A stretch of DNA of 64,000 bases from Dictyostelium discoideum (Eukaryota). Shown one piece after another: positions 1 to 64,000 of the stretch. Both the position numbers and the translations under genes were made by a program. The notes beneath the pieces are model-generated. The model ran no database searches, was not told the origin of the DNA, and was given only the letters and a program-made list of their open reading frames with translations. The DNA lies in contig CM000151.3 in NCBI GenBank assembly GCA_000004695.1, positions 5,856,001 through 5,920,000 of the forward strand, written 5' to 3'. How positions within the stretch are numbered: position 1 is the first letter of the stretch; each line of letters opens with the position of its first letter.

Positions 1-444
1 CCAAATGGAAACAACAATAATAATAATAACAACAACAATAGCAACAATAATAACAATGTCAGTAATAATCCAAATATAATTATAAGCGCAACTGATTCAA
101 TTGATAAGAAAAATATTTCCCAAAAATTACACCAAAGAGTTCAACAACAAGAACAACAAAAACAATTAAATTTAATGCAACAACAACAACAGCAATCATC
201 CCAACAACAACAACAACAACAACCATCCCAACAACAATCGTCACAACAAAAGCAGCAACAACAACTATCACAACCAAATTCACCAAAAGGTATGTTAATA
301 GATGGAAAATATCAACAACAACCAAATTCTCCTCATAATTCAAATTCTCAAGTCCCTCATTATTCAGTTGATAATATGAATTCAAATTATCCTCAAGATA
401 ATAGATATTATTATCAATATCATCCACTGCCATATTATCATTAA
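1..444 (+). CDS. C-terminal part of an N/Q-rich protein; its 5' end lies outside the window and the stop TAA is at 442-444
   Basis: Frame 1 is open from base 1 ([62 protein letters not shown]...YHPLPYYH*). The track ORF 175..444 is its M-started tail. Low-complexity, Dictyostelium-style codon usage. Confidence 0.45.
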   Translation, partial: PNGNNNNNNNNNNSNNNNNVSNNPNIIISATDSIDKKNISQKLHQRVQQQEQQKQLNLMQQQQQQSSQQQQQQQPSQQQSSQQKQQQQLSQPNSPKGMLIDGKYQQQPNSPHNSNSQVPHYSVDNMNSNYPQDNRYYYQYHPLPYYH

Positions 445-742
445 CTAAATTATTATAAACAAAACGATTGAAAAAAAAAAAAAAAAAATAATAATAAAAT
501 AATAAAAAATAAACGAAATTGTAACATATATATATATTATTATTATTATTATTTTTAAAAATTAACATATATATTATTATTATTTTTAAAAATTAACCCA
601 AATAACTTATTTTTTTTTTTTTTTTTTTTTGTCTATTTTTAAATTATCGAACAACCAACAACCAAGATAGGAATTGTTTTGTTTTTTTTGTTTTTTTTTT
701 TTTTTTTTTTTTTTGTAATATGTTTGTTATTTATTTATTTTT

Positions 743-1784
743 TTATTCTATTTTTTTTACATTTTTCTTTTTACCATGAATAACATTTGAAACTGGTTTT
801 GGTTCTTCGTTTGCACGTTTTGCAGCTTCAATTGATTCTTTTGCAGCTTTATTAATTTTTTCTAATTGTTTCTCTCTTTCTTTTTCTTCTTCAACTTCTG
901 GTTTAAGATATAAAACCATTGAATATGCATCTTCTTTATCACCATAATATTCTTTTTCAATTTCATCAATTCTAAAAAAAAAAAATAATAAAAATATAAT
1001 AATAAAATTGATAAATTATCATTAATATCACACACATGTCAATCATAATTAAAAATAATGCACTATAATAAATTCTTAAATATACTTACTTGAATTTTAA
1101 AACTTCATGATATAAAGAGAAAGCGGCTCTATTTGATTTTCTAACGTGAAGTGAAACACAATCAGCATCATAAACTTCTAATAATGCAACTTCTGCTTGT
1201 TTCATTAATTTAGTTGCAATACCTAATTTTCTTTGTGATCTTAAAACTGCTAATGATGTAATATGTCCTCTTTTTGGTTCATTTTCATCACTAAATATAT
1301 TTTATTATTTATATTATATTATATTATATTATATTATATTATATTATATTATATTATATTATATTATATTATATTATATTATATTATATTATATTATATT
1401 ATATTATATTATATTATATTATATTATATTATATTATATTATATTATATAATATTATATTATATTATATTATATTATATTATATTATATTATATTATATT
1501 AATTGTGTGTGGTGTGGTGTGGTGAATGTGGTTAGTCCCAATGCATTAATTACATTTTATTTTAATTATTTTATTTTATTTATTTTATTATTTAATTTTT
1601 ACATTTTAGCTAAAACGTAACCAACAACATTTCCTTTATCATCTTCAGCAACAAAAGAAGTTTGTGGCCATGTTAAAAAGTGATATAAATAATATTTCAT
1701 TTGATAATTTTCTGGTAAACATGTTAAATTTGCATTTTGCATTGACATTAAGTCACCAATTTGACATGGTCTGATTGATACCAT
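743..1784 (-). CDS. naa10: N-alpha-acetyltransferase 10 (NatA catalytic subunit, ARD1); 3 exons at about c(1603..1784), c(1090..1290), c(743..971)
   Basis: Exon 1 ([60 protein letters not shown]) is near-identical in pattern to the N-terminus of eukaryotic NAA10. Donor GTAAAA, then an intron that carries the (ATATT)n repeat. Exon 2 reads ..[52 protein letters not shown], which includes the acetyl-CoA binding region. Donor GTAAGT. Exon 3 reads [24 protein letters not shown]...KKNVKKIE*. Phases are consistent across all three exons. Confidence 0.85.
1311..1500. repeat. (ATATT)n microsatellite of about 38 units, followed by a short GT-rich (GTGTGGT)-like stretch at 1501-1535; it lies inside intron 1 of naa10
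   Basis: Direct reading shows a near-perfect pentanucleotide array with one interruption near 1445. Confidence 0.95.
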
Positions 1785-1847
1785 TTTTTTATATTATATT
1801 ATTATCCGTTTTATATAAAAAAAAAAAAAAAAGTGATGAATCTGATT

Positions 1848-1879
<32 letters not shown>

Positions 1880-2198
1880 AAAAAAAAAAAAATATCGACA
1901 AAAACATTTTTTTTTTTTATTTTTTTCATTTTATTTTATTTATTTACATTCATTTTTTTATTTATTATATCATTTTGTGTATTTCTGGGTGCTTTGTTTT
2001 TATATACGAAATCCATATTAAAAATAAATAAAAATGAATATATATAAAAATATATATTTTAAGTGTCATGTTTTTTTATCAATAAAAAAAAAAAAAAAAG
2101 TTTTTTTTTTTTTAGTTAAAGTCTTATTTATTTTATATAATACATGAATAGTAATAATGAAATTATTATTCTTTTTTTTTTTTTTATTAAAAATTTCC

Positions 2199-2788
2199 TT
2201 AATTATCTTCAATAGATAAATAACCAACTAAATATTTTAACATCATGGCTTCAAAATTTACCCAAGAATGTGTGAATTCTAAATTTGGAAATAAAATTAT
2301 GAAATAAAAAAAATAAAAAAATACTATTAGTATATATATGGAATATTTATTTATAAATATTAAATAATATTAATTAATATTAAATATTTACCAAACATTT
2401 GAGTACAATCATTACCAGCAGCTCTTAAAAGTTCAATTTTACCACCAGGATGAAATTGAAAATAATCAGTAATATTATAAACTCTACCTTTATAAACTGT
2501 CCAAGCATCATTTTCATTATTATGTTTTTTTAATTCTTGTATTGTAATTTTACCACCATTACCACTAGTATCGAAACATGGCTGTGCTGCACTCTGTTTT
2601 TTCATCCAATCCAATTGACTATGACCATGTGGTAATGGTACTTTTCTTTTTCTTTTTCCATTTTTTTTATCCTCAATCTCTTGTTCTGTTGGACTCACCA
2701 TTATTGATTTAATTGCTTCTTTCATTTCTGTTGATAATTGTTGAAATTGAACATTATTATTTAATTGTTCTTTATCTGTCATCATCAT
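2199..2788 (-). CDS. Cytochrome b5 heme-binding domain protein (resembles the N-terminal b5 domain of Ncb5or/CYB5R4); 2 exons at c(2392..2788) and c(2199..2278)
   Basis: Exon 1 carries KVPLPHGHSQLDWMKK...ITIQELKKHNNENDAWTVYKGRVYNITDYFQFHPGGKIELLRAAGNDCTQMF, with the HPGG heme-ligand motif. Donor GTAAAT (phase 1), a 113 bp AT-rich intron and an AG acceptor. Exon 2 reads EFTHSWVNFEAMMLKYLVGYLSIEDN*, which matches the conserved ..HRWVNYESMLKECLVG tail of Ncb5or-type b5 domains. Confidence 0.75.
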
Positions 2789-2856
2789 TATTGTGTTTTT
2801 ATTACTTGTGTTTTTATTTCTTAATTTAAAATTAATTAAAAATTTTGATTTGATTT

Positions 2857-2893
<37 letters not shown>

Positions 2894-3115
2894 TTTTTTT
2901 TTAAAACAAAACAATATTTCAAAAAAAAAAAAAAATAAAAAAAAAATAAATAAAAAAATAAAAAAAATTCAGAATCATACCGAATCGTCGAATATTAAAA
3001 TAATAAAACACATCCTTTTTTTTTTTTTTTGTTTTGTTTTTATTTTCAAATAACAATTTAAAATAATAATAATAAAAAAAAAAAAAAATAATAATAATAA
3101 TAATAATAATAAAAA

Positions 3116-3523
3116 ATGAATAATCTTTCAAAGAATGATTTTTTAAAACTGTATAGAAATATATTAAGATGTCATAAAATATTACAAGAACCAATGAGAT
3201 CAATGGGAGATCAATATGTTAAAACTGAATGGAAATTACATAAGAAAGCAACACCAAAACAAGCAATTCAATTTTATGAACAATGGAATATTTATTGTAA
3301 TATTTTATTAACACAACGTGATTCAATTTTAAAAGAAAATAGTAATAATAATGATAATTATAATAATAATAATAATGATAATAATAATGATAATAATAAT
3401 TTTATAAATATTGGTCAAGATTTAAATGAAAAACAAATGAAATCTTTAAATAAAAAACAAATAGAACAATTAGATAAATTAAAATCTGAAACTTCAACTG
3501 TATATACACCAAGTGATAAATAA
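3116..3523 (+). CDS. sdhaf3: Succinate dehydrogenase assembly factor 3 (SDHAF3/ACN9, LYR-motif family), single exon
   Basis: MNNLSKNDFLKLYRNILRCHKILQEPMRSMGDQYVKTEWKLHKKATPKQAIQFYEQWNIYCNILLTQ.. aligns with the LYR region of SDHAF3 (..[32 protein letters not shown]...EWEVYATALLQQ). It shares a 330 bp divergent promoter with the b5 gene. Confidence 0.7.
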   Translation: MNNLSKNDFLKLYRNILRCHKILQEPMRSMGDQYVKTEWKLHKKATPKQAIQFYEQWNIYCNILLTQRDSILKENSNNNDNYNNNNNDNNNDNNNFINIGQDLNEKQMKSLNKKQIEQLDKLKSETSTVYTPSDK

Positions 3524-3547
3524 AAATAATAAAAATAATTTTTTTTG

Positions 3548-3587
<40 letters not shown>

Positions 3588-3634
3588 AAAAAGAAAATAT
3601 ATGTTCATGAATAATGTTTTTTTTAGTTTATTTG

Positions 3635-3665
<31 letters not shown>

Positions 3666-3704
3666 TTTTAATTTTTTGTTTTTTTTCTTTTTTTTGAAAT
3701 TATT

Positions 3705-5897
3705 TTAAAAAGTTGTATTAAATCTATATTTGACAAATTCACCAAGTTTTCTGGATTCACTATCTTGAGTATAAGAAACCAATAAATCACCAACTTGAAT
3801 ACCATTATATTCACGAAGTGTGATACCACATTCATGACCTTTTCCAATCTCTTTAACAATATCTTTAAATGATTTAATGACTTCAACACGACCTTCATGA
3901 ACGGAATCACCATTTCTCATAACATGAACCTTTGCACCTTTTTTGATAATACCATCTTCTACTTTACAACCTGCAACTTTTTCCTTACCATCATTGATAT
4001 CAAAGACTTGACTAATTTGAGCACGACCAGTTACATTGAAAATAGTGACAGGTTGTAAAATACTTTCTAAATATTCTTGGACATGATTAACCACATGATA
4101 GATTACATCGGATTGAATGAGTTTTACACCTTGCTTCTTGCAAGAATCTAAAATCTTTGGATTTAATTTCGAGCCAAAATAAACGATTGGAGTCTTCAAA
4201 AATAATGCATCTTTAATGTCATTCTCAGTGACCTCACCATAGCCAACTCTTTGAATATCAATAGAGATTTCAGGATCTTGTGGTAATGTAAATAACATGG
4301 CGCTGAGTGCCTCAGCAGTGCCTGTGACATCACCTTTAACAAAGAATCTAACGGTCTTCTTCTCGATATCACCCAAATCCTCAGTACCATTCATTTCTTC
4401 CTCATTATCGAGATCCTCTTCTTCATCCTCTTTGCCATATGCCATCTTTTTAATTTCCCTACGAGTATCTTCTGATATCTTTCTTTCCTTTCTTTCATCA
4501 ATAATTGCTAAAACTTCTTTTTCAGAGTCGAAAACAAAGAATTCCTCACCCAAAGGAGGGGCCCCTTCTTTGAAACCAAAGATTTCAACGGCTTGACCCG
4601 GTTTACCCTCTTTGAGTTGAGTACCTAAATGATTTTTCATCTCTTTGATCTTACCATGTGATTCACCACAAACAAAGAATTGATTAATCTTTAAAATACC
4701 TTTTTGAACGAGAATGGTTGAATAGGTACCTCTATTTCTCTTGAAACTTGTTTCAATGACCACACCACTAACTTGAACATCTTTAACTGGTGCTTTCAAT
4801 TCCATCATATCACCAATGAATAGAATGGTTTCCTCGAGTGTTTGAATACCCATACCAGTCTTTGCAGAGATTTCAACACAAGGTACATCACCACCAACAC
4901 CCTCACATGCAATACCATTCTCTAACAACTCCATCTTTACAAGCTCTGGATTGGCATCGGGTTTATCCATTTTATTAATTACAACAATCACTTGCACATC
5001 ATTCTTCTTTATCGCTTTGATTGCCTCGATGGTTTGTTCTTGAACACCATCATCGGCAGCAACCACCAATAACACAATATCGGTGATACCCACACCTCTT
5101 TCTCTCATTGTCGAAAAAGCAGAATGACCTGGAGTATCCATAAAAGTGATTGCACGCTTCGCCTTTTTAGCATCTGATCTATCATTAATCAATACCTCAA
5201 ATGCACCAATATGTTGGGTGATTCTGCCTGGCTCATTATCGACCACCGATGTACTACGTAAGAAATCCAATAAACTAGTTTTACCATGATCGATATGGCC
5301 AACCACTGTTACCACTGGTGGTCTGCTTGGCCACAAGGGGTTCGCCTTTAGTTTAAGTTCCTTCTCTTTTCTTTGAAGTAAAATATCCCTACTTAAAACT
5401 CTCATTGGTGAGAAGTAATAATCTTGTCCCATCAATAGTAAAATATCGTCAACGATTGGTTCGTATCTTGATGTTGGTTTCAAACCTGCTTTAATTTGCC
5501 ATTTGATTAACTCAACGATTGATTGACCAATCATTGGTGCTAAATTCTCGGCGGTTACTGTATCTGGGAGTAAAACTGGTGTTATTGTTTTCTTTTTATT
5601 GAACTCCCCATTCCCCGAGCCACCTATTTTCTCTTTTTCTTTACTTCTAAATAGTGGTTGATGTTCATTAACAAAACCATATGCTTCTTCTTGTTGTTGT
5701 TGTTGTCTTAACATTCTTTTTTCTTTTTTCTTTCTTTCTTTCTCTCTTTCTTTCTCTCTTAGTTTCTCTTTTTCTTTTTCTCTTTCTGCTATTAAATCCG
5801 ATTCTTTTTTTGATAGTTCTTGGAATTTTGGAATTGGAATTTTGGAATTGGAATTTGTTTTTTCTTGTCCTTGTTGTTGAGTTGTCATTGTTTCTGG

Positions 5898-5934
<37 letters not shown>

Positions 5935-6840
5935 GGGGTTGTTGGTGCTGGTTTATTTGATACAATATCGCCAAATCCTAAATTACTCAAATTTTTAATA
6001 TTATTTTGATTTGTAGTGATTGTTGGTTTTTGATTTAAAGTGGTTTTATTTATATAATCTAAAAATGATGCAAGTTTTTTTTGTTGTGGTGGATTTTGTT
6101 TTTGTTGTTGTTGTTGTTGTAGTGGTTGTTGTGGTTGTTGTGGTTGTTGTTGTTGTTGTAGTTGTGGTTTTTGTAGTGATCCAAATGAAAACATATTTAG
6201 TGGATTTTCTTTTGGTGTTACATTATTATTATTACCGTTTATTGGAAAGTTGAAAATTGGTGATTGGTGTGATTTTTGTGGTTGTTGTTGTTGTTGTTGT
6301 TGTTGGAGTGGTGGTTGGAGTGGTGGTTGTTTATTTAGATCTGGTGGGTTGAATTTTAAATTAAGTGTAATTGGTCTATTTTGTTGTTGTTGTTGTTGTT
6401 GTAGTTGGAATTTTTGGTGATTGTTATTATTATCATTATTATTATTATTATTGTTATTATTAATATTATTATTATTATTATTATTACTATTATTATTATT
6501 TTGAATTAATTTTGGAAAATCAATTTTATTAAAGGAAATTGTATTTCCTTCATTTATAGGTTTCTCTGTTGGTTTTCCCTATTTAAAAAAAATATGTTAA
6601 AAACTAAATTAGTATTTTTATTTTATTTTATTTCATTTCATTTCATTTTATTTTATTTTATTTTATTTTATTTTATTATATTTTATTTTTTGATTTGATT
6701 TTTGATTTTTAAAAAATAAATCTGCCAACACTTACTGGTGTGGAGGAAGTGGAATATTGAAAAGAAGTAATATTATAAATATTGGGTGATTGTATTAATC
6801 TTGATATTTGTTTTTTATGCAATTTAGTTACTCGTAACAT
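3705..6840 (-). CDS. mtif2: Mitochondrial translation initiation factor IF-2 (MTIF2); 2 exons at c(6736..6840) and c(3705..6578), about 990 aa
   Basis: The GTPase G1-G4 region (VVTVVGHIDHGKTSLLDFLRSTSV...DTPGH...NKMD..) and the IF2 C-terminal beta-barrel are present. The track ORF starts at an internal Met, but the frame is open upstream to an AG acceptor at 6579/6580. The upstream exon MLRVTKLHKKQISRLIQSPNIYNITSFQYSTSSTP ends at a GTAAGT donor. It is basic and hydroxylated with no acidic residues, as expected of a mitochondrial presequence. An in-frame TAA lies immediately 5' of the ATG. Confidence 0.85.
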
Positions 6841-7079
6841 TTATTTAATATATATATATATGATTCAAGTGTATGTGTTTACGAAAACAAAAAAAACAAC
6901 TAAAATAAAAAAAAAAAATAAAAAAATAAAAAATAAAATAAAAAAAAAAAGAAAAAAAAAAATAAAAAAAAATAAAAATTAAAAAATTAATTGTGTCGGT
7001 TTTTCTATAGAAAAAAAAAAATTAAAAAAAAAATAAAAAAAAATGGCAATAATTATTTAATTTTAATAACCAACAATGG

Positions 7080-7111
<32 letters not shown>

Positions 7112-7116
7112 CACAC

Positions 7117-7150
7117 ACACCCCCAAACAATACCACAAATCTGGGGGTGT
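7117..7150. other. GC-rich perfect 9-bp inverted repeat (ACACCCCCA ... TGGGGGTGT) with a 16-nt loop, embedded in a poly(A)/poly(T) intergenic region
   Basis: Seen directly: 7117-7125 is the reverse complement of 7142-7150. It sits between the 3' end of the membrane-protein gene (7253) and the start of mtif2 (6840). Confidence 0.5.
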
Positions 7151-7252
7151 ATTTGATTATAATTTTTTAAAAAATTTTTTTATTTTTTTTTTTTTTTTTA
7201 TTTTTTTTTTATTTTTTTATTTTTTTCTAAATAATTTTAATTTTCGATTAAA

Positions 7253-8166
7253 TTAATTTGAATCATAATTAAATATATCGTATTCAGGATCGAATTCATC
7301 AAGCTTTTTACCAGAAGATGATGAATTATTACTACCAGAATCTGGTGGTGGTGGACAGTATTCTGTACAATAGACCTTCAATTGAACTGGATCATAAGTT
7401 AAACCACATGAACATGAAGATGGATCTTGAACAGATATACATGTTTTATTTTCAAATGTATATAAACCATTACTAAAAAATAATGAAATAAAATAATTAG
7501 TTTAAACTAATTGTAAAAAAAAAAAAAAAAAAAAAACTTACCAAGTGAGTGCTTTTGGTACCCAAACATAACAATTGAGTGAAATTGAAGCTAAAATTAC
7601 ACAACCAGCTAAAAGGAAGATAAGGTATTTGAATTTTGGATGAATTCTATCATCTTGATCTCTCCACCATTTAACTAATAAGGCTAATGATCCAAATATA
7701 ACAATAATAGTACCAACTAATACAAAATGTCTTGCATTTACTTTAATTCCAAAATATACACCAATTGCTATTGAGAACTAAAATTTTAATATTAATCCAA
7801 AAAAAAAAAAAATAAAAAAAATAAAAAAAATAAAAAATAAAAAAATTATATATTAATATACATAAATTAATAAAAAAAAATTATTATAATTAGATTTTAA
7901 TTATTGATTTATAAGTAAAATTTTTCACACATACCAATGAAAAAGCTGCAACAATTATAGAAATAATAATTTGAGAAATTTGTGTCTATATTTTTAATTT
8001 ATTTTTTTTATTTATTTTTTTTATTTATTTTTTTTTTAAAAAAAAAAAAAAAAATTAAAAGATATTAATTAGGCTTATGGTCATTTAAATTATTTTTTTT
8101 TTTTTTTTAACATGTGTGATCAAACCATACTTGTTTCTTTCTCTCTCCAAATAATGGTTCATCCAT
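7253..8166 (-). CDS. Small multi-pass membrane protein (about 180 aa, 3 predicted TM helices, Cys-rich acidic C-terminal tail); 4 exons at about c(8131..8166), c(7935..7985), c(7542..7777), c(7253..7472)
   Basis: MDEPLFGERKKQ | TQISQIIISIIVAAFSL | FSIAIGVYFGIKVNARHFVLVGTIIVIFGSLALLVKWWRDQDDRIHPKFKYLIFLLAGCVILASISLNCYVWVPKALT | CNGLYTFENKTCISVQDPSSCSCGLTYDPVQLKVYCTEYCPPPPDSGSNNSSSSGKKLDEFDPEYDIFNYDSN*. The donors are GTATGG, GTATGT and GTAAGT, phases are consistent, and the introns are AT-rich. No family could be assigned from memory. Confidence 0.5.
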
Positions 8167-8842
8167 TTTAATTTACTATATTATATATATATATAAATAT
8201 TTATATGATATTACAACAAAAAAAAAAAAAAAGAAATAGAGAAAACCAAAGCAATTTAAAATAATACAAAAGATTTGCTATCGTGGTAGAGAAAGGACAC
8301 TCAAAAAAACAAAAAAAAGTGAAAATATTAAAAAAAAAAAAAAAAAAAAAAAATCATAAAAAAAAAAAAAAAATAAAAATAAAAAATAAAAAAAAAAAAA
8401 TTAAAAAATAAAAATAAAAGTTCCAACCAATTTCTTTTTTTCCCAAAACCAAAAAAAAAAAAAAAAAAAAAACAATAATTTTCTTAAGATTTTTCATTCT
8501 TTATCTATTTACTTATAAAATTAAAACTTTTTTTTTTTCCAAATTCTCTTTTTCCTAATTTGTTTTTTTTATTTTTTTATTTTTTTTTTCCTACTTTTTT
8601 TTTTATAGATAAACTAATACCAAAAATTTTAACCGTTAATAGATAATTATAATTAAATTTCATTTTTTTTTTTTTTTAAAACACTTTTTTTCAATATTAT
8701 TTTTTTTATCATTTTTGGTATTAAATTTCTTTAATTATTTTGAACCCAAATAACAAAGACTGTTTTTTATTTCTATTTTTAATAAAAGATTTTTTTTTTC
8801 TTTGAAATTATATTTTTCCAATTTTTCATATTTTTATTTTTT

Positions 8843-8887
<45 letters not shown>

Positions 8888-8930
8888 AAACGCACAAATA
8901 AAAAACATGTGATAACAATAAAATTAACAC

Positions 8931-9123
8931 ATGAACACTCAAAACAATATCCTAAATAGAGTTTCCAGAATAAATAAAGATATAAAGAATAACTTAACAT
9001 CAAATATAACAACTACTCAATTTACATCAATAACAACTAATACTTCAACAATAAAAACTAACACTCTCCCAATAAATAATAATATTAATAATAACATTAA
9101 TTCTACAACAGCAACAAAAGCAT

Positions 9124-9164
<41 letters not shown>

Positions 9165-10097
9165 ACAAAAACAGCAACAAAAACAACAAAAACAACAACA
9201 GCAACAGCAAAAACAACAACAACAACATCTAATAATAATAATAATTCATTTTTTGAAAATCACTATTTAATAACAGATGATAGGAAAAAAGAATTAAAAA
9301 CTAATTATAGGTTCTTTGGTAATGATGGATGTTATTTCAAGTTATTTATATCGGATATAAAGAACGTAAAAACAATTCAATCAGGAGGAATTAAATTTCT
9401 TTTAAAAAAAAGAATACCGATAAAACATGTAGAAGTTTTTGGTGACATTGTATCATTAACCATAAAAAGAAAGTTTAATACAACTCTAATTACAATAATA
9501 TTAGATGATAATACTCAAACCATTGAATGTGAATATTTTCCTGAAGAAATACCTTCACTTATACCGCCACAACCAAATACAACAAATTACAACAATTACA
9601 ACAATACCAATTATAACAATACCAATAATAATAATAACGATAATAATAATAATAATGATGATAATAATGATACAACATTTAATGGTAATAATCATTGGAA
9701 TAATAATGGTGACAATAACAACAACAATAACAACAACAACAATAATAATAATAATAATAATAATAATGAAAAAATAAATATTGGTACCAGTGAACATTTA
9801 CCATTCTTGTTGGGTTCATTTATTAGGGTTTGGGGATTCATAAAATCTGATCCGCATGATGGTAGATTGTTTATAAAGATAAAGGAATTTGAATTAATTA
9901 ATGATCCAAATAAAGAGATATGGTTACTTTTAGATAAAATTAAAACTCAAAAAGAAATATATTTCCCTTACATTAAAATTTTTAATGAAAGATTATTATC
10001 AAATTCTTCAAATATATTTACTTCTGGACAACAAATTATTATAAATAATCAAAATAATCAAAATAATCAAAATAATCAAAATAATCAAAATAATCAA

Positions 10098-10163
<66 letters not shown>

Positions 10164-10205
10164 TTAATAAAAAGAAAAAGGAAATTAAACGAAGATTATA
10201 AATAA
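8931..10205 (+). CDS. OB-fold protein of the Stn1/RPA32 family (candidate CST complex subunit Stn1), single exon with N-rich inserts
   Basis: ..LFISDIKNVKTIQSGGIKFLLKKRIPIKHVEVFGDIVSLTIKRKFNTTLITIILDDNTQTIECEYF.. has the Stn1/RPA2 OB-fold signature (V.V.G.V......i.l.DdTG.I.C..w). A second conserved block, LGSFIRVWGFIKSDPHDGRLFIKIKEFELINDPNKEIW, parallels [36 protein letters not shown] of human STN1. Confidence 0.5.
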
Positions 10206-10280
10206 AGTGGTAATTAAAAGTTTCAACCGAAAATAATTTGTTTAGTTTATTTATTTTTTATTTTTATTTATTTTTTATTT

Positions 10281-10323
<43 letters not shown>

Positions 10324-10400
10324 TGCATTATAAATAATTACTTGCAACTCTTATCTTTTTAATCGAGATATTACATATTTAAAAATCAAAAAATTAACAA

Positions 10401-10470
10401 GAGGAAAATAAAATAAAATAAAATAAAATAAAATAAAATAAAATAAAATAAAATAAAATAAAATAAAATA
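10401..10470. repeat. (TAAAA)n microsatellite of about 14 units; (ATTT)n at 10261-10322 lies nearby
   Basis: Direct reading. The track ORF 10351..10683 (-) is an artefact of this repeat. Confidence 0.9.
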
Positions 10471-11746
10471 AAGAATAAAACACTTTATTATAATCCCATT
10501 TGATCTCAAAAAATAATAATTTTTTTTTATTTTTTTATTAATAATATTATTGTTTCCAACTTTTAAAAAGTCGTTATGACCATTCAAATTGTTTTGGTAC
10601 TTGTGTTTGAAACTTTTTTTTTTTTTATAGATTTTAGTAATAAATATTATTAATATTATTAGATTGGGGGTTATTAAATACAATTAGTTTTGTTTATATA
10701 TATATTTTTTTTTTATAAAACCTTATTTTTTATTATTTTTTTTTTTCAAAGAAAACTAATATATGAAGGGACCCGAAATAATAAACAATTGTTTAATTTA
10801 TCTTTAATCATTAATTATTATTTATTTATTTATTTTTTTTTTAATCATTCCCTTACAAAAAAAAAAAAATAAAATAAAAAAAAAAAAAAACAAGAATATA
10901 AACATAAATAAAAATAAAAATAAATATGTTTTTAGAATGGTAGTGGTTTTTGTTATCTCATTTACCAATTTACACTTTTTTTTTTTTTTTATTTTTTTTT
11001 TTTTGTGTGCTTATAATAGTTTTAAAACGTTTTAAAATTAAAAATCGAATCATGTGTGTGTGTGTGTGTGGGTGTGTTTTTTTTTTTTTATTTTTATTTT
11101 TTTTTATTTATTTATAATAATTATCACCCCTTTTTTAAAGGGAATAGTTTAAAATATATTCAAATCAACCCTTTTCTAAATAAAATTAATTTATCACTAA
11201 AGTGGTGCTCTCCAACCATTAATCACTTATTTTTTAAACAAAACATAAATGTTTTTTTTTTTTTTATTATGATGATCAATACACCAAAAATCTCGTTAAT
11301 TGTTATTTTTTTATTTTTTATTTTTTTTTAATTTTAATTTTTAATTTTTATTCTTTATTTTATTTTAATTGGATGATATATTGACAATAACTTCACATTT
11401 TAGAATAAAAAATTCACCAATCGACCTTATATGATCACAACTAAAAGATTAAAGATTGGATAAATGATTAAAAACAATATTGTGGGGGTTTTAAATAGGA
11501 TCTATCTCTTTATTTTATTATTTTTTTATTTTTTTTATTTTTTTTTTTTTTTTAATAATTATTTTTTATTTTTATAATTATTTTTTTTTTTTTATTTATT
11601 TTTATTTTTAAATAAATAAATAATTATTTTTAATTTTTTTTTTGAAAAAAGATCTATATACAAATATATATATATATAGTTCTTTTTTTATTTTTATTAT
11701 TTGTTGAGGATATTATCATTTTATACAAAAAAAAATAAAATAAAAT

Positions 11747-11781
<35 letters not shown>

Positions 11782-12741
11782 AATAAAAACAATAATAAAA
11801 TTAAAAAAACAAAAAAAAAAAATCAAATAATTTACATAATTAAATAATTATTATTATTAATCAATATTTGTTAATCCCCACAATCATTACACTCCTTCAA
11901 CTATTATGTTTTAACAACAAAAATAAATATATATTTATTTATTTATTTATTTAATTTAATTTAATTATTTAAAACAAAAAACAAAAAACAAAAAAAAAAA
12001 AAAAAAAAAAAAAAAACACCAAAAAAAAAAAAAAAAAAAAATAGAAATTAGATCTAATTATTTATTTATTTTCGTGTTCTTGCTTGTGCTAAATAGTGTG
12101 TTTGTGTGTGTGTGTTTTTTGTGTGATTTTGATTATTCTTGTTATATTATTTTTGTGCTCAATTTTAATTTTTCAAAAGGGTATTTTTAAATAAATGTAA
12201 GGGTTTTAAATTTAATTCGAATTAATAATTGTGATTTTGGTAATCCATTTAAATAGCTTGTGTGTTAGAGTGTGGTGTGTGTTTTATATGTAAGTAATAA
12301 TTAAAATTTAAAATACAAAATTTAAAATATACATATTTATTAATTGTATTGTACAATTTGATTTATTTATTTTTTTTTTTTTAAAATTTTATTTTATTTT
12401 AAAATTTTTTTTTTAATTTGTTTTATTTTTTTTTTTAATAAAAATAATAATAATAATAAAAATAATAATAATTTTGAACCTTAATATCAACAATTAAAAA
12501 AAATTTAATTATACATCATCACACTTTTTTTTTTTTTTTAAAAAATCTTGTTCAAACTTAATATTAATAATTATAATAAATATATCATTTATTTTATCTT
12601 TAGTTTTTTAGCTTAAAAAATAAATTTTGTAAATTAAGTAATTTGGGAAAAAAAAAAGATAATTATATTTTTGGATTACAAAAAAAAAGAGGATAAACAA
12701 ATATTTTTTTAATTTTTTTTTTTTTTTTTTATAAAAATAAA

Positions 12742-12786
12742 ATGTTAAAAGAAAGAAAAAAATCAACAGATGTAAGTTGATAATAA

Positions 12787-12881
<95 letters not shown>

Positions 12882-15800
12882 CAAAAATATTTTTGGTCAA
12901 GTATTAATTAATTTATTTTTTTTTGAAAAAAAAAAAAAAAAAAAAAAAAATAGAATGGTAAAGAAAGTAATAATAGTAGTACAAATTGTTATACATTATT
13001 TTTAAATGATTCGAAACAAACACATTCCCAAACTGGAAAGAAATTTCCAAAAAATTTTATTAGGACAACCAAATATACAATTTTATCATTTATTCCAAAG
13101 AATTTATTCGAACAATTTAGAAGATTATCAAATTTTTATTTCCTTTGTGTATTGATCATTCAATTAGTTCCACAAATCTCACCATTATTACCATTGACAA
13201 GTATTTTACCATTATCATTCGTATTAATTATAACGGCTACCAAAGAGGCATTAGAAGATTATAATCGTTATCAAAGTGATAAAAAAAACAATTTAGAACC
13301 ATATACTATAGTGAGAGATGCTAAATTGGAGACAATATCCTCTCAAGATATATGTGTTGGTGATATTATCCGTATTCAAAATGGACAACAAATTCCAGCT
13401 GATTTAGTACTAATTTCAACATCGCATGATGAAGGTCTTTGTTATGTTGAAACCAGTAATTTAGATGGTGAAACTAATTTAAAAGTACGTAAAGCATTAG
13501 GTGATACTAACAAACTATCGACAGCTGAAGATATCTCCCTTCTTCGTGGTAGTATAGTTTATGAAACTCCAAATGAACGTTTATACAGATTTAATGGTAG
13601 AATAGTTATTCAAGGTAAAGAAAATATAATTCATTCTTTAAATCATACTATGTTTTTACAAAGAGTAATATATTAAATATTCATATATTTTTATAATTAT
13701 TTAATTTTTTAATATTAATTATTTTTTCATTTTTATTTTTTTTTGAAAAAAAAGGGATCACAATTAAGAAATACAAAATTTATTTTTGGAGTTTGTGTTT
13801 ATGCTGGTGTTGATACAAAATTATTTTTAAATCAACAACCACCACCATCAAAATTTTCAACAGTTGAAAAATTATTAAACAAATTAATTTTATTTGTTTT
13901 TATATTTCAATTAATAGTTTGTTTATTATGTGCAGTTGCATCAGCATTTTATCAAGAGATAGTGGTTGAAGATATGTTATATTTGGGACCAACAGTTTCT
14001 TTATCAATTTATGGTGTTAGAAATTTTTTCACTTATTTTATTTTATTTAATACAATGATTCCAATTTCACTTTGGGTAACATTGGAGATGGTAAAAGTTG
14101 GACAAGCAAAGTTTATGGAATTTGATAGTTATATGCGTTCACAAGTACTAACAATTGATCCAGCAACTGGTGAAGAGAAAGAAGTTGAAAAAGGGTGTAA
14201 AGCAAAAACCTCAAATTTGAATGAGGATCTTGGTAGAATTCAACATATTTTTAGTGATAAAACAGGTACACTAACTGAAAATATTATGAGATTTTGTAAA
14301 TGTTCAATTGGTTCAGATATTTATGATGAGAGGGAGAGTTCTGGTAGTTTGGTTAGAGCATTGGATGCAAGTAGAGATTCATCTTCAAATCCAAAGATAT
14401 TAATAAATGGTACAAACAATACAAAGTTTCAAACTATTCAAAGTTTTCTTCGTATTCTTAGTCTTTGTCATACTGTGATTAGTGAAGTAGATGAGGCAAC
14501 TGGTAATATCACCTATCAATCACAATCACCAGATGAATTAGCATTGGTACATACTGCAAGTAATAATGGATTCGTGTTTTTGGATAGAAGAACTGATGAA
14601 ATCCTTTTAAGAGAGAATGGTGTAGATACTTCCTATGGTCTATTGGCAATTTTAGAGTTTTCATCAGCACGTCGTAGAATGTCAGTAATCGTTCGTACAC
14701 CTGAAGGTACAATTAAGCTATTAACAAAAGGTGCTGATATGTCAATCTCTTGTAGATTGTTAAATGATAAAGAAAGAAATGCAGCTCGTGATGAAACTCT
14801 TAATTTCTTAAAAAATTTCTCAAGAGATGGTTATCGTACACTAATGGTAGCTGAAAGAGATTTAACAGTTGAAGAATATGAAGATTGGAAACAACAATTC
14901 TTTCAAGCCTCAACTTCAATTGAAAATCGTGAAGAGAAAATTGAAGCCGTTTGTGAATTAATTGAAAAGGATCTATCATTGGTTGGTACGACTGCAATTG
15001 AAGATAAATTACAAAATCAAGTACCGGAAACTATTAGTTATCTATTGAATGCAGGTTTACATATTTGGGTATTGACCGGTGATAAACAAGAAACCGCTGT
15101 AAACATTGGTTACTCATGTCGTCTATTTGATCCAGCTATGGAATTGATTTTCGTCAATACTGAATCCTCGGAAGAGTGTGGTTTAATTCTTGATAGATAT
15201 ATTGCATTGTTACCACCAGAGAATGAAAATGAAGATGTTAAAGATACCCAAACCTATGGTCAACAACAAATGCAACAAGGCATGAATGGAGCCACGCCTG
15301 GAATTATGAATATGATTAGCAATAGCTTGCAATCTGGTTCTGGTAATAAAACTCCAATCATTGATATTATCATTCCAACATTGGCGGTTGAATATGGTTT
15401 AGTAATTGATGGCCATACATTGACCTTTGCATTGAATGACCATAAAGAGAAATTCCTTCGTTTAGGTAGAGCTTGTAAATCTGTAATTTGTTGTAGAACT
15501 ACACCACTTCAAAAAGCACTAGTTGTAAGAGTTGTAAAACAAAGTGAAAAAAAGATTTCTTTGGCAATTGGTGATGGTGCAAATGATGTATCGATGATTC
15601 AAGAAGCTCATGTTGGTATCGGTATATTTGGTAAAGAAGGTACTCAAGCTGCCCGTGCTTCAGATTATTGCATTCATCAATTTAGTCATTTAAAGAGACT
15701 ACTTTGTGTACATGGCCGTTATTCTTACATTAGAGTATCTGGTTTAATTCAATATTCTTTCTATAAAAACATGAGTTTCACTCTTTGTTTACTTTGGTTC

Positions 15801-16573
15801 TCATTTAGTAGTCTTTTCACTGGTCAAACTATATTTGATTCTTGGATTATCACTTTCTATAACATTCTTTTCACATCTTTACCACCATTCTTTTATGGTC
15901 TCTTTGAAAAGGATATTGATGAAGAAAGTATTATGGAAAATCCAAATCTCTATAAAAGTATACAACAAAGTCAAATCCTAAGTAAAAAATCATTTTTCGT
16001 TTGGAATCTATTAGGTTTATGGCATTCATTAGTAACTTTCTTTGGTGTAAAATTATTGTTTGTAAATGATGTCATGTCTTCAAATGGTCATGTTGCTGGT
16101 ATTTGGACTTTAGGTACTTTGGTATCAACTGCTTCAATTTTAACTGTAAATGTAAGAATGGCAATTGAAACAAAACTTTGGAATTATATTTCATTAGTTG
16201 GTATGATAATATCTTTAGCTGCTTACTTTATAATGTTAGTACTTTATGCTTTCTTTTTACCTTTAAATTCAAATATGTATGATATATTTTGTAAGTATTT
16301 CTTATTATATCTTTTTAATAAAAAAAAATAATAATAATTCCCTTTATTAATTTAAATTTATTTATTTATTTAGCATCTCAATTAGAAACTGGCTCATATT
16401 ATTTTACAATTATTGTTATTATTATTGTTGCTATCTTCCCCGATTTCTGCATAAAATATTATAGTAGAATGTATGCACCAAAAGATACTCAATTAGAAAA
16501 AGAAAGAAAAGGATTAAAAGGTGTTAAAGAATATCAAAGAGAAATGAAAGAATTTAATAATCAAAGAGCTTAA
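12742..16573 (+). CDS. P4-type ATPase (phospholipid-transporting flippase); 4 exons at about 12742..12771, 12954..13664, 13755..16290, 16374..16573 (about 1158 aa)
   Basis: Exon 2 reads ..[61 protein letters not shown].. Exon 3 reads [36 protein letters not shown].. (P-type phosphorylation motif DKTGTLT), ..TGDKQETA.., and ..[19 protein letters not shown].. The micro-exon 1 is [10 protein letters not shown] with a GTAAGT donor. Intron 1 carries (ATT)n. Donors GTAATA and GTAAGT, with phases consistent. The last exon runs [15 protein letters not shown]...EFNNQRA*. Confidence 0.85.
12786..12880. repeat. (ATT)n microsatellite of about 31 units in intron 1 of the P4-ATPase gene
   Basis: Direct reading. 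Confidence 0.9.
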
Positions 16574-16635
16574 TTTAATTTATATAATATAAAATATTTA
16601 AAAAAAAAAAAAAAAAAAAAAAAATTAAAATAAAG

Positions 16636-16668
<33 letters not shown>

Positions 16669-16793
16669 ATTAATTATTATAATTTTATTATTTTTATTTT
16701 ATTATTTTTATTATTATTATTAGTCAAAATTAATTGTTAATAATATCATTTATTTAATTTTTATTTTTTTTTATTTCAATTTTAATTTTAATT

Positions 16794-19615
16794 TTAATCA
16801 GTTGATTTTTTTGATTTTCTTAAATAATGATAATTATTTTGTAATTTTTTAGTTAAAACTTTTTTACCAGTTTCACCTGATAAAAGTAATAATAATAAAA
16901 GCATACCAATTAAAACTAAACCAATCATTGGTAATAAAGTTGAATAAGTACCTTTTTCAGTTACAAAAATATGATATCCACTTAGAGTAGTGATTAAGAA
17001 ATCATTTATACCATCATTATTAAAATCTGCTACGACTGGTGGTGCTGTGATTGGATCACTTTCACCAGCATTCCAAATTTGTTGATCAACTAAAATCTCA
17101 CCATTTTCATTTAATATTACCATTGATTGTTCACCAATTGCTAAAATGAATGGTTGAGTTGATTGAATATCAAATGAAAATACTTGTAATGATGGGAAAG
17201 TTCTTGGTTCCAAATGTTTACTCCAATGAATTCCAGTATCAACTCTCCAAATCTTTTTACCACCAAAAGATGCAGTATCGAAACAACTAATTAAACCAGT
17301 ATTAACCATAAACAATGTTGATAATCTATCACTGTTACTTGATCTAAAGAATACTGGTGGTACAGTTTGAATCTCTTTTTCACTCTTTGACATTGTTGAT
17401 GATGATTTTTGATTTTTTAATAACTTATCATCTGCCATCTTTTTCTTTTTTGGTTTTTGTTGTTTTTGTTGTTTTTGTTTCATTTTATTTTCTTCTAAAA
17501 TACCTGCATCTTGTTCTTCCTCTTCCTCCTCCCCCTCTGTGTCATCACCAAGACCAACACCTTCATGTTCAGTATTTCTTTTATTAAGATTTGAATCTTT
17601 CCATAAATAATAATCCATATTAAATATTTGACCACCACAGATTTTTAAATCAAATAAAGTTTCTTTTGGTGGTAAACCTGATAAAGCCAAGCCAACACAA
17701 TAAGAATCTTCATTATTATCATCACCAATATTTTTATTTTTTTTATTACGACCTAATTGACTATTTTTAAAATTGCCAGCATAAGATCTAACTTGGTCTA
17801 AAACACCATCACCATTTAAATCTAAATATACAATATATCTATTACTATCTGTATAGAAATCTGTACCATCTAATACTAATTTACATAAGGTTTTACCACT
17901 AACTATATGTATAACTTCAATGCCATATTTATGATGTGTAACTATAACATTTGGATTCTCTATATGTTGACTTTTAAATGAAATTTGATCTTTTTTTGAT
18001 AATATTGAAAATGTATCAAAATTCTTTGAATAAAATTCAATCACTTATAAATAAAATATATATATATTAATAAATAAATCTAAATTAAATATATAATATA
18101 TTAAAAATCATATATCTATTTACTTTCATTATTTAATGTATTTGATGAACCAATTAAACCATTTATAACATTTGTACCATCATTATTTGTAGTACCTCTA
18201 ATTGTATTTATTTTCTTTTCAAAATGTCTTGGTTCAAGTTTTGTATCAAAATTACTTGACCATTTGTGTGGTAATGATGCTAAAATTGAATCTCTATAAG
18301 TTTTCCAATCGACTTCACCTAAATGTTCTAATTGACTAAAAATATGTTGTTTAAAACTATGCAATGATATATCCTAAAAATTAAAATTATTTAAAATTAA
18401 TATTAATTAATTATTAAATATAAATAAATAAATAAATAAAAATGAAATTTACAGAATCTTTTTTATGTTCTTCAGTTGTATGTGGATTTTCAGGTTTGAA
18501 ATCATTTTCTTCATGACTCCATCTTTTATAACCATCTTTACAATCATATGAAAAATAAGAGAAATGATTTTCTTCACGATGAGCTGTAAAACTATCATGG
18601 TCATCATCTCTTTTATGGTCATGATCTTTATCAGTTTCAACTTTTTCTCCAAACATTGGTATACTATAATGTGGTTTATGAATTACACCTGGTAATGGTT
18701 CCATTCTTCCACCAATAATTACAATACCTTTATCATCTGGTATTGTTGTTGGTAAAATTGTAATTGATATTTCACTTTATTTATATTTTTTTTTTTTTTG
18801 GAAATAAAATAATATTAATTAGTTAAATGGTAATTTGATGAATAAATATTAAATAAATATTTAAATATATATTAATATATATATATATATTTACGATTGA
18901 TAATGACCAGGTAAAACTTCATCAGAAGCATAACTTTCCCATAATTTTTTTAATTTATTATCAAAACATAATACTGCCCAACCATCTGTAACTACTACTA
19001 TAATTTGTTGTCTCCTTTCACCCGGAATTGAATGTTTTGCATAACCAGTTTTAATTGCAATTGGTCTTCTACCAGTTGCTAAACCAACATCCGATAATAA
19101 TGATGATTCATATAAAACTGGTAATTCAAGTAAACTATTTTGGTCATTATCATTTTCATTTTCATTTTCATTTTCATTTACATTTACACCAAATCTAAAT
19201 TTCTCTATATTATTTGGTGTAACTGTATCTAAAATTCGGATTTTAAAATCATTTGTAACATATATAATTTCTAACAATAGAAACTTAAAATAGAAAATAA
19301 AAATAAAAAAATAAAAACCAATGAAAACCAATGAAAAAAATAATATCGATTTGTTAATATAAATAAACAATCAATTTTTGGGAAAAATTAAATATAAAGT
19401 TTTTTTTTTTTTACCATTGAACCCATCTCCATTTAAATCTGTAATAATTGGTAATGGTAAAAATTCATTTATTTTTGGATAATGAGAATTTTCATAATTG
19501 TTTGTATCAATTGGTATTTCTAATAACAAGTTTAATTTATAATCTTTTTGTCTATACAAAGAAATAAATACAACTAAAATACTAACTAATAATAACCATG
19601 TATCTCTTTTTCTCA

Positions 19616-19616
<1 letters not shown>
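16794..19616 (-). CDS. FG-GAP repeat type I membrane protein (signal peptide, beta-propeller-like FG-GAP/Ca-binding DxNxDG motifs, C-terminal TM; ITFG1/TIP-like); 5 exons at about c(19415..19616), c(18895..19270), c(18453..18774), c(18124..18373), c(16794..18043)
   Basis: Five track ORFs on the same strand link through GTAAAA/GTAAAT donors and AG acceptors with consistent phases. Motifs are DLNGDGFNG, DLNGDGVLD and DFNNDGINDF. The N-terminus MRKRDTWLLLVSILVVFISLY is signal-like. The C-terminal TM is LLPMIGLVLIGMLLLLLLL, followed by a basic tail. Confidence 0.6.
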
Positions 19617-19652
<36 letters not shown>

Positions 19653-19885
19653 TGTGTTATATTAATTTTTGAAATATGGTTTAATTTAAAAAAAAAAAAA
19701 AAAAAAAATTAAAAAAATTAAAAAAAAAAAAAGAAAAAAAAAAAAATGAAATTTTCAAAAAGTTGTTTTGTGATGATGATCACGATGTTATATTTCATTT
19801 TTATTTTTTAATTATTGATTAATATTAAAATTTTAAAAAAAATAAAATTCTGTGGGGCATCAATATCATAAAATCATTGTTCATA

Positions 19886-19924
<39 letters not shown>

Positions 19925-20029
19925 ACTTTCCAAAATTTATTTGGTTCCTTTAAAACTTCAATTCTCAAACCATACATTTTTGAATTTGTTTTTTTAAGAT
20001 TAATTTATTATTTTTTTATTTTATTTTTT

Positions 20030-20069
<40 letters not shown>

Positions 20070-20510
20070 GTATTTCTTTAAAGATAGATATTAGAAAGAA
20101 AATAAAAAATAACAATAAAATAATAATAATAAAATAAAATTAATATAAATAAAATAAAACAAAACAAAACAAAATAAATTAAACGATCAAAAGTAAAAAA
20201 AAAAAAAAATTTGTAAAATTAAAATAGTCAAACAATTGCTTGATCAAAAAATAAAAATAAAAATGAAAAAAAAAAAAAAAAATGGTAAAAATAAAATAAA
20301 AAAGAAAAAACCGAATTTCGAAGACGAAAGAAAAATAATGCCGGGCAATTATTTTTAATATGGTAGGATTTTTTTTTTTGAAAAAAGTTTTTTTTTTTTT
20401 TAATTTTTTTTTTTTTTTTTTCGACTCTCGCCGTGCAAAATTTTTTTGACGCCCAAATTTTTTTTTTTTCTCTTTTGTTTTCTCAGCCAATTTTTTAAAA
20501 CAGATACATA

Positions 20511-21654
20511 ATGTTCCAAAAGGTATTACACTTTTTTTTATTTATTTGTACTTTTTTTTTTAAAAAAAAAAAAAAAAATATAAAATAATAAAATAATTAA
20601 AATAACAATAATAATAAAAAATAAAAATATAATAAATAATAAACAAAAAAAAATAAATAATAAAAAAAATAAAAACGATCAATTTTTTTTTTTTTTTTTC
20701 TTCACCACACCACACTCAATATTTAGCAAAAAAAAAAAAAAAAAAAGAAAGATGGAGATGATCACTTTATTTTTTTCTTGTAAACAAATAAATTAAAGTT
20801 GGACGATGAAATGAATTAAAATACGAAAAAAAAAAAAAAAAAAAAATTAGAGCATTAAAAAAAAAATATATATATATATATATATGAGAGAACAGGTTAT
20901 TATTGATAAATTTATGATAGGTTATGCAAAATTTCAAAATAAACCTATGTTGGATTTTTTCAAAAATAATAATAAAATGCCGAAAAAAAAATATAAGAAT
21001 AATCATATAAATTTTCACACCAACTCTAAATAATCAAAAAAAAAAACGAATAAAAAAAAAACTAATTCAAAAATTTATTTTTTTATTTTAAAAACAAAAT
21101 AGAAAGCAATTGTTATTGATGGCAAAGGTCATTTGTTAGGTCGTTTAGCCTCCGTTGTTGCTAAATCCCTCCTCTCTGGTCAAAAGATCGTTGTTGTCCG
21201 TTGTGAAGAGCTCAACATCTCAGGTCCATTATCACGTAACAAATTAAAATGGGCTGATTTCCTCAACTTAACCATGAACACCAATCACGCTCGTGGTCAC
21301 AGACACGGTAGATCACCATCAAAGATCTTCTGGAGAGCTGTCAGAGGTATGTTACCACACAAAACCCCACGTGGTCAAGCTGCCCTCGATAACATGAAAG
21401 TTTTCGAAGGTGTCCCAGCCCCATACGATAAAGTCAAGAGAGTTGTTGTCCCATCTGCTCTCCGTGTTGTCAAATTAAACACCACCCGTAAATACACCGT
21501 CTTATCTCGTTTATCCCAAGAAGTCGGTTGGAAATACAGAGCTGTTGTTGCCAAATTAGAAGTCCAAAGAAAACAAAGATCTTCAACTTATTACCGTAAA
21601 GCTGCTTTAGTCAAAGCCTACAGAACTCAAGCCTTAAAGAAATTCTCTGCTTAA
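20511..21654 (+). CDS. rpl13a: 60S ribosomal protein L13a (uL13); exon 1 at 20511..20522 (MFQK), an intron of about 580 bp, and exon 2 at 21103..21654
   Basis: Exon 2 ([41 protein letters not shown]...[41 protein letters not shown]..) is colinear with eukaryotic L13a. An in-frame TAG sits immediately upstream of the acceptor, so an upstream exon is required. ATGTTCCAAAAG|GTATTA is in phase 0. Confidence 0.85.
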
Positions 21655-21841
21655 ATTAAAAATCTTGAAACATAATAAATGATTTTTTGCTTTAAAAAAA
21701 ATAACAATTATATAAAAAAAAAAAAAAAAAAAATTTTAAAAAAAATAACTATGGTTTTAAAAGATTTATTTATTTTATTATAATTTTTTTTTTTATAATA
21801 TTCTTTAATTATTATTATTATTATTATTTTTTTTTTTTTTT

Positions 21842-24618
21842 TTAATATCTTGAAATTGAATTTGATCTTGAGGATGATGTTTGTTGTGGTATTATAAATT
21901 GTGGTTGAGTTAATTGACGAGTTAATTGTCTTCGTTGGTCAACTTGTTTTGGAGCACCTGAAGGTAAAACTCTTTTAATATTTTTCTTTTTATGAAATAG
22001 AATAGCGAAATGAATATAAATTGAGCCGATTGCAAATGCAATTATTATAGTGGTAATGATAATCATTGAATCTGCAGTAGGGGAGGTTGAGTCGAATTGA
22101 ATCCATGGAGTTAAATAGGAAAAAGCATATCCACCACCACTTTTACCAGCAATAGTAATATTTATAAACATTATTTGATTCAATAGATGTTTGTCTGCGG
22201 TGGGTGGTAGTGTACATGCGATTGCATTTGAAGATATGAATTTACTATCAATACATTGAACAGGACCAATATGAATATTATCGATTATATCATAAAAACA
22301 ATCACCAAAAATAACCAATTCACCACCATCTAAATATAAAGAATTTGAAGCCAATGCTATTGGTTGTTGAAATGAAACATAAACTGGTATATTGGTTTTA
22401 TTTTCAAAAGTGAGTGTACAAAATTGATCATAAGGTCCATCTAATTGAACTGGGCAAGAGATGGTTTTATAATCAATTAAATTACATTTAGGGAATGTCT
22501 TATTCCCACATTCGATTGATACTACACCACTTGATGCAAAGAATTTACCATTTACAATTACAGCATCATTTGGACTGTTATTATGAAATCCTTCAGCAAC
22601 ATTTGAAAAGTAAACCGCATTTATAATATAAAATGTATCTGCACTATCACCACATGAATTGATAGTTAAATGACCACTAACATAATTATCATAGGTATAG
22701 AATGTGAATTCAGTATCGGTTATATTGATTGGTGTAATGGTTGAGTTTGAAAATTGAATAATAACTTGCTTATCAAAGTAAGATCCACCAAAATTTGTAC
22801 CAGTACATAAGGTAATATTAGTCTCTGGTGAGTATGTACAATTTGCATAGCTTGGTTGTAGTGATGTAACGGTGCCATTATAAGTTTGATTTCCAATTTC
22901 ATATTGTAGAGATTGAACACCACAGACGCCGGGGAAATTATTGAAAATATAGGTTGAGCTTCCATCATCTTTTAATTCTTTGGAGTTATCATCACCAACA
23001 AAGGTTTCACCATTGATTGTAATTTTTGGGTTTATACTATCCAAACTTTGGAAATAATATTTAAAATGTGTTGCATGAGGAGAGTTTAAAATTGCATCAC
23101 TGGGTGTAACATAAAGTTGTAATGGGATATAATATCCAGCAGTATAACCATATGCCTTAACTTGAACAAGAGTTTCACCTGCATAGTTTCCAGGAATCAC
23201 AAAAATAATAGAAGTTTCATAAGTATTTACTTGATAAGAGGTTACCGAAGATGTTCCTCCGATTACAATTTCTGTTTTATTATCACTACCAAAACAATCA
23301 CCATACAATGTTATGATGTTTGTATTTTGTGTTGATTTTATAATTGAAATTTCATTATAATTAAAGGTAATATTATTTGATGACATGATATTACCCACCA
23401 CAACGCTTAATTGAATTGGTTTTTCATAGCCAGGTTGAAGATCACATAAAATATAGGATGGAGTAGAAGCAGTGACATTCCAACTACTCTCAAAACTTAG
23501 AATAGTATTATGTTGAATACCTGGTGGTGTAGTTAATCTTATACCTTTGATGGTTATTTTTCCACCAATTGCGCCTGGTACAGAGTTTACATTATATAAA
23601 ATGGGTGAAAATATTATTGCTTGATTTACTAGTGTTTGTACATTTGAACCAAATGTTACAGAGAAATATAATATCTCACAATATAAAACTTGACTAACAT
23701 CAAGTTCAATAGAGGTTGATTTAATTTTAACTTTGTCTGTTTGTAATACACCACCAAGATAAACTGATAGTATTGAATTGGTTTTATTACAAAAGTTTGA
23801 ACCATTTATAATAATATTATACCCATCAAATGATAATGTACTGGGTGTAACTGTTGGTGCTATATAATTGAATGATAATGGTTTTGATCCACTTGGCCAT
23901 TTAATTGAATCTTGACCACAACCTGATGGAATATTTATAATCATTTGAGTTGGATCCAAATGAATTGGTGAATTGAAATTTGCTATACCACCACTTGAAA
24001 GTTGAAAATAATTTGAATCATTACCAACTATAAATATAATAAATGAACCAACCAATGTTATTGATGTACCATCTACTGGAATTGAAGGTATTGTTGAGTT
24101 TATAATTGGTGTTGGATAATGTGATGGTTGTAATATTCCTTGACATTTTTCAGTACTACTGCCATCCATATAACATGGCATACCACTTATACCATATAAT
24201 TCATTCATTGGTGGTGTTCCATTATTTGTATATGTACAGCTTTTTATTGTTGCATTATTCGTACATTGAAAACTCATTTCAGTTATATTACCATCTGCTT
24301 TTGTTATTTCCCATTTTGTATAATAATTTGGATCATTTAAATCCCAATCAAATGTAATTGAATTTTCTGTATTTCTAAATCCTAAAAATAAAAAAAAAAT
24401 TTTAAAAAAAAATTAAAAAAATATAACATTTAATTAATAAATTGTTTTTATTTATTTATTTTTTTTTTTAATGTTATTATCAAAAAAAAAAAAAAAAAAA
24501 AGTCTAAAAAAAAGTCTAAAAAAAAAAACAATTAAAATTTACCTTTTGGAAAAAATGTTTGACAAAATATTGGCACAATAGTAAAAACTATTAAAAAAAA
24601 TGAAAATTTTAAATTCAT
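21842..24618 (-). CDS. Type I membrane glycoprotein with repeated IPT/TIG-like beta-sandwich modules (Tgr/tiger-family-like); exons at c(24543..24618) and c(21842..24381)
   Basis: Exon 1 (MNLKFSFFLIVFTIVPIFCQTFFPK) is a signal peptide, ending at a GTAAAT donor in phase 1. Exon 2 continues in frame (G FRNTENSITFDWDLNDPNYY...) for about 845 codons, with many N-glycosylation sequons and Cys pairs. The C-terminal TM is IITTIIIAFAIGSIYIHFAILF, followed by a basic cytoplasmic tail. Confidence 0.55.
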
Positions 24619-24698
24619 TTAATTTATAACATATATAAAATAAAATAAAATAAATAAATAAATATTACAATGTTTTTCACAAGACTTTTTTTTATGTG

Positions 24699-24759
<61 letters not shown>

Positions 24760-25214
24760 TTGTTACTACTTCTAAATTAAAATATTAACTACCCTTAAAA
24801 AAAGAAAAAAAGAAAAAAAAAAATTAAAAAAATAAAATTAAACAAAATAAATAATTTCAATCAAACCACAAAAATTTTCCCACACCAAAACACACAAAAA
24901 CCTAAAATTAACTAAAAATCTTTTTTTTTACCACAGCGGTTAGGGGTTTGTGTTGTATTTTTTTAAATACATTAAATTTTTATATTATTATTTTTATTAT
25001 TTTATTTTCTATTTTTTTTTGATTTTGATTTTGTAGTTTTATATCACATTTTCTTTTTTTAAATTTTTTAATTTTTTTAATTTTTTTATATCCTAAAAAT
25101 TTTTTTAAACTAAAAACTGGTTCAACCTTTAAATTAGATGATTGAATTTATTCGTACAATTAATACATTTAACCACATTCACCTAAATTTCACACATTGA
25201 TACCTTAATGCTTT

Positions 25215-25265
<51 letters not shown>

Positions 25266-25475
25266 TTTCCAAAAATATAAAAAATTCTATTTTTAGAATT
25301 TTCATACATGTGACATAATTTCATCAAGATTCGATCGATCTTAAAATGAATTAATTTTTTTTTTTTTTTTTTATAAAAACATTAGTAACTATTTAATTTT
25401 ACCAACTTCGAGTATAATATTAAATATTTTAAAACACACAGATATCAGTTTTTAAAACAATTTTACTATCTATCT

Positions 25476-26177
25476 TTATTTTTTTTTATAAAAAAAGAAT
25501 CCCATTGTTATTTTATTGTATTTAGAACATGGTTGTCTTGAAGTTTGGTCATCTCCATCTGAGTAATAAATCCTATTTCCATTTAGTTGGCAACCACCAT
25601 TAGAATGATATTTATATTTCGTTTGTTTGAGTTCACCAACAAGTCCTATAATAAGTTTACCATCATACCTTTTTAATCCAACCAACTGATCATTGGTGTT
25701 ACTAGGAGTCAATATTTCTCTATAAAATATTTTCACATATGTTTCATAACCTTGATTATAATATTCTGAAAGATCACCCATTAAAGTAACCCAATCTCTT
25801 TCACAATTTACATACAGTTCATGTAAAACACGTCTGATTTGATCATAATCATTGAATCGATTGATAATATTACATGATTTATTTGTAGGGTGTATAACAT
25901 TGTTGTTCGTCTCCCTTAACTTTTGTTCTAAATTAATATAAGCATCAGTATCAACATCAGAAGGTTCCTCTTGGTTATTACTCTTATTGTTGTTTTTATT
26001 TTGTTCATTTAAATAATATTTATCATATAAATCCTTAATATTTGGAATTTCCATTTTCTTTTCATTATAAAAAACCTTAATTAAAGAAAATGTCAATATG
26101 GCTTGATTTTCATATATGTTATATTGAGATGGATGGTGACTCGACATAACCAAAACCTTATTTTTTTCGAAACACAT
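25476..26177 (-). CDS. Hypothetical protein (233-aa ORF); intact member of a tandemly duplicated unit, with uncertain 5' structure
   Basis: The ORF is non-repetitive with ordinary coding composition (..RRVLHELYVNCERDWVTLMGDLSEYYNQGYETYVKIFYREIL..GLKRYDGKLIIGLVGELKQTKYKYHSNGGCQLNGNRIYYSDGDDQ..). A degenerate, frameshifted copy of its 3' half lies at 27760-27925. Confidence 0.45.
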   Translation of the reverse strand: MCFEKNKVLVMSSHHPSQYNIYENQAILTFSLIKVFYNEKKMEIPNIKDLYDKYYLNEQNKNNNKSNNQEEPSDVDTDAYINLEQKLRETNNNVIHPTNKSCNIINRFNDYDQIRRVLHELYVNCERDWVTLMGDLSEYYNQGYETYVKIFYREILTPSNTNDQLVGLKRYDGKLIIGLVGELKQTKYKYHSNGGCQLNGNRIYYSDGDDQTSRQPCSKYNKITMGFFFYKKK

Positions 26178-26218
26178 AATAAATGATGGGAAACCTAAAC
26201 CTGTTTTTTTATTATAGT

Positions 26219-26285
26219 TTATATTATTCTCTTTGCTATTGGTCTTTCTTCAAGTTGTGATTTATCAATTGATAAACTATTAATA

Positions 26286-26371
<86 letters not shown>

Positions 26372-26617
26372 AATATTATTATTAATATTATTATTAATAT
26401 TATTATTAATATTATTATTATTATTAATATTATTATTATTAATATTATTATTTTTATTATTATTAATAATATTATTATTATTACTATTATTATTAGTAGT
26501 AGTGGTAGTAGCAGTAGCAGTAATAGAAATTTCATTAAAATGTTTAATTAGTGGTTCTATTTTATGTTCATCTGATTTTATATTTATATTCTTAAATTCT
26601 TTATTTAATTGATTCAA
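26219..26617 (-). other. N-rich open frame directly upstream of the 25476-26177 ORF; possible upstream exon or 5' region of the same gene, but it has no ATG and no canonical splice donor
   Basis: In-frame NQLNKEFKNINIKSDEHKIEPLIKHFNEISITATATTTTTN(n)...SLSIDKSQLEERPIAKRII* with a coding-like non-repeat head. The start assigned by the track is a TTG. No GT donor lies between it and the downstream ATG. Confidence 0.25.
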
Positions 26618-27759
26618 CCATTCATCTGTTTTTTTTTTTGTTTTTGTGCAATTATCAAAATGTATTTTTAATGCTTGTAAATATTTTAAATAAAGTTATA
26701 TGTTAGTATTTTATTTTAAAATCCTTAATACTAATAATATATTTATATATATATATATATATATATATTAATATGTACAATTTATATTAATGCAATTTTT
26801 GATGGTTTTAATTTTTTCAAAATTTTCCATGAAGCTTTTATGTGTTATTAAAACTATTTTATTATATCTTCTTTATATCGAATGTTAATAATTCTTGAAA
26901 TTGTTACATTGTAATTATTTTCAAAATCATTTGATATGATATATTCTTGTACATTTAATTGTATTTTTACATCATCTTTGCTTTGTGGTACCATTTTATA
27001 ACACTATACAATTATTTTTATGATTGAAAAAATTTAAATCAGAAATAATTGGAAAAAAAAAAAGTTTTTATAAAAAAAAAAAAAAAAACTTTTTATTAAA
27101 AATTAAAAAAAAATAAAAAATAAATCTAATTTTTTTGTTAAATTTATAAGAAAATTTTAAAAACAATATTAAGTTATTAAAAATTAAAAATGAAAAAAAA
27201 AAAATAATATTAATTGTAGTTTTAAAATGATACTTTTGATTTCTATTTTTTTTATTTTTAAACTATTTTTAATGTTTCAAGTTGATTATTTAAATCAAAT
27301 CAATTTTTATATTATTTAGAAATTAATTTTTTAAATGTTTTATTTATTTTTTGATTTTTTGATGCACATAATTATTTTAAAAAAACATCTCAATTCTAAA
27401 AAGTTTACTAACATATTTGAATTTTTTTTTTTAAAATAAAAAAATAAATAAAACAATCAAAAAATTATCTCTGAAAATATAAAAATTCTTTTTTAAGAAT
27501 TTCATACATTTCACATAAAATTTCAGATTCAATTGGCCTTAAATTAATTTTTTTTTTTTTTTTTTTTTTTCTTAAAAAAATTAAAATAAGATGTTGAAAA
27601 AATGTTTTAACAACTTGAATATAATTTTAAATATTTTTAAACACAATAATTTCAGTTTTTAAAACAATATTACTATTTAATATTGGATCCCATAATTATT
27701 TTATATTTTTCAATTTGTGAAGGCAAAAAAATTCATTCTAATGGTGGTTCCATGTTCTA

Positions 27760-28010
27760 AAGTTTTTGGTCAACTTCATCTGAGAAATAATACTTAATTC
27801 CATTTAGTTTGGAACCACCATTAGAATGAATTTTTTTGACTTCACTTGAAAAAAGTCCTTTAATAAGTATACCATCATACCTTGTTAATCCAACCAACTG
27901 ATCATTGGTGTTTCTACATTGTATTTATTTTTAAAATCTTTTGAATTGATTCTTTCTTGTACATTTAATTTTATTTCTACATGATCTTTGATTTTTCCTG
28001 CCATTTATAA
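27760..28010 (-). pseudogene. Degenerate, internally deleted and frameshifted copy of the 25476-26177 gene (its 5' short-ORF segment fused to the 3' gene segment)
   Basis: The B-copy reading MAGKIKDHVEIKLNVQERINSKDFKNKYNVE runs directly into TPMISWLD*, the frameshifted homolog of ..NTNDQLVGLKRYDG.. in copy A. Confidence 0.6.
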
Positions 28011-28721
28011 TACTATATAGTTTTTTTATGATTGAAAAAATTTAATCAGAAAAAATTGCAAAAAAAAAGTTTTTTAAAAATGAACAAAAAAAAAATTAAA
28101 TTTAAATCTTATTTTTTATTCTTAAGAATTTACAAAAACATTGAAAAGTTTCGTAACAACTCAACCAATTTAAAATATATTCGGTAATCAATCTCAAGTC
28201 ATTGCAAAAAAAAAAATATAATGCTTTGTATGACTAATGAATATTATTTTAATATTTAAAGATATAAAAAAAAAAAAAAAAAAATTTTAAATATTGGATT
28301 AATATTAATATTTATATGTCCTCGATTTACATTGCTTTTTTTTATTTATATCTTTAAATATTAAAAACAAAAAAAAAAAAAAAAATTAAAAAAAAAAAAA
28401 CCCCACTAACACACCCCCTTTGATATTTTCAAAATAAAACTTGAAGAAAAAAATTAAATTAAAAAATTGTTTTTAGATATTTATTCTCAACTATTCATTT
28501 ATTTTTATTTAATTTTATTTTTAATTTTTATTTTTATTATTTTTTTTTTTTTTTTTTTTTTTTTTAATTGAAATCCCTTTTGAATTAATTTTTTCTAATT
28601 TTTTTTTTTTTTTATTATTATTTTTTTTTTATTCTAATTTCATCTATCTATATATATGGTAATAAATTAAAAAAAAAAAAAAAATTATTCCAGTTTTTTT
28701 AAAGATTTTCCATCTTCAAAA

Positions 28722-29495
28722 ATGAATTATTTATTTAATATTTTTGAAGAAGAGAAACCAATTAAAAAAGCCCCCATTATAACAGAGGAATGTTATAGAA
28801 ATGGATACCATCCGAGTAAATGGGAATTAGCACAAGTATTATTGAATGGTATTTGGAAACCTTATAAATTCAAAAGTTATATGCAATATAAATCAAGAGA
28901 ACGTTTAAATTTACAAGCAGATACCCAATGTCCAGATGCAATACTATTGGATGACCAAACCAACCAAGAGGTATCATTATATGATTTATTTAATAGTAAT
29001 AATAATGAAAAATCAGTGCAAGATAGACCAATGGTATTAATTTGTGGTAGTTTCACCTGACCCCCATTCCGCGACAAGATGTGTATGTTTCAAGACATCT
29101 TTGTCGATTTTAAAGAGTGGGTTGATATTTATATTGTTTATTTGAAAGAGATACATCCAGCTGATGAATGGTATATTGGTGGTGATGAAATTAGTCTATG
29201 TTATCGTCAACCTAAAACAATGGAAGATAGAAGGGAAATAATCAAAGATTTGAAAGAGTATGCTCCATTTTGTACAATTCCATTCTTAATTGATAAAATG
29301 GATAATAATTTCAATAAAGTTTATGACGCAGTTCCAGAAAGGTTATATGTTTTAGAAGATAAAAAATTCAAATATGTTGGTGGTCCTGGCCCATTTGGTT
29401 TCATACCTGAAGAATTACGTGAATTTTTAACAAAACGTTATAAACCACATTTATTAGATCTTAAAAATAATTTATCAATACCACCATCCCAATAA
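28722..29495 (+). CDS. dio3: Iodothyronine deiodinase-like selenoprotein; the in-frame TGA at 29058-29060 encodes selenocysteine and joins track ORFs 28722..29060 and 29079..29495
   Basis: Reading through the TGA gives ..DRPMVLICGSFT-U-PPFRDKMCMFQDIFVDFKEWVDIYIVYLKEIHPADEWYI.., which aligns with the deiodinase active site (RPLVLNFGSCT-U-PPF...DFL.IYIEEAH..DGW). Further down, ..PERLYVLEDKKFKYVGGPGPFGF.PEE matches the conserved PERLY(I/V) block. Dictyostelium is known to encode a deiodinase-like selenoprotein. Confidence 0.8.
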
Positions 29496-29509
29496 GTTAA
29501 AAATTTATA

Positions 29510-29549
<40 letters not shown>

Positions 29550-29556
<7 letters not shown>

Positions 29557-29625
29557 TAATGATTGCTTTATTATATAAAATTATCTATAATTAAATTATA
29601 GAATATAATTTAGATGAAAACTCTA
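29550..29625 (+). promoter_or_regulatory. Candidate SECIS element in the deiodinase 3' UTR
   Basis: It lies about 60 nt after the stop, following a poly(A) tract. An ATGA quartet (29559-29562) ... 7-bp helix (ATTATAT/ATATAAT) ... A-rich apical region ... TAGATGA (GA at 29613-29614) is compatible with an AUGA_AA_GA SECIS. The AT-rich context makes a chance fit possible. Confidence 0.4.
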
Positions 29626-29783
29626 TTTTTTTTTTTTGATATTTTTCAACTTTTTTTTCACTTTTTTTAATAAATAAATAAAATAATTTACCCAAACAAA
29701 CTTTTTTTTTTTAAAATTTTTTTTTTTTTTATTTTTTTTTTTATTTTTTTTTTTTTTATTATTATTATTATGGTTTTTTTAAT

Positions 29784-30805
29784 TTATTTTGATTTAACAA
29801 TTTTCTTTGTAACAGTTTTAGTTGTAGTTGTTGGTGTTGGTGTAGTTTTAGTAGTTTTAATTTCAGTTTGTTTTGGTTCGAGAGCAGATTTAACGGCCTA
29901 AATAAAAAAATAAAAAAAAGTGGGAAATAAAAAAAAAGTGGGAAATATATTAATAATTAATAATTAATTTAATAAAAATAAAAAAAACATACATCTAAAT
30001 AACCAGTAAATTTATAATCAATTTCAAATTCTTTTAATTTTTCTTTTAATATAATTTCTCTATTAATACGTTCATTTAAGAGTTTAATGATAGATTCTGT
30101 TGGTAATTGATTGTATGTATCTTTTTCTTCCTTAATACGTTTTGATGCATTATGTAAAGAATCCATATGAATGTTTGTTGCGGAAAGAAGTAATTCTCTT
30201 GGACAAAATGAACTTTGATGTGGTACCCAACCATCCATAATTGAAATATCTAATTTCTTTCCAAACATAATATAACCATTCATTGCTTCTTTAGCAATCT
30301 TTGCAACTTCTGCATCAAAAAATCTAACAAAAGCACATTTTGCAAATTTACCAGATAACGTTCTATCAACTCTAACACATTTAATATCTCCAAATTGTTT
30401 AAAGAATTTATATATTTCAGTTTCATAAAAACCTTTTGGTACTTCTCTAATTAAAATTGTTGATCCTTTAACACCCTAAAATATATATAGTTTAATAATT
30501 ATTTATAATAATAATAATAATAATTAATTATTAATATACATGAAATTATTAGTATTTTTTTATTTTTTTATTTTTTATTTTTTATTTTTTCCAAATTTAG
30601 AATTATTGATATTTACTAAAACGTATTCTTTTGATTTATTTAATTGTTTTTCACCCTTTTCTTTCTTTCCAACTGGTACAACATCATGTGAATTTGAGAA
30701 ACCATCATTTAATGATTTTGGTTCAACTGTTTTTGAAACCTTTTTACTTTCAATTTCATTTGATTTAACAATTGGTTTTTGTGATGCTTTTGATTTTCCG
30801 ACCAT
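29784..30805 (-). CDS. Nucleolar RRM protein of the Nop15/NIFK family; 3 exons at c(30617..30805), c(29993..30475), c(29784..29897)
   Basis: Exon 2 reads GVKGSTILIREVPKGFYETEIYKFFKQFGDIKCVRVDRTLSGKFAKCAFVRFFDAEVAKIAKEAMNGYIMFGKKLDISIM.., which parallels NIFK/Nop15 (..YVGHLPHGFYE.EM..YFSQFGD..RLR.SRN.KTG.SKGYAFVEFES.DVAKIVAETMNNYL.GE..L.C). Exon 1 is the Lys-rich N-terminus (donor GTAAAT, phase 0). Exon 3 is a Thr/Lys-rich tail (donor GTATGT). Confidence 0.6.
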
Positions 30806-30951
30806 TTTCTATTATTAAATTTTAATTTATTTATTTATATATATATATACGTGAGAGATAAAAGATCTAAATAAAAAAAAAAAAAGAAAAGAAAAATAAA
30901 AAAAATTTTGAAAAAAAAAAAAAAAAAAAAAAAAACGAAAAAATCCCTCGG

Positions 30952-30982
<31 letters not shown>

Positions 30983-31167
30983 ATTTTATTTTTATTTTTA
31001 TTTTTATTTTTATTTTTTTTTTTTTTGAATAGATTTTTATTTTTTTTAATACAATTATTAATAATAATATTACTTATTATTATTATTAATATTGTTAATA
31101 ATAATACTAATATTGTTAATATTATTTAATTATTTTTATTTTATTGTTATTATTATAAATCAACAAT

Positions 31168-31200
<33 letters not shown>

Positions 31201-31654
31201 CTCATCACTTTTAAGAGTGGATCCAAAATATCTTTTAAAACAAACCAAAATATTAAAAAAATGGAAAAATAAAAAAAATAAAATAATAAAAAAAAAAAAA
31301 AATGAAAAACTAATGTTTGTGTGTAAGGATAATATATTAAAATCTAATCCTAAAACCAAAAAAAAAAAAAAAAAAAAAAAAAACTAATGCTTGCGTATTA
31401 AATTTTTAAATTGGAAAAAATAAAAAAAAGCTGATGAACATCCTTACCTGTTCATCATCCCATTTCATTTAATTTAATTTAATTTTAAAAAATTTATTTT
31501 TTTTTGAATTTTTTTTTTTTTTTTTTTAATTTTTTTATTTTTTATTTTTTATTTTTTTTTATTTTTTTTTTTTTTTTTTTTTTTTTCTAACACTGTATAT
31601 TGGTATGGGTGTTTTCAGAAAACACAACGAATTTATATACACCAAATAATTACA

Positions 31655-32043
31655 ATGATTTCTTTATCAAAGAATTTTTCGAAGAATGGTTATTCTATAA
31701 TCAAAAAGTATAATAAAATATCATCACCAAAAGCAATTATTGGAAATCCATCAATTTCCATAAAATCATCGTCATCATTTATTTTTAATATTAAAAATAA
31801 CAACAACAACAACATTGGTACATCAAATACACTTAATATTAAAAGATTTTATAGTGAGGCTAATAATAAAAATAATAATGTTAATCAAGATAAAAAACAA
31901 CAACAACAAAATTTTGATAATGATGATACTTATCATAATAAAGAAGAATTTACAAAACCACCAAAATATTTTTATGCTGTTGCATTATTAGCTATTGGAT
32001 GTATTGGAACTTATTTAGTAGATAATTTTATAAGTTTTAGTAT

Positions 32044-32079
<36 letters not shown>

Positions 32080-32543
32080 TACAATGACACATATTTTTTA
32101 ATTTAATTTTCTAATAATAATTTTTTTTTTTTTTTTTAAAAAAAAAAATAGGTAATGAACAAATTTTAAGAGATATTAAAACAATTTTAAAGAGTGAAGA
32201 TGCATTAGAAAGAAATAATGCATTGAAATCAATATCAACTAGAGCAGGCCAAGCATTTTGTGTTGAAAAAGTATTTAAATTAGGTGTTGTTGAAGTTTTA
32301 GTTAAAGCATTGGACGATCCAGATCCAATCGTTCAAGCAACTGCAATTAAAACTTTAAATAGATTTTCATACTTTTGTTTTGAAACATTTGGTGATGAAG
32401 CTGTAAAAAAAGGTGCTTGTGAAGCATTAACTAGAATTATGTTATCTGATGGAATGAATTGTGAAGCTGCTTCAAATTTATGGTTTCATTATTTTTTATC
32501 AAGTAAATATATATATATATATATATTTTAATTTATTAATTTA

Positions 32544-32617
<74 letters not shown>

Positions 32618-33376
32618 TCTAATATTTTATTTTTATTTATTATTTTTATTATTTTATTTTATTTTAATTTTTAATTTTTTAGAAACTAATCAAATTCAAT
32701 TATTAACATCAAATGATTTATTATATTGTTTGCAAAATTTAGCATATTCTGATAAATTTGAATTACAAAGAATATCAATTGCAACAGTAAAGATATTATT
32801 TGCAAATCGTGAACTTTATCCAATGTTAAATAAATTGAAAGGAATGATATCACATTTAAATAAGAGTCAAGATGTTTTAATTTCAAATCATGCTGAATAT
32901 TATTTAAATGTACTCAAAGGTGAATATATTCCACCAGTTGGAAATATTTCTTTACCCGATGAAGAATTAGATCGTAAATTTAAAATTCATTCATGTTATA
33001 ATTTATTATTGGCACCATTAACTTATTTATATTGTTGTTCAAGATGGAAAAAATATACAAGAGATCCAGTATGTTATTAAAAAAAAAAAAAGAAAAAAAA
33101 AGAAAAAAAAAAAAAAAATTATTATTTATATTTATATTTATATTTATTTTTTTTTATTTTTAGATTTATTTAAAAGCAAAGGGTATTTATGGTGGTACAA
33201 TGATGTTATTAGCAGCAGTTATTTCATCATTGACCCTTTTTCCAGATTATCATCCATCAAAGATTAATGCAAGATTAAAGAAAGAATTTTCATTAAATAC
33301 AAAAACAATTGAAGAATTTGAAAGATGTAAAGCAATTTCATTAGCTGAAGCTGTTACTTTAGTTGATAAAAATAAA

Positions 33377-33408
<32 letters not shown>

Positions 33409-33688
33409 TATTGATGAAACAAATGAAGAAGAAAAGAAAAAAACAGGATTATTTGGATTTGGTAAATCTCAAGAAGAAAAAGAAAAAGAAAAAGAAGAAA
33501 AAGAAAGAATTAAAAGAGAAAAACAGGGTGATGCTATTTTATTCTCACCAAATTCATTATTTGCAATTAAACAAGCTTCTCCAATTTTAACTTATTCAAT
33601 TTTATTCACTGGTTGGAAACATGCTAGATTCATGTTATTACCTGCTTTGGCTTTATTGCTTCCACAAGTTTATGATTTTTCTGTGTAA
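31655..33688 (+). CDS. Membrane-anchored protein with an ARM/HEAT-like helical repeat region; 4 exons at about 31655..32039, 32152..32502, 32683..33068, 33164..33688 (about 548 aa)
   Basis: Four same-strand track ORFs join through GTATGG/GTAAAT/GTATGT donors with consistent phases 1, 1 and 0. There is an N-terminal TM (YFYAVALLAIGCIGTYLVDNF) and a HEAT-like stretch (ALKSISTRAGQAFCVEKVFKLGVVEVLVKALDDPDPIVQATAIKTLNRF). A KE-rich linker and a C-terminal hydrophobic segment follow. The exon 1 donor is ambiguous between 32033 and 32039. Confidence 0.5.
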
Positions 33689-35052
33689 AATGGAGAAAAA
33701 AATAAATAAATAAAAAATAATTCAATCTAACCAAAAAATAAATAACAATAATAATAATTATTTCTGGTATTTCAAATAAAAAAAAAATGATTAAAAAAAG
33801 ATTAAAAAAAATAAGTAAATAAATAAATAAATAAAATTAATTTAAATCAAATTAAATAGCAAACCATTTTATTCAATACAAAAAAAAAAAAAAAAAAAAA
33901 AAAATCTAAAGAGTTATAATTCATTTCTAACAATTTAAAATTAATAATTGTCTCATATAATCTATTTTTTAAAAAAGAGTTGATATATCAAAAGTTAAAA
34001 AAGTATAAATTAATTATTTTCAATTTTTTTTTTTTTTTTTTATTATTTCGATTTAATTTGTATTTTAAATTATTATTTTTGACAACAATAAATTAGTTCT
34101 TGGTTGAAAAGTTGGTTGAATTTTAATTTGGATTATTTTAATCAATCTTTGAAAATTTTCCATTCCAAATAATTTATTTTTAAATTCCTCAACTTTTTCT
34201 AAATCTTTGTCTACTATCGATATTTTTTCTTTACTTTTTTTTTTTTTTTTTTTTTGATCAAAAATTTTATTTATAGAATTTAATTTTTTATCATTCTTTT
34301 AATTGTATTTTTATTTTGAGGAACAATGAGTTGGAATATATTTAAAAAACAAATAAAATAATCCAGATTTATTAAATTTCAAAAAAATAAATCTTTATAA
34401 AAATAAAAATAAAAAATAAAAAATGTAATAACCATTTAATTTAAATCTTTTCTTTATGCCAATCATTTATCTTTTTTTAAATAATAAATTTATTATTTTA
34501 AAAAAAAAAAAAACCAATCGAACCAAAATAATTTTTTTTTTTTTTTTATATATAAAGATTTATTTTTTTAAATAAAATTTATTCTTGAAAATAAAAAAAA
34601 AAAATTAAATAATTATTAATTTCATCATTTGGAATTAAATAACTTAATCACAAAAAAACTAAAAAAAAAATTTAGTCAACCAGGTTCCCAGAATTAATAA
34701 AAAAATAAAAAAAATAAAAAAAAAATAAAATAAAAACATTATTTTTTTTAATTTTTTTTTTTTTTAAAATTTTTTTTTTAACGATTTCTTAAACAGGCTG
34801 GCTTTTTTTTTTTTTTTTTTTTTTTTTTTTTCATACAAACTTATATTGTACAATTATTACATATTATCAAGAAATAATTATATTATTAAGTGAAATAACT
34901 ATAAAAAAAAAAAAAAAAAAAAAAAAAATAAAACTTAAATCAAAATACACCCAAATACTATACAAAAAATAAAAATAAAAAAACATACACCCACATTAAA
35001 AATAATCAATCAAACATATAAATAAATAAATAAATAAATTAAAAAATAAAAA

Positions 35053-35475
35053 ATGAATAAAATTTTGATATCATTTTTATTTTTAGTAATATTATTCAGT
35101 GTTGTACTTTCATTTCAAAGTCCAACCACAGAACCAACATGGGCAGATGATGGTACATTTTGTTTTGGTAAAACAGCACAAACATGTAGATCAAGTGGTG
35201 CATGTTGTATATGGTGCTCAAACTCAACAGCAATTCCTCCATTAGGAGAAACAGACACAGATCCAGGTGTCTGTCATTACAATGGTGATCTTGTAAATTG
35301 TCCAAACGATATTTTAGATTATTGTCCAGGTAATGGTAATGCATATAGCTCTGCCTCATGCACTTGTAATTTAAGAGCAACTTCAACTAATAATCCAGAT
35401 TCATCTGCAATTAAATCAACCAATATTTCTTTTATAACAATTTTTGTATTATCCTTATCAACCATTTTATTGTAA
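35053..35475 (+). CDS. Small secreted Cys-rich protein with an N-terminal signal peptide and a C-terminal hydrophobic GPI-anchor-like tail (ponticulin-like)
   Basis: MNKILISFLFLVILFSVVLS (signal), 12 Cys in about 100 residues, then a Ser/Thr/Asn-rich stalk and FITIFVLSLSTILL* at the C-terminus. The size and architecture match the Dictyostelium ponticulin-like family. Confidence 0.5.
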   Translation: MNKILISFLFLVILFSVVLSFQSPTTEPTWADDGTFCFGKTAQTCRSSGACCIWCSNSTAIPPLGETDTDPGVCHYNGDLVNCPNDILDYCPGNGNAYSSASCTCNLRATSTNNPDSSAIKSTNISFITIFVLSLSTILL

Positions 35476-36232
35476 GTTTATTTAAAAAAAAAAAAAAAAA
35501 AAAAAATTCATCATTATTCTAACCAAATTCTTTTTATTTATTTACTTTTTAAAAAAAATAGTATAACTTTATTTAATTAAATTTTAAAAATATAATAAAA
35601 AACTATATAAATATTTTTAAAAATTAAATAAAAAATAAACAAACCAAATTCTTTTATTTATTCACAAAAAAAAAAAAAAAAAAAAAAATAATTTTGAAGT
35701 GTTTAACGTGTGGGATATGACAGATAATATGTAAATATGAAAAAAAGTGAAAATAAATCAATTAATATTAAAATTTTAAGGTGTACCCAAGCAAATGGAG
35801 TTTTACCTGGGTTATTCTGTTATTATTTTTATTCAACTTTTTTGACGGGGTCTTTTGCCTCCAAAAATATTATTTACTTTTATGTCCCATATTTTTTTTT
35901 TGAGCATTATTTAAAGGTAAAGTGATTTTAAAGTTGAATCCATTTTATTTTATAAAAAACCAACATTTAACAAAGATCAAAATTAAACTTTTATAATGAA
36001 AAATGGATGTGTGAGAAAATGAGTTTTTGGATTTCAGAGACATTGGAACTAATAATCTCACTATGAACAATTCTTTAAGAAACAAAATTTTGAAACTAAA
36101 AGACACCAGAGGTGACCATTTATATCACCCCATTCAATATTCAACAACCTAAAAAGTGTCAATGTCAACCAAATTGAAAGAGTCAACAAATTAAAAAAAA
36201 AAAAAAAAAAAAATATATATATTTTAATTGGT

Positions 36233-36400
<168 letters not shown>

Positions 36401-36490
36401 TTTAAACCCTTAAAAAAAAATAATAATAAAGGGGTGTGATTATATTTATTTTGCTAATAACACTATATGATATTATTAGTTTATATTTTA

Positions 36491-40938
<4,448 letters not shown>

Positions 40939-41823
40939 ATTTGATTTGTAAAGTTTGGCCAAAAAAAAAAAAAAAATTTAGTGTGGTATGATTTTTTTTT
41001 TTTTTTTTTTTTCAAAAATGAAAACGAATTCTTTTTTTTTTTTTTTTTTTTTCTTTGAAAGAAATAAATAGTTTGAAGATTTAAGTGTTAATAAAAAATA
41101 CTCTATTTTTTTTTTTTGTTATGTTTTTTTTTTTTTTTTTTTTTTTTTTTATTATTATTATTCTTTTTGTTTTGACTCCTTCCTATTTTATTTATTTGAT
41201 TGACAAAGTTGAAAGTGATTTTTAAAAAAAATGATCAATTAAAAGATATTATTTATTTATTTATTTTTTTTTATCTTTAATCACTTTATTTATTTTAAAA
41301 GTTGGTATAAATTTTTGAGAAAGAGATAAACACGAACTTTAGAAAATAAATACGAACTTTAGAAAAAAAAAATTTTTACGAAGTAATGAATAGTAAAAAA
41401 AAAATTTTATAAAAAAAAAAATAAAAAAAAAAAAAATAAAAAAAAAAACTTTTTTTTTTTTTTAATTTTTTTTTTTATTTTAATTTTATTTTTATTTTTT
41501 TATTTTTTTATTACCACCAACACCACAATCAAAAATATTATTTTTTTGTAACCATTTTTTTTTTTTTTTTGATTGCTTATTAATTTTTTAAAAAAAAAAA
41601 CAGAACAAGAAATAAAAAAATAAAAAAATAAAAAATAAAAAATGTGACAATCACCAATAAAACCATTTCCAGTTTAATATTTTTTGGGTTTCTTTTTATT
41701 TTTTATTTTTAATTGGAATCAATTAGTAATTCTATTATTCCACTTTTTTTTTTTGAATCAATAATAATAAAAAAATAGAAATAGAAAAAAAAAAAAAAAA
41801 AAAAAAAATATAGAAATAATTTG

Positions 41824-41856
<33 letters not shown>

Positions 41857-42527
41857 ATTTGGTAATATGGTTTTCATACCCAAAAAAATATCTTTTTTAA
41901 TTAATTTAAAAAATTATAGGGCAATATATTTATCTTTATTTTAATTAAATCCCAAAAAAAAAAAAAAAAAAAAAAAAAATTTCCCAAAAAAGTACCAAAA
42001 AAAAAAAACCCAATTTTTTGGGTTATTGTGGGTTGATTGACTAAATTTTTTTTTTTTTTTCAAAATGATCAACTGTCTGTTTGGCAATTATTGGTGAGGG
42101 GTGGCTTTTTTAATTTATTATTATTTTTATTATTAAATTAACACTCATTTGTCAGTAATTTCAAAGAAAATGTTTTTTTAAAAAATTTTTAAAAAAATAA
42201 AAATTTAAAAAATAATAAAAAAAAAATAAAAAAAAAATAAAAAAAAAAAAAAAATTATAAAAAAAAAAAAAAAAAAAAATCATGAAAATTGAGAAAAAAA
42301 TTTTATTTTATTTTATTTTTTCATTTTTAACACACAACATCGTAAATTTATATACATAAAGAAAAATAAATATATTATATTTAAAACTAGAAACCTTAAC
42401 AAATTCATATCAATAAAAAAAATAAAAAAAACCGTAACTATTTATTTATTTTTTTTAAATTGGGTTGTTTGTTGACAACATAAAAAATAAATAAAATTGT
42501 GTATAATTTCGCTTTTCTCGTTTTGTG

Positions 42528-42566
<39 letters not shown>

Positions 42567-43851
42567 ATAATATAAAAAAAAAAAAAAAAATATTTAAAAA
42601 GCTTAAAAATAGAATAAAAAAATAAAATAACCTTTAAAAAGAGATGTTAGAAATTGATGGTATAAATAAATAAATAAGTTAAATTAAAAAAAAAAAAAAA
42701 ATAAATAAATAAGAAAATAAAAAAAATTAAAATAATTAAATAAAATCATAATTATAAAATAGCAACTTTGTATAGCTTATAACCTTAAAAAAAAATGTTA
42801 TCGCAATAATGGTAATAATAGTATAAAAACTATTGTTCTAGTAATAGGTTTTTTATTTTTTTTTTTTTTTTTTATTTTTTTTTTTGATATGTTGTTTTTT
42901 CTTTCTTTTTTAATATAATAATTTGTCATATTAATCTCACATTTTTGGTATCACCCCATTTTTTTATTTTTTTTTATTTTTTTATTTAATTTTTTTTTTT
43001 TTTTTGATGTTGTTGGGGTGTTTTTTTAAAAAAAAAAAAATAAAAAAGATAATTTAAATAATGATAAAATTAATAACAATAATTATAAAATAATAATAAT
43101 AAATTAATACGGGGTATTGACAGATGATAGATAGATAGAGAAGTTAATATTGTTTAATTAAATTTAATTTATTAAAACCAAAAAAGAAAAAAAAAAAAAC
43201 CAATTAACTTAAAAATGGGGGAATTTTTTGTTGTTTATTAAGTTTTTTTTTTTTTTTTTTAAAAATTTTTATTTTTTTAATTTGTTTTTTTTTTACATTA
43301 TATTTTTTTACACTTGTTCATAAAAGTAATTACCCACACAACAAACCACTAACACAATATATTTTTTTTTTTTTTTTTTTTTTTTATCAACAGTTAATAT
43401 AGTTTAATATTTTCCCAAAAACAAAATATTTTAATTATTATTTTTTTTTAATTCACAACTGCACAACCAAATAATTGAAAAATATATACACATATAAATA
43501 ATATAAAACATATATATTAATTTCAATTTTAGTTCAATAATAACAACAACAAAAAAAAAAACCGCACCCCTCAACAGCAAATTTTAGTAATAACCTTTTT
43601 TTTATTAATTAGACCCCAAGTATAATGGCATTTGGAACCCAAAAAGAATCATCATCTTCATCATCAATTTTTAATAATTATAATATTAGCAATAAACAAC
43701 AAAAACAACAACAAGACAATAATAAAAATAATTCAAATCTATCAGTATCATCATTTTTTTATCAAATTAATAATCACATTCACAGTTTTGCCACTCAATT
43801 TTATTGGAAAGAAAACTTAGATTCACCACATTGTAAAGAAGGTTCTAAAAG

Positions 43852-45855
43852 ATGTTGCTTACCCCTCAACAATTCAATGATCCTCGTTATGGATCACCAA
43901 CAGAAAAATATTTGGCTTTATTAGAAAATACCCATATAACTTGTCGTGGAAATATAATTTCAAATCAACAACAACAACAACAACAACAACAAGAGCAACA
44001 ATCAACAGGATCCTCACCAAAATCACAAACAATAAAAAATTCATCAAATAATAAAAATAATAATAATAATACCTCACCAAGAAAAAATAAAAATAAAAAA
44101 TCACCAACAATGAATAGTTTCAATAGTAATAAATTATTTAAAAAATCATTAACATCCTCTTCTGATTCATCCTCTGATGAATATTCAGAGAGTGAAGAAG
44201 AAGAAGAGCAAGTAGAGGAGGATGAAGAAAATAGTGACGAAGGTGATTTAAATGATAAATCTACTAAATTCCTTTCAAATAACCAAAAATCCATTCATGA
44301 ACAAGAGGATTTAGCAGATGATGATTCTTCTGACTTAGATAGTAACCACCACCAAGAGGAAGAAGACTATTCATTAACCTCTGAAGAGGAGGAAATCTTA
44401 TCGGATGATGAATCAACTGATAAATCATCATCATCAGAGGAGGAGGAAGATTCTGAATCCGAGTCAGAATCAGAAGAAGAATCAGGAAATGACTCATCAT
44501 CATCGGTAACAGATGAATCGGATGAAGAAGATCATAATAGAGAATGGTCAAATGTAAATAGTAATCTCAGCTTAAAAAAGAGTGTATCATCAATACTTTT
44601 CAAGTTTACAGATTGTGATTCAACCAGTGATTCAGATGAGGAAATGGATAGTAGCAGTGGCCAAGAAGGTTCATTCTCTGATAAAGACATTGATGTTTTC
44701 GATGACTCATTCCTTCAAGTACCAACATCTTACTCTATCAATATCTCTCCCAGAAAATCATCTGAACAATTAAAACAACAAAGTGGCGACTTTGAAGAGG
44801 TTGATGGAGGTTACCTTGGCCAAAAACCACTCGTTTCCAAAATAAATGAAAACAAATTTAATAATGGTTCTGTGGCTTCATCTGATGATGATGATGATGA
44901 ACTTAACAATGGCAACAACAATAGATACTATGACGATAGTGAAGAAGAGTTAAATAGAGAGATTGTAAAAAGAGAACAAGAGAATGATAAAAAAGTATTG
45001 GTTGCAATTAGAAAATCAATTAATGGTATAAACTCTGGTGATAATGAAAGTATGGTGGAAAAACCATGTTGGTATGGTTTTGAAGATGATAATCATATCA
45101 AGGTTATCTTTCAACATTATTCTTCTTTCTTGCAAATTGATCAAGAGGTTAAACATACATTACGTGGCCCAAAACCTTTCATTGGCAGAGTTCATCGTAG
45201 AGCTATCAAATATGATGGTGGTGAGGTTGGTTGTAAATTCACCACTTTGGACACTGTAAAAGTTTATCGTTGGGAAATTCAACCAATTGGTAGACCCCTA
45301 AATCTTTACAAATCATTTGTATTATTAACACGTTGGGATGAAGAAAATGGCTTACCTACCAAATTTCAAAAGGTAAACTCTCTCTCAAACAAAGACTTTT
45401 GGGCAAATGAAGCAAAATCTTTAAAATCCCAAAGTAAAATCTCCTCTTACTTGTATTGCTCACCAATGTTTGATACTGATTTCACTTTTAATTATTCAAT
45501 TGACTCTGAAAAATATCCAGTTGATTTCTTACCAAATAGTCCAATACTATCAAGTAGAAGACATCATAATCATCATCACCACAGTAATAGTGATGGTGGT
45601 TTTGATCATCAACAACAACAACAACAAAACCATCACTCACCAAAACAATATCTTCATCCTTTAACTAGTTTAAATCGTAACAACAAATTATCAGATTCTC
45701 AATTGTTACCATCAATCAAAACACCAACTTTATCAGTTGGTGGTATAGTACCTCAAAGAAGATCAAGTCATCCTTCTCTTTTATTATCCTCACATATTTA
45801 CTCTCATTCAATCACTTTTGGATTTAAAGATAAATGTAATAATGATTTAAATTAA
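43852..45855 (+). CDS. Acidic Ser/Asp/Glu-rich protein (667 aa) with a conserved C-terminal globular domain
   Basis: A long (SSD/SEEEE)n acidic region is followed by ..KPCWYGFEDDNHIKVIFQHYSSFLQIDQEVKHTLRGPKPFIGRVHRRAIKYDGGEVGCKFTTLDTVKVYRWEIQPIGRPLNLYKSFVLLTRWDEENGLPTKF.. The overlapping upstream ORF 43625..43924 is in a different frame and was not joined. Confidence 0.55.
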   Translation: MLLTPQQFNDPRYGSPTEKYLALLENTHITCRGNIISNQQQQQQQQQEQQSTGSSPKSQTIKNSSNNKNNNNNTSPRKNKNKKSPTMNSFNSNKLFKKSLTSSSDSSSDEYSESEEEEEQVEEDEENSDEGDLNDKSTKFLSNNQKSIHEQEDLADDDSSDLDSNHHQEEEDYSLTSEEEEILSDDESTDKSSSSEEEEDSESESESEEESGNDSSSSVTDESDEEDHNREWSNVNSNLSLKKSVSSILFKFTDCDSTSDSDEEMDSSSGQEGSFSDKDIDVFDDSFLQVPTSYSINISPRKSSEQLKQQSGDFEEVDGGYLGQKPLVSKINENKFNNGSVASSDDDDDELNNGNNNRYYDDSEEELNREIVKREQENDKKVLVAIRKSINGINSGDNESMVEKPCWYGFEDDNHIKVIFQHYSSFLQIDQEVKHTLRGPKPFIGRVHRRAIKYDGGEVGCKFTTLDTVKVYRWEIQPIGRPLNLYKSFVLLTRWDEENGLPTKFQKVNSLSNKDFWANEAKSLKSQSKISSYLYCSPMFDTDFTFNYSIDSEKYPVDFLPNSPILSSRRHHNHHHHSNSDGGFDHQQQQQQNHHSPKQYLHPLTSLNRNNKLSDSQLLPSIKTPTLSVGGIVPQRRSSHPSLLLSSHIYSHSITFGFKDKCNNDLN

Positions 45856-46159
45856 AAAAAAAAAAAAAAAAAAATTTATTTAATCATTTAAAAAAAAAAA
45901 AAAAAAAAAAGAAAAAAAAATATGTAAAAATATCTAATCACGCCATATATCTCTCTGTAAATAAATAAAAAACATTTTTAAAAAAAAAAAAAAAAAAAAA
46001 AAAAGAATAAAACATTTTAAAAATTCCTTTTTTGGGAAATTAAACAAAATTTTTTCATTTAAAAAAAAAAAATAATAAAAAAAAAAAAAATCATTAAAAA
46101 AAAAAAATCATAAAAAAAAAAAAATTAAAAAAAATTGATTTTCAATTATTGAATTTTTA

Positions 46160-46192
<33 letters not shown>

Positions 46193-46524
46193 TTGTTTTG
46201 TTATAAAGAATCCTTGAAACGAGGTAAATATACATATTAAAAACATTATAGTCCATTACAACCATTTTAAACCCCCCAACCCACACCACGCATTAAAATT
46301 TATTTAATTTTAATTTTAAATACTCTATAAGGGGGTGGTAACTTTGATTTAGAATTTTATTTTTTTTTATTTTTCCATTTTTTTTATATTTTTTTATTTG
46401 TTTTATTATTTATAGTTGGTTGTGTAACATAAAATCAAAAATTTTATAATTGTTATTTCAATTTAATACCACCATACTACCACTACCATTATATTAATAA
46501 TACAAATATAAAAGTTTATTGTAT

Positions 46525-46587
<63 letters not shown>

Positions 46588-46707
46588 AATATCACATTAA
46601 TAAACACAGACACACAAACATACATACACATTAAATTTATACAAATATATAAAAATACATTCATAATTTAGACTTGTTGTAATTGTTAATAATTTTTTTT
46701 TATTTTG

Positions 46708-46742
<35 letters not shown>

Positions 46743-47116
46743 ATTGTCCCCTCTTTGGGTCATCTTATATAATCCTTTCTACTAATCAACTTGTTTATAG
46801 AAATTTATGTTTTTATTATTGTTATTTTCTATTTTTATTTTATATTACAATAACACTTATACAAATTAATTTTTTAAATTTCTTTCTAAATTTCCACACT
46901 TTTTTATTATTTTTTTTTTTTTTTTTTTTTTTTTACTTACTGTTAATTTTTTTTTTTATTTTTTTTTATTATTTCATTTTATTTTATTTTAAAATTTCAT
47001 ACATATCAAAATAAAAAATTAATTTTATATGTATTTTTATTAATAAAATTTTTTTTTTTTCTCTCTTATTTTTTAAATAATAATAATAATAAAAAAAAAA
47101 AAAAAAAGAAATAAAA

Positions 47117-48832
47117 ATGTTAAGAGGTATTGAAATTAGAGGAAAAGTTGATAAAAATGTTAAATCAATATTAACAGAAGAGTGTTTAACATTTTTAGGA
47201 GAATTAGAAAGAAGATTTGGAGGTATTAGAAAGAACTTATTACAAAAGAGATTAGATAGACAAATTGATATTAATAATGGTATTTTACCAAGTTTTTTAA
47301 AGGATAGCGATTGTAAGAGAGCCACAGATAAGAATTGGAAATGTTCTTCAGTACCATTAGAAATTCAAGATCGTCGTGTTGAAATTACCGGACCTACCGA
47401 TAGAAAGATGGTAATCAATGCATTGAATTCAGGTGCTAAAGTATTTATGGCAGATTTCGAGGATGCAAATTGCCCAAATTGGGAAAACTCGATCCACGGT
47501 CAACAAAATATGATTGATGCAAACAATAGAACCATTTCATTCACTTCAGCAGAGGGTAGAAAATATGAATTAAATAAACAGGTGGCAGTACTTTTCGTCA
47601 GACCAAGAGGTTGGCATTTAAATGAAGATCATTTAGCTATTGATGGTCTTTCAATGTCTGGTTCTTTATTTGATTTTGGTTGTTATATTTTTCATAATCA
47701 TCAAATTTTAAAAAATAGAAATTCAAATCCATATTTTTATTTACCAAAAATGGAATCACATTTAGAAGCAAGATTATGGAATGTAAGTTTAATTTAATTT
47801 AATTTATATACAAAAGAAAAAAAAAAATATATATTAATATATTAATATATTTTCTTTTTTTTTAAGGATGTATTTGTATTTTCACAAAATTATTTAGGTA
47901 TGCCAATTGGTACAATTAAAGCAACAGTATTAATTGAAACTATTTTAGCATCATTTGAAATGGATGAGATTTTATATGAACTTAGAGATCATTCAGCTGG
48001 TTTGAATTGTGGTAGATGGGATTATATTTTTAGTTTTATAAAGAAATTCCAATCATATCCAGATAAGATGTTACCAGATAGAGCAAAGGTAACAATGACA
48101 AGTCCATTCATGGATTCCTATGTAAAGTTATTGATTTACACTTGTCATAAGAGGGGTGTACATGCTATGGGTGGTATGGCTGCACAGATTCCAATTAAAA
48201 ACAATGAACAAGCAAATAATGCAGCTATGGAAAAAGTTAGATTGGATAAACAAAGAGAGGTTAGAGCTGGTCATGACGGTACCTGGGTTGCCCATCCAGC
48301 TTTAATTCCAATTGCAATGGAACAATTTAATACTCATATGAAATCTCAAAATCAAATTTCATACATTCCATCATCAACTGCTCCAAATTTTGAAGAGATT
48401 GCTAAATCATTGTTATCAGTCGACCCTGTTAAACCAGGTGATATCACTGAGGATGGCTTTAGAAGTAATATCGTTGTTGGTATTCTATATCTTGAAGCTT
48501 GGTTAAATGGTAATGGTTGTGTACCAATTCATAATCTTATGGAAGATGCTGCTACCGCTGAAATTTCAAGATCTCAAATTTGGCAATGGATTAAACATAA
48601 AGCACCATTACCTGATGGTAAATCATTCGTTACCCTTCAATATTACAATAGAATCTTTAAAGAGGAATCTGATAAATTGGAAAAAGCTCATCCAAATTCT
48701 AAAACTTTAACTGATGCCATTCAAATCTTTAATAATTTAATTGTCTCTCCAAATTTCATTGACTTTTTAACACCTTCTTGTTATAAATTTGTTGTCGATT
48801 CTGAAAGAAAAACTTTTTCTCCAAAATTATAA
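47117..48832 (+). CDS. Malate synthase (glyoxylate cycle); exons at 47117..47782 and 47867..48832; C-terminal SKL is a PTS1 peroxisomal/glyoxysomal targeting signal
   Basis: Colinear with malate synthases (..PTDRKMVINALNSGAKVFMADFEDANCPNWENSIHGQQNMIDA.. and the catalytic region ..LRDHSAGLNCGRWDYIFSFIKKF..RAGHDGTWVAHP..). Donor TGGAAT|GTAAGT and acceptor AG|GATGTATTT are both in phase 0. It ends ..TFSPKL*. Confidence 0.9.
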
Positions 48833-49492
48833 AAAAAAAAAAAAAAAAATAAATAATAAAATAAAATTAATTAATAAATAAGAATAATCATGAGTTTCCC
48901 CAAAAATAAAAAAAAAAACCTTTGATAAAAATAAAATTATTATTAAAATATTTTATTTTTTATTTTCATCTTTTATTGCTGGAGTATACCATGTTTCATT
49001 TTCCAAATCAGATAATCCTGGCAAAATTTTGATAAAATAAATATTAAAATAAAAATAAAATAAATATTCTTTGATTATTAATTTATTTATTAGTGTATCT
49101 TATTGTTTTTATACAAATTTACAATATTTCCTACTGATTTTTGAAAATGGAACTTTTTTACAAGTTTTCCAGGATTAATTGATTTGGAAATTTTTAAAAA
49201 TGCAGCAAAAAAAAGATGAAAATAAATAATAAAATATTTTAATAATTATTTTATTATTATCAAAGGTTTTTTATATTTTATTTTATTTTTTTTTTTGGTG
49301 AAATTTAAAAAATTATTAATAAATTTAATAATTTTTATTTTTATTTTTTTTATTTTTTTTTCATTTTTTGTTTTTAAAAAAAAGAAAATTAAGAGGAAAT
49401 TAAAAAATAAAAGTAAAAAAAAAAAGTGGCTCCACCAGCACCGCATAAATAACTTAAGTGATGAAATTTTAACAACTTAAAAATAATTATTA

Positions 49493-49532
<40 letters not shown>

Positions 49533-49994
49533 AGGTAAAATAAACAATATTGTGAAATATATATTATGAATTATTTTTAAAGAAAAAATTTCAAATTCTG
49601 GAACTCACATTTTTAGGCTATGAAAGTTCTTTTTTAATTTCATTAAAAAAAAAAAAAAAAAAGTAAAAAATAAAAGAAATAAAAAAAATATATGAAACGT
49701 TAATTGTTTTTATTTTTTTATTTTTTTTTTTTTTTTTTGATTAATTTTTTTTTTTTTTTTTGGTCAACTATAGGGGGTTTTTTTTTTTCTTTTTTTTTTT
49801 TAATTTTTCTTTTAATTAATCAATCCACTAAAAAAAATAAAAATAAAAATATAGAAAAATACAAGAAACATTCAATTGATAAATCATATTTTTTTTAAAT
49901 TTAATTTTTTAATAACTCAATCTATACATATAACCTTACTTTTTTTTTTTTTTTTTTTTTGGTATTTTATTTTTGTAATATATTATTTTAAAAA

Positions 49995-50888
<894 letters not shown>

Positions 50889-51571
50889 GGTTAAATTGTA
50901 AACACCCTATTAATAACTCTAAAGGATTCATTTTTTTTTTTATACATTTTCATTTTTTTTTTTTTTTTTTTTTTATTTACCCATAAATAATTTAAGTTAA
51001 CCTGGATTGGTCTGTATATTTTTAATATTTTCTTTCTTTTTCTTAAAAAAATTGTAAATAAAATCATTTTCTTTCTTAATATCTTAAATTTTTTTTTAAT
51101 AATCATTATCTATTGTAATTAATATGTAATTTGCAGTATATTAATTTTAGTGGTTTTTTTTTGATTTTTTTTTTTTGCGTTGTATGAATTGCTGGTTTTT
51201 TTTTTATTGATCGGTTTGTATTTCTAGCCGATTTGCCAAGGATTGCCTGTATTTTTTGAGGCGAGCCATCTCCAGTTGAGCTTACTTATTACGAAGGAAG
51301 GCCAAGATTCTAACCAAAGTCTGTGAAGTTTCTTATGTAAAAGGCTTTTTTTATTTTAATATCGATTAATCAGTGTTTATCCATTTAAGGATATAAACAG
51401 TAATTAATAGTTTACTAATGATTTTTAATTTTTTTATAGTTATTATTTTAGTTTATCATCTAATAGAGAATTTATATTTTTTTATAAAAAAATAACAAAA
51501 CCAACAATAACACTATTTTATATAGTTTTAATTACTATCTCCTTTTTTTTTATGAAGACATTTTATTACTG

Positions 51572-51629
<58 letters not shown>

Positions 51630-51910
51630 TTATTTTATTTTTAGATGAATTGGTCGAATGAGATAAGATTCGTTAGCACTGATTCAGAATACAATATACT
51701 TTGCAAGTTAGTTTTCTTAGTTTGATTATTTGTATATGGAAATCTTTTGGGTCGTTAAAATTACTTGGATCTTTTGAAAGAGTTAATTTTGAGTCTTTTG
51801 CTTTTTTTATAAATTTTAGGGTGGCTAGTTTGTACCATTTATTATTTAAGCATTTTACATATGAGTAGTACTTTTTAGTTTAGATTTTTTTCAAACATTT
51901 GAAAGTTTTA

Positions 51911-51936
51911 TCGTACGGGAATCGAACACTTGCACC
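51911..51936 (-). promoter_or_regulatory. External B box (exB) downstream of the tRNA-Gln gene
   Basis: The minus strand reads ..TGGTGCAAGTGTTCGATTCCCGTACGA. It is a second B-box/T-arm-like GTTCGATTCCC element about 23-45 bp 3' of the tRNA. It is not part of a complete tRNA. Extra downstream B boxes of this kind are a known feature of Dictyostelium tRNA genes. Confidence 0.5.
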
Positions 51937-51958
51937 ATTTAAATTTTATTATAAAAAT

Positions 51959-52030
51959 GGTTCTACTGAGACTCGAACTCAGATTACAGGATTCAAAGTC
52001 CTGGGTGCTAACCAATTACACTATAAAACC
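51959..52030 (-). tRNA. tRNA-Gln(UUG): tRNA-Gln (anticodon UUG), 72 nt
   Basis: The minus strand reads GGTTTTATAGTGTAATTGGTTAGCACCCAGGACTTTGAATCCTGTAATCTGAGTTCGAGTCTCAGTAGAACC. It folds as a 7-bp acceptor stem, D arm, anticodon stem CCAGG/CCTGG with loop CTTTGAA (anticodon TTG), and a T arm (TGAGT TCGAGTC TCAGT) with an internal B box GGTTCGAGTCTC-like. Confidence 0.85.
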
Positions 52031-52176
52031 TTTGATGTTTTTTTAATAAAAATACATCATTAGATATAAAATATTTTAAATAGGAAAAAATAAATATTAA
52101 TATTTTATGTTATTGATTAAAAAAATAACTAGTATGTCATAATAAAATAATTATTTATTTTATTCAAATTTGAATA

Positions 52177-52680
52177 CTATTTAATATAGTTGAAAAACAA
52201 ATATTTATAATTCGATTGTTTCTCCATCCAATGGGATTTTAACATTTGAATATTTATTTTTTTGACATAGTCATTCAATTCTTTACGAGAAAGAATGCAA
52301 CCATGTTGGCAAGATGTTAAATGTAATGTAATACCATTGAATTCTAAACCTTCTTTTAGTGTTCTTACATCTTGAAACCACATTTTCTTACTTGATCCGC
52401 ATCAATTCCATTTTGACAATAAATTAGTTTCTCTTTTGGTAACACTTTTTTTGCAACTTCATCCCAATGATCTGGATGCAAATGAGTTTATAAACTTTCT
52501 GTTGGTACTGGTAATCCCACCATTGGATTTCGAATATGAGAATTTACTGTACCTTCAAATCTGGATATTCATCTTTTTGCCAACAAAGGATCTATTAAAA
52601 ATTTCTTTCCTCCATACTTTAAAACAAATGTTGCATTTCTAATTAATTGAAAACTATCTTTATTATTCATTCCTTCTTTT
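52177..52680 (-). pseudogene. Fragmented pseudogene of an MBL-fold metallo-hydrolase (Lactamase_B_2/COG2220 type, NAPE-PLD-like)
   Basis: The minus strand reads MNNKDSFQLIRNATFVLKYGGKKFLIDPLLAKR* .. GTVNSHIRNPMVGLPVPTESL* THLHPDHWDEVAKKVLPKEKLIYCQNGIDADQVRK (frameshift) MWFQDVRTLKEGLEFNGITLHLTSCQHG... It has the THxHxDH metal-binding motif and the N-terminal LIDP block. There are at least 2 in-frame stops and 2 frameshifts in 500 bp, and the C-terminus is truncated. Confidence 0.6.
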
Positions 52681-53270
52681 AAAAAAAAATAAAATACAAT
52701 TAAATTATTTTAATATATTTATATATTATTTTTTTTTTTCCTTTTTTTTATTTTTTTTTTTTTTTTGTTAAAAAGTTTACCACACAGCCAGCACTTGTGT
52801 TTTGTGTTGTTTTTATGAAATGAAAAAAAATCAAATAAAATGCTTAAAAAAATATAAAAATAAATTATAATATATTTTTTTTTGAAATTTTTACTTTATA
52901 TTAAATTAAAAAAGAAAGTTGTAGCAACATGGACGAACGATATCGTCAGGATTTATTCAGATAGCGTAGATACCAGCGCAACTTTTTCTTCCTAAAAATC
53001 ACAAGGCACATCTAAACATGTTAGATACATCTCAAAGGTTGATTTAAAGGGTTAAACTATAAATTCTAAAATTCAATAACAATTTTTTTAAGTTTAAACC
53101 TCTATCGTCTGTAATTTATGGGAATTTTTTTTAAAAAAAAAAAATTTTGGTTGCTTTGGCGAAAAAAAAAAAAAAAAAAAAAAATAAACAAAAAAAAAAA
53201 TATCTTTTTGTGTGGTTGATTTGGTGAAAAAAAAAAAAGAGAAATTTATTTACAAAGATTTTTTTTTATT

Positions 53271-53493
53271 TTAAGTTTTTAATAGTTTTCTTTGACCATC
53301 TTGTTCTTCATTAACATTGCTATTGTTGTTATTACTATTACTATTGTTGGTATTACTATTTGTGAAATCTCTAGAAATTGAACGTTTTCTTGGCAAAATA
53401 TTATTTTTATTTTTATCGTCATCCAAATTATTTTCATTACTTTGATTATTGTTATCATTATCATTATCATTATTATTACTATTATTATTGTTA

Positions 53494-53549
<56 letters not shown>

Positions 53550-54420
53550 GTTATTATTTAAAATGCTTTCCATATTTGAACTACCGATACTTCCAATTGA
53601 TAATCTATAATCTCTTGATGATTTTCTAAATCTATCATCATAGAAACCACTTTCATTAATTGGGGCAAAGTCGATACTACCACTGAACAATCCCTCTGGT
53701 AAGAATGTACTATTTCTTCTTTCAAAGATACTTATTTTCCTCTCTGAAAAGAATGGATTACTATTTTTTCGAAGCGGATCATTAAATGAAAATAATCCAT
53801 TTTGAATACTATTCTTTCTCTCAAAGAATGGATCGTTGTACATCATTGAATCTCCATAGTTTGGTGGCGGTATAGTATTGGTAGACATTGGATTTGGTAT
53901 TATAATATTTATACCACCGCTATTATTTGAAGAGGGGGTTGATGCTTGAATTATATCGACGCTATTACTACTACTTCCACTACCACCACCACCACCGCCA
54001 GAACTATTATTACCATTTGTACTACTACTACTGCCACTGCTACTGCTACTACTACTACTATTGTTGTTGTTATGGTGATGGTGATGATGATGATGGTGAT
54101 GATATTGAGAGGGTGTATTATTACTATTTACACTATTATTTGAATTATTTAAATTGGGAGTCGAAAGTGTTGCTGGTGAATGAGCGGTATTCGCTCCACC
54201 AGGTGTTGAAGAATAACTACTTGTTGAAGGAGAATCAACAGTGGTTTGTGGTTCATACTCTGGAGATATCGTATACTCTGGTAATTTTATTGCTTGTATT
54301 GGTGTAAGAGAAGATAAAACAATTGGTATATCTTGTGGAGGTGGTTGTTGTTGTTGGTGTTGTTGGTGTTGTTGAATTGGTGGTACATTTTTATTTTGTT
54401 GTGAAATTTGGTTTGATTTA

Positions 54421-54499
<79 letters not shown>

Positions 54500-55169
54500 C
54501 TTGAATTATTGACATTGAAGGGGGTTGTAATTGTTGTGGAGTGAATTGGATATGATGTATTGGTTGTTCAGTTGTTGGTATTGTTGTAGACATTGTTGTT
54601 AGTATTATTGGTGGTTGTTGTAGTTGTTGTTGTGAATGCTGTACAGGTGATTTCAATAAATTCAATTGCGAGGTGTTATTGATATTTTCTCTTTCTAATT
54701 TATCTTTAGATTGTTGCTCTTGTTGTTTTTCTAGTTTCTCTTTTTCCTCTTTCTCCAATCTTTCTTTTTCTTCTTTCTCTTGTTTTTCTTTTTCTTTTTC
54801 TTGTTTTTCCTTTTCCTTTTCTTGTTTTTCTTTTTCCTTTTCTTTTTCTTTTTCTTTTTTCTCCTTGTTTTTTTCTTTTTCAGTTTTTTTCTTTTCTTTT
54901 GATTTCTGTTTGGTTTCTTTCTTTAGAGACTCTTTTGTTTTTTTATCGGATTTCTTTTTATCTTCTTTTTTAGATTTTTTAATTGGTTTTTCATCATTAT
55001 TATTTGAGGTTGTTGTGGTAGTAGTTGTTTCTTGTGTATTGTTATTATTATTAAAATTTTGTTGGGGTGGTTGTTGAGGTTGTGAAATCTGTTGTTGCAA
55101 CTGAGATCGTTGTTGTGATAATTGTTGTTGTTGCCCATTATAAAGATAAGGGGATGAATCTTGTGGAAT

Positions 55170-55263
<94 letters not shown>

Positions 55264-56098
55264 GGTGGTGGTGGATGTTTATTTTCAATTTGATGATATA
55301 AATAAACTGAAGGTATATTACTTGAATATAAAACTGAATTTTGTGAAGTTTTATATTGATTTTCTCGTGAATGCATGATCGAAGTTTTTGGATTAAATGA
55401 AAATAAAGTTTGATAGAAATAAGATGCTAACCTATTTAAAGATTCTTGACCACCACTATTCTTAAAGAATGTCGTATCCGTTGTAATATATTCACGATGA
55501 ATATGTTGAAGATGTTGTTGGTGTTGATCCATCATTTGTTGTTGTTGTTGGTGTTGTTGATGTTGTTGATGTTGTTGATGTTGTTGTTGCTGTTGTTGTT
55601 GCTGTTGTTGCATATGATGTTGCTGCATATTTTGAGGTGGTGATCCTGTAGAATTTTGTTGAGATGGTTGTTGTTGTGGTTGTTGTTGTTGTGGTTGTTG
55701 TTGAGATGGTGATATAGATTGTGGTATTAAATAATAAGGTTGAGGTTGTTGTTGTTGTTGTATTGGTCTTTGCGTTTGAATCAATGCTTGAGGTGTTGTC
55801 GAATTATAAGGTTGTGGTTGGTGTTGTTGTTGTTGTTGTTGTTGTTGTGGATTATATACATTATAATAACCATTACCATCTTGCAATGCTGGTGGTTTAT
55901 TTTGTTGTTGGTGTTGTTGCTGTATTTGTTGTTGTTGTTGTTGTTGCCAACTTGAAATTCCTTCTTGAGGTGATAGTGGCATATATCTTGGTTGTGGCGG
56001 AGTTACAGAACTTGTAATTACAGATGACCCACCTCCTACCATCACTCCTGAACCAGGTTGGTGGTACATTGTTTGCATTTCTTGTTGATATTTAAAAT

Positions 56099-56176
<78 letters not shown>

Positions 56177-56372
56177 GATGATGTTGCTTCCAACTATTAA
56201 TTAATGGTGAATTGTTTTGAATATTATCATTAATATTACTATTGTTATCGTTATTTCTACCTTGAAAATTAATATTGTTGCTAAAATTAATACTATTAGT
56301 TTTTAGAGTTGTGTTGTTGTTGTTATTGTTAATATTTAAATCGCTATGGTTATTAGATGAATGATATGTCAT
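53271..56372 (-). CDS. Low-complexity Gln/Asn-rich protein (1033-aa ORF) with a central Lys/Glu-rich charged region
   Basis: One long ORF with (CAA)n-encoded poly-Q, poly-H and poly-N runs, a KEKEKEKQEKEKEK block, and a less repetitive region ..FFERKNSIQNGLFSFNDPLRKNSNPFFSERKISIFERRNSTF.. The antisense poly-V/poly-L ORFs are artefacts. No domain was recognised. Confidence 0.5.
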
Positions 56373-56715
56373 TAAAATTTAAACATATGCCTATGTATGT
56401 GGTGGATTTTTGATAGATAAAACGAGTTTTGTTTTTATCTTTATTGTACATAATTGTTTTCATACATGGGAACAATGAATAGAATTTGGACAAATAGGTT
56501 TATATGTAATACAATATATTTTTTTTTTATTTAAAAAAATTTTTAAAATTTTAAGGAATATATTAAAAACACAAAAAATTAAAAAAAAAAATAAAAAAAT
56601 AAAAAAAGAGGATGGTATATGTGAACGTTTGGACTACAAAAAAAAAAAATAAAAAAAAAATTAAAAAAAAATATTTTTGGGTTTTTTTTTTTAAAAAAAA
56701 AAAAAAAATAAATAA

Positions 56716-56746
<31 letters not shown>

Positions 56747-56836
56747 TTTAAATTAATTTAATAAAAAAAAAAATTAATAAATAGATTTTTTTATTTTTTT
56801 TTTATATTTTTTTTATTTTTTTTTTATTGTGGGGGT

Positions 56837-56872
<36 letters not shown>

Positions 56873-56948
56873 AAAAAAGAAAAAAACAATTAAAGTTTAT
56901 TTCTTTTCCTGTTATTTATTATTTATTATTAGTATTATTAGTAGTAGT

Positions 56949-57038
<90 letters not shown>

Positions 57039-58705
57039 TTTTATTATTATTTTCTTATAAAATATGTTTTGGATTGTAATTTATTTATATTAAAAGAGTA
57101 TAAAAAAAAAAAAAAAAAAAATTATACCACAATAAATTAAATTAAAAATGGTGGTGGGGTTTAATTGAAAAAAATTAATGAAATTATTAAGGAATTATTT
57201 TTTTATATTAAGAATTTAAACATTTAAAATACTAATAACGACATTATTAATTTTACAAAAACATAAAAGTAAAAAAAAAAAAACAAATCCAACATTGGAT
57301 AATCCTATTTTTTTTATTTTTTTATTTTTTTATTTTTTTTATTTTTTTTTGAAAATAAACTTACAATTATTGATAGATAGGTATTAAAATATAAAATTAT
57401 ATTCTATTATATTAATTAACCTTAAATAAAACAAAAAAAACAAAAAAAAAAAAATAAAAAAATAAAAAATAAAAAAAGAAATTTTAAAAAATGAAATAAA
57501 AAAAAAAATAAAAAATAAAAAATAAAAAATAAAAAATAAAAATAAAAAAAAGTGAATAATTAAATGAAAAAAATAAAAAAAAAAAGAAAATAAATAAAAA
57601 AAAGGGGAGGTGCTAATTGAATCATATGCAAAGTAATTAAATTAAATTAAATTATTGTTATTTTAAAAGGTTATTTTTTTTTTATATGTTTATGTGGGTG
57701 AGTGTGGGGTACTTTTATTTTATTTATTTATTTATTTTAATATTAAATTTTTTTTTTTTTTGATATTTAATTTCAAAAATAAAATTAAAGTGCATGCTAG
57801 TAGCGAGCCTTTGATATTGATTTTTTTTTTTTTTTTTTTTTTTTCTTTTTTTTTTTTTTTTTCCAAGATGGTAGTATGATCAATAATGATTATATTAATC
57901 AACTTGTGATATTTTGAGAGCGAGTGAGAACACGTGTGTGGTAGTGTGGGTGATTTTAATTTTATATGTGTGTGTTTGTTGAATAAAATGTCACACAAAA
58001 TATCTAAATATTATTTTTTTTTTTATTTTTTTTATTTTTATTTTTTTTTTTTATTTTATTTTTTATTTTTATTTTTATTATTATTATTATTTTTTTTATA
58101 TTAAATAAAAAAAAAACATTTCCAAATTGAATATACTCTCATCAAATTCATCTCTTGGTATTAAAAAAAAAAAAAAAAAAAACAATTGTTTTAATTATTT
58201 TATTAATATTTTCATTTACTATTTTTATTGTAACCAAAACAAAATATATCATTTTTAAAAAATCGATTTCTGTTTCATTTTTTGTATTATTTTATTTTAT
58301 TTTATTACTTTATTTTATATAAGGTTAGTTTTTTATTTTTTTTTATTTATTTTTATTTATTTTATTTTATTTTATTTTATTTTTTTTTAGTTTATATTAT
58401 TTTAATTATTTTGTTTAGTTGCAAATATTAAAAAAGGTGATATGAGTTTTATAAATTCTTTCTTAATTTAGTTAAAAAGTGATATTAAAACAAAAAAAAA
58501 AAAAAAAATTAAAAAATTATGGATTATAATAATTTTCTATTTAATGATTAAAAAAGACAGTTTGAAATATGAATTGAATTGTAAAAATGTTAATATTATT
58601 ATTATCTTTTTTTATAATTAATTTTTGGTACATTCAATCTTAAGAAAAAAAAAAAGAAATTTCTGTATTTTGGAAGTAATCTTTATAAACAATAATAAAG
58701 GGGAG

Positions 58706-58743
<38 letters not shown>

Positions 58744-59084
58744 TGTAAAGTGGATTACATATCACATATTAAATAAAAATATATTTTTTAGGACCTTTTA
58801 AAATCGGTGGTCTTTTTTTTTTTTTTAAATTTTTTTATTTTTTTTTTTTTTTTTTTAATTTTTTTTAGAAAAGTTGATTAGAGTTCTAATTAAAGTCCAA
58901 TTTAGATCTGAAAGAAAATTAAAAAAACCTAAATTTTTTTTTTTTTTATTCCTATATTTGTTTAAAAAAAAAAAAAAAGAAAAAAAAAAAACAATGATTG
59001 TTTTTATTTTTTATTTTTTTTGAAATTTTTTTATATTATTAGTTTTAAAAATAAAAAATTTTGGCCATGAAGGCAATTTATTCA

Positions 59085-59134
<50 letters not shown>

Positions 59135-59149
59135 TTTTTTTTTTAATTA

Positions 59150-59180
<31 letters not shown>

Positions 59181-59589
59181 GTTTATTTTTTATTTTTTTT
59201 TTTATTTTTTTTTTATTTTTTTTATTTTTGTGTGTCTGGTTTTACATTAAAAAATAAAGGATAGGTGCAAAAAATTTGAATTTGATTTGAAACTTTTAAA
59301 AATTCTTTCATTTACTTAATTAATTAAAAAAAAAAAAAAAAAAGAAAAAAAAAGTTTTTGAAATAAATAATTATAAATCACCTTTTGCGGTTATTTCTCC
59401 CAAATAAACTTTTTTTTTAATTTTTTTTTTTTATCTAATTTTTTTTAATTTTAAAAAAAAACCAAAAAAAAAAAAAAAAAAAAACCAAAAAAATAAAAAT
59501 TTTTATTTTAAAAAATAACATAGATAAAGAAAAAAAAGGACTGGAGAACTCAACTGTTCAATCGTAGTCAAAAAAAAACTATAGAACGT

Positions 59590-60335
59590 ATGAGAAAAGA
59601 AAGAAATAACCAAAGTGTTGAAATGGATAGCCACACCTTTAATAATAATAATAATAACAATAATAATAATAATATTAATAATAATAATAATATTAATAAT
59701 AATAATAATAATAATAACAATAATAATAATAATAATAATAGCATTAATAACTATGGGCATCAACATCTTAATTCTTCTTCATCATCACAAAGCTTTCAAG
59801 ATCAGCTTGTTCAAGATTTACAAAGTATTTTAATGGCTCAACAACACAATATAATATCTCCACAATTACAACAACAACAACAACAACAACAGCAACAACA
59901 ACCATCTTTTAATAGTAACAACAATAATAATAATAACACCAACACATATAATTTCCAACCAGAAGCAATTGAAAACAATAATATAGGTATTAATAGTAAT
60001 GGATATAATCCCATACAACAACAATTTCAACAACAGCATCAATTACAACAGCAAATACAACAACAACAAATTCAGTTTCAAAATCAAAACCAAAATCAAC
60101 AAACACATCAAAACCGACAATTACAACAGCAACAGCAACATCAAATACAACAATTACAATTACAACAACAATTACAACAACAATTACAACAACAACAACA
60201 ACACCAACAACAATTACAACAACAAATGCAACATCAACAAATGCAACAACAACAAATCCCACATCATCAACAAAACCAACAATTGCAACAACAACAACAA
60301 CAACAAGTTCCACATCAGCAACAAAACCAACTAAT

Positions 60336-60383
<48 letters not shown>

Positions 60384-60784
60384 CCAACAACACCAACAAC
60401 ACCAACAACACCAACAACAACACCAGCAACACCAACAACAACACCAGCAACACCAACAACAGCACCAACACCAACACCAACAGCAACACCAACAACAACA
60501 ACAACCACAAAACCAACAACAACAACAACCACAAAACCAACAAATGCAGCAGCAACAACAACAAAACCAACAAATGCAGCAGCAACAACAACAAAACCAA
60601 CAAATGCAACAACAAATGCAACAACAGCAACAACTACAACAACAACAACAAATACTACAACAACAACAACAAATACAACAACAACAACAACAACAACAAC
60701 AAATACTGCAACCACAACAACAACCACAACAACAACAACAACAACAACAACTATTACAACAACAACAACAGCAACAACTAATGC

Positions 60785-60876
<92 letters not shown>

Positions 60877-61541
60877 CCACAACAACAACAACAAATCCAA
60901 CAACAACAACCACAACAACAACCACAACAACAACAACAACCACAACAACAACAATCTCAACAACAACCACAACCACAACAACAACAGCAACAACAACAAC
61001 AGCAGCAACAACAGCAACAACAAATACAACAACAATATGTAGATGATAATGGAGATAATACATTGTTAATATTTATATCAAATATGTGTAGAAATGTAGA
61101 GATACCAGCATTCAGTGTCCAACCAGATCAATATTATCAATATTTTGTAGAGAAAATTGTTGTAATATGGTCAGATTTAATATCAAGTTCAGGATCGACA
61201 AAGATGACCCATGAAGAAACTCAACAACAAAAATCTTCTCTTTTTGAACAATGTAGAAGAATTATAGTAACATACCCTCACTTTTTTAATCAAATCATTA
61301 CAGAGCGATTCATTTTCGATTTAGAGGATTTAAATTCAAAAATATCCGATATCTTTAAACAATTTAATAATAATAACAACAACAACAACAATAATGCAAT
61401 AGAGAATAGTCCAATTATGGCAGAACAATATAAAAGATTTCAAACCGATTATATCATTAAATTTGATCAACTACAATGTTTTAAATTCCCAGATTATTCA
61501 CTATCTTCAATTATTTCAACTTTAAATCCATCACCACTTAG

Positions 61542-61623
<82 letters not shown>

Positions 61624-62053
61624 ATACAAATACAGAACCAAACCATACCCATACCTCCTTCTCCTCAACCTACACAACAATATCAACCTATTACTCAATT
61701 AGACCAACAACCACAACCTCAACCTCAACCACAGCTTCAACAACAATTACAGCAAACAATTTTAGATAATAATAATAATAACAATACTAATAATACTAAT
61801 AATACTAATACCATTAATAATAATTTAGACATAAGTAATGATATAATTAATAGTAGTAATAATATTGGCTTATGTTCTTCACCAATTAGTCTGGAAAATG
61901 AAAAAGGAAATAATAATAATAATAATAATAAAATTAATAATAATAATAATACTAGTAGTAGTAGTAGTATAACAATACCCATTAATAATACAACATCATC
62001 ACCTATTAATAAAAATATTAATGATGATATCAATAATAATAATAACAATAATA

Positions 62054-62114
<61 letters not shown>

Positions 62115-63186
62115 AAATACTAATAATGAAATCAAAAAAACAAACAACGATATTTCTACAAATTTGTCAATGCCTACAGTTGTCGATTTAAATAGTTCAA
62201 ATAATATAACATCTTCAACTTTTCTATTAAATCCAAATATTAACAACAACAACAACAACAATAGTAGTGGTGGTGGTGGTAGTAGCAGCAGTAGTAATAG
62301 TAATAGTAGTAGTCCAAATATACCAAACAAACCCAAAAAACCAGTTAAAAGTAATAGTAAAAAAGTTATAGATCTATTAGAAGATAATGATAGTGACAGT
62401 AGTGATAGTAGTGATAGTAGTGACAGCAGTGATAGTAGCGATAGTAGTGATAGTAGTGATAGTGACAGCAGTGATAGTAGTGATAGCAGTGATAGCAGTG
62501 ATGATGAAAAGAAAAAGAAACCAAAGAAACCAATTGTTAACAAAAAGAATCTTGTAAAAACAAATACATCAACTAATAGCAAAGATTCTAAACCAGCATC
62601 AACAGCAACATCAACAACAACAACAACAACAAACTCAAAACCCTCTATAACACAACCAACCTCAAAAATAAAACCTTCATCAACAATACCATCACAACCC
62701 ACTTCTATTACAACAAAGAAAAAACCAGAAAATTCAACAACATCATTGCCAGCATCTACATCATCATCATCACCATCAAATACAGTTATTAAATCATCAC
62801 CACCAATAAGCAAAACATTACCAACACCTACATCAACAACATCCCTTTCCTCATCATCCAGTGCAACAGTTAACAAACCAATACCACCAACAACAAAGAA
62901 ACCAATTTCAACAATAAATAATAATACTTTAAATAACAATACCAATAGTAGCATTAATAAAATAGCATCAAATTCTACATCGACTTTAGGTAATAAAAAT
63001 TTAGGAACACCTTCAAATTATAATAATAATAATAATAATATTGGAGCAGAGAAAAAGAAAGAAAAAGCACTCACTTTAACAGAATCTCAATTAACAAATG
63101 AAAAGGAATTACCCTCATTAACAGATTATATTGCACAATTAAATAAAATTAAGAAATCAAATACTACTAGCGGGGTCACCAACAGC

Positions 63187-63264
<78 letters not shown>

Positions 63265-63265
63265 G
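59590..63265 (+). CDS. Very Gln-rich nuclear-type protein (more than 1200 aa) with a conserved central block and an acidic (DSS)n run; the 3' end is uncertain, with a splice donor AAAG|GTAATTAC at 63265/63266
   Basis: MRKERNNQSVEMDSH.. is followed by about 400 residues of Q with H/P, then the non-repetitive ..LLIFISNMCRNVEIPAFSVQPDQYYQYFVEKIVVIWSDLISSSGSTKMTHEE..CRRIIVTYPHFFNQIITERFIFDLEDLNSKISDIFKQF.., then (DSS)n and a Ser/Thr-rich tail. Past 63265 the track ORF reads through poly(A)/poly(T) ([16 protein letters not shown]), which is not credible coding. Confidence 0.55.
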
Positions 63266-63325
63266 GTAATTACTTTAAATTAATTTTATTTTTGGAAATT
63301 TATTATTTCCAACTTTTAAACACAT

Positions 63326-63339
<14 letters not shown>

Positions 63340-63358
<19 letters not shown>

Positions 63359-63480
63359 ACCCAATCATAATCATAAATATATCTCACAGAATTAATTCTA
63401 TACACTCACACCCTTTCACACACCATCCGAATTTACCACACATCTATAGAAATAAACACACCCACACACATTGTTTTTTT
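63340..63480 (+). promoter_or_regulatory. C/A-rich element cluster (CAE-like) upstream of the ATG at 63642
   Basis: CCACCCAATCATAATCATAAATATATCTCACAGAATTAATTCTATACACTCACACCCTTTCACACACCATCCGAATTTACCACACATCTATAGAAATAAACACACCCACACACA sits in an otherwise poly(A)/poly(T) region. C/A-rich boxes are typical Dictyostelium promoter elements. Confidence 0.3.
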
Positions 63481-63566
63481 TTATTTTTTTTTTATTTTTT
63501 TTTTATTTTTTTTTTTTATTTATTATTTTGTTTTTTGTTCTTTTTCTTTTTTTTTTTTTTTTTTTT

Positions 63567-63598
<32 letters not shown>

Positions 63599-63641
63599 CT
63601 TTACAAATATTATTTTATTAATATTTCTTTTTACAAATTAT

Positions 63642-64000
63642 ATGAATACAATAGGAACAACAACATCAACTACTACAGTAATAAATGACCCAAATAAAAA
63701 GAAAATTTCATGGAAGGATGAAAAAGGTGGTTGTTCAGTTGTAGATAGAGTTCCAATGTTTATTCAAGAGTTTTCAGAATGTGTTACATGGCCAAGAATT
63801 AGAGAATTTTTAATTGTTATAGATTCCAAAATGAGTAATGCTTGTAAAAAAAGGTAATTAATTTTTTATTTATTTATCTATGTTTATTTTTTTTTTTTTT
63901 TTTATAAATTATAATTGCAAAACTTTTATTAACAATATTTATTTTATTTTATTTTATTTTTTGAAATAAAATTAAAATAGATTTTTAGAATTAGGAGGAT
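63642..64000 (+). CDS. 5' part of a gene running past the window end: exon 63642..63853 (donor GTAATT, phase 2), then exon 2 from about 63981
   Basis: MNTIGTTTSTTTVINDPNKKKISWKDEKGGCSVVDRVPMFIQEFSECVTWPRIREFLIVIDSKMSNACKK then R|FLELGG.. after the acceptor ..aaattaaaatag|ATTTTTAG. Alternatively these exons belong to the upstream Q-rich gene (see findings). Confidence 0.4.

Follow-up and report, generated by a model that had tools for sequence, protein, structure and literature searches.

Around a minus-strand gene on chromosome 2 of Dictyostelium discoideum AX4, blocks of sequence occur a second time a short distance away, which raises the question of how the second copy came about and whether either copy is still a gene. 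All positions below refer to the window, i.e., the whole 64-kb stretch of DNA analyzed, within which tblastn finds two copies only. Copy A (25229-27245) contains the annotated 233-aa ORF DDB_G0275743. Copy B (27433-28258) consists of A's upstream region and first 30 codons, followed by A's last ~50 codons and 3' flank, its 5' and 3' pieces being joined out of frame. We believe it very probable that a gene confined to the D. discoideum species complex was partially duplicated in tandem here, at the DNA level (a non-processed duplicate), and that both copies are neutrally evolving pseudogene relics.

Two copies related at the DNA level

A preliminary description of this stretch had proposed three blocks repeated in the same order and orientation. 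We recovered them near the positions given there, with ungapped cores at A 25410-25472 versus B 27617-27679 (86% identity), 25544-25613 versus 27765-27834 (84%), 25638-25704 versus 27850-27916 (93%), and 26905-26996 versus 27915-28006 (83%). Gapped alignment paired B 27433-27986 with A 25231-25775 (271 bits) and B 27860-28258 with A 26848-27245 (182 bits), while other AT-rich matches in the region scored at most 57 bits. Divergence between A and B is 13 to 24%, and identity over the 80 nt preceding the ATG is 85%.

The region is ~80 to 88% A+T and harbors many weak repeat families, and the preliminary description had itself allowed that low-complexity AT-rich matches near background might be all there is. 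Chance matching of this kind is, however, a practically negligible explanation. Local scores were 189 for the 3' part and 122 for the 5' part, compared with 31-34 ± 6 (maximum, 53) for 100 Markov-simulated sequences each, which places the observed scores 15 to 27 SD above this baseline; real intergenic control segments scored 39 to 63, with two repeat-driven outliers at 93 and 106. Furthermore, the best cores combine 30 to 36% G+C with 84 to 93% identity, the similarity persists at the protein level (E = 3e-11), and the same arrangement is found in independent assemblies.

Homology between the copies reaches into the non-coding flanks on both sides, which argues for duplication of DNA rather than a retrocopy and agrees with the tandem segmental duplication originally proposed. 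A processed (retro-)pseudogene was rejected on this ground and on others: the missing A 25705-26904 comprises coding sequence as well as an intron, the junction is not a splice product, and next to the 3' flank the gene strand carries a poly(T) run. Likewise, a transposable element was rejected, as no A or B ORF has a Pfam domain (transposase, reverse transcriptase, or integrase) and the window holds two copies only. Blocks one and two are offset between A and B by 2,202 to 2,221 bp and block three by 1,010 bp, from which it follows that B lacks A 25705-26904, a segment of 1,200 bp that includes the (AAT)n/poly-Asn tract.

Anatomy of copy A

Copy A and the spacer that separates it from B are made up as follows.

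25229..25475, minus strand: 3' flank block, ~76% identical to B 27433-27700; ancestral intergenic DNA inside the duplicated unit
25476..26177, minus strand: remnant ORF, 233 aa, hypothetical protein DDB_G0275743 (XP_643544.1, Q552Y4; exact-sequence look-up)
26219..26673, minus strand: 5' part of exon 2, a poly-Asn/Thr low-complexity ORF (three-frame translation and tandem-repeat finder)
26674..26778, minus strand: intron 1, 105 nt, GTACAT ... TACTAAC ... ACAAG; donor, branch-like box, and acceptor conserved in AX4, ACTFIW, and D. cf. discoideum
26779..26994, minus strand: exon 1 remnant, ATG at 26994 (MVPQSK...), frameshift at ~26871/26872 (strain comparison)
26995..27245, minus strand: upstream region, strongly similar to B over 26995-27075; TATAAAAA motif, then a T-run
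27246..27432, no strand: 187-bp spacer between B and A of untraceable origin, with the orthologous ACTFIW spacer as its sole match

The 3' flank block can be aligned to D. citrinum and D. firmibasis, in which homology resumes at window positions 25372 and 25495, respectively. Outgroups thus carry this block, for which reason poly-A-mediated exchange was rejected. Compared with simulated sequences, the spacer shows no excess similarity to D. citrinum, D. cf. discoideum, or the region upstream of B. The trace of the outer repeat end is lost within these 187 bp, so that a simple head-to-tail duplication is not proven.

The 233-aa ORF of AX4 (702 nt) corresponds to residues 174-404 of a 408-aa ORF in the ACTFIR assembly; residues 1-173 are absent from the window and present in D. 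cf. discoideum. Upstream of it, the poly-Asn/Thr ORF, with its (AAT)n tract at 26278-26495 (tandem-repeat finder), runs out of frame with the 233-aa ORF and into a stop at 26219-26221. The same frame is open for 532 to 542 codons in ACTFIW and ACTFIR, and AX4 lacks the intervening ~0.55 to 0.9 kb. Compared with ACTFIR, ACTFIW, and D. cf. discoideum, ~170 codons are missing from copy A of AX4.

An unrecognized 5' exon had been suspected near 26880-27000. The short 5' ORF found there indeed forms part of the ancestral first exon, which extends farther than supposed, to 26779. In ACTFIW, the ORF from the same ATG, at which the ACTFIW gene model also starts, is unbroken and runs 75 codons plus 1 nt to the GTACAT donor, and the next intron has the conserved TACTAAC box; the frame is the same, with one stop, in D. 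cf. discoideum and is switched in AX4 and ACTFIT. Excising the equivalent 85-nt intron of ACTFIW at its predicted splice sites yields a 600-aa product, the length of the annotated model; an exact protein look-up gave no match for the reconstruction. We relied on these comparative data instead of splice models for AX4, where the 32,310 possible GT-AG models joining the 5' ORF to the 233-aa ORF do not discriminate.

No Pfam match was found for the 233-aa ORF or the other A and B ORFs, and no NCBIfam family for the former. A search of 1.84 billion representative proteins returned no homologue of A except for two repeat artefacts, long repeat proteins in which weak repeats sum to a score; this is weak evidence, as the search misses the query's own entry. 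The database entry for DDB_G0275743 has the neighboring gene as its cluster representative owing to a fused gene model. No relatives of the ACTFIR ORF turned up in scans of prokaryotic genomes and viral contigs, and a literature search for DDB_G0275743 yielded no papers. A UDG-like domain (uracil-DNA glycosylase superfamily, Pfam PF03167) in ancestral A was considered on account of the ACTFIW ORF (15.7 bits, E = 0.016, under the 24.3-bit gathering score). It was dropped together with the reading of an HPS motif, as the match did not recur with the ACTFIR or D. cf. discoideum version and a PDB sequence search returned no UDG. Logan contigs L001-L003 (26263-25350) were likewise rejected as transcripts: a contig of one of these runs, SRR26869257, keeps the malate synthase intron, so that these runs most likely consist of genomic reads.

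Copy B and its deletion junction

Copy B comprises the following elements, apart from a hairpin that is treated below.

27433..27716, minus strand: 3' flank relic, aligning to A 25229-25475
27757..27912, minus strand: relic of A's last ~50 codons (tblastn, 62% identity over 53 aa, E = 3e-11)
27909..27917, minus strand: deletion junction, GTAGAAACA on the gene strand; same junction in ACTFIW, ACTFIR, and ACTFIT
27885..28004, minus strand: fused 39-aa ORF MAGKIKDHVEIKLNVQERINSKDFKNKYNVETPMISWLD, followed by a stop; 30 exon 1 codons plus 9 out-of-frame codons of the 3' segment
28005..28258, minus strand: upstream region in the ancestral position by the deiodinase-like gene, with 28005-28082 strongly similar to A

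The upstream region is contiguous with deiodinase-proximal DNA, as in the single-copy locus of D. cf. discoideum. At the junction, the A homologies overlap by 2 nt (TA at 27915-27916), and GTAACA is present in A at both edges of the deletion. A 6-bp GTAACA microhomology is a possibility only if a later 3-nt change is assumed, the strict register being 2 bp (TA). In keeping with the preliminary description of a second copy that is internally deleted, frameshifted, and decaying, B misses the 1,200 bp and its fused ORF enters the 3' segment one base off A's frame. Its further disabling changes lie in the 3' relic, which has no ATG and in which in-frame indels of +3 and -12 are followed by frameshifting ones of +2 and +4. 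Codon alignment of this relic with A gave 33/50 identical amino acids (dN, 0.197; dS, 0.049), with 20.5 non-synonymous versus 1.5 synonymous differences.

Could B nevertheless be a functioning unit, its retained promoter and first exon giving rise to a short chimeric transcript or peptide or serving as an alternative first exon for A exon 2? The ~80 nt kept upstream, 85% identical to A's, and the ATG-initiated 39-aa ORF, intact in all four D. discoideum assemblies, would fit such a role. So would the ACTFIR gene model (6601-9136, 570 aa), which begins at B's ATG: a predicted splice from 106 nt of B (donor A/GTTGGT) to the A exon 2 acceptor gives exactly 570 aa. However, this splice requires an 823-nt intron, and Dictyostelium introns are usually far shorter. 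In AX4, it would yield only a poly-Asn product ending at 26219. Moreover, the three nucleotide differences between the AX4 and ACTFIW ORFs are all non-synonymous, the identity of B between strains (94 to 97%) equals the background of the 22-kb locus, and the TATA/T-run motif is degraded in ACTFIW and ACTFIR. An earlier impression that B's 5' part is unusually conserved between strains came from gap-counting BLAST percentages and was discarded, B being typical across the 22-kb locus. We consequently give a functioning B very little chance; judged by sequence evolution only, copy B is probably functionless and the 39-aa ORF an accident of the fusion.

Distribution and decay among strains and species

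The comparison covered orthologous loci from four other assemblies of the D. discoideum complex and three outgroup species. All four D. discoideum assemblies (AX4, ACTFIW, ACTFIR, and ACTFIT) have the identical B junction, and their haplotypes differ by ~3 to 5%. D. cf. discoideum has a single copy. At this locus, the syntenic interval of D. citrinum, D. dimigraforme, and D. firmibasis (1.2 to 1.8 kb) contains no gene and no tblastn trace of one. Trees separate the B copies from the A copies as two clades, D. cf. discoideum branching outside both, and for the 3' part B sits on a long branch (A to D. cf. discoideum, 0.129; B to D. cf. discoideum, 0.27). The single copy of D. cf. discoideum could also be the result of secondary loss by unequal crossing-over instead of the primary state. 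Such a look at other Dictyostelium loci had been recommended in the preliminary description, and it showed the gene to be lineage specific. It also went against two claims made there. The duplicate had been called young, which is at odds with a junction shared by these haplotypes and with the divergence between A and B. Copy A had been taken to be the intact gene, and in AX4 it has the exon 1 frameshift and lacks the ~170 codons described above.

Each haplotype is damaged in its own way. The 702-nt ORF of ACTFIT is identical to that of AX4; in ACTFIW, an in-frame stop stands in place of the Tyr codon of AX4 and ACTFIR; exon 1 is broken in ACTFIR; and the D. cf. discoideum gene has 4 stops plus frame changes. 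In addition, B of ACTFIW and ACTFIR lacks AX4 27880-27575, a loss of ~300 bp.

For copy A, AX4 versus ACTFIR gave a dN of 0.125 and a dS of 0.058 and ACTFIR versus ACTFIW an omega of 1.07, compared with 0.47 to 0.56 for the neighboring E-set gene. By base class, the divergence of A resembles that of intergenic DNA, at 0.066 versus 0.045 for intergenic DNA at A/T sites and at 0.188 versus 0.258 at G/C sites, the values for the constrained neighbor gene being 0.018 and 0.107. A is an outlier in the calibration across the 22-kb locus, and base composition accounts for its excess. By these sequence measures, the divergence of A is neutral, with a dN/dS of ~1 to 2; the excess of dN over dS (omega ~2, marginal) could instead reflect diversifying selection rather than AT-biased neutral decay.

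It may be argued that DDB_G0275743 is still a functional coding gene in AX4 and that only B is dead, given that the 233-aa product is annotated as a protein, its 702-nt ORF is open, and the ACTFIT sequence is identical. We regard this as very unlikely. The ORF represents the C-terminal third of a longer ancestral protein, its upstream exon is frameshifted, and its divergence from other haplotypes is neutral or faster. In addition, no domain and, among the 1.84 billion proteins, no homologue beyond the repeat artefacts was detected, and the AlphaFold2 model of the 233-aa ORF is unstructured, with a mean pLDDT of 33.

A hairpin within copy B

Copy B contains a further element, which the preliminary description does not mention.

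27717..27845, no strand: hairpin with arms 27717-27752 and 27810-27845, 36 nt, 1 mismatch, 57-nt loop (inverted-repeat search)

The arms are 97% complementary; B's coding relic forms the right arm, of which the left arm is an inverted copy. The MFE is -61.8 kcal/mol, compared with -23.2 ± 3.6 for shuffles (z = -10.6; plus strand, z = -9.4). Among inverted repeats of 28 nt or more in the 64-kb window, no other has arms above 10% G+C (here, 36%), the rest being A/T-rich.

Young plant miRNA genes such as MIR161 and MIR163 reportedly originated by inverted duplication (Allen et al. 2004). The B hairpin resembles them in its near-perfect arms derived from a coding fragment and still complementary to the parent. 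Unlike them, it stays below every Rfam gathering threshold, has a decaying parent, is amoebozoan, and is not known to produce small RNAs. Conceivably, the hairpin is a young small-RNA precursor (a proto-miRNA or hairpin siRNA) that is transcribed from B's promoter and able to target A's transcript. Its 36-bp stem with one mismatch is stable, as expected of a miRNA precursor, and unique among non-low-complexity inverted repeats of the window. B's ATG lies 160 to 290 nt upstream of it, on the same strand. In addition, 21-mers taken from its antisense arm match the mRNA of A with 2 to 3 mismatches, and several Rfam miRNA-precursor models give six sub-threshold matches here. A functioning miRNA/siRNA machinery exists in D. 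discoideum, where most miRNAs are young and intergenic (PMC11014262, PMC6161686).

Against this stands the best Rfam score, 34.5 bits compared with a gathering score of 90 (MIR161), no Rfam family reaching its gathering score for the hairpin. Neither the supplementary miRNA lists of PMC11014262 and PMC6161686 nor a full-text search yielded the arm sequences. As to an origin by inverted duplication, the phrase does not occur in PMC11014262, nor the word "inverted" in PMC6161686. The hairpin is also absent from ACTFIW and ACTFIR. Furthermore, the presumed target is itself a pseudogene, so that regulation would have no obvious value, and a recent neutral fold-back duplication equally predicts a long, near-perfect stem. 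A small-RNA precursor is thus unlikely, and slightly more so the full scenario for the AX4 lineage, in which B's surviving promoter would transcribe the hairpin and Dicer would yield small RNAs complementary to DDB_G0275743 with 2 to 3 mismatches. If true, this would be the birth of an amoebozoan miRNA/siRNA by inverted duplication of its target gene, still polymorphic among strains. Of the whole locus, only the hairpin might be of broader interest, provided that it gives rise to small RNAs.

Proposed order of events

Taking together the structure of the copies, their lesions and neutral divergence, and their occurrence across strains and species as reported above, we infer an order of events in which the molecular mechanisms would be unequal exchange or replication slippage, microhomology-mediated deletion, and template switching. 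In the ancestor shared by D. discoideum and D. cf. discoideum, a gene of ~2.5 to 3 kb would have arisen between a deiodinase-like gene and an Ig/TIG (E-set) gene, with two exons of ~75 and then ~540 to 620 codons, the latter with a poly-Asn tract. Translocation, horizontal transfer, and de novo origin are candidates for its source. In the D. discoideum lineage, the gene may then have been duplicated in tandem together with ~250 bp of 3' flank and at least 80 to 250 bp of upstream DNA. In the upstream copy B, the stretch from codon 30 to the last ~50 codons would have been deleted in the same event or later, at a junction with 2 to 6 bp of microhomology. Both duplication and deletion appear to predate the split of the present D. 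discoideum haplotypes, after which each would have been damaged separately. AX4 and ACTFIT would have acquired the exon 1 frameshift in A, the loss of ~170 A codons, and in B a fold-back inverted duplication producing the 36-bp hairpin; ACTFIW, the nonsense codon in A; ACTFIR, the exon 1 deletion in A; ACTFIW and ACTFIR, the extra ~300-bp loss in B; and D. cf. discoideum, several stops and frameshifts.

In many respects, this history resembles that of non-processed (duplicated) pseudogenes from tandem segmental duplication. The copy lies next to its parent with unchanged orientation, homology reaches promoter and 3' flanking DNA, the copy has an internal deletion and frameshifts, substitution is neutral, and decay varies among strains. 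B itself has homology on both flanks, disabling changes, and no purifying selection on its coding remnant. In contrast to such pseudogenes, the parent copy A is a pseudogene too, the whole A/B unit is confined to one species complex, and the copies are separated by an untraceable 187-bp spacer. In other respects, A is reminiscent of unitary or dying orphan genes: no homologue of it is detectable beyond D. discoideum and D. cf. discoideum, three related species lack it at the syntenic site, and independent disabling lesions occur in every haplotype examined.

Implications

Apart from the unusual hairpin within the short copy B, the feature is ordinary. The locus matters chiefly for annotation: DDB_G0275743 is best treated as what is left of the C-terminal part of a decaying two-exon gene specific to this lineage, and the 0.83-kb segment upstream of it as a dead partial duplicate. 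In newer Dictyostelium assemblies, several automated models look like artefacts of the A/B relics, namely, a fusion to the neighboring Ig/TIG gene, the model from B's ATG, and an intron-padded model in D. cf. discoideum. In summary, the locus yields a small but well-resolved timeline in which four D. discoideum haplotypes and four related species record how a gene was gained, was duplicated in tandem, and decayed independently. It also exemplifies how, under the extreme AT bias of this genome, coding DNA free of constraint can diverge faster than intergenic DNA and reach a dN/dS above 1 without selection.

Anatomy of the repeat

By exact-sequence look-up, the window belongs to chromosome 2 of Dictyostelium discoideum AX4. 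The locus lies between an Ig E-set/TIG-domain gene and a deiodinase-like gene.

25476-26177 (-), 702 nt: DDB_G0275743, hypothetical protein (XP_643544.1, Q552Y4; 233 aa), identified by exact-sequence look-up
21842-24277 (same strand, -): Ig E-set/TIG-domain protein (Q552Y5), the downstream neighbor of DDB_G0275743
28722-29495 (+): deiodinase-like gene, next on the other side of DDB_G0275743

Three blocks had been described as recurring downstream of a gene-containing unit. All three are present, collinear, and in direct orientation, with ungapped cores that are 84 to 93% identical. Gapped alignment pairs 25231-25775 of copy A (25229-27245, -), which contains the DDB_G0275743 ORF, with 27433-27986 of copy B (27433-28258, -) at 271 bits, and A 26848-27245 with B 27860-28258 at 182 bits; the remaining AT-rich matches of the region score at most 57 bits. 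The local alignments score 189 and 122, versus 31-34 +/- 6 for Markov-simulated sequence and 39-63 for the majority of real intergenic control segments; these values set the repeat apart from AT-rich low-complexity matching near background. At the protein level, the 3' relic of B and its 5' ORF match A with E values of 3e-11 and 5e-7, respectively, and a protein-level search of the rest of the 64-kb window found no further copies.

The two A-homologous stretches of B share 2 nt (27915-27916), leaving B without A 25705-26904. This deletion of 1,200 bp agrees with the loss of about 1.2 kb proposed earlier. Read on the gene strand, the junction is ...TACAATGTAGAAACACCAATGATCAG..., at which the 5' ORF of B passes at codon 30 into the 3' segment, one base off the frame of A, and stops after nine codons, giving the frameshifted fusion ending in TPMISWLD* that had been described. 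Farther 3', B differs from A by in-frame indels (+3, -12) and then by frameshifting indels (+2, +4).

Both neighbors have features of their own. The deiodinase-like gene (28722-29498, +) encodes a selenoprotein, with an in-frame TGA (29058-29060) inside the motif CGSFT-U-PPF and both halves in one frame; in newer Dictyostelium assemblies it is split into two models (136 aa and about 112-123 aa), which suggests that a selenocysteine codon was overlooked. The Ig E-set/TIG protein (window 21842-24277 (-); 10001-12776 in the D. discoideum loci L004 and L009) is 92% identical between D. discoideum haplotypes (dN 0.04, dS 0.07-0.08, omega about 0.5), a high divergence given the locus median nucleotide identity of 97%, and two of its outgroup orthologues show faint to weak matches to Ig_TgrO1 (Pfam).

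Exon structure and lesions of copy A

The preliminary description had further suggested an unrecognized 5' exon in gene A. Such an exon is supported by a continuous ORF in strain ACTFIW and by a conserved intron, but it reaches 26779 rather than about 26880. In ACTFIW, the ORF from the MVPQSK ATG (26994 in AX4) comprises 75 codons plus one base, up to a GTACAT donor, and the TACTAAC box and ACAAG acceptor of the following intron are conserved in AX4, ACTFIW, and D. cf. discoideum. Exon 1 of D. cf. discoideum has the same reading frame, with one stop. Removal of the 85-nt intron from ACTFIW yields a product of 600 aa, as long as the annotated model starting at the MVPQSK ATG.

The view of A as an intact gene did not hold, since in AX4 exon 1 is frameshifted (near 26871/26872, as in ACTFIT) and about 170 codons of exon 2 are gone. 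The open frame of exon 2 spans 532 codons in ACTFIW and 542 codons in ACTFIR, and AX4 keeps only residues 174-404 of the 408-aa nonrepetitive part, its deletion in A measuring ~0.55-0.9 kb. Because D. cf. discoideum still has the other 173 residues in degraded form, AX4 must have lost them. The parent, taken to be intact, is a pseudogene as well.

Lesions in copy A and in the D. cf. discoideum copy
AX4 and ACTFIT: exon 1 frameshift; about 170 codons of exon 2 lost
ACTFIW: in-frame stop, versus Tyr in AX4 and ACTFIR, about 84 codons before the end
ACTFIR: exon 1 deletion and frameshifts
D. cf. discoideum: four stops, several frame changes, ~130-nt loss

The poly-Asn tract of copy A is encoded by a (TAT)n/(AAT)n array at 26278-26495 (about 73 copies, 89% matches). 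The corresponding tract is highly variable, both in length and in internal structure, when ACTFIW, ACTFIR, and D. cf. discoideum are compared, and becomes poly-Gln/Thr/Pro-Gln there.

Between AX4 and ACTFIR, dN of A is 0.125 and dS 0.058, and omega between ACTFIR and ACTFIW is 1.07; the Ig/TIG neighbor has an omega of 0.47-0.56 at a dS similar to that of A. By base class, the values for A (0.066 at A/T sites, 0.188 at sites with G/C) come near those of intergenic DNA (0.045 and 0.258) and differ from those of the constrained Ig/TIG neighbor (0.018 and 0.107). The high overall divergence of A (86-91% identity, versus the locus median of 97%) thus reflects its higher G+C content under AT-biased mutation and is no sign of selection.

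Searches of Pfam and NCBIfam gave no match for gene A, and no relatives were found in the PDB or in prokaryotic and viral contig scans. A UDG domain was considered and dismissed, the single sub-threshold match being confined to one allele and not reproduced, and the only matches in a search of 1.84 billion proteins were repeat artefacts. The AlphaFold2 model of the 233-aa AX4 ORF is unstructured.

Transcription and gene models

Three Logan contigs (26263-25350) are collinear with the genome. We do not regard them as transcripts, because one of the runs they come from also yielded a contig that keeps the malate synthase intron; most likely they are genomic. The ACTFIR annotation contains a 570-aa model beginning at the ATG of B, and a putative reconstruction joining 106 nt of B to A exon 2 across an 823-nt intron likewise gives 570 aa. 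This B-to-A model looks like a gene-finder detour around the broken exon 1 of A.

Two other annotations deserve mention. In ACTFIT (L010 10001-14191; KAM9945766.1), the DDB_G0275743 ORF (from MEIPNIK...) is fused to the Ig/TIG gene in a 1,036-aa model; owing to this artefact, Q552Y4 sits in a 90% cluster represented by its neighbor, and searches with the ORF consequently miss its own entry. The D. cf. discoideum model (L005 6929-9121; 590 aa, about 420 nt of introns) covers a region that, compared with the D. discoideum ORFs, contains four or more in-frame stops and several changes of frame, and is probably a pseudogene padded with introns by the gene finder.

Lineage distribution and age of the duplication

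Orthologous 22-kb regions of seven assemblies were fetched with the Ig/TIG neighbor as anchor.

L004: D. discoideum ACTFIW
L009: D. discoideum ACTFIR
L010: D. discoideum ACTFIT
L005: D. cf. discoideum
L006: D. citrinum
L007: D. dimigraforme
L008: D. firmibasis

Gene order is kept across all seven. The interval from the deiodinase-like to the Ig/TIG gene measures 4.0-4.3 kb in D. discoideum and D. cf. discoideum, and 1.2-1.8 kb, with no gene model, in D. citrinum, D. dimigraforme, and D. firmibasis; tblastn with the longest available gene versions found no match to gene A in these three outgroup loci. The short gene-free interval and the lack of a match argue that gene A, at this site, is restricted to the D. 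discoideum complex. Near the stop codon of A the homology to outgroups picks up again (from window 25372 for D. citrinum and 25495 for D. firmibasis), which indicates that the 3' flank block duplicated in B is older intergenic DNA. Its inclusion in the repeat fits a duplication at the DNA level.

Copy B had been taken for a young duplicate, and here the comparison among strains leads to a different view. ACTFIT is 99.4% identical to AX4, with A, B, and the hairpin of B all alike. ACTFIW and ACTFIR form another haplotype group (median identity to AX4 over the locus, 97%); they retain the 5' part of B with the identical junction AATGTAGAAACACCAATGA and lack AX4 27880-27575 (~300 bp), most of the 3' coding relic of B. 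In a tree of the 5' part, the A copies group together and so do the B copies, with D. cf. discoideum falling outside both, the A-B distance being 0.157 versus 0.24 to D. cf. discoideum. For the 3' part, B has a long branch (A to D. cf. discoideum, 0.129; B to D. cf. discoideum, 0.27; A-B, 0.198). At A/T-only sites of the neutral 3' flank, A-B divergence is 0.135, about three times the intergenic value of 0.045 between AX4 and ACTFIR. Together, the junction common to both haplotype groups, the trees, and the A-B divergence place the duplication and internal deletion before the divergence of today's D. discoideum haplotypes.

Only one copy exists in D. cf. discoideum, contiguous on its upstream side with deiodinase-proximal DNA, as is B, and on its downstream side with the Ig/TIG gene, as is A. 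Most simply, both events would be younger than the separation from D. cf. discoideum. Copy B is thus no young duplicate.

The hairpin in copy B

An Rfam scan in E-value mode gave six sub-threshold miRNA-precursor matches stacked on 27714-27845, on both strands. They are accounted for by an inverted repeat with 36-nt arms (27717-27752 and 27810-27845; one mismatch, 97% complementary) and a 57-nt loop. Its MFE is -61.8 kcal/mol, versus -23.2 +/- 3.6 for shuffles (z = -10.6), and among the inverted repeats of 28 nt or more in the window only its arms exceed 10% G+C (36%), all others being A/T-rich. The right arm is collinear with the coding sequence of A; the left arm, sitting where the A/B alignment breaks, is its inverted duplicate and carries B-specific changes, so that it was copied from B itself. 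ACTFIT has the hairpin; ACTFIW and ACTFIR lack it. In our reading it arose by a recent fold-back (template-switch) duplication within sequence undergoing neutral decay. The hairpin might have a role in small-RNA production; the arms do not occur in the searched supplementary miRNA lists of PMC11014262 or PMC6161686, nor in the searchable full text.

A second long inverted repeat (48913-48974 and 49211-49272) lies just 3' of the malate synthase gene, with AT-rich, nonhomopolymeric arms of about 45-60 nt, about 240-270 nt apart. The sole tRNA of the window is tRNA-Gln (UUG) at 51958-52030 (-).

Conclusion

In conclusion, copy B is an old, nonprocessed tandem partial duplicate, an ordinary thing that had been observed correctly. 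The whole unit appears to be a lineage-specific gene that is dying independently in every haplotype. The hairpin of the short copy is striking and is the sole element of the locus that might merit experiment.

Follow-up and report, generated by a model that had tools for sequence, protein, structure and literature searches.

An in-frame UGA codon and a type II SECIS element in the deiodinase-like selenoprotein gene of Dictyostelium discoideum

We analyzed a stretch of 64,000 nucleotides of the Dictyostelium discoideum genome (hereafter the window; positions 5,856,001–5,920,000 of contig CM000151.3, assembly GCA_000004695.1). The locus described here consists of two adjacent open reading frames on the forward strand. 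The first (28722–29060, 112 aa) terminates at a TGA codon, and the second (29079–29495, 138 aa) is in the same frame. Translation through the TGA gives a frame of 257 codons with one internal stop, which ends at a TAA codon (29493–29495). A first-pass annotation of the window had described two same-frame ORFs parted by a single TGA, and the coordinates and translation agree with this description. It had also proposed that read-through recreates a deiodinase active-site motif with conserved flanking blocks, all of which are present in the product: DRPMVLICGSFT directly before the TGA and PPFRDK directly after it, together with IYIVYLKEIHPADEW and PERLYV. A search for records identical to the complete read-through product, with either X or C at residue 113, found none. 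The features of the locus are collected in Table 1.

Table 1. Features of the deiodinase-like selenoprotein locus (positions in the window)
Feature	Position	Strand	Evidence and remarks
Complete CDS, deiodinase-like selenoprotein, intron-less	28722–29495	+	257 aa, Sec at residue 113; read-through translation, Pfam, PDB matches, orthologue frames, Lobanov 2007 Additional file 2
Sec codon TGA (Sec113), motif GSFT-U-PPF	29058–29060	+	Aligns to DIO3/DIO2 catalytic position; kept in 5/5 species
84-nt GT...AG segment, false "intron", coding, holds the active site	29034–29117	+	GC, codon-position differences, omissions in P0001/P0010
39-nt A-run between stop codon and SECIS	29515–29553	+	Sequence; possible 5' strand of helix 1 opposite T-run 29626–29637
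Type II SECIS	29555–29621	+	Five-species alignment, compensatory pairs, covariance model, published description
SECIS prefix UGUA	29555–29558	+	Invariant in five species
SECIS helix 1 start	29556–29557 with 29620–29621	+	
SECIS core	A29559, then UGAU 29560–29563 opposite UGAA 29615–29618	+	Invariant in five species
SECIS helix 2	29564–29576 with 29603–29614	+	Bulged G29565; U.U mismatches 29568/29611 and 29569/29610
SECIS unpaired AAAAUUA	29577–29583	+	AAAA at 29577–29580; AAA invariant
SECIS mini-stem	29584–29591 with 29595–29602, loop UAA 29592–29594	+	8 bp; 6–8 bp in the other species

Protein searches were run with a cysteine in place of the internal stop. The product matches the Pfam family T4_deiodinase (PF00837) above chance (E = 4.7e-36), scoring 124.7 bits where the cut-off is 27, and the match covers residues 82–238 on profile positions 82–235 of 237. 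Neither ORF half alone constitutes a complete deiodinase domain. Matches in the PDB include the catalytic domain of mouse DIO3 (4tr3, E = 8.7e-25) and DIO2 (9h48, E = 9.5e-24). Each of these two alignments pairs the TGA with the catalytic residue (Sec or Cys) of the GS-x-T-C/U-PPF motif, and a published alignment with vertebrate enzymes also places the TGA on the catalytic position. The central proposal of the first-pass annotation, recoding of an in-frame UGA in a deiodinase-like gene, is thus supported. Judged by its sequence and active site, the predicted protein is a member of the deiodinase family.

The locus is almost certainly the already published D. discoideum deiodinase-like selenoprotein gene (DI, or dio3), which consists of a single exon. 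Additional file 2 of Lobanov et al. (2007, Genome Biol 8:R198) contains the same protein, beginning with MNYLFNIF and including DRPMVLICGSFT-U-PPFRDKMCMFQDIFVDFKEWVDIYIVYLKEIHPAD, with AC115598.2 as its source. Minor mismatches to the text of this supplement (an extra E, and T for I) look like OCR noise, and we find no difference of substance between the published gene and the locus. In the alignment of Lobanov et al. (2007), the TGA position is given as U and stands opposite the U of the zebrafish, chicken and human deiodinases. The same study reported tRNA-Sec and SPS2 in D. discoideum, as well as a 75Se-labelled band whose size fits DI and which was assigned by size only. The gene is therefore not new: the gene itself, its Sec codon, its SECIS and the 75Se labelling have been in the literature since 2007. 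Selenium incorporation at DI rests on this published labelling; the present analysis shows the reading frame and its homology, where the UGA falls, the conservation of UGA and frame in five species and a conserved, covarying SECIS-shaped structure.

A first homologue search gave two matches, and orthologues were recovered through exact-cluster look-ups. The resulting set comprises five species, four of which are closely related: D. discoideum, D. purpureum (L001, 124–894), D. firmibasis (L002, 2001–2774), D. citrinum (L003, 1638–2411) and D. dimigraforme (L004, 1641–2411). The locus of a wild strain of D. discoideum (L006, 2001–2774) was also recovered. In all five species the frame is unbroken and 256–257 codons long, and its one TGA occupies the equivalent position. 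The TGA itself is invariant, and the codons adjacent to it vary synonymously. Between the TGA and the ATG that follows it lie six codons, encoding PPFRDK, and these show synonymous differences only (CGC, CGT or AGA for Arg; CCC or CCT for Pro). The third-position bias persists past the TGA: between D. discoideum and D. purpureum, the next 130 codons contain 24, 15 and 57 differing sites at the first, second and third codon positions, respectively.

Automated annotation has treated the TGA as a terminator, and the gene is deposited as two hypothetical proteins in D. discoideum wild strains, D. cf. discoideum, D. citrinum and D. dimigraforme (e.g. KAM9945749.1 with KAM9945750.1, and KAN0035251.1 with KAN0035252.1). 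These records would fit a genuine stop codon, with the locus representing either two small genes or a pseudogene created by a nonsense mutation. We consider this extremely improbable. The position of the TGA is the same in all five species, and the sequence on either side of it is under purifying selection. Neither half is a full deiodinase domain, a conserved SECIS follows the frame, and the 75Se-labelled band reported in 2007 has the size of the full-length protein. The PPFRDK codons would be non-coding if the TGA terminated translation, yet they have changed only synonymously, which argues against a genuine stop.

A second type of deposited model retains a single protein and loses the active site through a false in-frame intron. 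In the D. purpureum model DICPUDRAFT_43625 (P0001, 228 aa), 28 residues are missing (VLICGSFT-U-PPFRDK...DFKE). The D. firmibasis model KAK5577524.1 (P0010, 230 aa) lacks almost the same stretch, and the TGA is thus spliced out of both. An equivalent splice can be drawn in D. discoideum, where an 84-nt segment has GT at its 5' end, AG at its 3' end and a length divisible by three; its removal would leave a mature mRNA for a protein of ~229 aa lacking selenocysteine. Despite the two models that use such a splice, we assign this explanation a negligible probability. The segment has a GC content of 0.39, the highest of the locus, compared to 0.08–0.13 in flanking non-coding DNA. D. discoideum and D. 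purpureum share 85% identity over this stretch, and their differences number 2, 2 and 9 at the first, second and third codon positions, respectively. The segment also encodes the catalytic GSFT-U-PPF, so that its removal would leave a Pfam domain without an active site, and the model published in 2007 retains it. The segment is thus coding sequence rather than an intron. Split pairs and false-intron models in GenBank together confirm the earlier remark that annotation pipelines split or truncate genes of this kind.

The first-pass annotation had placed a candidate SECIS about 60 nt after the true stop, and a type II element is indeed found there. The ATGA at 29559 begins 63 nt past the stop codon, and is followed by the four unpaired adenines and by the GA of the opposite core strand at 29616–29617. 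The distance from the UGA to the SECIS, 501 nt, exceeds the published functional minimum, which lies between 51 and 111 nt. The core, UGAU/UGAA, fits the kink-turn consensus UGAN/KGAW, with its tandem G.A/A.G pairs (PMC3753652). The bare motif carries no weight: the pattern ATGA-N11-15-AAA-N20-40-TGAA occurs 31 times in the window versus 41.6 expected, not above chance, and the octamer TGTAATGA occurs 6 times versus 5.6 expected, not rarer than chance. Since the bare motif is uninformative in AT-rich DNA, the orthologous loci were compared.

An element led by TGTAATGA is present 42–70 nt past the stop codon in each of the four other species, while the remaining 3' UTR varies in both length and sequence. 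Alignment of the five elements gives a mean column identity of 83%. The proposed pairs are standard in 88% of the alignment cells, compared to 31–56% when the 3' partners are slid by one to three columns; helix 2 is 86.7% paired. Three pairs show compensatory double changes across the five SECIS sequences, which are mostly from closely related species. One is in helix 2 (U-A to C-G in D. firmibasis) and two are in the mini-stem (A-U to U-A, and A-U to U-A or C-G). Additionally, the two U.U mismatches of helix 2 are replaced by U-A and A-U pairs in D. purpureum, which fixes the register. With five sequences, the covariation gives moderate support for the predicted helix 2. A covariance model built from the alignment scores 75–93 bits on its own five training elements. 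The next best match in the window reaches 19.9 bits (E = 0.48), and we thus find no second element of this kind in the window.

Folding of single sequences gives weak z-scores (−1.3 to −1.9), as expected at ~11% GC. The minimum free energy structure reproduces only the upper part of helix 2 and the mini-stem, because the non-canonical pairs of the core are not modelled. A small conserved hairpin, in which UGUAAUGA pairs with UUAUUAUA, is predicted at 29555–29575 by both RNAalifold and the centroid fold. It would sequester the AUGA core and compete with the SECIS fold. RNAalifold, run on the five-species alignment, prefers this hairpin (alignment columns 11–18 with 24–31) to the full SECIS. We considered it as an alternative and rejected it, since only the SECIS accounts for both members of the U-A pair having changed to C-G in D. 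firmibasis.

The first-pass annotation had held that the absence of any SECIS-like structure scoring above threshold would speak against its reading, and for Rfam this formally applies. SECISearch detected the DI SECIS in the 2007 study (Lobanov et al., 2007). In contrast, the SECIS families of Rfam 15 gave no match at E ≤ 10, either in 28000–31000 or in the 205-nt UTR alone, where only chance matches to unrelated families were found. As SECISearch did find the element, the Rfam result reflects the limited sensitivity of generic models on a lineage-specific element of ~11% GC.

The element at 29555–29621 agrees with the published description in every respect. According to Lobanov et al. [quoted passage not shown] All of these, including the type, are matched here. 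The UGUA prefix was also reported for the SECIS elements of the organism's other four selenoproteins (Lobanov et al., 2007). The dictyostelid element shares with canonical type II SECIS elements its location in the 3' UTR, the UGAN/KGAW kink-turn core, the unpaired adenines, helix 2 and the extra apical helix. It differs from them in its low GC content (~11%), the UGUA prefix, the 8-bp mini-stem, the two internal U.U mismatches and its lack of a match in Rfam. The SECIS is thus supported by its position, its fold, its cross-species conservation with compensatory changes and its published description, and not by the bare motif.

If the Rfam result is given more weight, the hairpin could be regarded as an unrelated conserved UTR element, with the UGA being read by a near-cognate tRNA (Trp, Cys or Arg). 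There is very little to recommend this explanation, and we hold it to be exceedingly unlikely. All sequence features that mark a SECIS are present in the hairpin and correctly arranged (UGAU/UGAA, the unpaired AAA and a type II mini-stem), and the Dictyostelium-specific UGUA precedes them. The vertebrate enzymes have Sec at the homologous position, and the organism possesses tRNA-Sec and SPS2 and yields a 75Se-labelled band of matching size (Lobanov et al., 2007).

Decoding of the UGA as selenocysteine is therefore the reading we retain. In the mechanism that we propose, a single mRNA would bear the whole 257-codon frame, and UGA codon 113 would be decoded as selenocysteine by means of the type II SECIS in the 3' UTR. 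This element would recruit the Sec-insertion machinery, namely an SBP2-type SECIS-binding protein, a Sec-specific elongation factor and tRNA-Sec. The product would be a thioredoxin-fold enzyme with Sec in the GS-x-T-U-PPF motif. As for its substrate and chemistry, we infer a reaction that is presumably a reductive dehalogenation.

The A-run that separates the stop codon from the SECIS pairs with the T-run 29626–29637 in the minimum free energy fold. D. firmibasis, D. citrinum and D. dimigraforme have comparable A-rich runs, whereas D. purpureum has none. Such a run would cause internal oligo-dT priming and assembly breaks, and cDNA or EST evidence may consequently end before the SECIS. A 930-nt Logan contig (L005), considered as transcript evidence, is identical to 28604–29533 of the window; both of its ends lie in homopolymer runs, and we regard it as uninformative.

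Residue roles described for the vertebrate enzymes (PMC11592359) were mapped onto the Dictyostelium protein through the PDB alignments. The protein has in common with DIO1–3 the thioredoxin-fold catalytic core, Sec within GS-x-T-U-PPF and SECIS-dependent insertion of Sec. Six of the seven residues of the proton relay and the edge of loop D are retained: Ser110, Thr112, Tyr140, Glu143, His145 and Trp150 correspond to Ser127, Thr129, Tyr157, Glu160, His162 and Trp167 of Dio2, respectively. The exception is the relay histidine (His182 of Dio2; His219 of Dio3, by count from the alignment), which is replaced by Pro164. Two further positions of the vertebrate enzymes are also occupied by proline. 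Pro205 (in AVPERLYV) is found at the position of the gate phenylalanine (Phe258 of Dio3, Phe224 of Dio2), and Pro222 (in GGPGP) at that of the carboxylate clamp (Arg275 of Dio3, Lys241 of Dio2). All three prolines are common to the five Dictyostelium species.

The generic architecture of vertebrate Dio enzymes includes an N-terminal transmembrane helix and a linker (PMC11592359). In contrast, no N-terminal transmembrane helix was detected in the Dictyostelium protein, where the best 19-residue Kyte-Doolittle mean is 0.54 within the first 100 residues and 0.81 over the whole protein. The protein thus differs from its vertebrate relatives in lacking both their membrane architecture and part of the thyronine site. 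These differences agree with a remark by Lobanov et al. (2007) that amoebae are not known to possess thyroid hormones. Because there is no membrane anchor and the relay, gate and clamp positions are prolines, another substrate is possible. We raise tentatively, as a suggestion from sequence that we consider rather doubtful, that the amoebal enzyme may be soluble and something other than a thyronine deiodinase, with its Sec perhaps used on a different substrate. Such a substrate may be, for example, an endogenous halogenated phenolic compound; alternatively, the enzyme may catalyze a peroxiredoxin-like redox reaction. Dictyostelium makes chlorinated polyketide signals such as DIF-1. If the natural substrate were indeed not a thyronine, the protein would offer a view onto the ancestral, pre-thyroid function of the deiodinase fold. 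A phenotype of the dio3 knockout was reportedly described by Singh and colleagues in 2014. A later article cites dio3 as a determinant or regulator of aggregate size (PMC6592521, citing Singh et al. 2014 Dev Biol 396:256).

The region that precedes the catalytic core contains an Asn-rich linker (28995–29012, residues ~91–97), and the length of the N-terminal half varies between 112, 113 and 114 aa among D. discoideum strains. The linker reads, for example, NNSNNNNEK in the deposited protein P0006 and NSNNNEK in the window, and the sister species have other sequence there. From these comparisons, residues ~91–97 appear to be an indel-prone stretch of low complexity.

The only news from this locus concerns the databases: recent automated annotations still split dio3 or splice out its active site, and these records can be corrected. 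The failure of Rfam to recognize the dictyostelid SECIS implies that lineage-specific models are required when very AT-rich genomes are screened for selenoproteins. The locus also serves as a clean positive control, in which UGA recoding is recognizable from the raw sequence.

Several other features of the window were noted. A multi-exon gene encoding an RRM-domain protein (~29790–31000, reverse strand) is convergent with dio3 and ends ~170 nt beyond the SECIS, so that the two 3' UTRs share a very short, extremely AT-rich intergenic space; this arrangement is kept in the four other species. On the other side of dio3, the ORF at 25479–26177 (reverse strand) is an exact match to the AX4 protein DDB_G0275743 (233 aa). 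DDB_G0275743 belongs to one 90%-identity cluster with proteins of 870–1036 aa from other strains and with an AX4 Ig E-set protein of 871 aa. We considered whether it could be a paralogue of the adjoining TgrO1-like ORF (21845–24277, reverse strand, 811 aa) and rejected this, as the two show no similarity. Some annotations probably fuse DDB_G0275743 and the TgrO1-like ORF into one gene, and one of these gene models may thus be wrong. The ORF at 43852–45852 (forward strand) is an exact match to the AX4 protein DDB_G0275737. From these two exact matches, the window represents chromosomal DNA of strain AX4, which we take to belong to chromosome 2. The only RNA gene at the gathering threshold in the 64-kb window, as searched with ARAGORN and Rfam, is a tRNA-Gln with anticodon UUG at 51958–52030 on the reverse strand.

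Follow-up and report, generated by a model that had tools for sequence, protein, structure and literature searches.

A tRNA-Gln(UUG) gene of Dictyostelium discoideum with an external B box, a TRE3-type retrotransposon remnant and an adjoining G+C-rich patch

Background

In D. discoideum, 66% of tRNA genes have an external B box (exB) about 41 bp downstream; it follows the consensus GTTCRAnYC and, unlike internal boxes, lacks a GTC signature (PMC3159450). Another account places it at approximately 80% of tRNA genes (PMC5911963). TRE3 retrotransposons integrate 40-150 bp downstream of tRNA genes, with the orientation of the tRNA and with either the internal or the external B box as guide (PMC5911963). 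For small RNA genes that depend on the DUSE promoter element, the DUSE is expected approximately 63 nt upstream of the start of the RNA (PMC3188802).

Here we describe a locus of this kind in a 64-kb stretch of D. discoideum DNA, referred to below as the window. It conforms to the standard, already described arrangement of a Dictyostelium tRNA gene and its exB serving as a TRE3 landing site. Beyond the TRE3-type remnant, on the side away from the tRNA gene, lies a short non-coding patch of raised G+C content, whose origin is considered in some detail.

Results and discussion

The tRNA-Gln(UUG) gene and its external B box

The tRNA-Gln(UUG) gene is the sole tRNA gene identified by ARAGORN in the window. 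Its neighbors are a gene encoding a 297-aa dsRBD-like protein (49995-50888, +), which gave no matches in a homology search, and a metallo-beta-lactamase-fold pseudogene (approximately 52177-52690, -). An exact counterpart of the 297-aa protein occurs in a D. discoideum assembly (L001). The gene upstream in the window is that for malate synthase of D. discoideum AX4. Syntenic tRNA-Gln loci were available from D. firmibasis (L003), D. citrinum (L004), D. dimigraforme (L005), D. cf. discoideum (L006) and a divergent D. discoideum strain (L007), and the tRNA-Gln sequence is 100% identical across the six Dictyostelium genomes. The features of the locus are collected in Table 1.

Table 1. Features at the tRNA-Gln(UUG) locus, in window coordinates
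Feature	Position	Strand	Evidence
tRNA-Gln(UUG) gene	51958-52030	-	ARAGORN; Rfam RF00005, 67.4 bits, E 3.6e-14 (gathering score 29)
T5 run 3' of tRNA-Gln on the - strand; fits a Pol III terminator	51953-51957	-	
External B box (exB), 26-mer GGTGCAAGTGTTCGATTCCCGTACGA as reverse complement	51911-51936	-	Sequence; pattern scan; conservation
TRE3-type non-LTR remnant, 5'-truncated and internally deleted	51358-51879 (with tail, ~51346-51880)	-	blastn; blastp; homology chain; common 3' end
Degenerate oligo(A) tail of the remnant, reading AAAATAAAAAAA on the - strand (A4TA7)	51346-51357	-	Comparison with other copies
G+C-richer patch, non-coding, directly abutting the oligo(A)	51177-51345	.	G+C content; null searches
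A12-TC-A9 run bordering the patch on its far side; also in L006 and L007	51154-51176	-	Sequence

A preliminary description of the region, made from the letters of the sequence, had placed a B-box-like element just 3' of the tRNA gene and read it as an external B box. The quoted 26-mer is indeed present, 22-47 nt beyond the tRNA 3' end, and the reading is correct, though the feature is a known one. Its core, GTTCGATTCC (51918-51927, -), lies 31 nt after the 3' end of tRNA-Gln and fits the GTTCRAnYC consensus. It is preceded by GCAAGTG, without the GTC that marks internal B boxes. The consensus occurs three times in the 64 kb, compared with 1.04 occurrences expected; the internal B box of the tRNA gene and the exB account for two of these. 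At the orthologous tRNA gene the core consensus is kept in five of the six genomes, while the flanking sequences have diverged until they can no longer be aligned between species, a pattern that fits purifying selection on the exB. The element presumably binds TFIIIC. In having a B-box copy about 30 nt past the tRNA, without GTC and kept in orthologs, the present locus does not differ from the known Dictyostelium tRNA genes with an exB. An Rfam hit to snoR09 over the B box (E 9.6) was set aside as a chance match.

A TRE3-type remnant downstream of the exB

The interval between the exB and the G+C-rich patch is filled by the remnant of a retrotransposon in the orientation of tRNA-Gln (both on the - strand). 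Its recognizable parts are a C-terminal ORF2 fragment (51676-51879, -), a 3' UTR with an (AAT)n expansion, and a terminus, ...GATTAATCGATATT, at 51358. The fragment of a tRNA-targeted retroelement suspected in the preliminary description is present, but at approximately 51346-51880 rather than in the G+C-rich segment (51150-51450) in which it had been placed.

Related elements were found among loci fetched as encoding relatives of the RT ORF downstream of D. dimigraforme tRNA-Gln. In blastn comparisons, 51562-51843 (-) matched L009 8798-9083 with 73% identity (E 7e-37; the match extends to 9142), and 51346-51455 (-) matched four places in L009 and one in L008 with 74-85% identity. The remnant also matched L131 at 7740-7941 (81%, E 1e-49) and again at 8446-8511 (85%), with a weaker match (70%) to L130. 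The copies of the family are located downstream of tRNA-Trp (L009, twice), tRNA-Phe (L008), tRNA-Pro (L131) and tRNA-Leu (L130), in all cases in the orientation of the tRNA. Five other copies stop at the same 3' terminus and have A runs. Homology in them ends at ...ATTAATCAATATT, followed by A runs and unrelated flanks, and a multiple alignment gives a common element terminus, ...GGATAAACACTGATTAATCAATATT; beyond it, each copy has an A run that gives way to unrelated DNA.

At the protein level, the - strand ORF fragment is 52% identical to the end of the L009 ORF (blastp, E 7e-21). The L009 fragment matched the truncated element beside D. citrinum tRNA-Gln (E 1e-19), and the D. citrinum element in turn matched the C-terminal end of ORF2 proteins of the TRE3 type, among them P0137 of AX4 (E 4e-8). 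When the window fragment was used as a phmmer query against the full library, 16 Dictyostelium proteins were matched, among them P0174, a 503-aa piece of ORF2 with RT and CxxC zinc-finger motifs that ends in ...CIQESVLPNLISFDQFI. The loci of P0174 and P0178 indicate that the family carries both ORF1 and ORF2; they lie downstream of tRNA-Pro and tRNA-Leu, in the tRNA's orientation. The direct match of a TRE3 ORF2 profile to the window was weak (E 0.1) and ranked first.

Its orientation, protein homology and oligo(A) terminus, and its approximate position, agree with a TRE3-type non-LTR element, to whose 3' part we assign 51346-51880 by sequence comparison. Like the L1-type elements TRE3-A to TRE3-D of D. 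discoideum, the remnant is located downstream of a tRNA gene in the same orientation, with a TRE3-like ORF2 C-terminus and an oligo(A). As in the TRE3 family, sister copies accompany other tRNA genes, and newer insertions pile up on the tRNA side of older ones. Unlike those elements, it keeps only the last ~0.5 kb, has suffered internal deletions and has no clear target-site duplication.

The 5' junction of the remnant, blurred by deletions, falls somewhere between approximately 51850 and 51910; detectable homology starts 79 bp (protein, 51879) or 115 bp (nucleotide, 51843) from the tRNA. No convincing target-site duplication was found around the remnant at the window locus. The sole candidate, ATAAAACTTTCAAA versus ATAAGAAACTTCACA, is a gapped match of about 12 of 16 positions that is not kept in L006 or L007. 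Clean duplications were found elsewhere, of 11 bp in L004 and of 18 bp in L008. A target-site duplication proposed from L006, ACATCAGAAAC, was rejected, as the alignment with L007 places this string in the interior of the element. Inverted 14-mers flanking the remnant (51323-51336 and 51850-51863, 12 of 14 positions matching) were judged compatible with chance, and an Rfam hit to sR33 at 51638-51684 (E 1.6), antisense to the retroelement ORF, was regarded as a chance match.

Insertions at the same tRNA gene in related genomes

A longer copy of the remnant, collinear with L131 6878-8503, is found in L007, and L006 has a differently deleted copy. The 3' end of the remnant and the DNA that follows it are common to the window, L006 and L007. 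Together, the longer L007 copy and the common 3' end and flank in three genomes point to a single old insertion that retained at least ~1.6 kb of the element and was cut by deletions to ~0.5 kb in the present genome.

The orthologous tRNA-Gln of D. citrinum has an independent TRE3-type fragment directly after the exB, with a clean 11-bp target-site duplication, CTTTCCTCAAC. In D. dimigraforme, an element with an RT ORF of 1147 aa is present at the same tRNA-Gln.

Composition and conservation of the G+C-rich patch

The preliminary description had singled out a segment 500-800 bp downstream from the tRNA gene as being higher in G+C than any other intergenic stretch. Both the distance and the composition hold. 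The patch lies 613-787 nt from the tRNA, and 51171-51345 (175 nt), with 37.7% G+C, is the highest among the non-ORF stretches of the window as defined by a crude mask that removed stop-free stretches of at least 70 codons. The mean for non-ORF DNA across the window is 15.0% G+C (sd 5.6%); the peaks next in height, of which the tRNA gene itself is one, are at 0.31-0.32. What makes the patch conspicuous is only the low G+C, about 15%, of true Dictyostelium intergenic DNA.

The first base of the patch directly follows the oligo(A) of the remnant. Since the tails of the other copies lead into unrelated DNA, the patch is not part of the TRE3-type remnant. Its identity is 90.5% in L007 (10 gap columns) and 85.7% in L006 (59 gap columns), below that of the adjoining AT-rich block at 50991-51170 (96.6% and 92.2%, respectively). 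The 3' end of the remnant is ~83% conserved, somewhat less than the patch, which leaves room for weak constraint on the latter. No homolog of the patch was found near the orthologous tRNA-Gln of D. firmibasis, D. citrinum or D. dimigraforme. Stops in all frames, together with frame-breaking indels between strains, exclude protein coding by the patch; the indels measure 1, 2, 3, 12 and 17 nt. An extra exon of the dsRBD-like gene was also rejected: the position of the stop varies by strain, the putative donor GTAATT is GTCATT elsewhere, and only 3-4 codons would be gained.

The continuity of this DNA with the dsRBD-like gene raises another interpretation, namely that the patch and the AT-rich block form the 3' UTR or a downstream regulatory region of that gene, or are plain pre-insertion flank. 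Positions 50881-51495 are collinear and conserved in L006 and L007 and contiguous with the 3' end of the gene, conservation of the AT-rich block exceeds that of the final 29 coding nt, and the gene and the patch share their phylogenetic distribution within the D. discoideum complex. However, D. dimigraforme has the dsRBD-like gene with no detectable patch, and the many indels in the patch also argue against this interpretation. A UTR of at least 450 nt with 38% G+C would moreover be unusual in D. discoideum. We consider this origin unlikely.

A possible older insertion as the source of the patch

The patch was compared by blastn and by nhmmer profile with the window and the fetched Dictyostelium loci, and no second copy was found in ~220 kb. 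The retroelement DNA in this comparison consisted of two TRE3 families (5' UTR, ORF1, ORF2 and 3' UTR) and partial TRE5 (L008), none of which gave a blastn or nhmmer match. A repeat finder run on the whole window returned only low-complexity families, and a metagenome scan with a conserved 17-mer returned only chance 17-mer matches. A placement of the patch in the TRE3 ORF2 C-terminus was rejected as not significant, both with C-terminus profiles and from a collinear resemblance to P0137 (E 2.5).

The patch could nevertheless be the 3' end of an older and heavily truncated tRNA-targeted retroelement, such as another TRE3 subfamily, a TRE5 3' module or a piece of a Skipper-2 or DGLT-A LTR. The A12-TC-A9 run would then be the tail of this element, and a later TRE3-type copy would have pushed the patch outward. 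Such an origin would refine the best explanation of the locus given below. Several observations are consistent with it. The patch would once have been ~100-280 bp downstream of the tRNA, within the landing zone of TRE3 and Skipper-2 (PMC5006619, PMC5911963), and tandem pile-ups of elements are seen in L009 and L130. The patch contains AATAAA and is followed on the tRNA's strand by an A-rich run, and it is specific to the D. discoideum lineage. A frame on the - strand shows three weak, collinear resemblances to the TRE3 ORF2 C-terminus (H..LW, ES..PSF and N..W...NP) and then a stop. On the other hand, the BLASTP E-values are 2.5 or higher, none of the fetched elements matched significantly by nucleotide or profile search, and a second copy is missing from the ~220 kb. 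A and T runs are commonplace in the D. discoideum genome, so that A12-TC-A9 as an older tail is weak evidence. We hold this origin tentatively, at somewhat below an even chance, and debris of an older insertion is the reading we favor for the patch.

Tests for an RNA gene in the patch

For 51150-51450, the preliminary description had also offered a small, unannotated RNA gene as a possibility, and a young, lineage-specific non-coding RNA gene would be in keeping with the high G+C content of the patch, its 86-90% conservation in the two closest genomes and a T7 run at its end on the + strand in this genome. The tests made for such a gene were negative throughout. No Rfam family was found in the patch at the gathering threshold, nor at E values up to 10 when it was searched alone, and the class I/II motif CCTTACAGC was not found in it. 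The minimum free energy of the patch was no better than that of shuffled sequences (z +0.09 for the + strand, +1.68 for the - strand). RNAalifold on three orthologs gave a positive covariation term and 0 compensatory pairs on either strand. One neat hairpin can be drawn, but an arm of it is lost in both L006 and L007, and the T7 run that ends it on the + strand is absent from the same two genomes.

The promoter evidence is no more favorable. The sole DUSE-like octamer nearby (50979-50986, +) is ~190 nt upstream of the patch instead of ~63 nt (PMC3188802) and is mutated in L006. No DUSE ([AT]CCCA[CT]AA) serving the patch was found on the - strand, and the window as a whole shows no enrichment of the motif. 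With the DUSE-dependent small RNA genes (snRNAs and class I/II RNAs) the patch shares only its raised G+C; unlike them, it lacks a DUSE at about -63, shows neither a conserved motif nor a conserved structure, and is not conserved across species. It is absent from the three sister species in which a neighboring RNA gene candidate, described below, is nearly invariant. A small RNA gene in the patch is therefore very improbable, and we regard the patch as most likely inert debris.

Individual resemblances to known RNAs were also examined. A U5 loop-1 (GCCTTTTAC, -) and an Sm site (ATTTTTTGAGG, +) in the patch were rejected, as Rfam gave no match and both are mutated in L006 and L007. A tRNA-like D-arm/A-box on the - strand was not called by ARAGORN and is not conserved, and readings as a C/D-box or H/ACA RNA lack exact boxes.

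A variant of the RNA hypothesis makes the patch a young transcribed element confined to the D. discoideum complex, for instance a Pol III read-through or exB-driven transcript or an exapted retroelement fragment that is a source of small RNAs beside a TFIIIC site. We give it hardly any credence beside the reading of the patch as inert debris.

A candidate RNA gene nearby

A separate observation concerns a candidate RNA gene of ~140 nt at approximately 52912-53055 (-), 0.9 kb from the region of the tRNA gene and the patch. A DUSE, TCCCATAA, is located at 53116-53123 (-), ~60 nt upstream of it. Identity of the candidate is 96-97% in L006 and L007; in D. dimigraforme, D. citrinum and D. firmibasis it is 84-86%, and the core hardly varies. 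The D. firmibasis copy stands inverted, along with the tRNA gene, relative to the neighboring protein gene, and thus it is not the UTR of that gene. The predicted fold has two hairpins split by AGAACA, and the sequence ends in ...ACAACUUU before a T run; in this model it resembles an H/ACA RNA. Its single-sequence fold has a z-score of -1.55, and no Rfam match was found for it. In these comparisons 52912-53055 shows the features of a candidate RNA gene, and the patch looks nothing like it.

A proposed history of the locus

We consider the following explanation of the tRNA-Gln and exB, the eroded TRE3-type copy and the inert, displaced patch to be probable. Pol III factors assembled on tRNA-Gln and its exB would serve as the landmark for TRE3 integration 40-150 bp downstream in the same orientation. 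One 5'-truncated TRE3-type copy, in which no less than the final ~1.6 kb of the element was kept, would have inserted there in an ancestor of the D. discoideum complex, and later deletions would have reduced it to the ~0.5 kb seen at approximately 51346-51880. This insertion would have pushed the patch at 51177-51345 outward from the tRNA. The patch itself is probably non-functional and would represent either the remains of a still older insertion, in which case that insertion presumably preceded the TRE3-type copy, or pre-insertion flank.

Conclusions

The importance of the locus beyond annotation is small, and the region is a textbook case in which a tRNA gene and its external B box offer TRE3 a safe landing site. 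In a very AT-rich genome, a non-coding patch that is rich in G+C does not by that fact alone point to an RNA gene; the candidate at 52912-53055 differs from the patch in being conserved across species and in having a DUSE at the correct spacing. The same tRNA-Gln has been hit independently in at least three lineages, and the old copies erode by deletion.

Candidate small RNA gene near tRNA-Gln

A candidate small RNA gene, H/ACA-like in its features, was recognized on the minus strand at 52912-53055. The DUSE, a promoter element of small RNA genes, is present there as TCCCATAA, about 60 nt upstream of a core of about 140 nt that is nearly invariant across six Dictyostelium genomes, with an overall identity of 84-97%. 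In D. firmibasis the counterpart is conserved despite its inversion relative to the adjacent protein gene; here tRNA-Gln and the candidate RNA gene (syntenic locus L003, 12637-12710 and 13561-13780) are inverted together with respect to the flanking protein genes. The predicted transcript resembles H/ACA RNAs in its fold of two hairpins, with AGAACA as the hinge between them, and in its 3' end, ...ACAACUUU, which is followed by a T run. An Rfam search of the region gave no match at E values up to 5.

Features of the window and of related loci
Feature	Coordinates	Strand	Remarks
Candidate small RNA gene	52912-53055	-	DUSE at 53116-53123 (-)
Metallo-beta-lactamase-fold gene	~52177-52690	-	in-frame stop codons
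dsRBD-like gene	49995-50888	+	297 aa, long Asn tract
Non-coding AT-rich block	50991-51170		downstream of dsRBD-like gene
TRE3-type insertion, D. citrinum	L004 12270-12790	-	clean; directly after exB
TRE3-type insertion, D. discoideum tRNA-Phe	L008, duplication at 5985-6002 and 8588-8605		clean
Near-perfect long hairpin	27715-27850	+	DUSE-like TCCCATAA at 27688-27695

Protein genes and a conserved non-coding block

The metallo-beta-lactamase-fold gene is a pseudogene in this genome, since its reading frame is interrupted by stop codons (...LAKR*ISRFEG...ESL*THLHPDHWDE...); in D. dimigraforme, gene calling gives an intact ortholog, a Lactamase_B_2 protein of 263 aa. The dsRBD-like gene was found in the D. 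discoideum complex and in D. dimigraforme. The syntenic site of D. citrinum and that of D. firmibasis have either no copy of the gene or a decayed one; in D. citrinum, a short ...QLILDF... stretch resembles part of it by eye. A homology search with the 297-aa protein returned 0 matches. The AT-rich block downstream of this gene shows 96.6% and 92.2% identity to the two closest genomes, and is more conserved between strains than either the last 29 coding bases of the gene or the G+C-rich patch at 51177-51345.

TRE3-type insertions

Target-site duplications accompany both clean TRE3-type insertions: CTTTCCTCAAC (11 bp) in D. citrinum, past the external B box (exB) of tRNA-Gln, and ATTTCACCCACAGTTAAA (18 bp) at the D. 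discoideum tRNA-Phe. Inverted 14-mers, CTTATGTAAAAGGC and GCATTTTACATATG (51323-51336 and 51850-51863), lie just beyond the two ends of the decayed TRE3-type remnant in the window. They are complementary at 12 of 14 positions, and as a pair were judged compatible with chance in AT-rich DNA.

Long hairpin

A further non-ORF stretch of elevated G+C in the window (about 0.31) occupies 35992-36177. The non-ORF stretch that holds the long hairpin has a G+C content of 32%. The hairpin's perfect core of about 28 bp is formed by the arms AAAAAAATTCATTCTAATGGTGGTTCCA ... TGGAACCACCATTAGAATGAATTTTTTT, and the minimum free energy of the hairpin is -56 kcal/mol (z-score -9.6). Possible readings are a precursor of a hairpin RNA or miRNA, or else a small inverted-repeat element.

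Follow-up and report, generated by a model that had tools for sequence, protein, structure and literature searches.

What gene once stood on the minus strand beside a tRNA-Gln gene of Dictyostelium discoideum, and how was it lost? The question arises at positions 52177–52680 of a 64,000-nucleotide stretch of DNA (the window), which we take to be part of chromosome 2 of strain AX4; its open reading frame (ORF) at 43852–45855 matches DDB_G0275737 of D. discoideum AX4 exactly in a protein comparison, and its composition and poly-Q/poly-N ORFs point to the same source. A first-pass annotation, made from the sequence alone, had seen in this part of the minus strand an MBL-fold hydrolase gene interrupted by in-frame stops and frameshifts. 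Inspection of the frames and comparison with homologs bear this reading out, and the peptides that it quoted (KFLIDPLL, THLHPDHWDE and EGLEFNGITLHLTS..H) are all present on the minus strand, spread over three frames.

To place the relic in a family, we used as a query a 156-amino-acid translation of the AX4 copy with its frames repaired by eye. The best match in the protein search was a 263-amino-acid protein of Dictyostelium dimigraforme (P0001; E = 4.2e-73, 81% identity). Next came over 100 bacterial MBL fold metallo-hydrolases, 255–265 amino acids in length (E down to 1.9e-46, 45–61% identity), the top ones from Bacteroidota (Olivibacter, Chryseobacterium and Chitinophaga), with the nearest at 54–61%. 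Homology of the relic to MBL hydrolases is far above chance. Pfam made no call on the repaired relic (best model Lactamase_B_3, E = 0.06, below the cut-off), so the family identification comes from the homologs; the intact D. dimigraforme ortholog is called Lactamase_B_2, and most family members are annotated merely as ‘MBL fold metallo-hydrolase’. The solved structure nearest to the D. dimigraforme protein is 6BRM, the putative metal-dependent isothiocyanate hydrolase SaxA (E = 1.3e-79), with 124 of 255 aligned positions identical (about 49%) across residues 10–263. It is followed by 3RPC (E = 2.6e-68) and then, distantly, by a UPF0173 hydrolase. The repaired AX4 reading also matches 6BRM (E = 1.5e-38), in two blocks that flank a 294-bp deletion and map to SaxA residues 5–130 and about 229–257.

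The first-pass annotation had offered two identities for the gene, a NAPE-PLD-like enzyme or a horizontally acquired hydrolase of bacterial type. We rejected the former: the solved-structure matches at E ≤ 0.01 comprised only SaxA 6BRM, 3RPC and the UPF0173 hydrolase, with no NAPE-PLD chain among them. Because its closest solved structure is SaxA, we class the relic as SaxA-type, and the bacterial-type alternative agrees both with its relatives and with the tree described below. SaxA-type isothiocyanate hydrolases convert plant isothiocyanates to amines and carbonyl sulfide (PMC7303113; see also PMC7036374), and from the 49% identity to SaxA we infer that the ancestral gene may have hydrolysed isothiocyanates. 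The fungal enzyme SsSaxA shares only about 20% identity with bacterial SaxA (PMC7303113) and is therefore a different, more distant case.

The D. dimigraforme gene provides an intact counterpart for the relic. It is a continuous 792-bp ORF of 263 codons in a single exon on a 3.3-Mb contig (L001). Taking 97% conservation or more among 39 homologs as the mark of an invariant position, we counted 42 such alignment columns; the D. dimigraforme protein has the consensus residue at every one. Its gene is flanked by the ortholog of a Q-rich gene (which encodes 1,033 amino acids in the window) and by tRNA-Gln(UUG), with malate synthase beyond. This succession of Q-rich gene, MBL gene, tRNA-Gln and malate synthase is common to L001 and to two further assemblies labelled D. 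discoideum, GCA_054859385.1 (L002) and GCA_054859355.1 (L006), which we call lineage B. Given that the window has the same gene order as D. dimigraforme, the intact gene is the ortholog of the relic, and the comparison with a sister species that had been suggested at the outset thus yielded an intact gene at the syntenic site. A literature search on the D. dimigraforme genome returned nothing relevant. In the window, the tRNA-Gln(UUG) gene lies outside the pseudogene at 51958–52030 (minus strand, the same as the relic; ARAGORN, and Rfam tRNA at 67.4 bits), and it is conserved at this locus in three lineages. The relic had been placed about 150 bp upstream of tRNA-Gln; the neighbour is right, and the distance from the ancestral stop is in fact 174 bp.

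We called the lesions of the relic by a codon-level, colinear DNA alignment to the D. dimigraforme coding sequence (L001: 10001–10792), and compared them with Logan contigs L003 and L004 from two independent runs (SRR26869248 and SRR26869268), which are about 99% identical to AX4 here. On the minus strand, the relic occupies 52205–52670, or 466 bp versus 792 bp in the intact ortholog. The ancestral ATG (52670–52668) is kept in L003 and L004. A 2-bp deletion in an A-run (GCAAAAAAAGAT to GCAAAAAGAT, junction 52578–52579), found in the AX4 reference only, shifts the frame into a TGA (52571–52569), which is an out-of-frame consequence of that deletion. Together with a 1-bp deletion in the Gly39 codon (CCAGGATTT to CCAGATTT, junction 52561–52562), common to AX4 and L003/L004, it puts AX4 back in the ancestral frame. 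A 21-bp deletion, also in L003/L004, then removes codons 63–70, including the invariant Asp66, and its junction makes a TAA (52490–52488) that is the sole stop in the ancestral frame and directly precedes THLHPDH. The HxHxDH metal-binding motif itself survives at 52484–52467 (CAT TTG CAT CCA GAT CAT, HLHPDH); H72, H74, D76 and H77 are invariant in the 39 homologs. Further on, a 1-bp deletion common to AX4 and L003/L004 (junction 52373–52374) shifts the frame at codon 109 and results in an out-of-frame TAA (52367–52365), and an in-frame 3-bp deletion at 52335/34, present in all D. discoideum-type alleles, has no effect.

The largest lesion is a 294-bp internal deletion (CAACATGG/TTGCATTC, junction 52300–52301) of codons 134–232, with a 2-bp TT microhomology at its junction. 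It occurs in the AX4 reference only; L003, L004, L002 and L006 all keep the block. AX4 thereby lost the greater part of the catalytic domain's C-terminal half, with the motifs GDT and ATHMEAINH; of the 42 invariant residues, 16 are gone, among them D169 (of the GDT motif), H226 and H232. Downstream, a 1-bp deletion at codon 246 (junction 52260–52261), shared by AX4 with L003/L004 and absent in L002 and L006, leaves the last 17 codons (NKYSNVKIPLDGETIEL*) in another frame. The ancestral stop, a TAA at 52207–52205, is kept in L003 and L004. Several details of the first-pass description change as a result. Breakage was rightly recognized; instead of at least two in-frame stops and two frameshifts, there are four frameshifting deletions (−2, −1, −1 and −1 bp) and one stop in the ancestral frame. 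The C-terminal third, described as lacking, is not what is missing: the loss is internal (about 37%, codons 134–232 of 263), and the final 31 codons (CILSRKELNDYVK..NKYSNVKIPLDGETIEL*) are still present. Position 52177, taken as a gene boundary, is the end of an out-of-frame ORF. The metal-binding set of MBL enzymes (HxHxDH, a later His, an Asp and a C-terminal His) is incomplete, with HLHPDH and the His of QH(133) remaining and D169, H226 and H232 gone. Because of the four frameshifts, the nonsense codon before HxHxDH and the 294-bp deletion, the AX4 relic cannot encode an enzyme.

The other alleles are disabled too, each with its own set of lesions. L003 and L004 share four disabling lesions with AX4 (a −1 bp deletion, the −21 bp deletion with its TAA, and two further −1 bp deletions), have neither the 2-bp nor the 294-bp deletion, and are broken by two additional frameshifts that AX4 does not have. 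Lineage B has a TAA at codon 9, deletions of 169, 1 and 51 bp, a GDT-to-GVS change and a CAA-to-TAA change. We found no disabling lesion demonstrably common to AX4 and lineage B. The AX4 lesions at nucleotides 96–97, 115 and 189–209 fall within the 169-bp deletion of lineage B, and that at nucleotide 325 falls within its 51-bp deletion, so a shared first inactivating hit could have been erased. The two lineage-B assemblies are only about 80–89% identical to AX4 across a syntenic region of about 15–20 kb (window 43000–60000); within the relic, lineage B and AX4 differ with dS of about 0.09–0.11, and L002 and L006 differ from each other by 2.3%. This divergence is much larger than we would expect within one species, and L002 and L006 may therefore represent a cryptic or mislabelled sister species.

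Could the locus nonetheless be a functional gene, its stops and frameshifts removed by introns, programmed frameshifting or editing? Automated annotation has built a spliced 145-amino-acid model (P0114) over the locus in another assembly; however, this model has no significant Pfam match to any MBL family. The intact orthologs are single-exon genes (ORFs of 792 bp and 777 bp), and each break in AX4 is a loss of sequence compared with an intronless gene, nothing intron-like having been inserted, so splicing cannot restore the reading frame. Even a perfect repair would still be without the 98 internal codons that hold D169, H226 and H232, and the lesions differ among lineages. We therefore consider a working gene here extremely improbable, and the earlier judgement that this is a pseudogene and not a spliced gene stands, because the relic is colinear with its ortholog and every break is a deletion, never an insertion. 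A related concern is that the decay might be an artefact of the AX4 reference, with homopolymer miscalls and clone deletions in AT-rich DNA concealing a gene that is really intact. In favour of this, neither the 2-bp A-run deletion nor the 294-bp one occurs in L003 and L004, which are 99% identical to AX4, and exact-sequence look-ups of two AX4-specific ORFs (68 and 33 amino acids) gave no match in other assemblies, so both deletions are seen in the AX4 reference alone; they could be clone or assembly artefacts. By contrast, the four lesions shared with L003 and L004, the TAA among them, recur in contigs of two independent runs and so are not reference-assembly errors. L003 and L004 add two frameshifts, the lineage-B assemblies are disabled as well, and no intact D. 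discoideum protein of the SaxA-type family was among the matches listed. That the gene is really intact is thus highly improbable, and the pseudogene verdict holds regardless of the two AX4-only deletions.

Taken together, these data identify the relic as a genuine unitary pseudogene. It is 81% identical to the D. dimigraforme protein at the syntenic position, and its lesions are beyond repair by splicing. Although a search for a functional paralog had been proposed, the best 120 matches of each of three protein searches, which included AX4 proteins, contained no intact D. discoideum paralog; the D. discoideum matches listed were only fragmentary gene models over the relic itself.

The substitution pattern bears on when the gene was lost. 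Between D. discoideum-type alleles and the intact gene, dN/dS was 0.17–0.19 at a dS of about 0.45–0.49. The comparison of the AX4 lineage with lineage B gave 0.31 (Fisher P = 0.002 versus neutrality) with one lineage-B allele and 0.57 (not significant) with the other, and that of the two lineage-B alleles gave 0.51 (not significant). These are Nei–Gojobori estimates, which are crude for such AT-rich DNA, and the counts are small (at most 31 substitutions). The low dN/dS against the intact gene suggests that inactivation was recent, late on the D. discoideum branch, and that it was possibly independent, occurring in parallel in the AX4 lineage and in lineage B.

Where did the gene come from? 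Among the best 120 matches per search, the only eukaryotic members were from D. dimigraforme, Polysphondylium violaceum, Leptomonas pyrrhocoris and Lotmaria passim; the rest were bacterial, and no protein of D. purpureum or of a further dictyostelid was among the best 120 in the three protein searches. The proteins of D. dimigraforme and P. violaceum are mutual best matches (54% identity). The P. violaceum gene is an intact, continuous, single-exon ORF of 777 bp on a 74-kb contig. The two intact genes of dictyostelids lack introns, are AT-adapted (GC3 of 0.16 and 0.25) and are embedded among eukaryotic genes, as fits bacterial ancestry and long residence; they are not syntenic with each other. 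In a neighbour-joining tree of 258 columns, built and bootstrapped with our own script, the dictyostelid pair (74% bootstrap) stood beside a Bacteroidota clade, and its union with the trypanosomatids received 46%. Judged by this tree and by the distribution of the family, one old transfer followed by repeated loss would be the most economical reading, with two transfers from related donors as the alternative; at this moderate support, the two are not told apart. The trypanosomatids, which live in the insect gut, have full-length SaxA-type members (P0028 of Leptomonas pyrrhocoris and P0207 of Lotmaria passim) that are 50–51% identical to the D. dimigraforme protein, an apparent further spread of this gene from bacteria to protists.

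Two alternatives concern the ancestry of the gene and the cause of its decay. The relic might descend from a vertically inherited eukaryotic MBL gene, such as a NAPE-PLD-like one, and not from a bacterial-type gene. NAPE-PLD and the SaxA-type family do fall under the same broad MBL Pfam models, which would make such a descent conceivable. The solved structures that match at E ≤ 0.01 and the four eukaryotic species in the best-120 lists both argue against it, and we hold vertical descent to be most unlikely. The other alternative follows from the tRNA neighbour: the gene could have been destroyed by tRNA-targeted retroelements (TRE5, TRE3 or DGLT-A) or by a rearrangement that they caused. The integration sites of TRE5 lie some 50 bp upstream of tRNA genes and those of TRE3 some 100 bp downstream, and in D. 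discoideum 61% of the tRNA genes have such an element (PMC5391098); the first-pass annotation had likewise called this position favoured by retroelements. The link that it drew to the decay fares differently. In AX4, the alignment with the other alleles runs uninterrupted through the relic and its 174-bp spacer to the tRNA, the AX4 lesions are 1–2-bp indels or simple deletions with short homology, and the alignments contained no retroelement or foreign sequence at the lesion junctions. A blastn comparison of the surroundings of the AX4 tRNA (51000–52000) with the window and the other loci found no convincing retroelement remnants. In D. dimigraforme the orthologous tRNA does have an element with RVT_1 past it and a spacer of 1.6 kb on its upstream side, and yet the gene there is intact. 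Because no lesion involves a retroelement, a tRNA-targeting cause is unsupported, and we regard it as very unlikely.

The surroundings of the relic yielded several further observations. The D. dimigraforme element (L001: 12506–16284) is a two-ORF, non-LTR-type retroelement, with a 111-amino-acid ORF followed by a 1,147-amino-acid ORF containing RVT_1. Its start lies within about 25–100 bp past the orthologous tRNA-Gln, a TRE3-like location. There are poly(A) tracts, and perhaps more element fragments, in the 1.6-kb spacer that separates this tRNA from the intact MBL gene. In L003 (positions 1002–1306; SRR26869248), the sequence diverges completely from AX4 and the other loci right after the 3′ end of tRNA-Gln, possibly through a polymorphic insertion or a mis-join through the multi-copy tRNA gene, and the L003 sequence beyond the tRNA was left out of the comparisons. 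In the window, a B-box-like GTTCGATTCCC lies at 51917–51927 on the minus strand, 31 nucleotides downstream of the tRNA-Gln 3′ end; it resembles what we take to be the ‘external B box’ downstream of many Dictyostelium tRNA genes.

On the other side of the relic, between it and the Q-rich gene, a block of about 145 nucleotides (about 53065–52920, minus strand) is about 95–97% identical in AX4, L002 and L001, and the intergenic DNA that flanks it barely aligns. About 60 nucleotides before this block stands a perfect DUSE, TCCCATAA (53123–53116, minus strand), and a T-run follows the block. The DUSE consensus, [AT]CCCA[AT]AA, is found about 63 bp upstream of Dictyostelium non-coding RNA genes (PMC3188802), and, going by its conservation and these flanking signals, the block looks like a non-coding RNA gene of no classified type. 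It had no Rfam match at E ≤ 10, does not contain the class I motif CCTTACAGCAA, and its predicted fold was of no exceptional stability (z = −0.59). A second DUSE-like octamer, ACCCATAA (50971–50978, plus strand), lies downstream of a 297-amino-acid ORF, with a somewhat GC-richer 170-bp block (51175–51345) about 200 bp past it. This second block had no Rfam match, showed background similarity (87%) to lineage B and had no match in D. dimigraforme; octamer and block are probably nothing.

In light of these results, our favoured reading, to which we assign a probability of about 0.9, is that positions 52670–52205 are a unitary pseudogene of a single-exon, SaxA-subfamily MBL hydrolase of bacterial ancestry, recently lost and decaying neutrally. 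The sequence of events would run as follows. A gene for an MBL metal-dependent hydrolase of about 260 amino acids, of the SaxA (isothiocyanate hydrolase) subfamily, would have come from bacteria, Bacteroidota-type sequences being the nearest, and would have entered the ancestor of group-4 and violaceum-complex dictyostelids. Purifying selection would have kept it, and at the syntenic D. dimigraforme site it is intact to this day. Function would then have been lost recently in the D. discoideum complex, perhaps more than once, and the remains would now be decaying neutrally through homopolymer slippage and short-homology deletions.

These findings matter mainly for annotation and evolution; they leave the understanding of known systems unchanged. 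The relic gains a precise identity, SaxA-type, with a complete list of lesions against an intact ortholog. AX4, a 99%-identical strain and a divergent lineage together form a natural series for the neutral spectrum of indels and deletions in an extremely AT-rich genome. A candidate bacterium-to-dictyostelid transfer is added, one that would escape lists drawn up from D. discoideum, since in the model species nothing but a wreck is left. More tentatively, and with less than even odds in our estimate, the gene might have encoded an isothiocyanate hydrolase from a Bacteroidota-like soil bacterium that was long under selection in the lines descending from the group-4/violaceum-complex ancestor and is now being lost independently across D. 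discoideum-complex lineages. If so, nature would have knocked out in the laboratory model D. discoideum a gene for plant-toxin detoxification that is still in use in D. dimigraforme, and the Leptomonas and Lotmaria members would suggest that protists feeding on bacteria or living in guts have captured it repeatedly. Should the D. dimigraforme enzyme hydrolyse isothiocyanates, the question would become why some soil amoebae keep a defence against glucosinolate products and others lose it.

Comparison with known systems places the gene among three of them. The D. dimigraforme ortholog aligns end to end with SaxA of Pectobacterium (PDB 6BRM); its HxHxDH motif is present and no family-invariant residue is missing. 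Unlike SaxA, the AX4 copy is dead and its host is a eukaryote, and the sequences nearest to the dictyostelid genes are from Bacteroidota, whereas the characterized SaxA enzymes are of gammaproteobacterial origin. Sucgang et al. (2011) listed 16 candidate transfers from bacteria to Dictyostelium (Table 2; PMC3188802). The SaxA-type gene resembles these in being bacterial-type, intronless, AT-adapted, resident in dictyostelid chromosomes and patchy in eukaryotes. It is not on that list, which has no Lactamase_B_2 entry, as expected given that D. discoideum retains only a wreck: 16 of 16 listed genes are intact in D. discoideum with D. purpureum orthologs, whereas the SaxA-type gene is a pseudogene there. 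A literature search for the relic pseudogene or for horizontal transfer of MBL genes in Dictyostelium found nothing relevant. As in unitary pseudogenes generally, the gene occupies one syntenic locus, where a sister species has it intact, and the broken copy bears frameshifts, a nonsense codon and deletions, its state of decay differing by lineage or strain; against typical members of that class, the relic is unusual only in its foreign ancestry and, possibly, in its parallel inactivation in two lineages.
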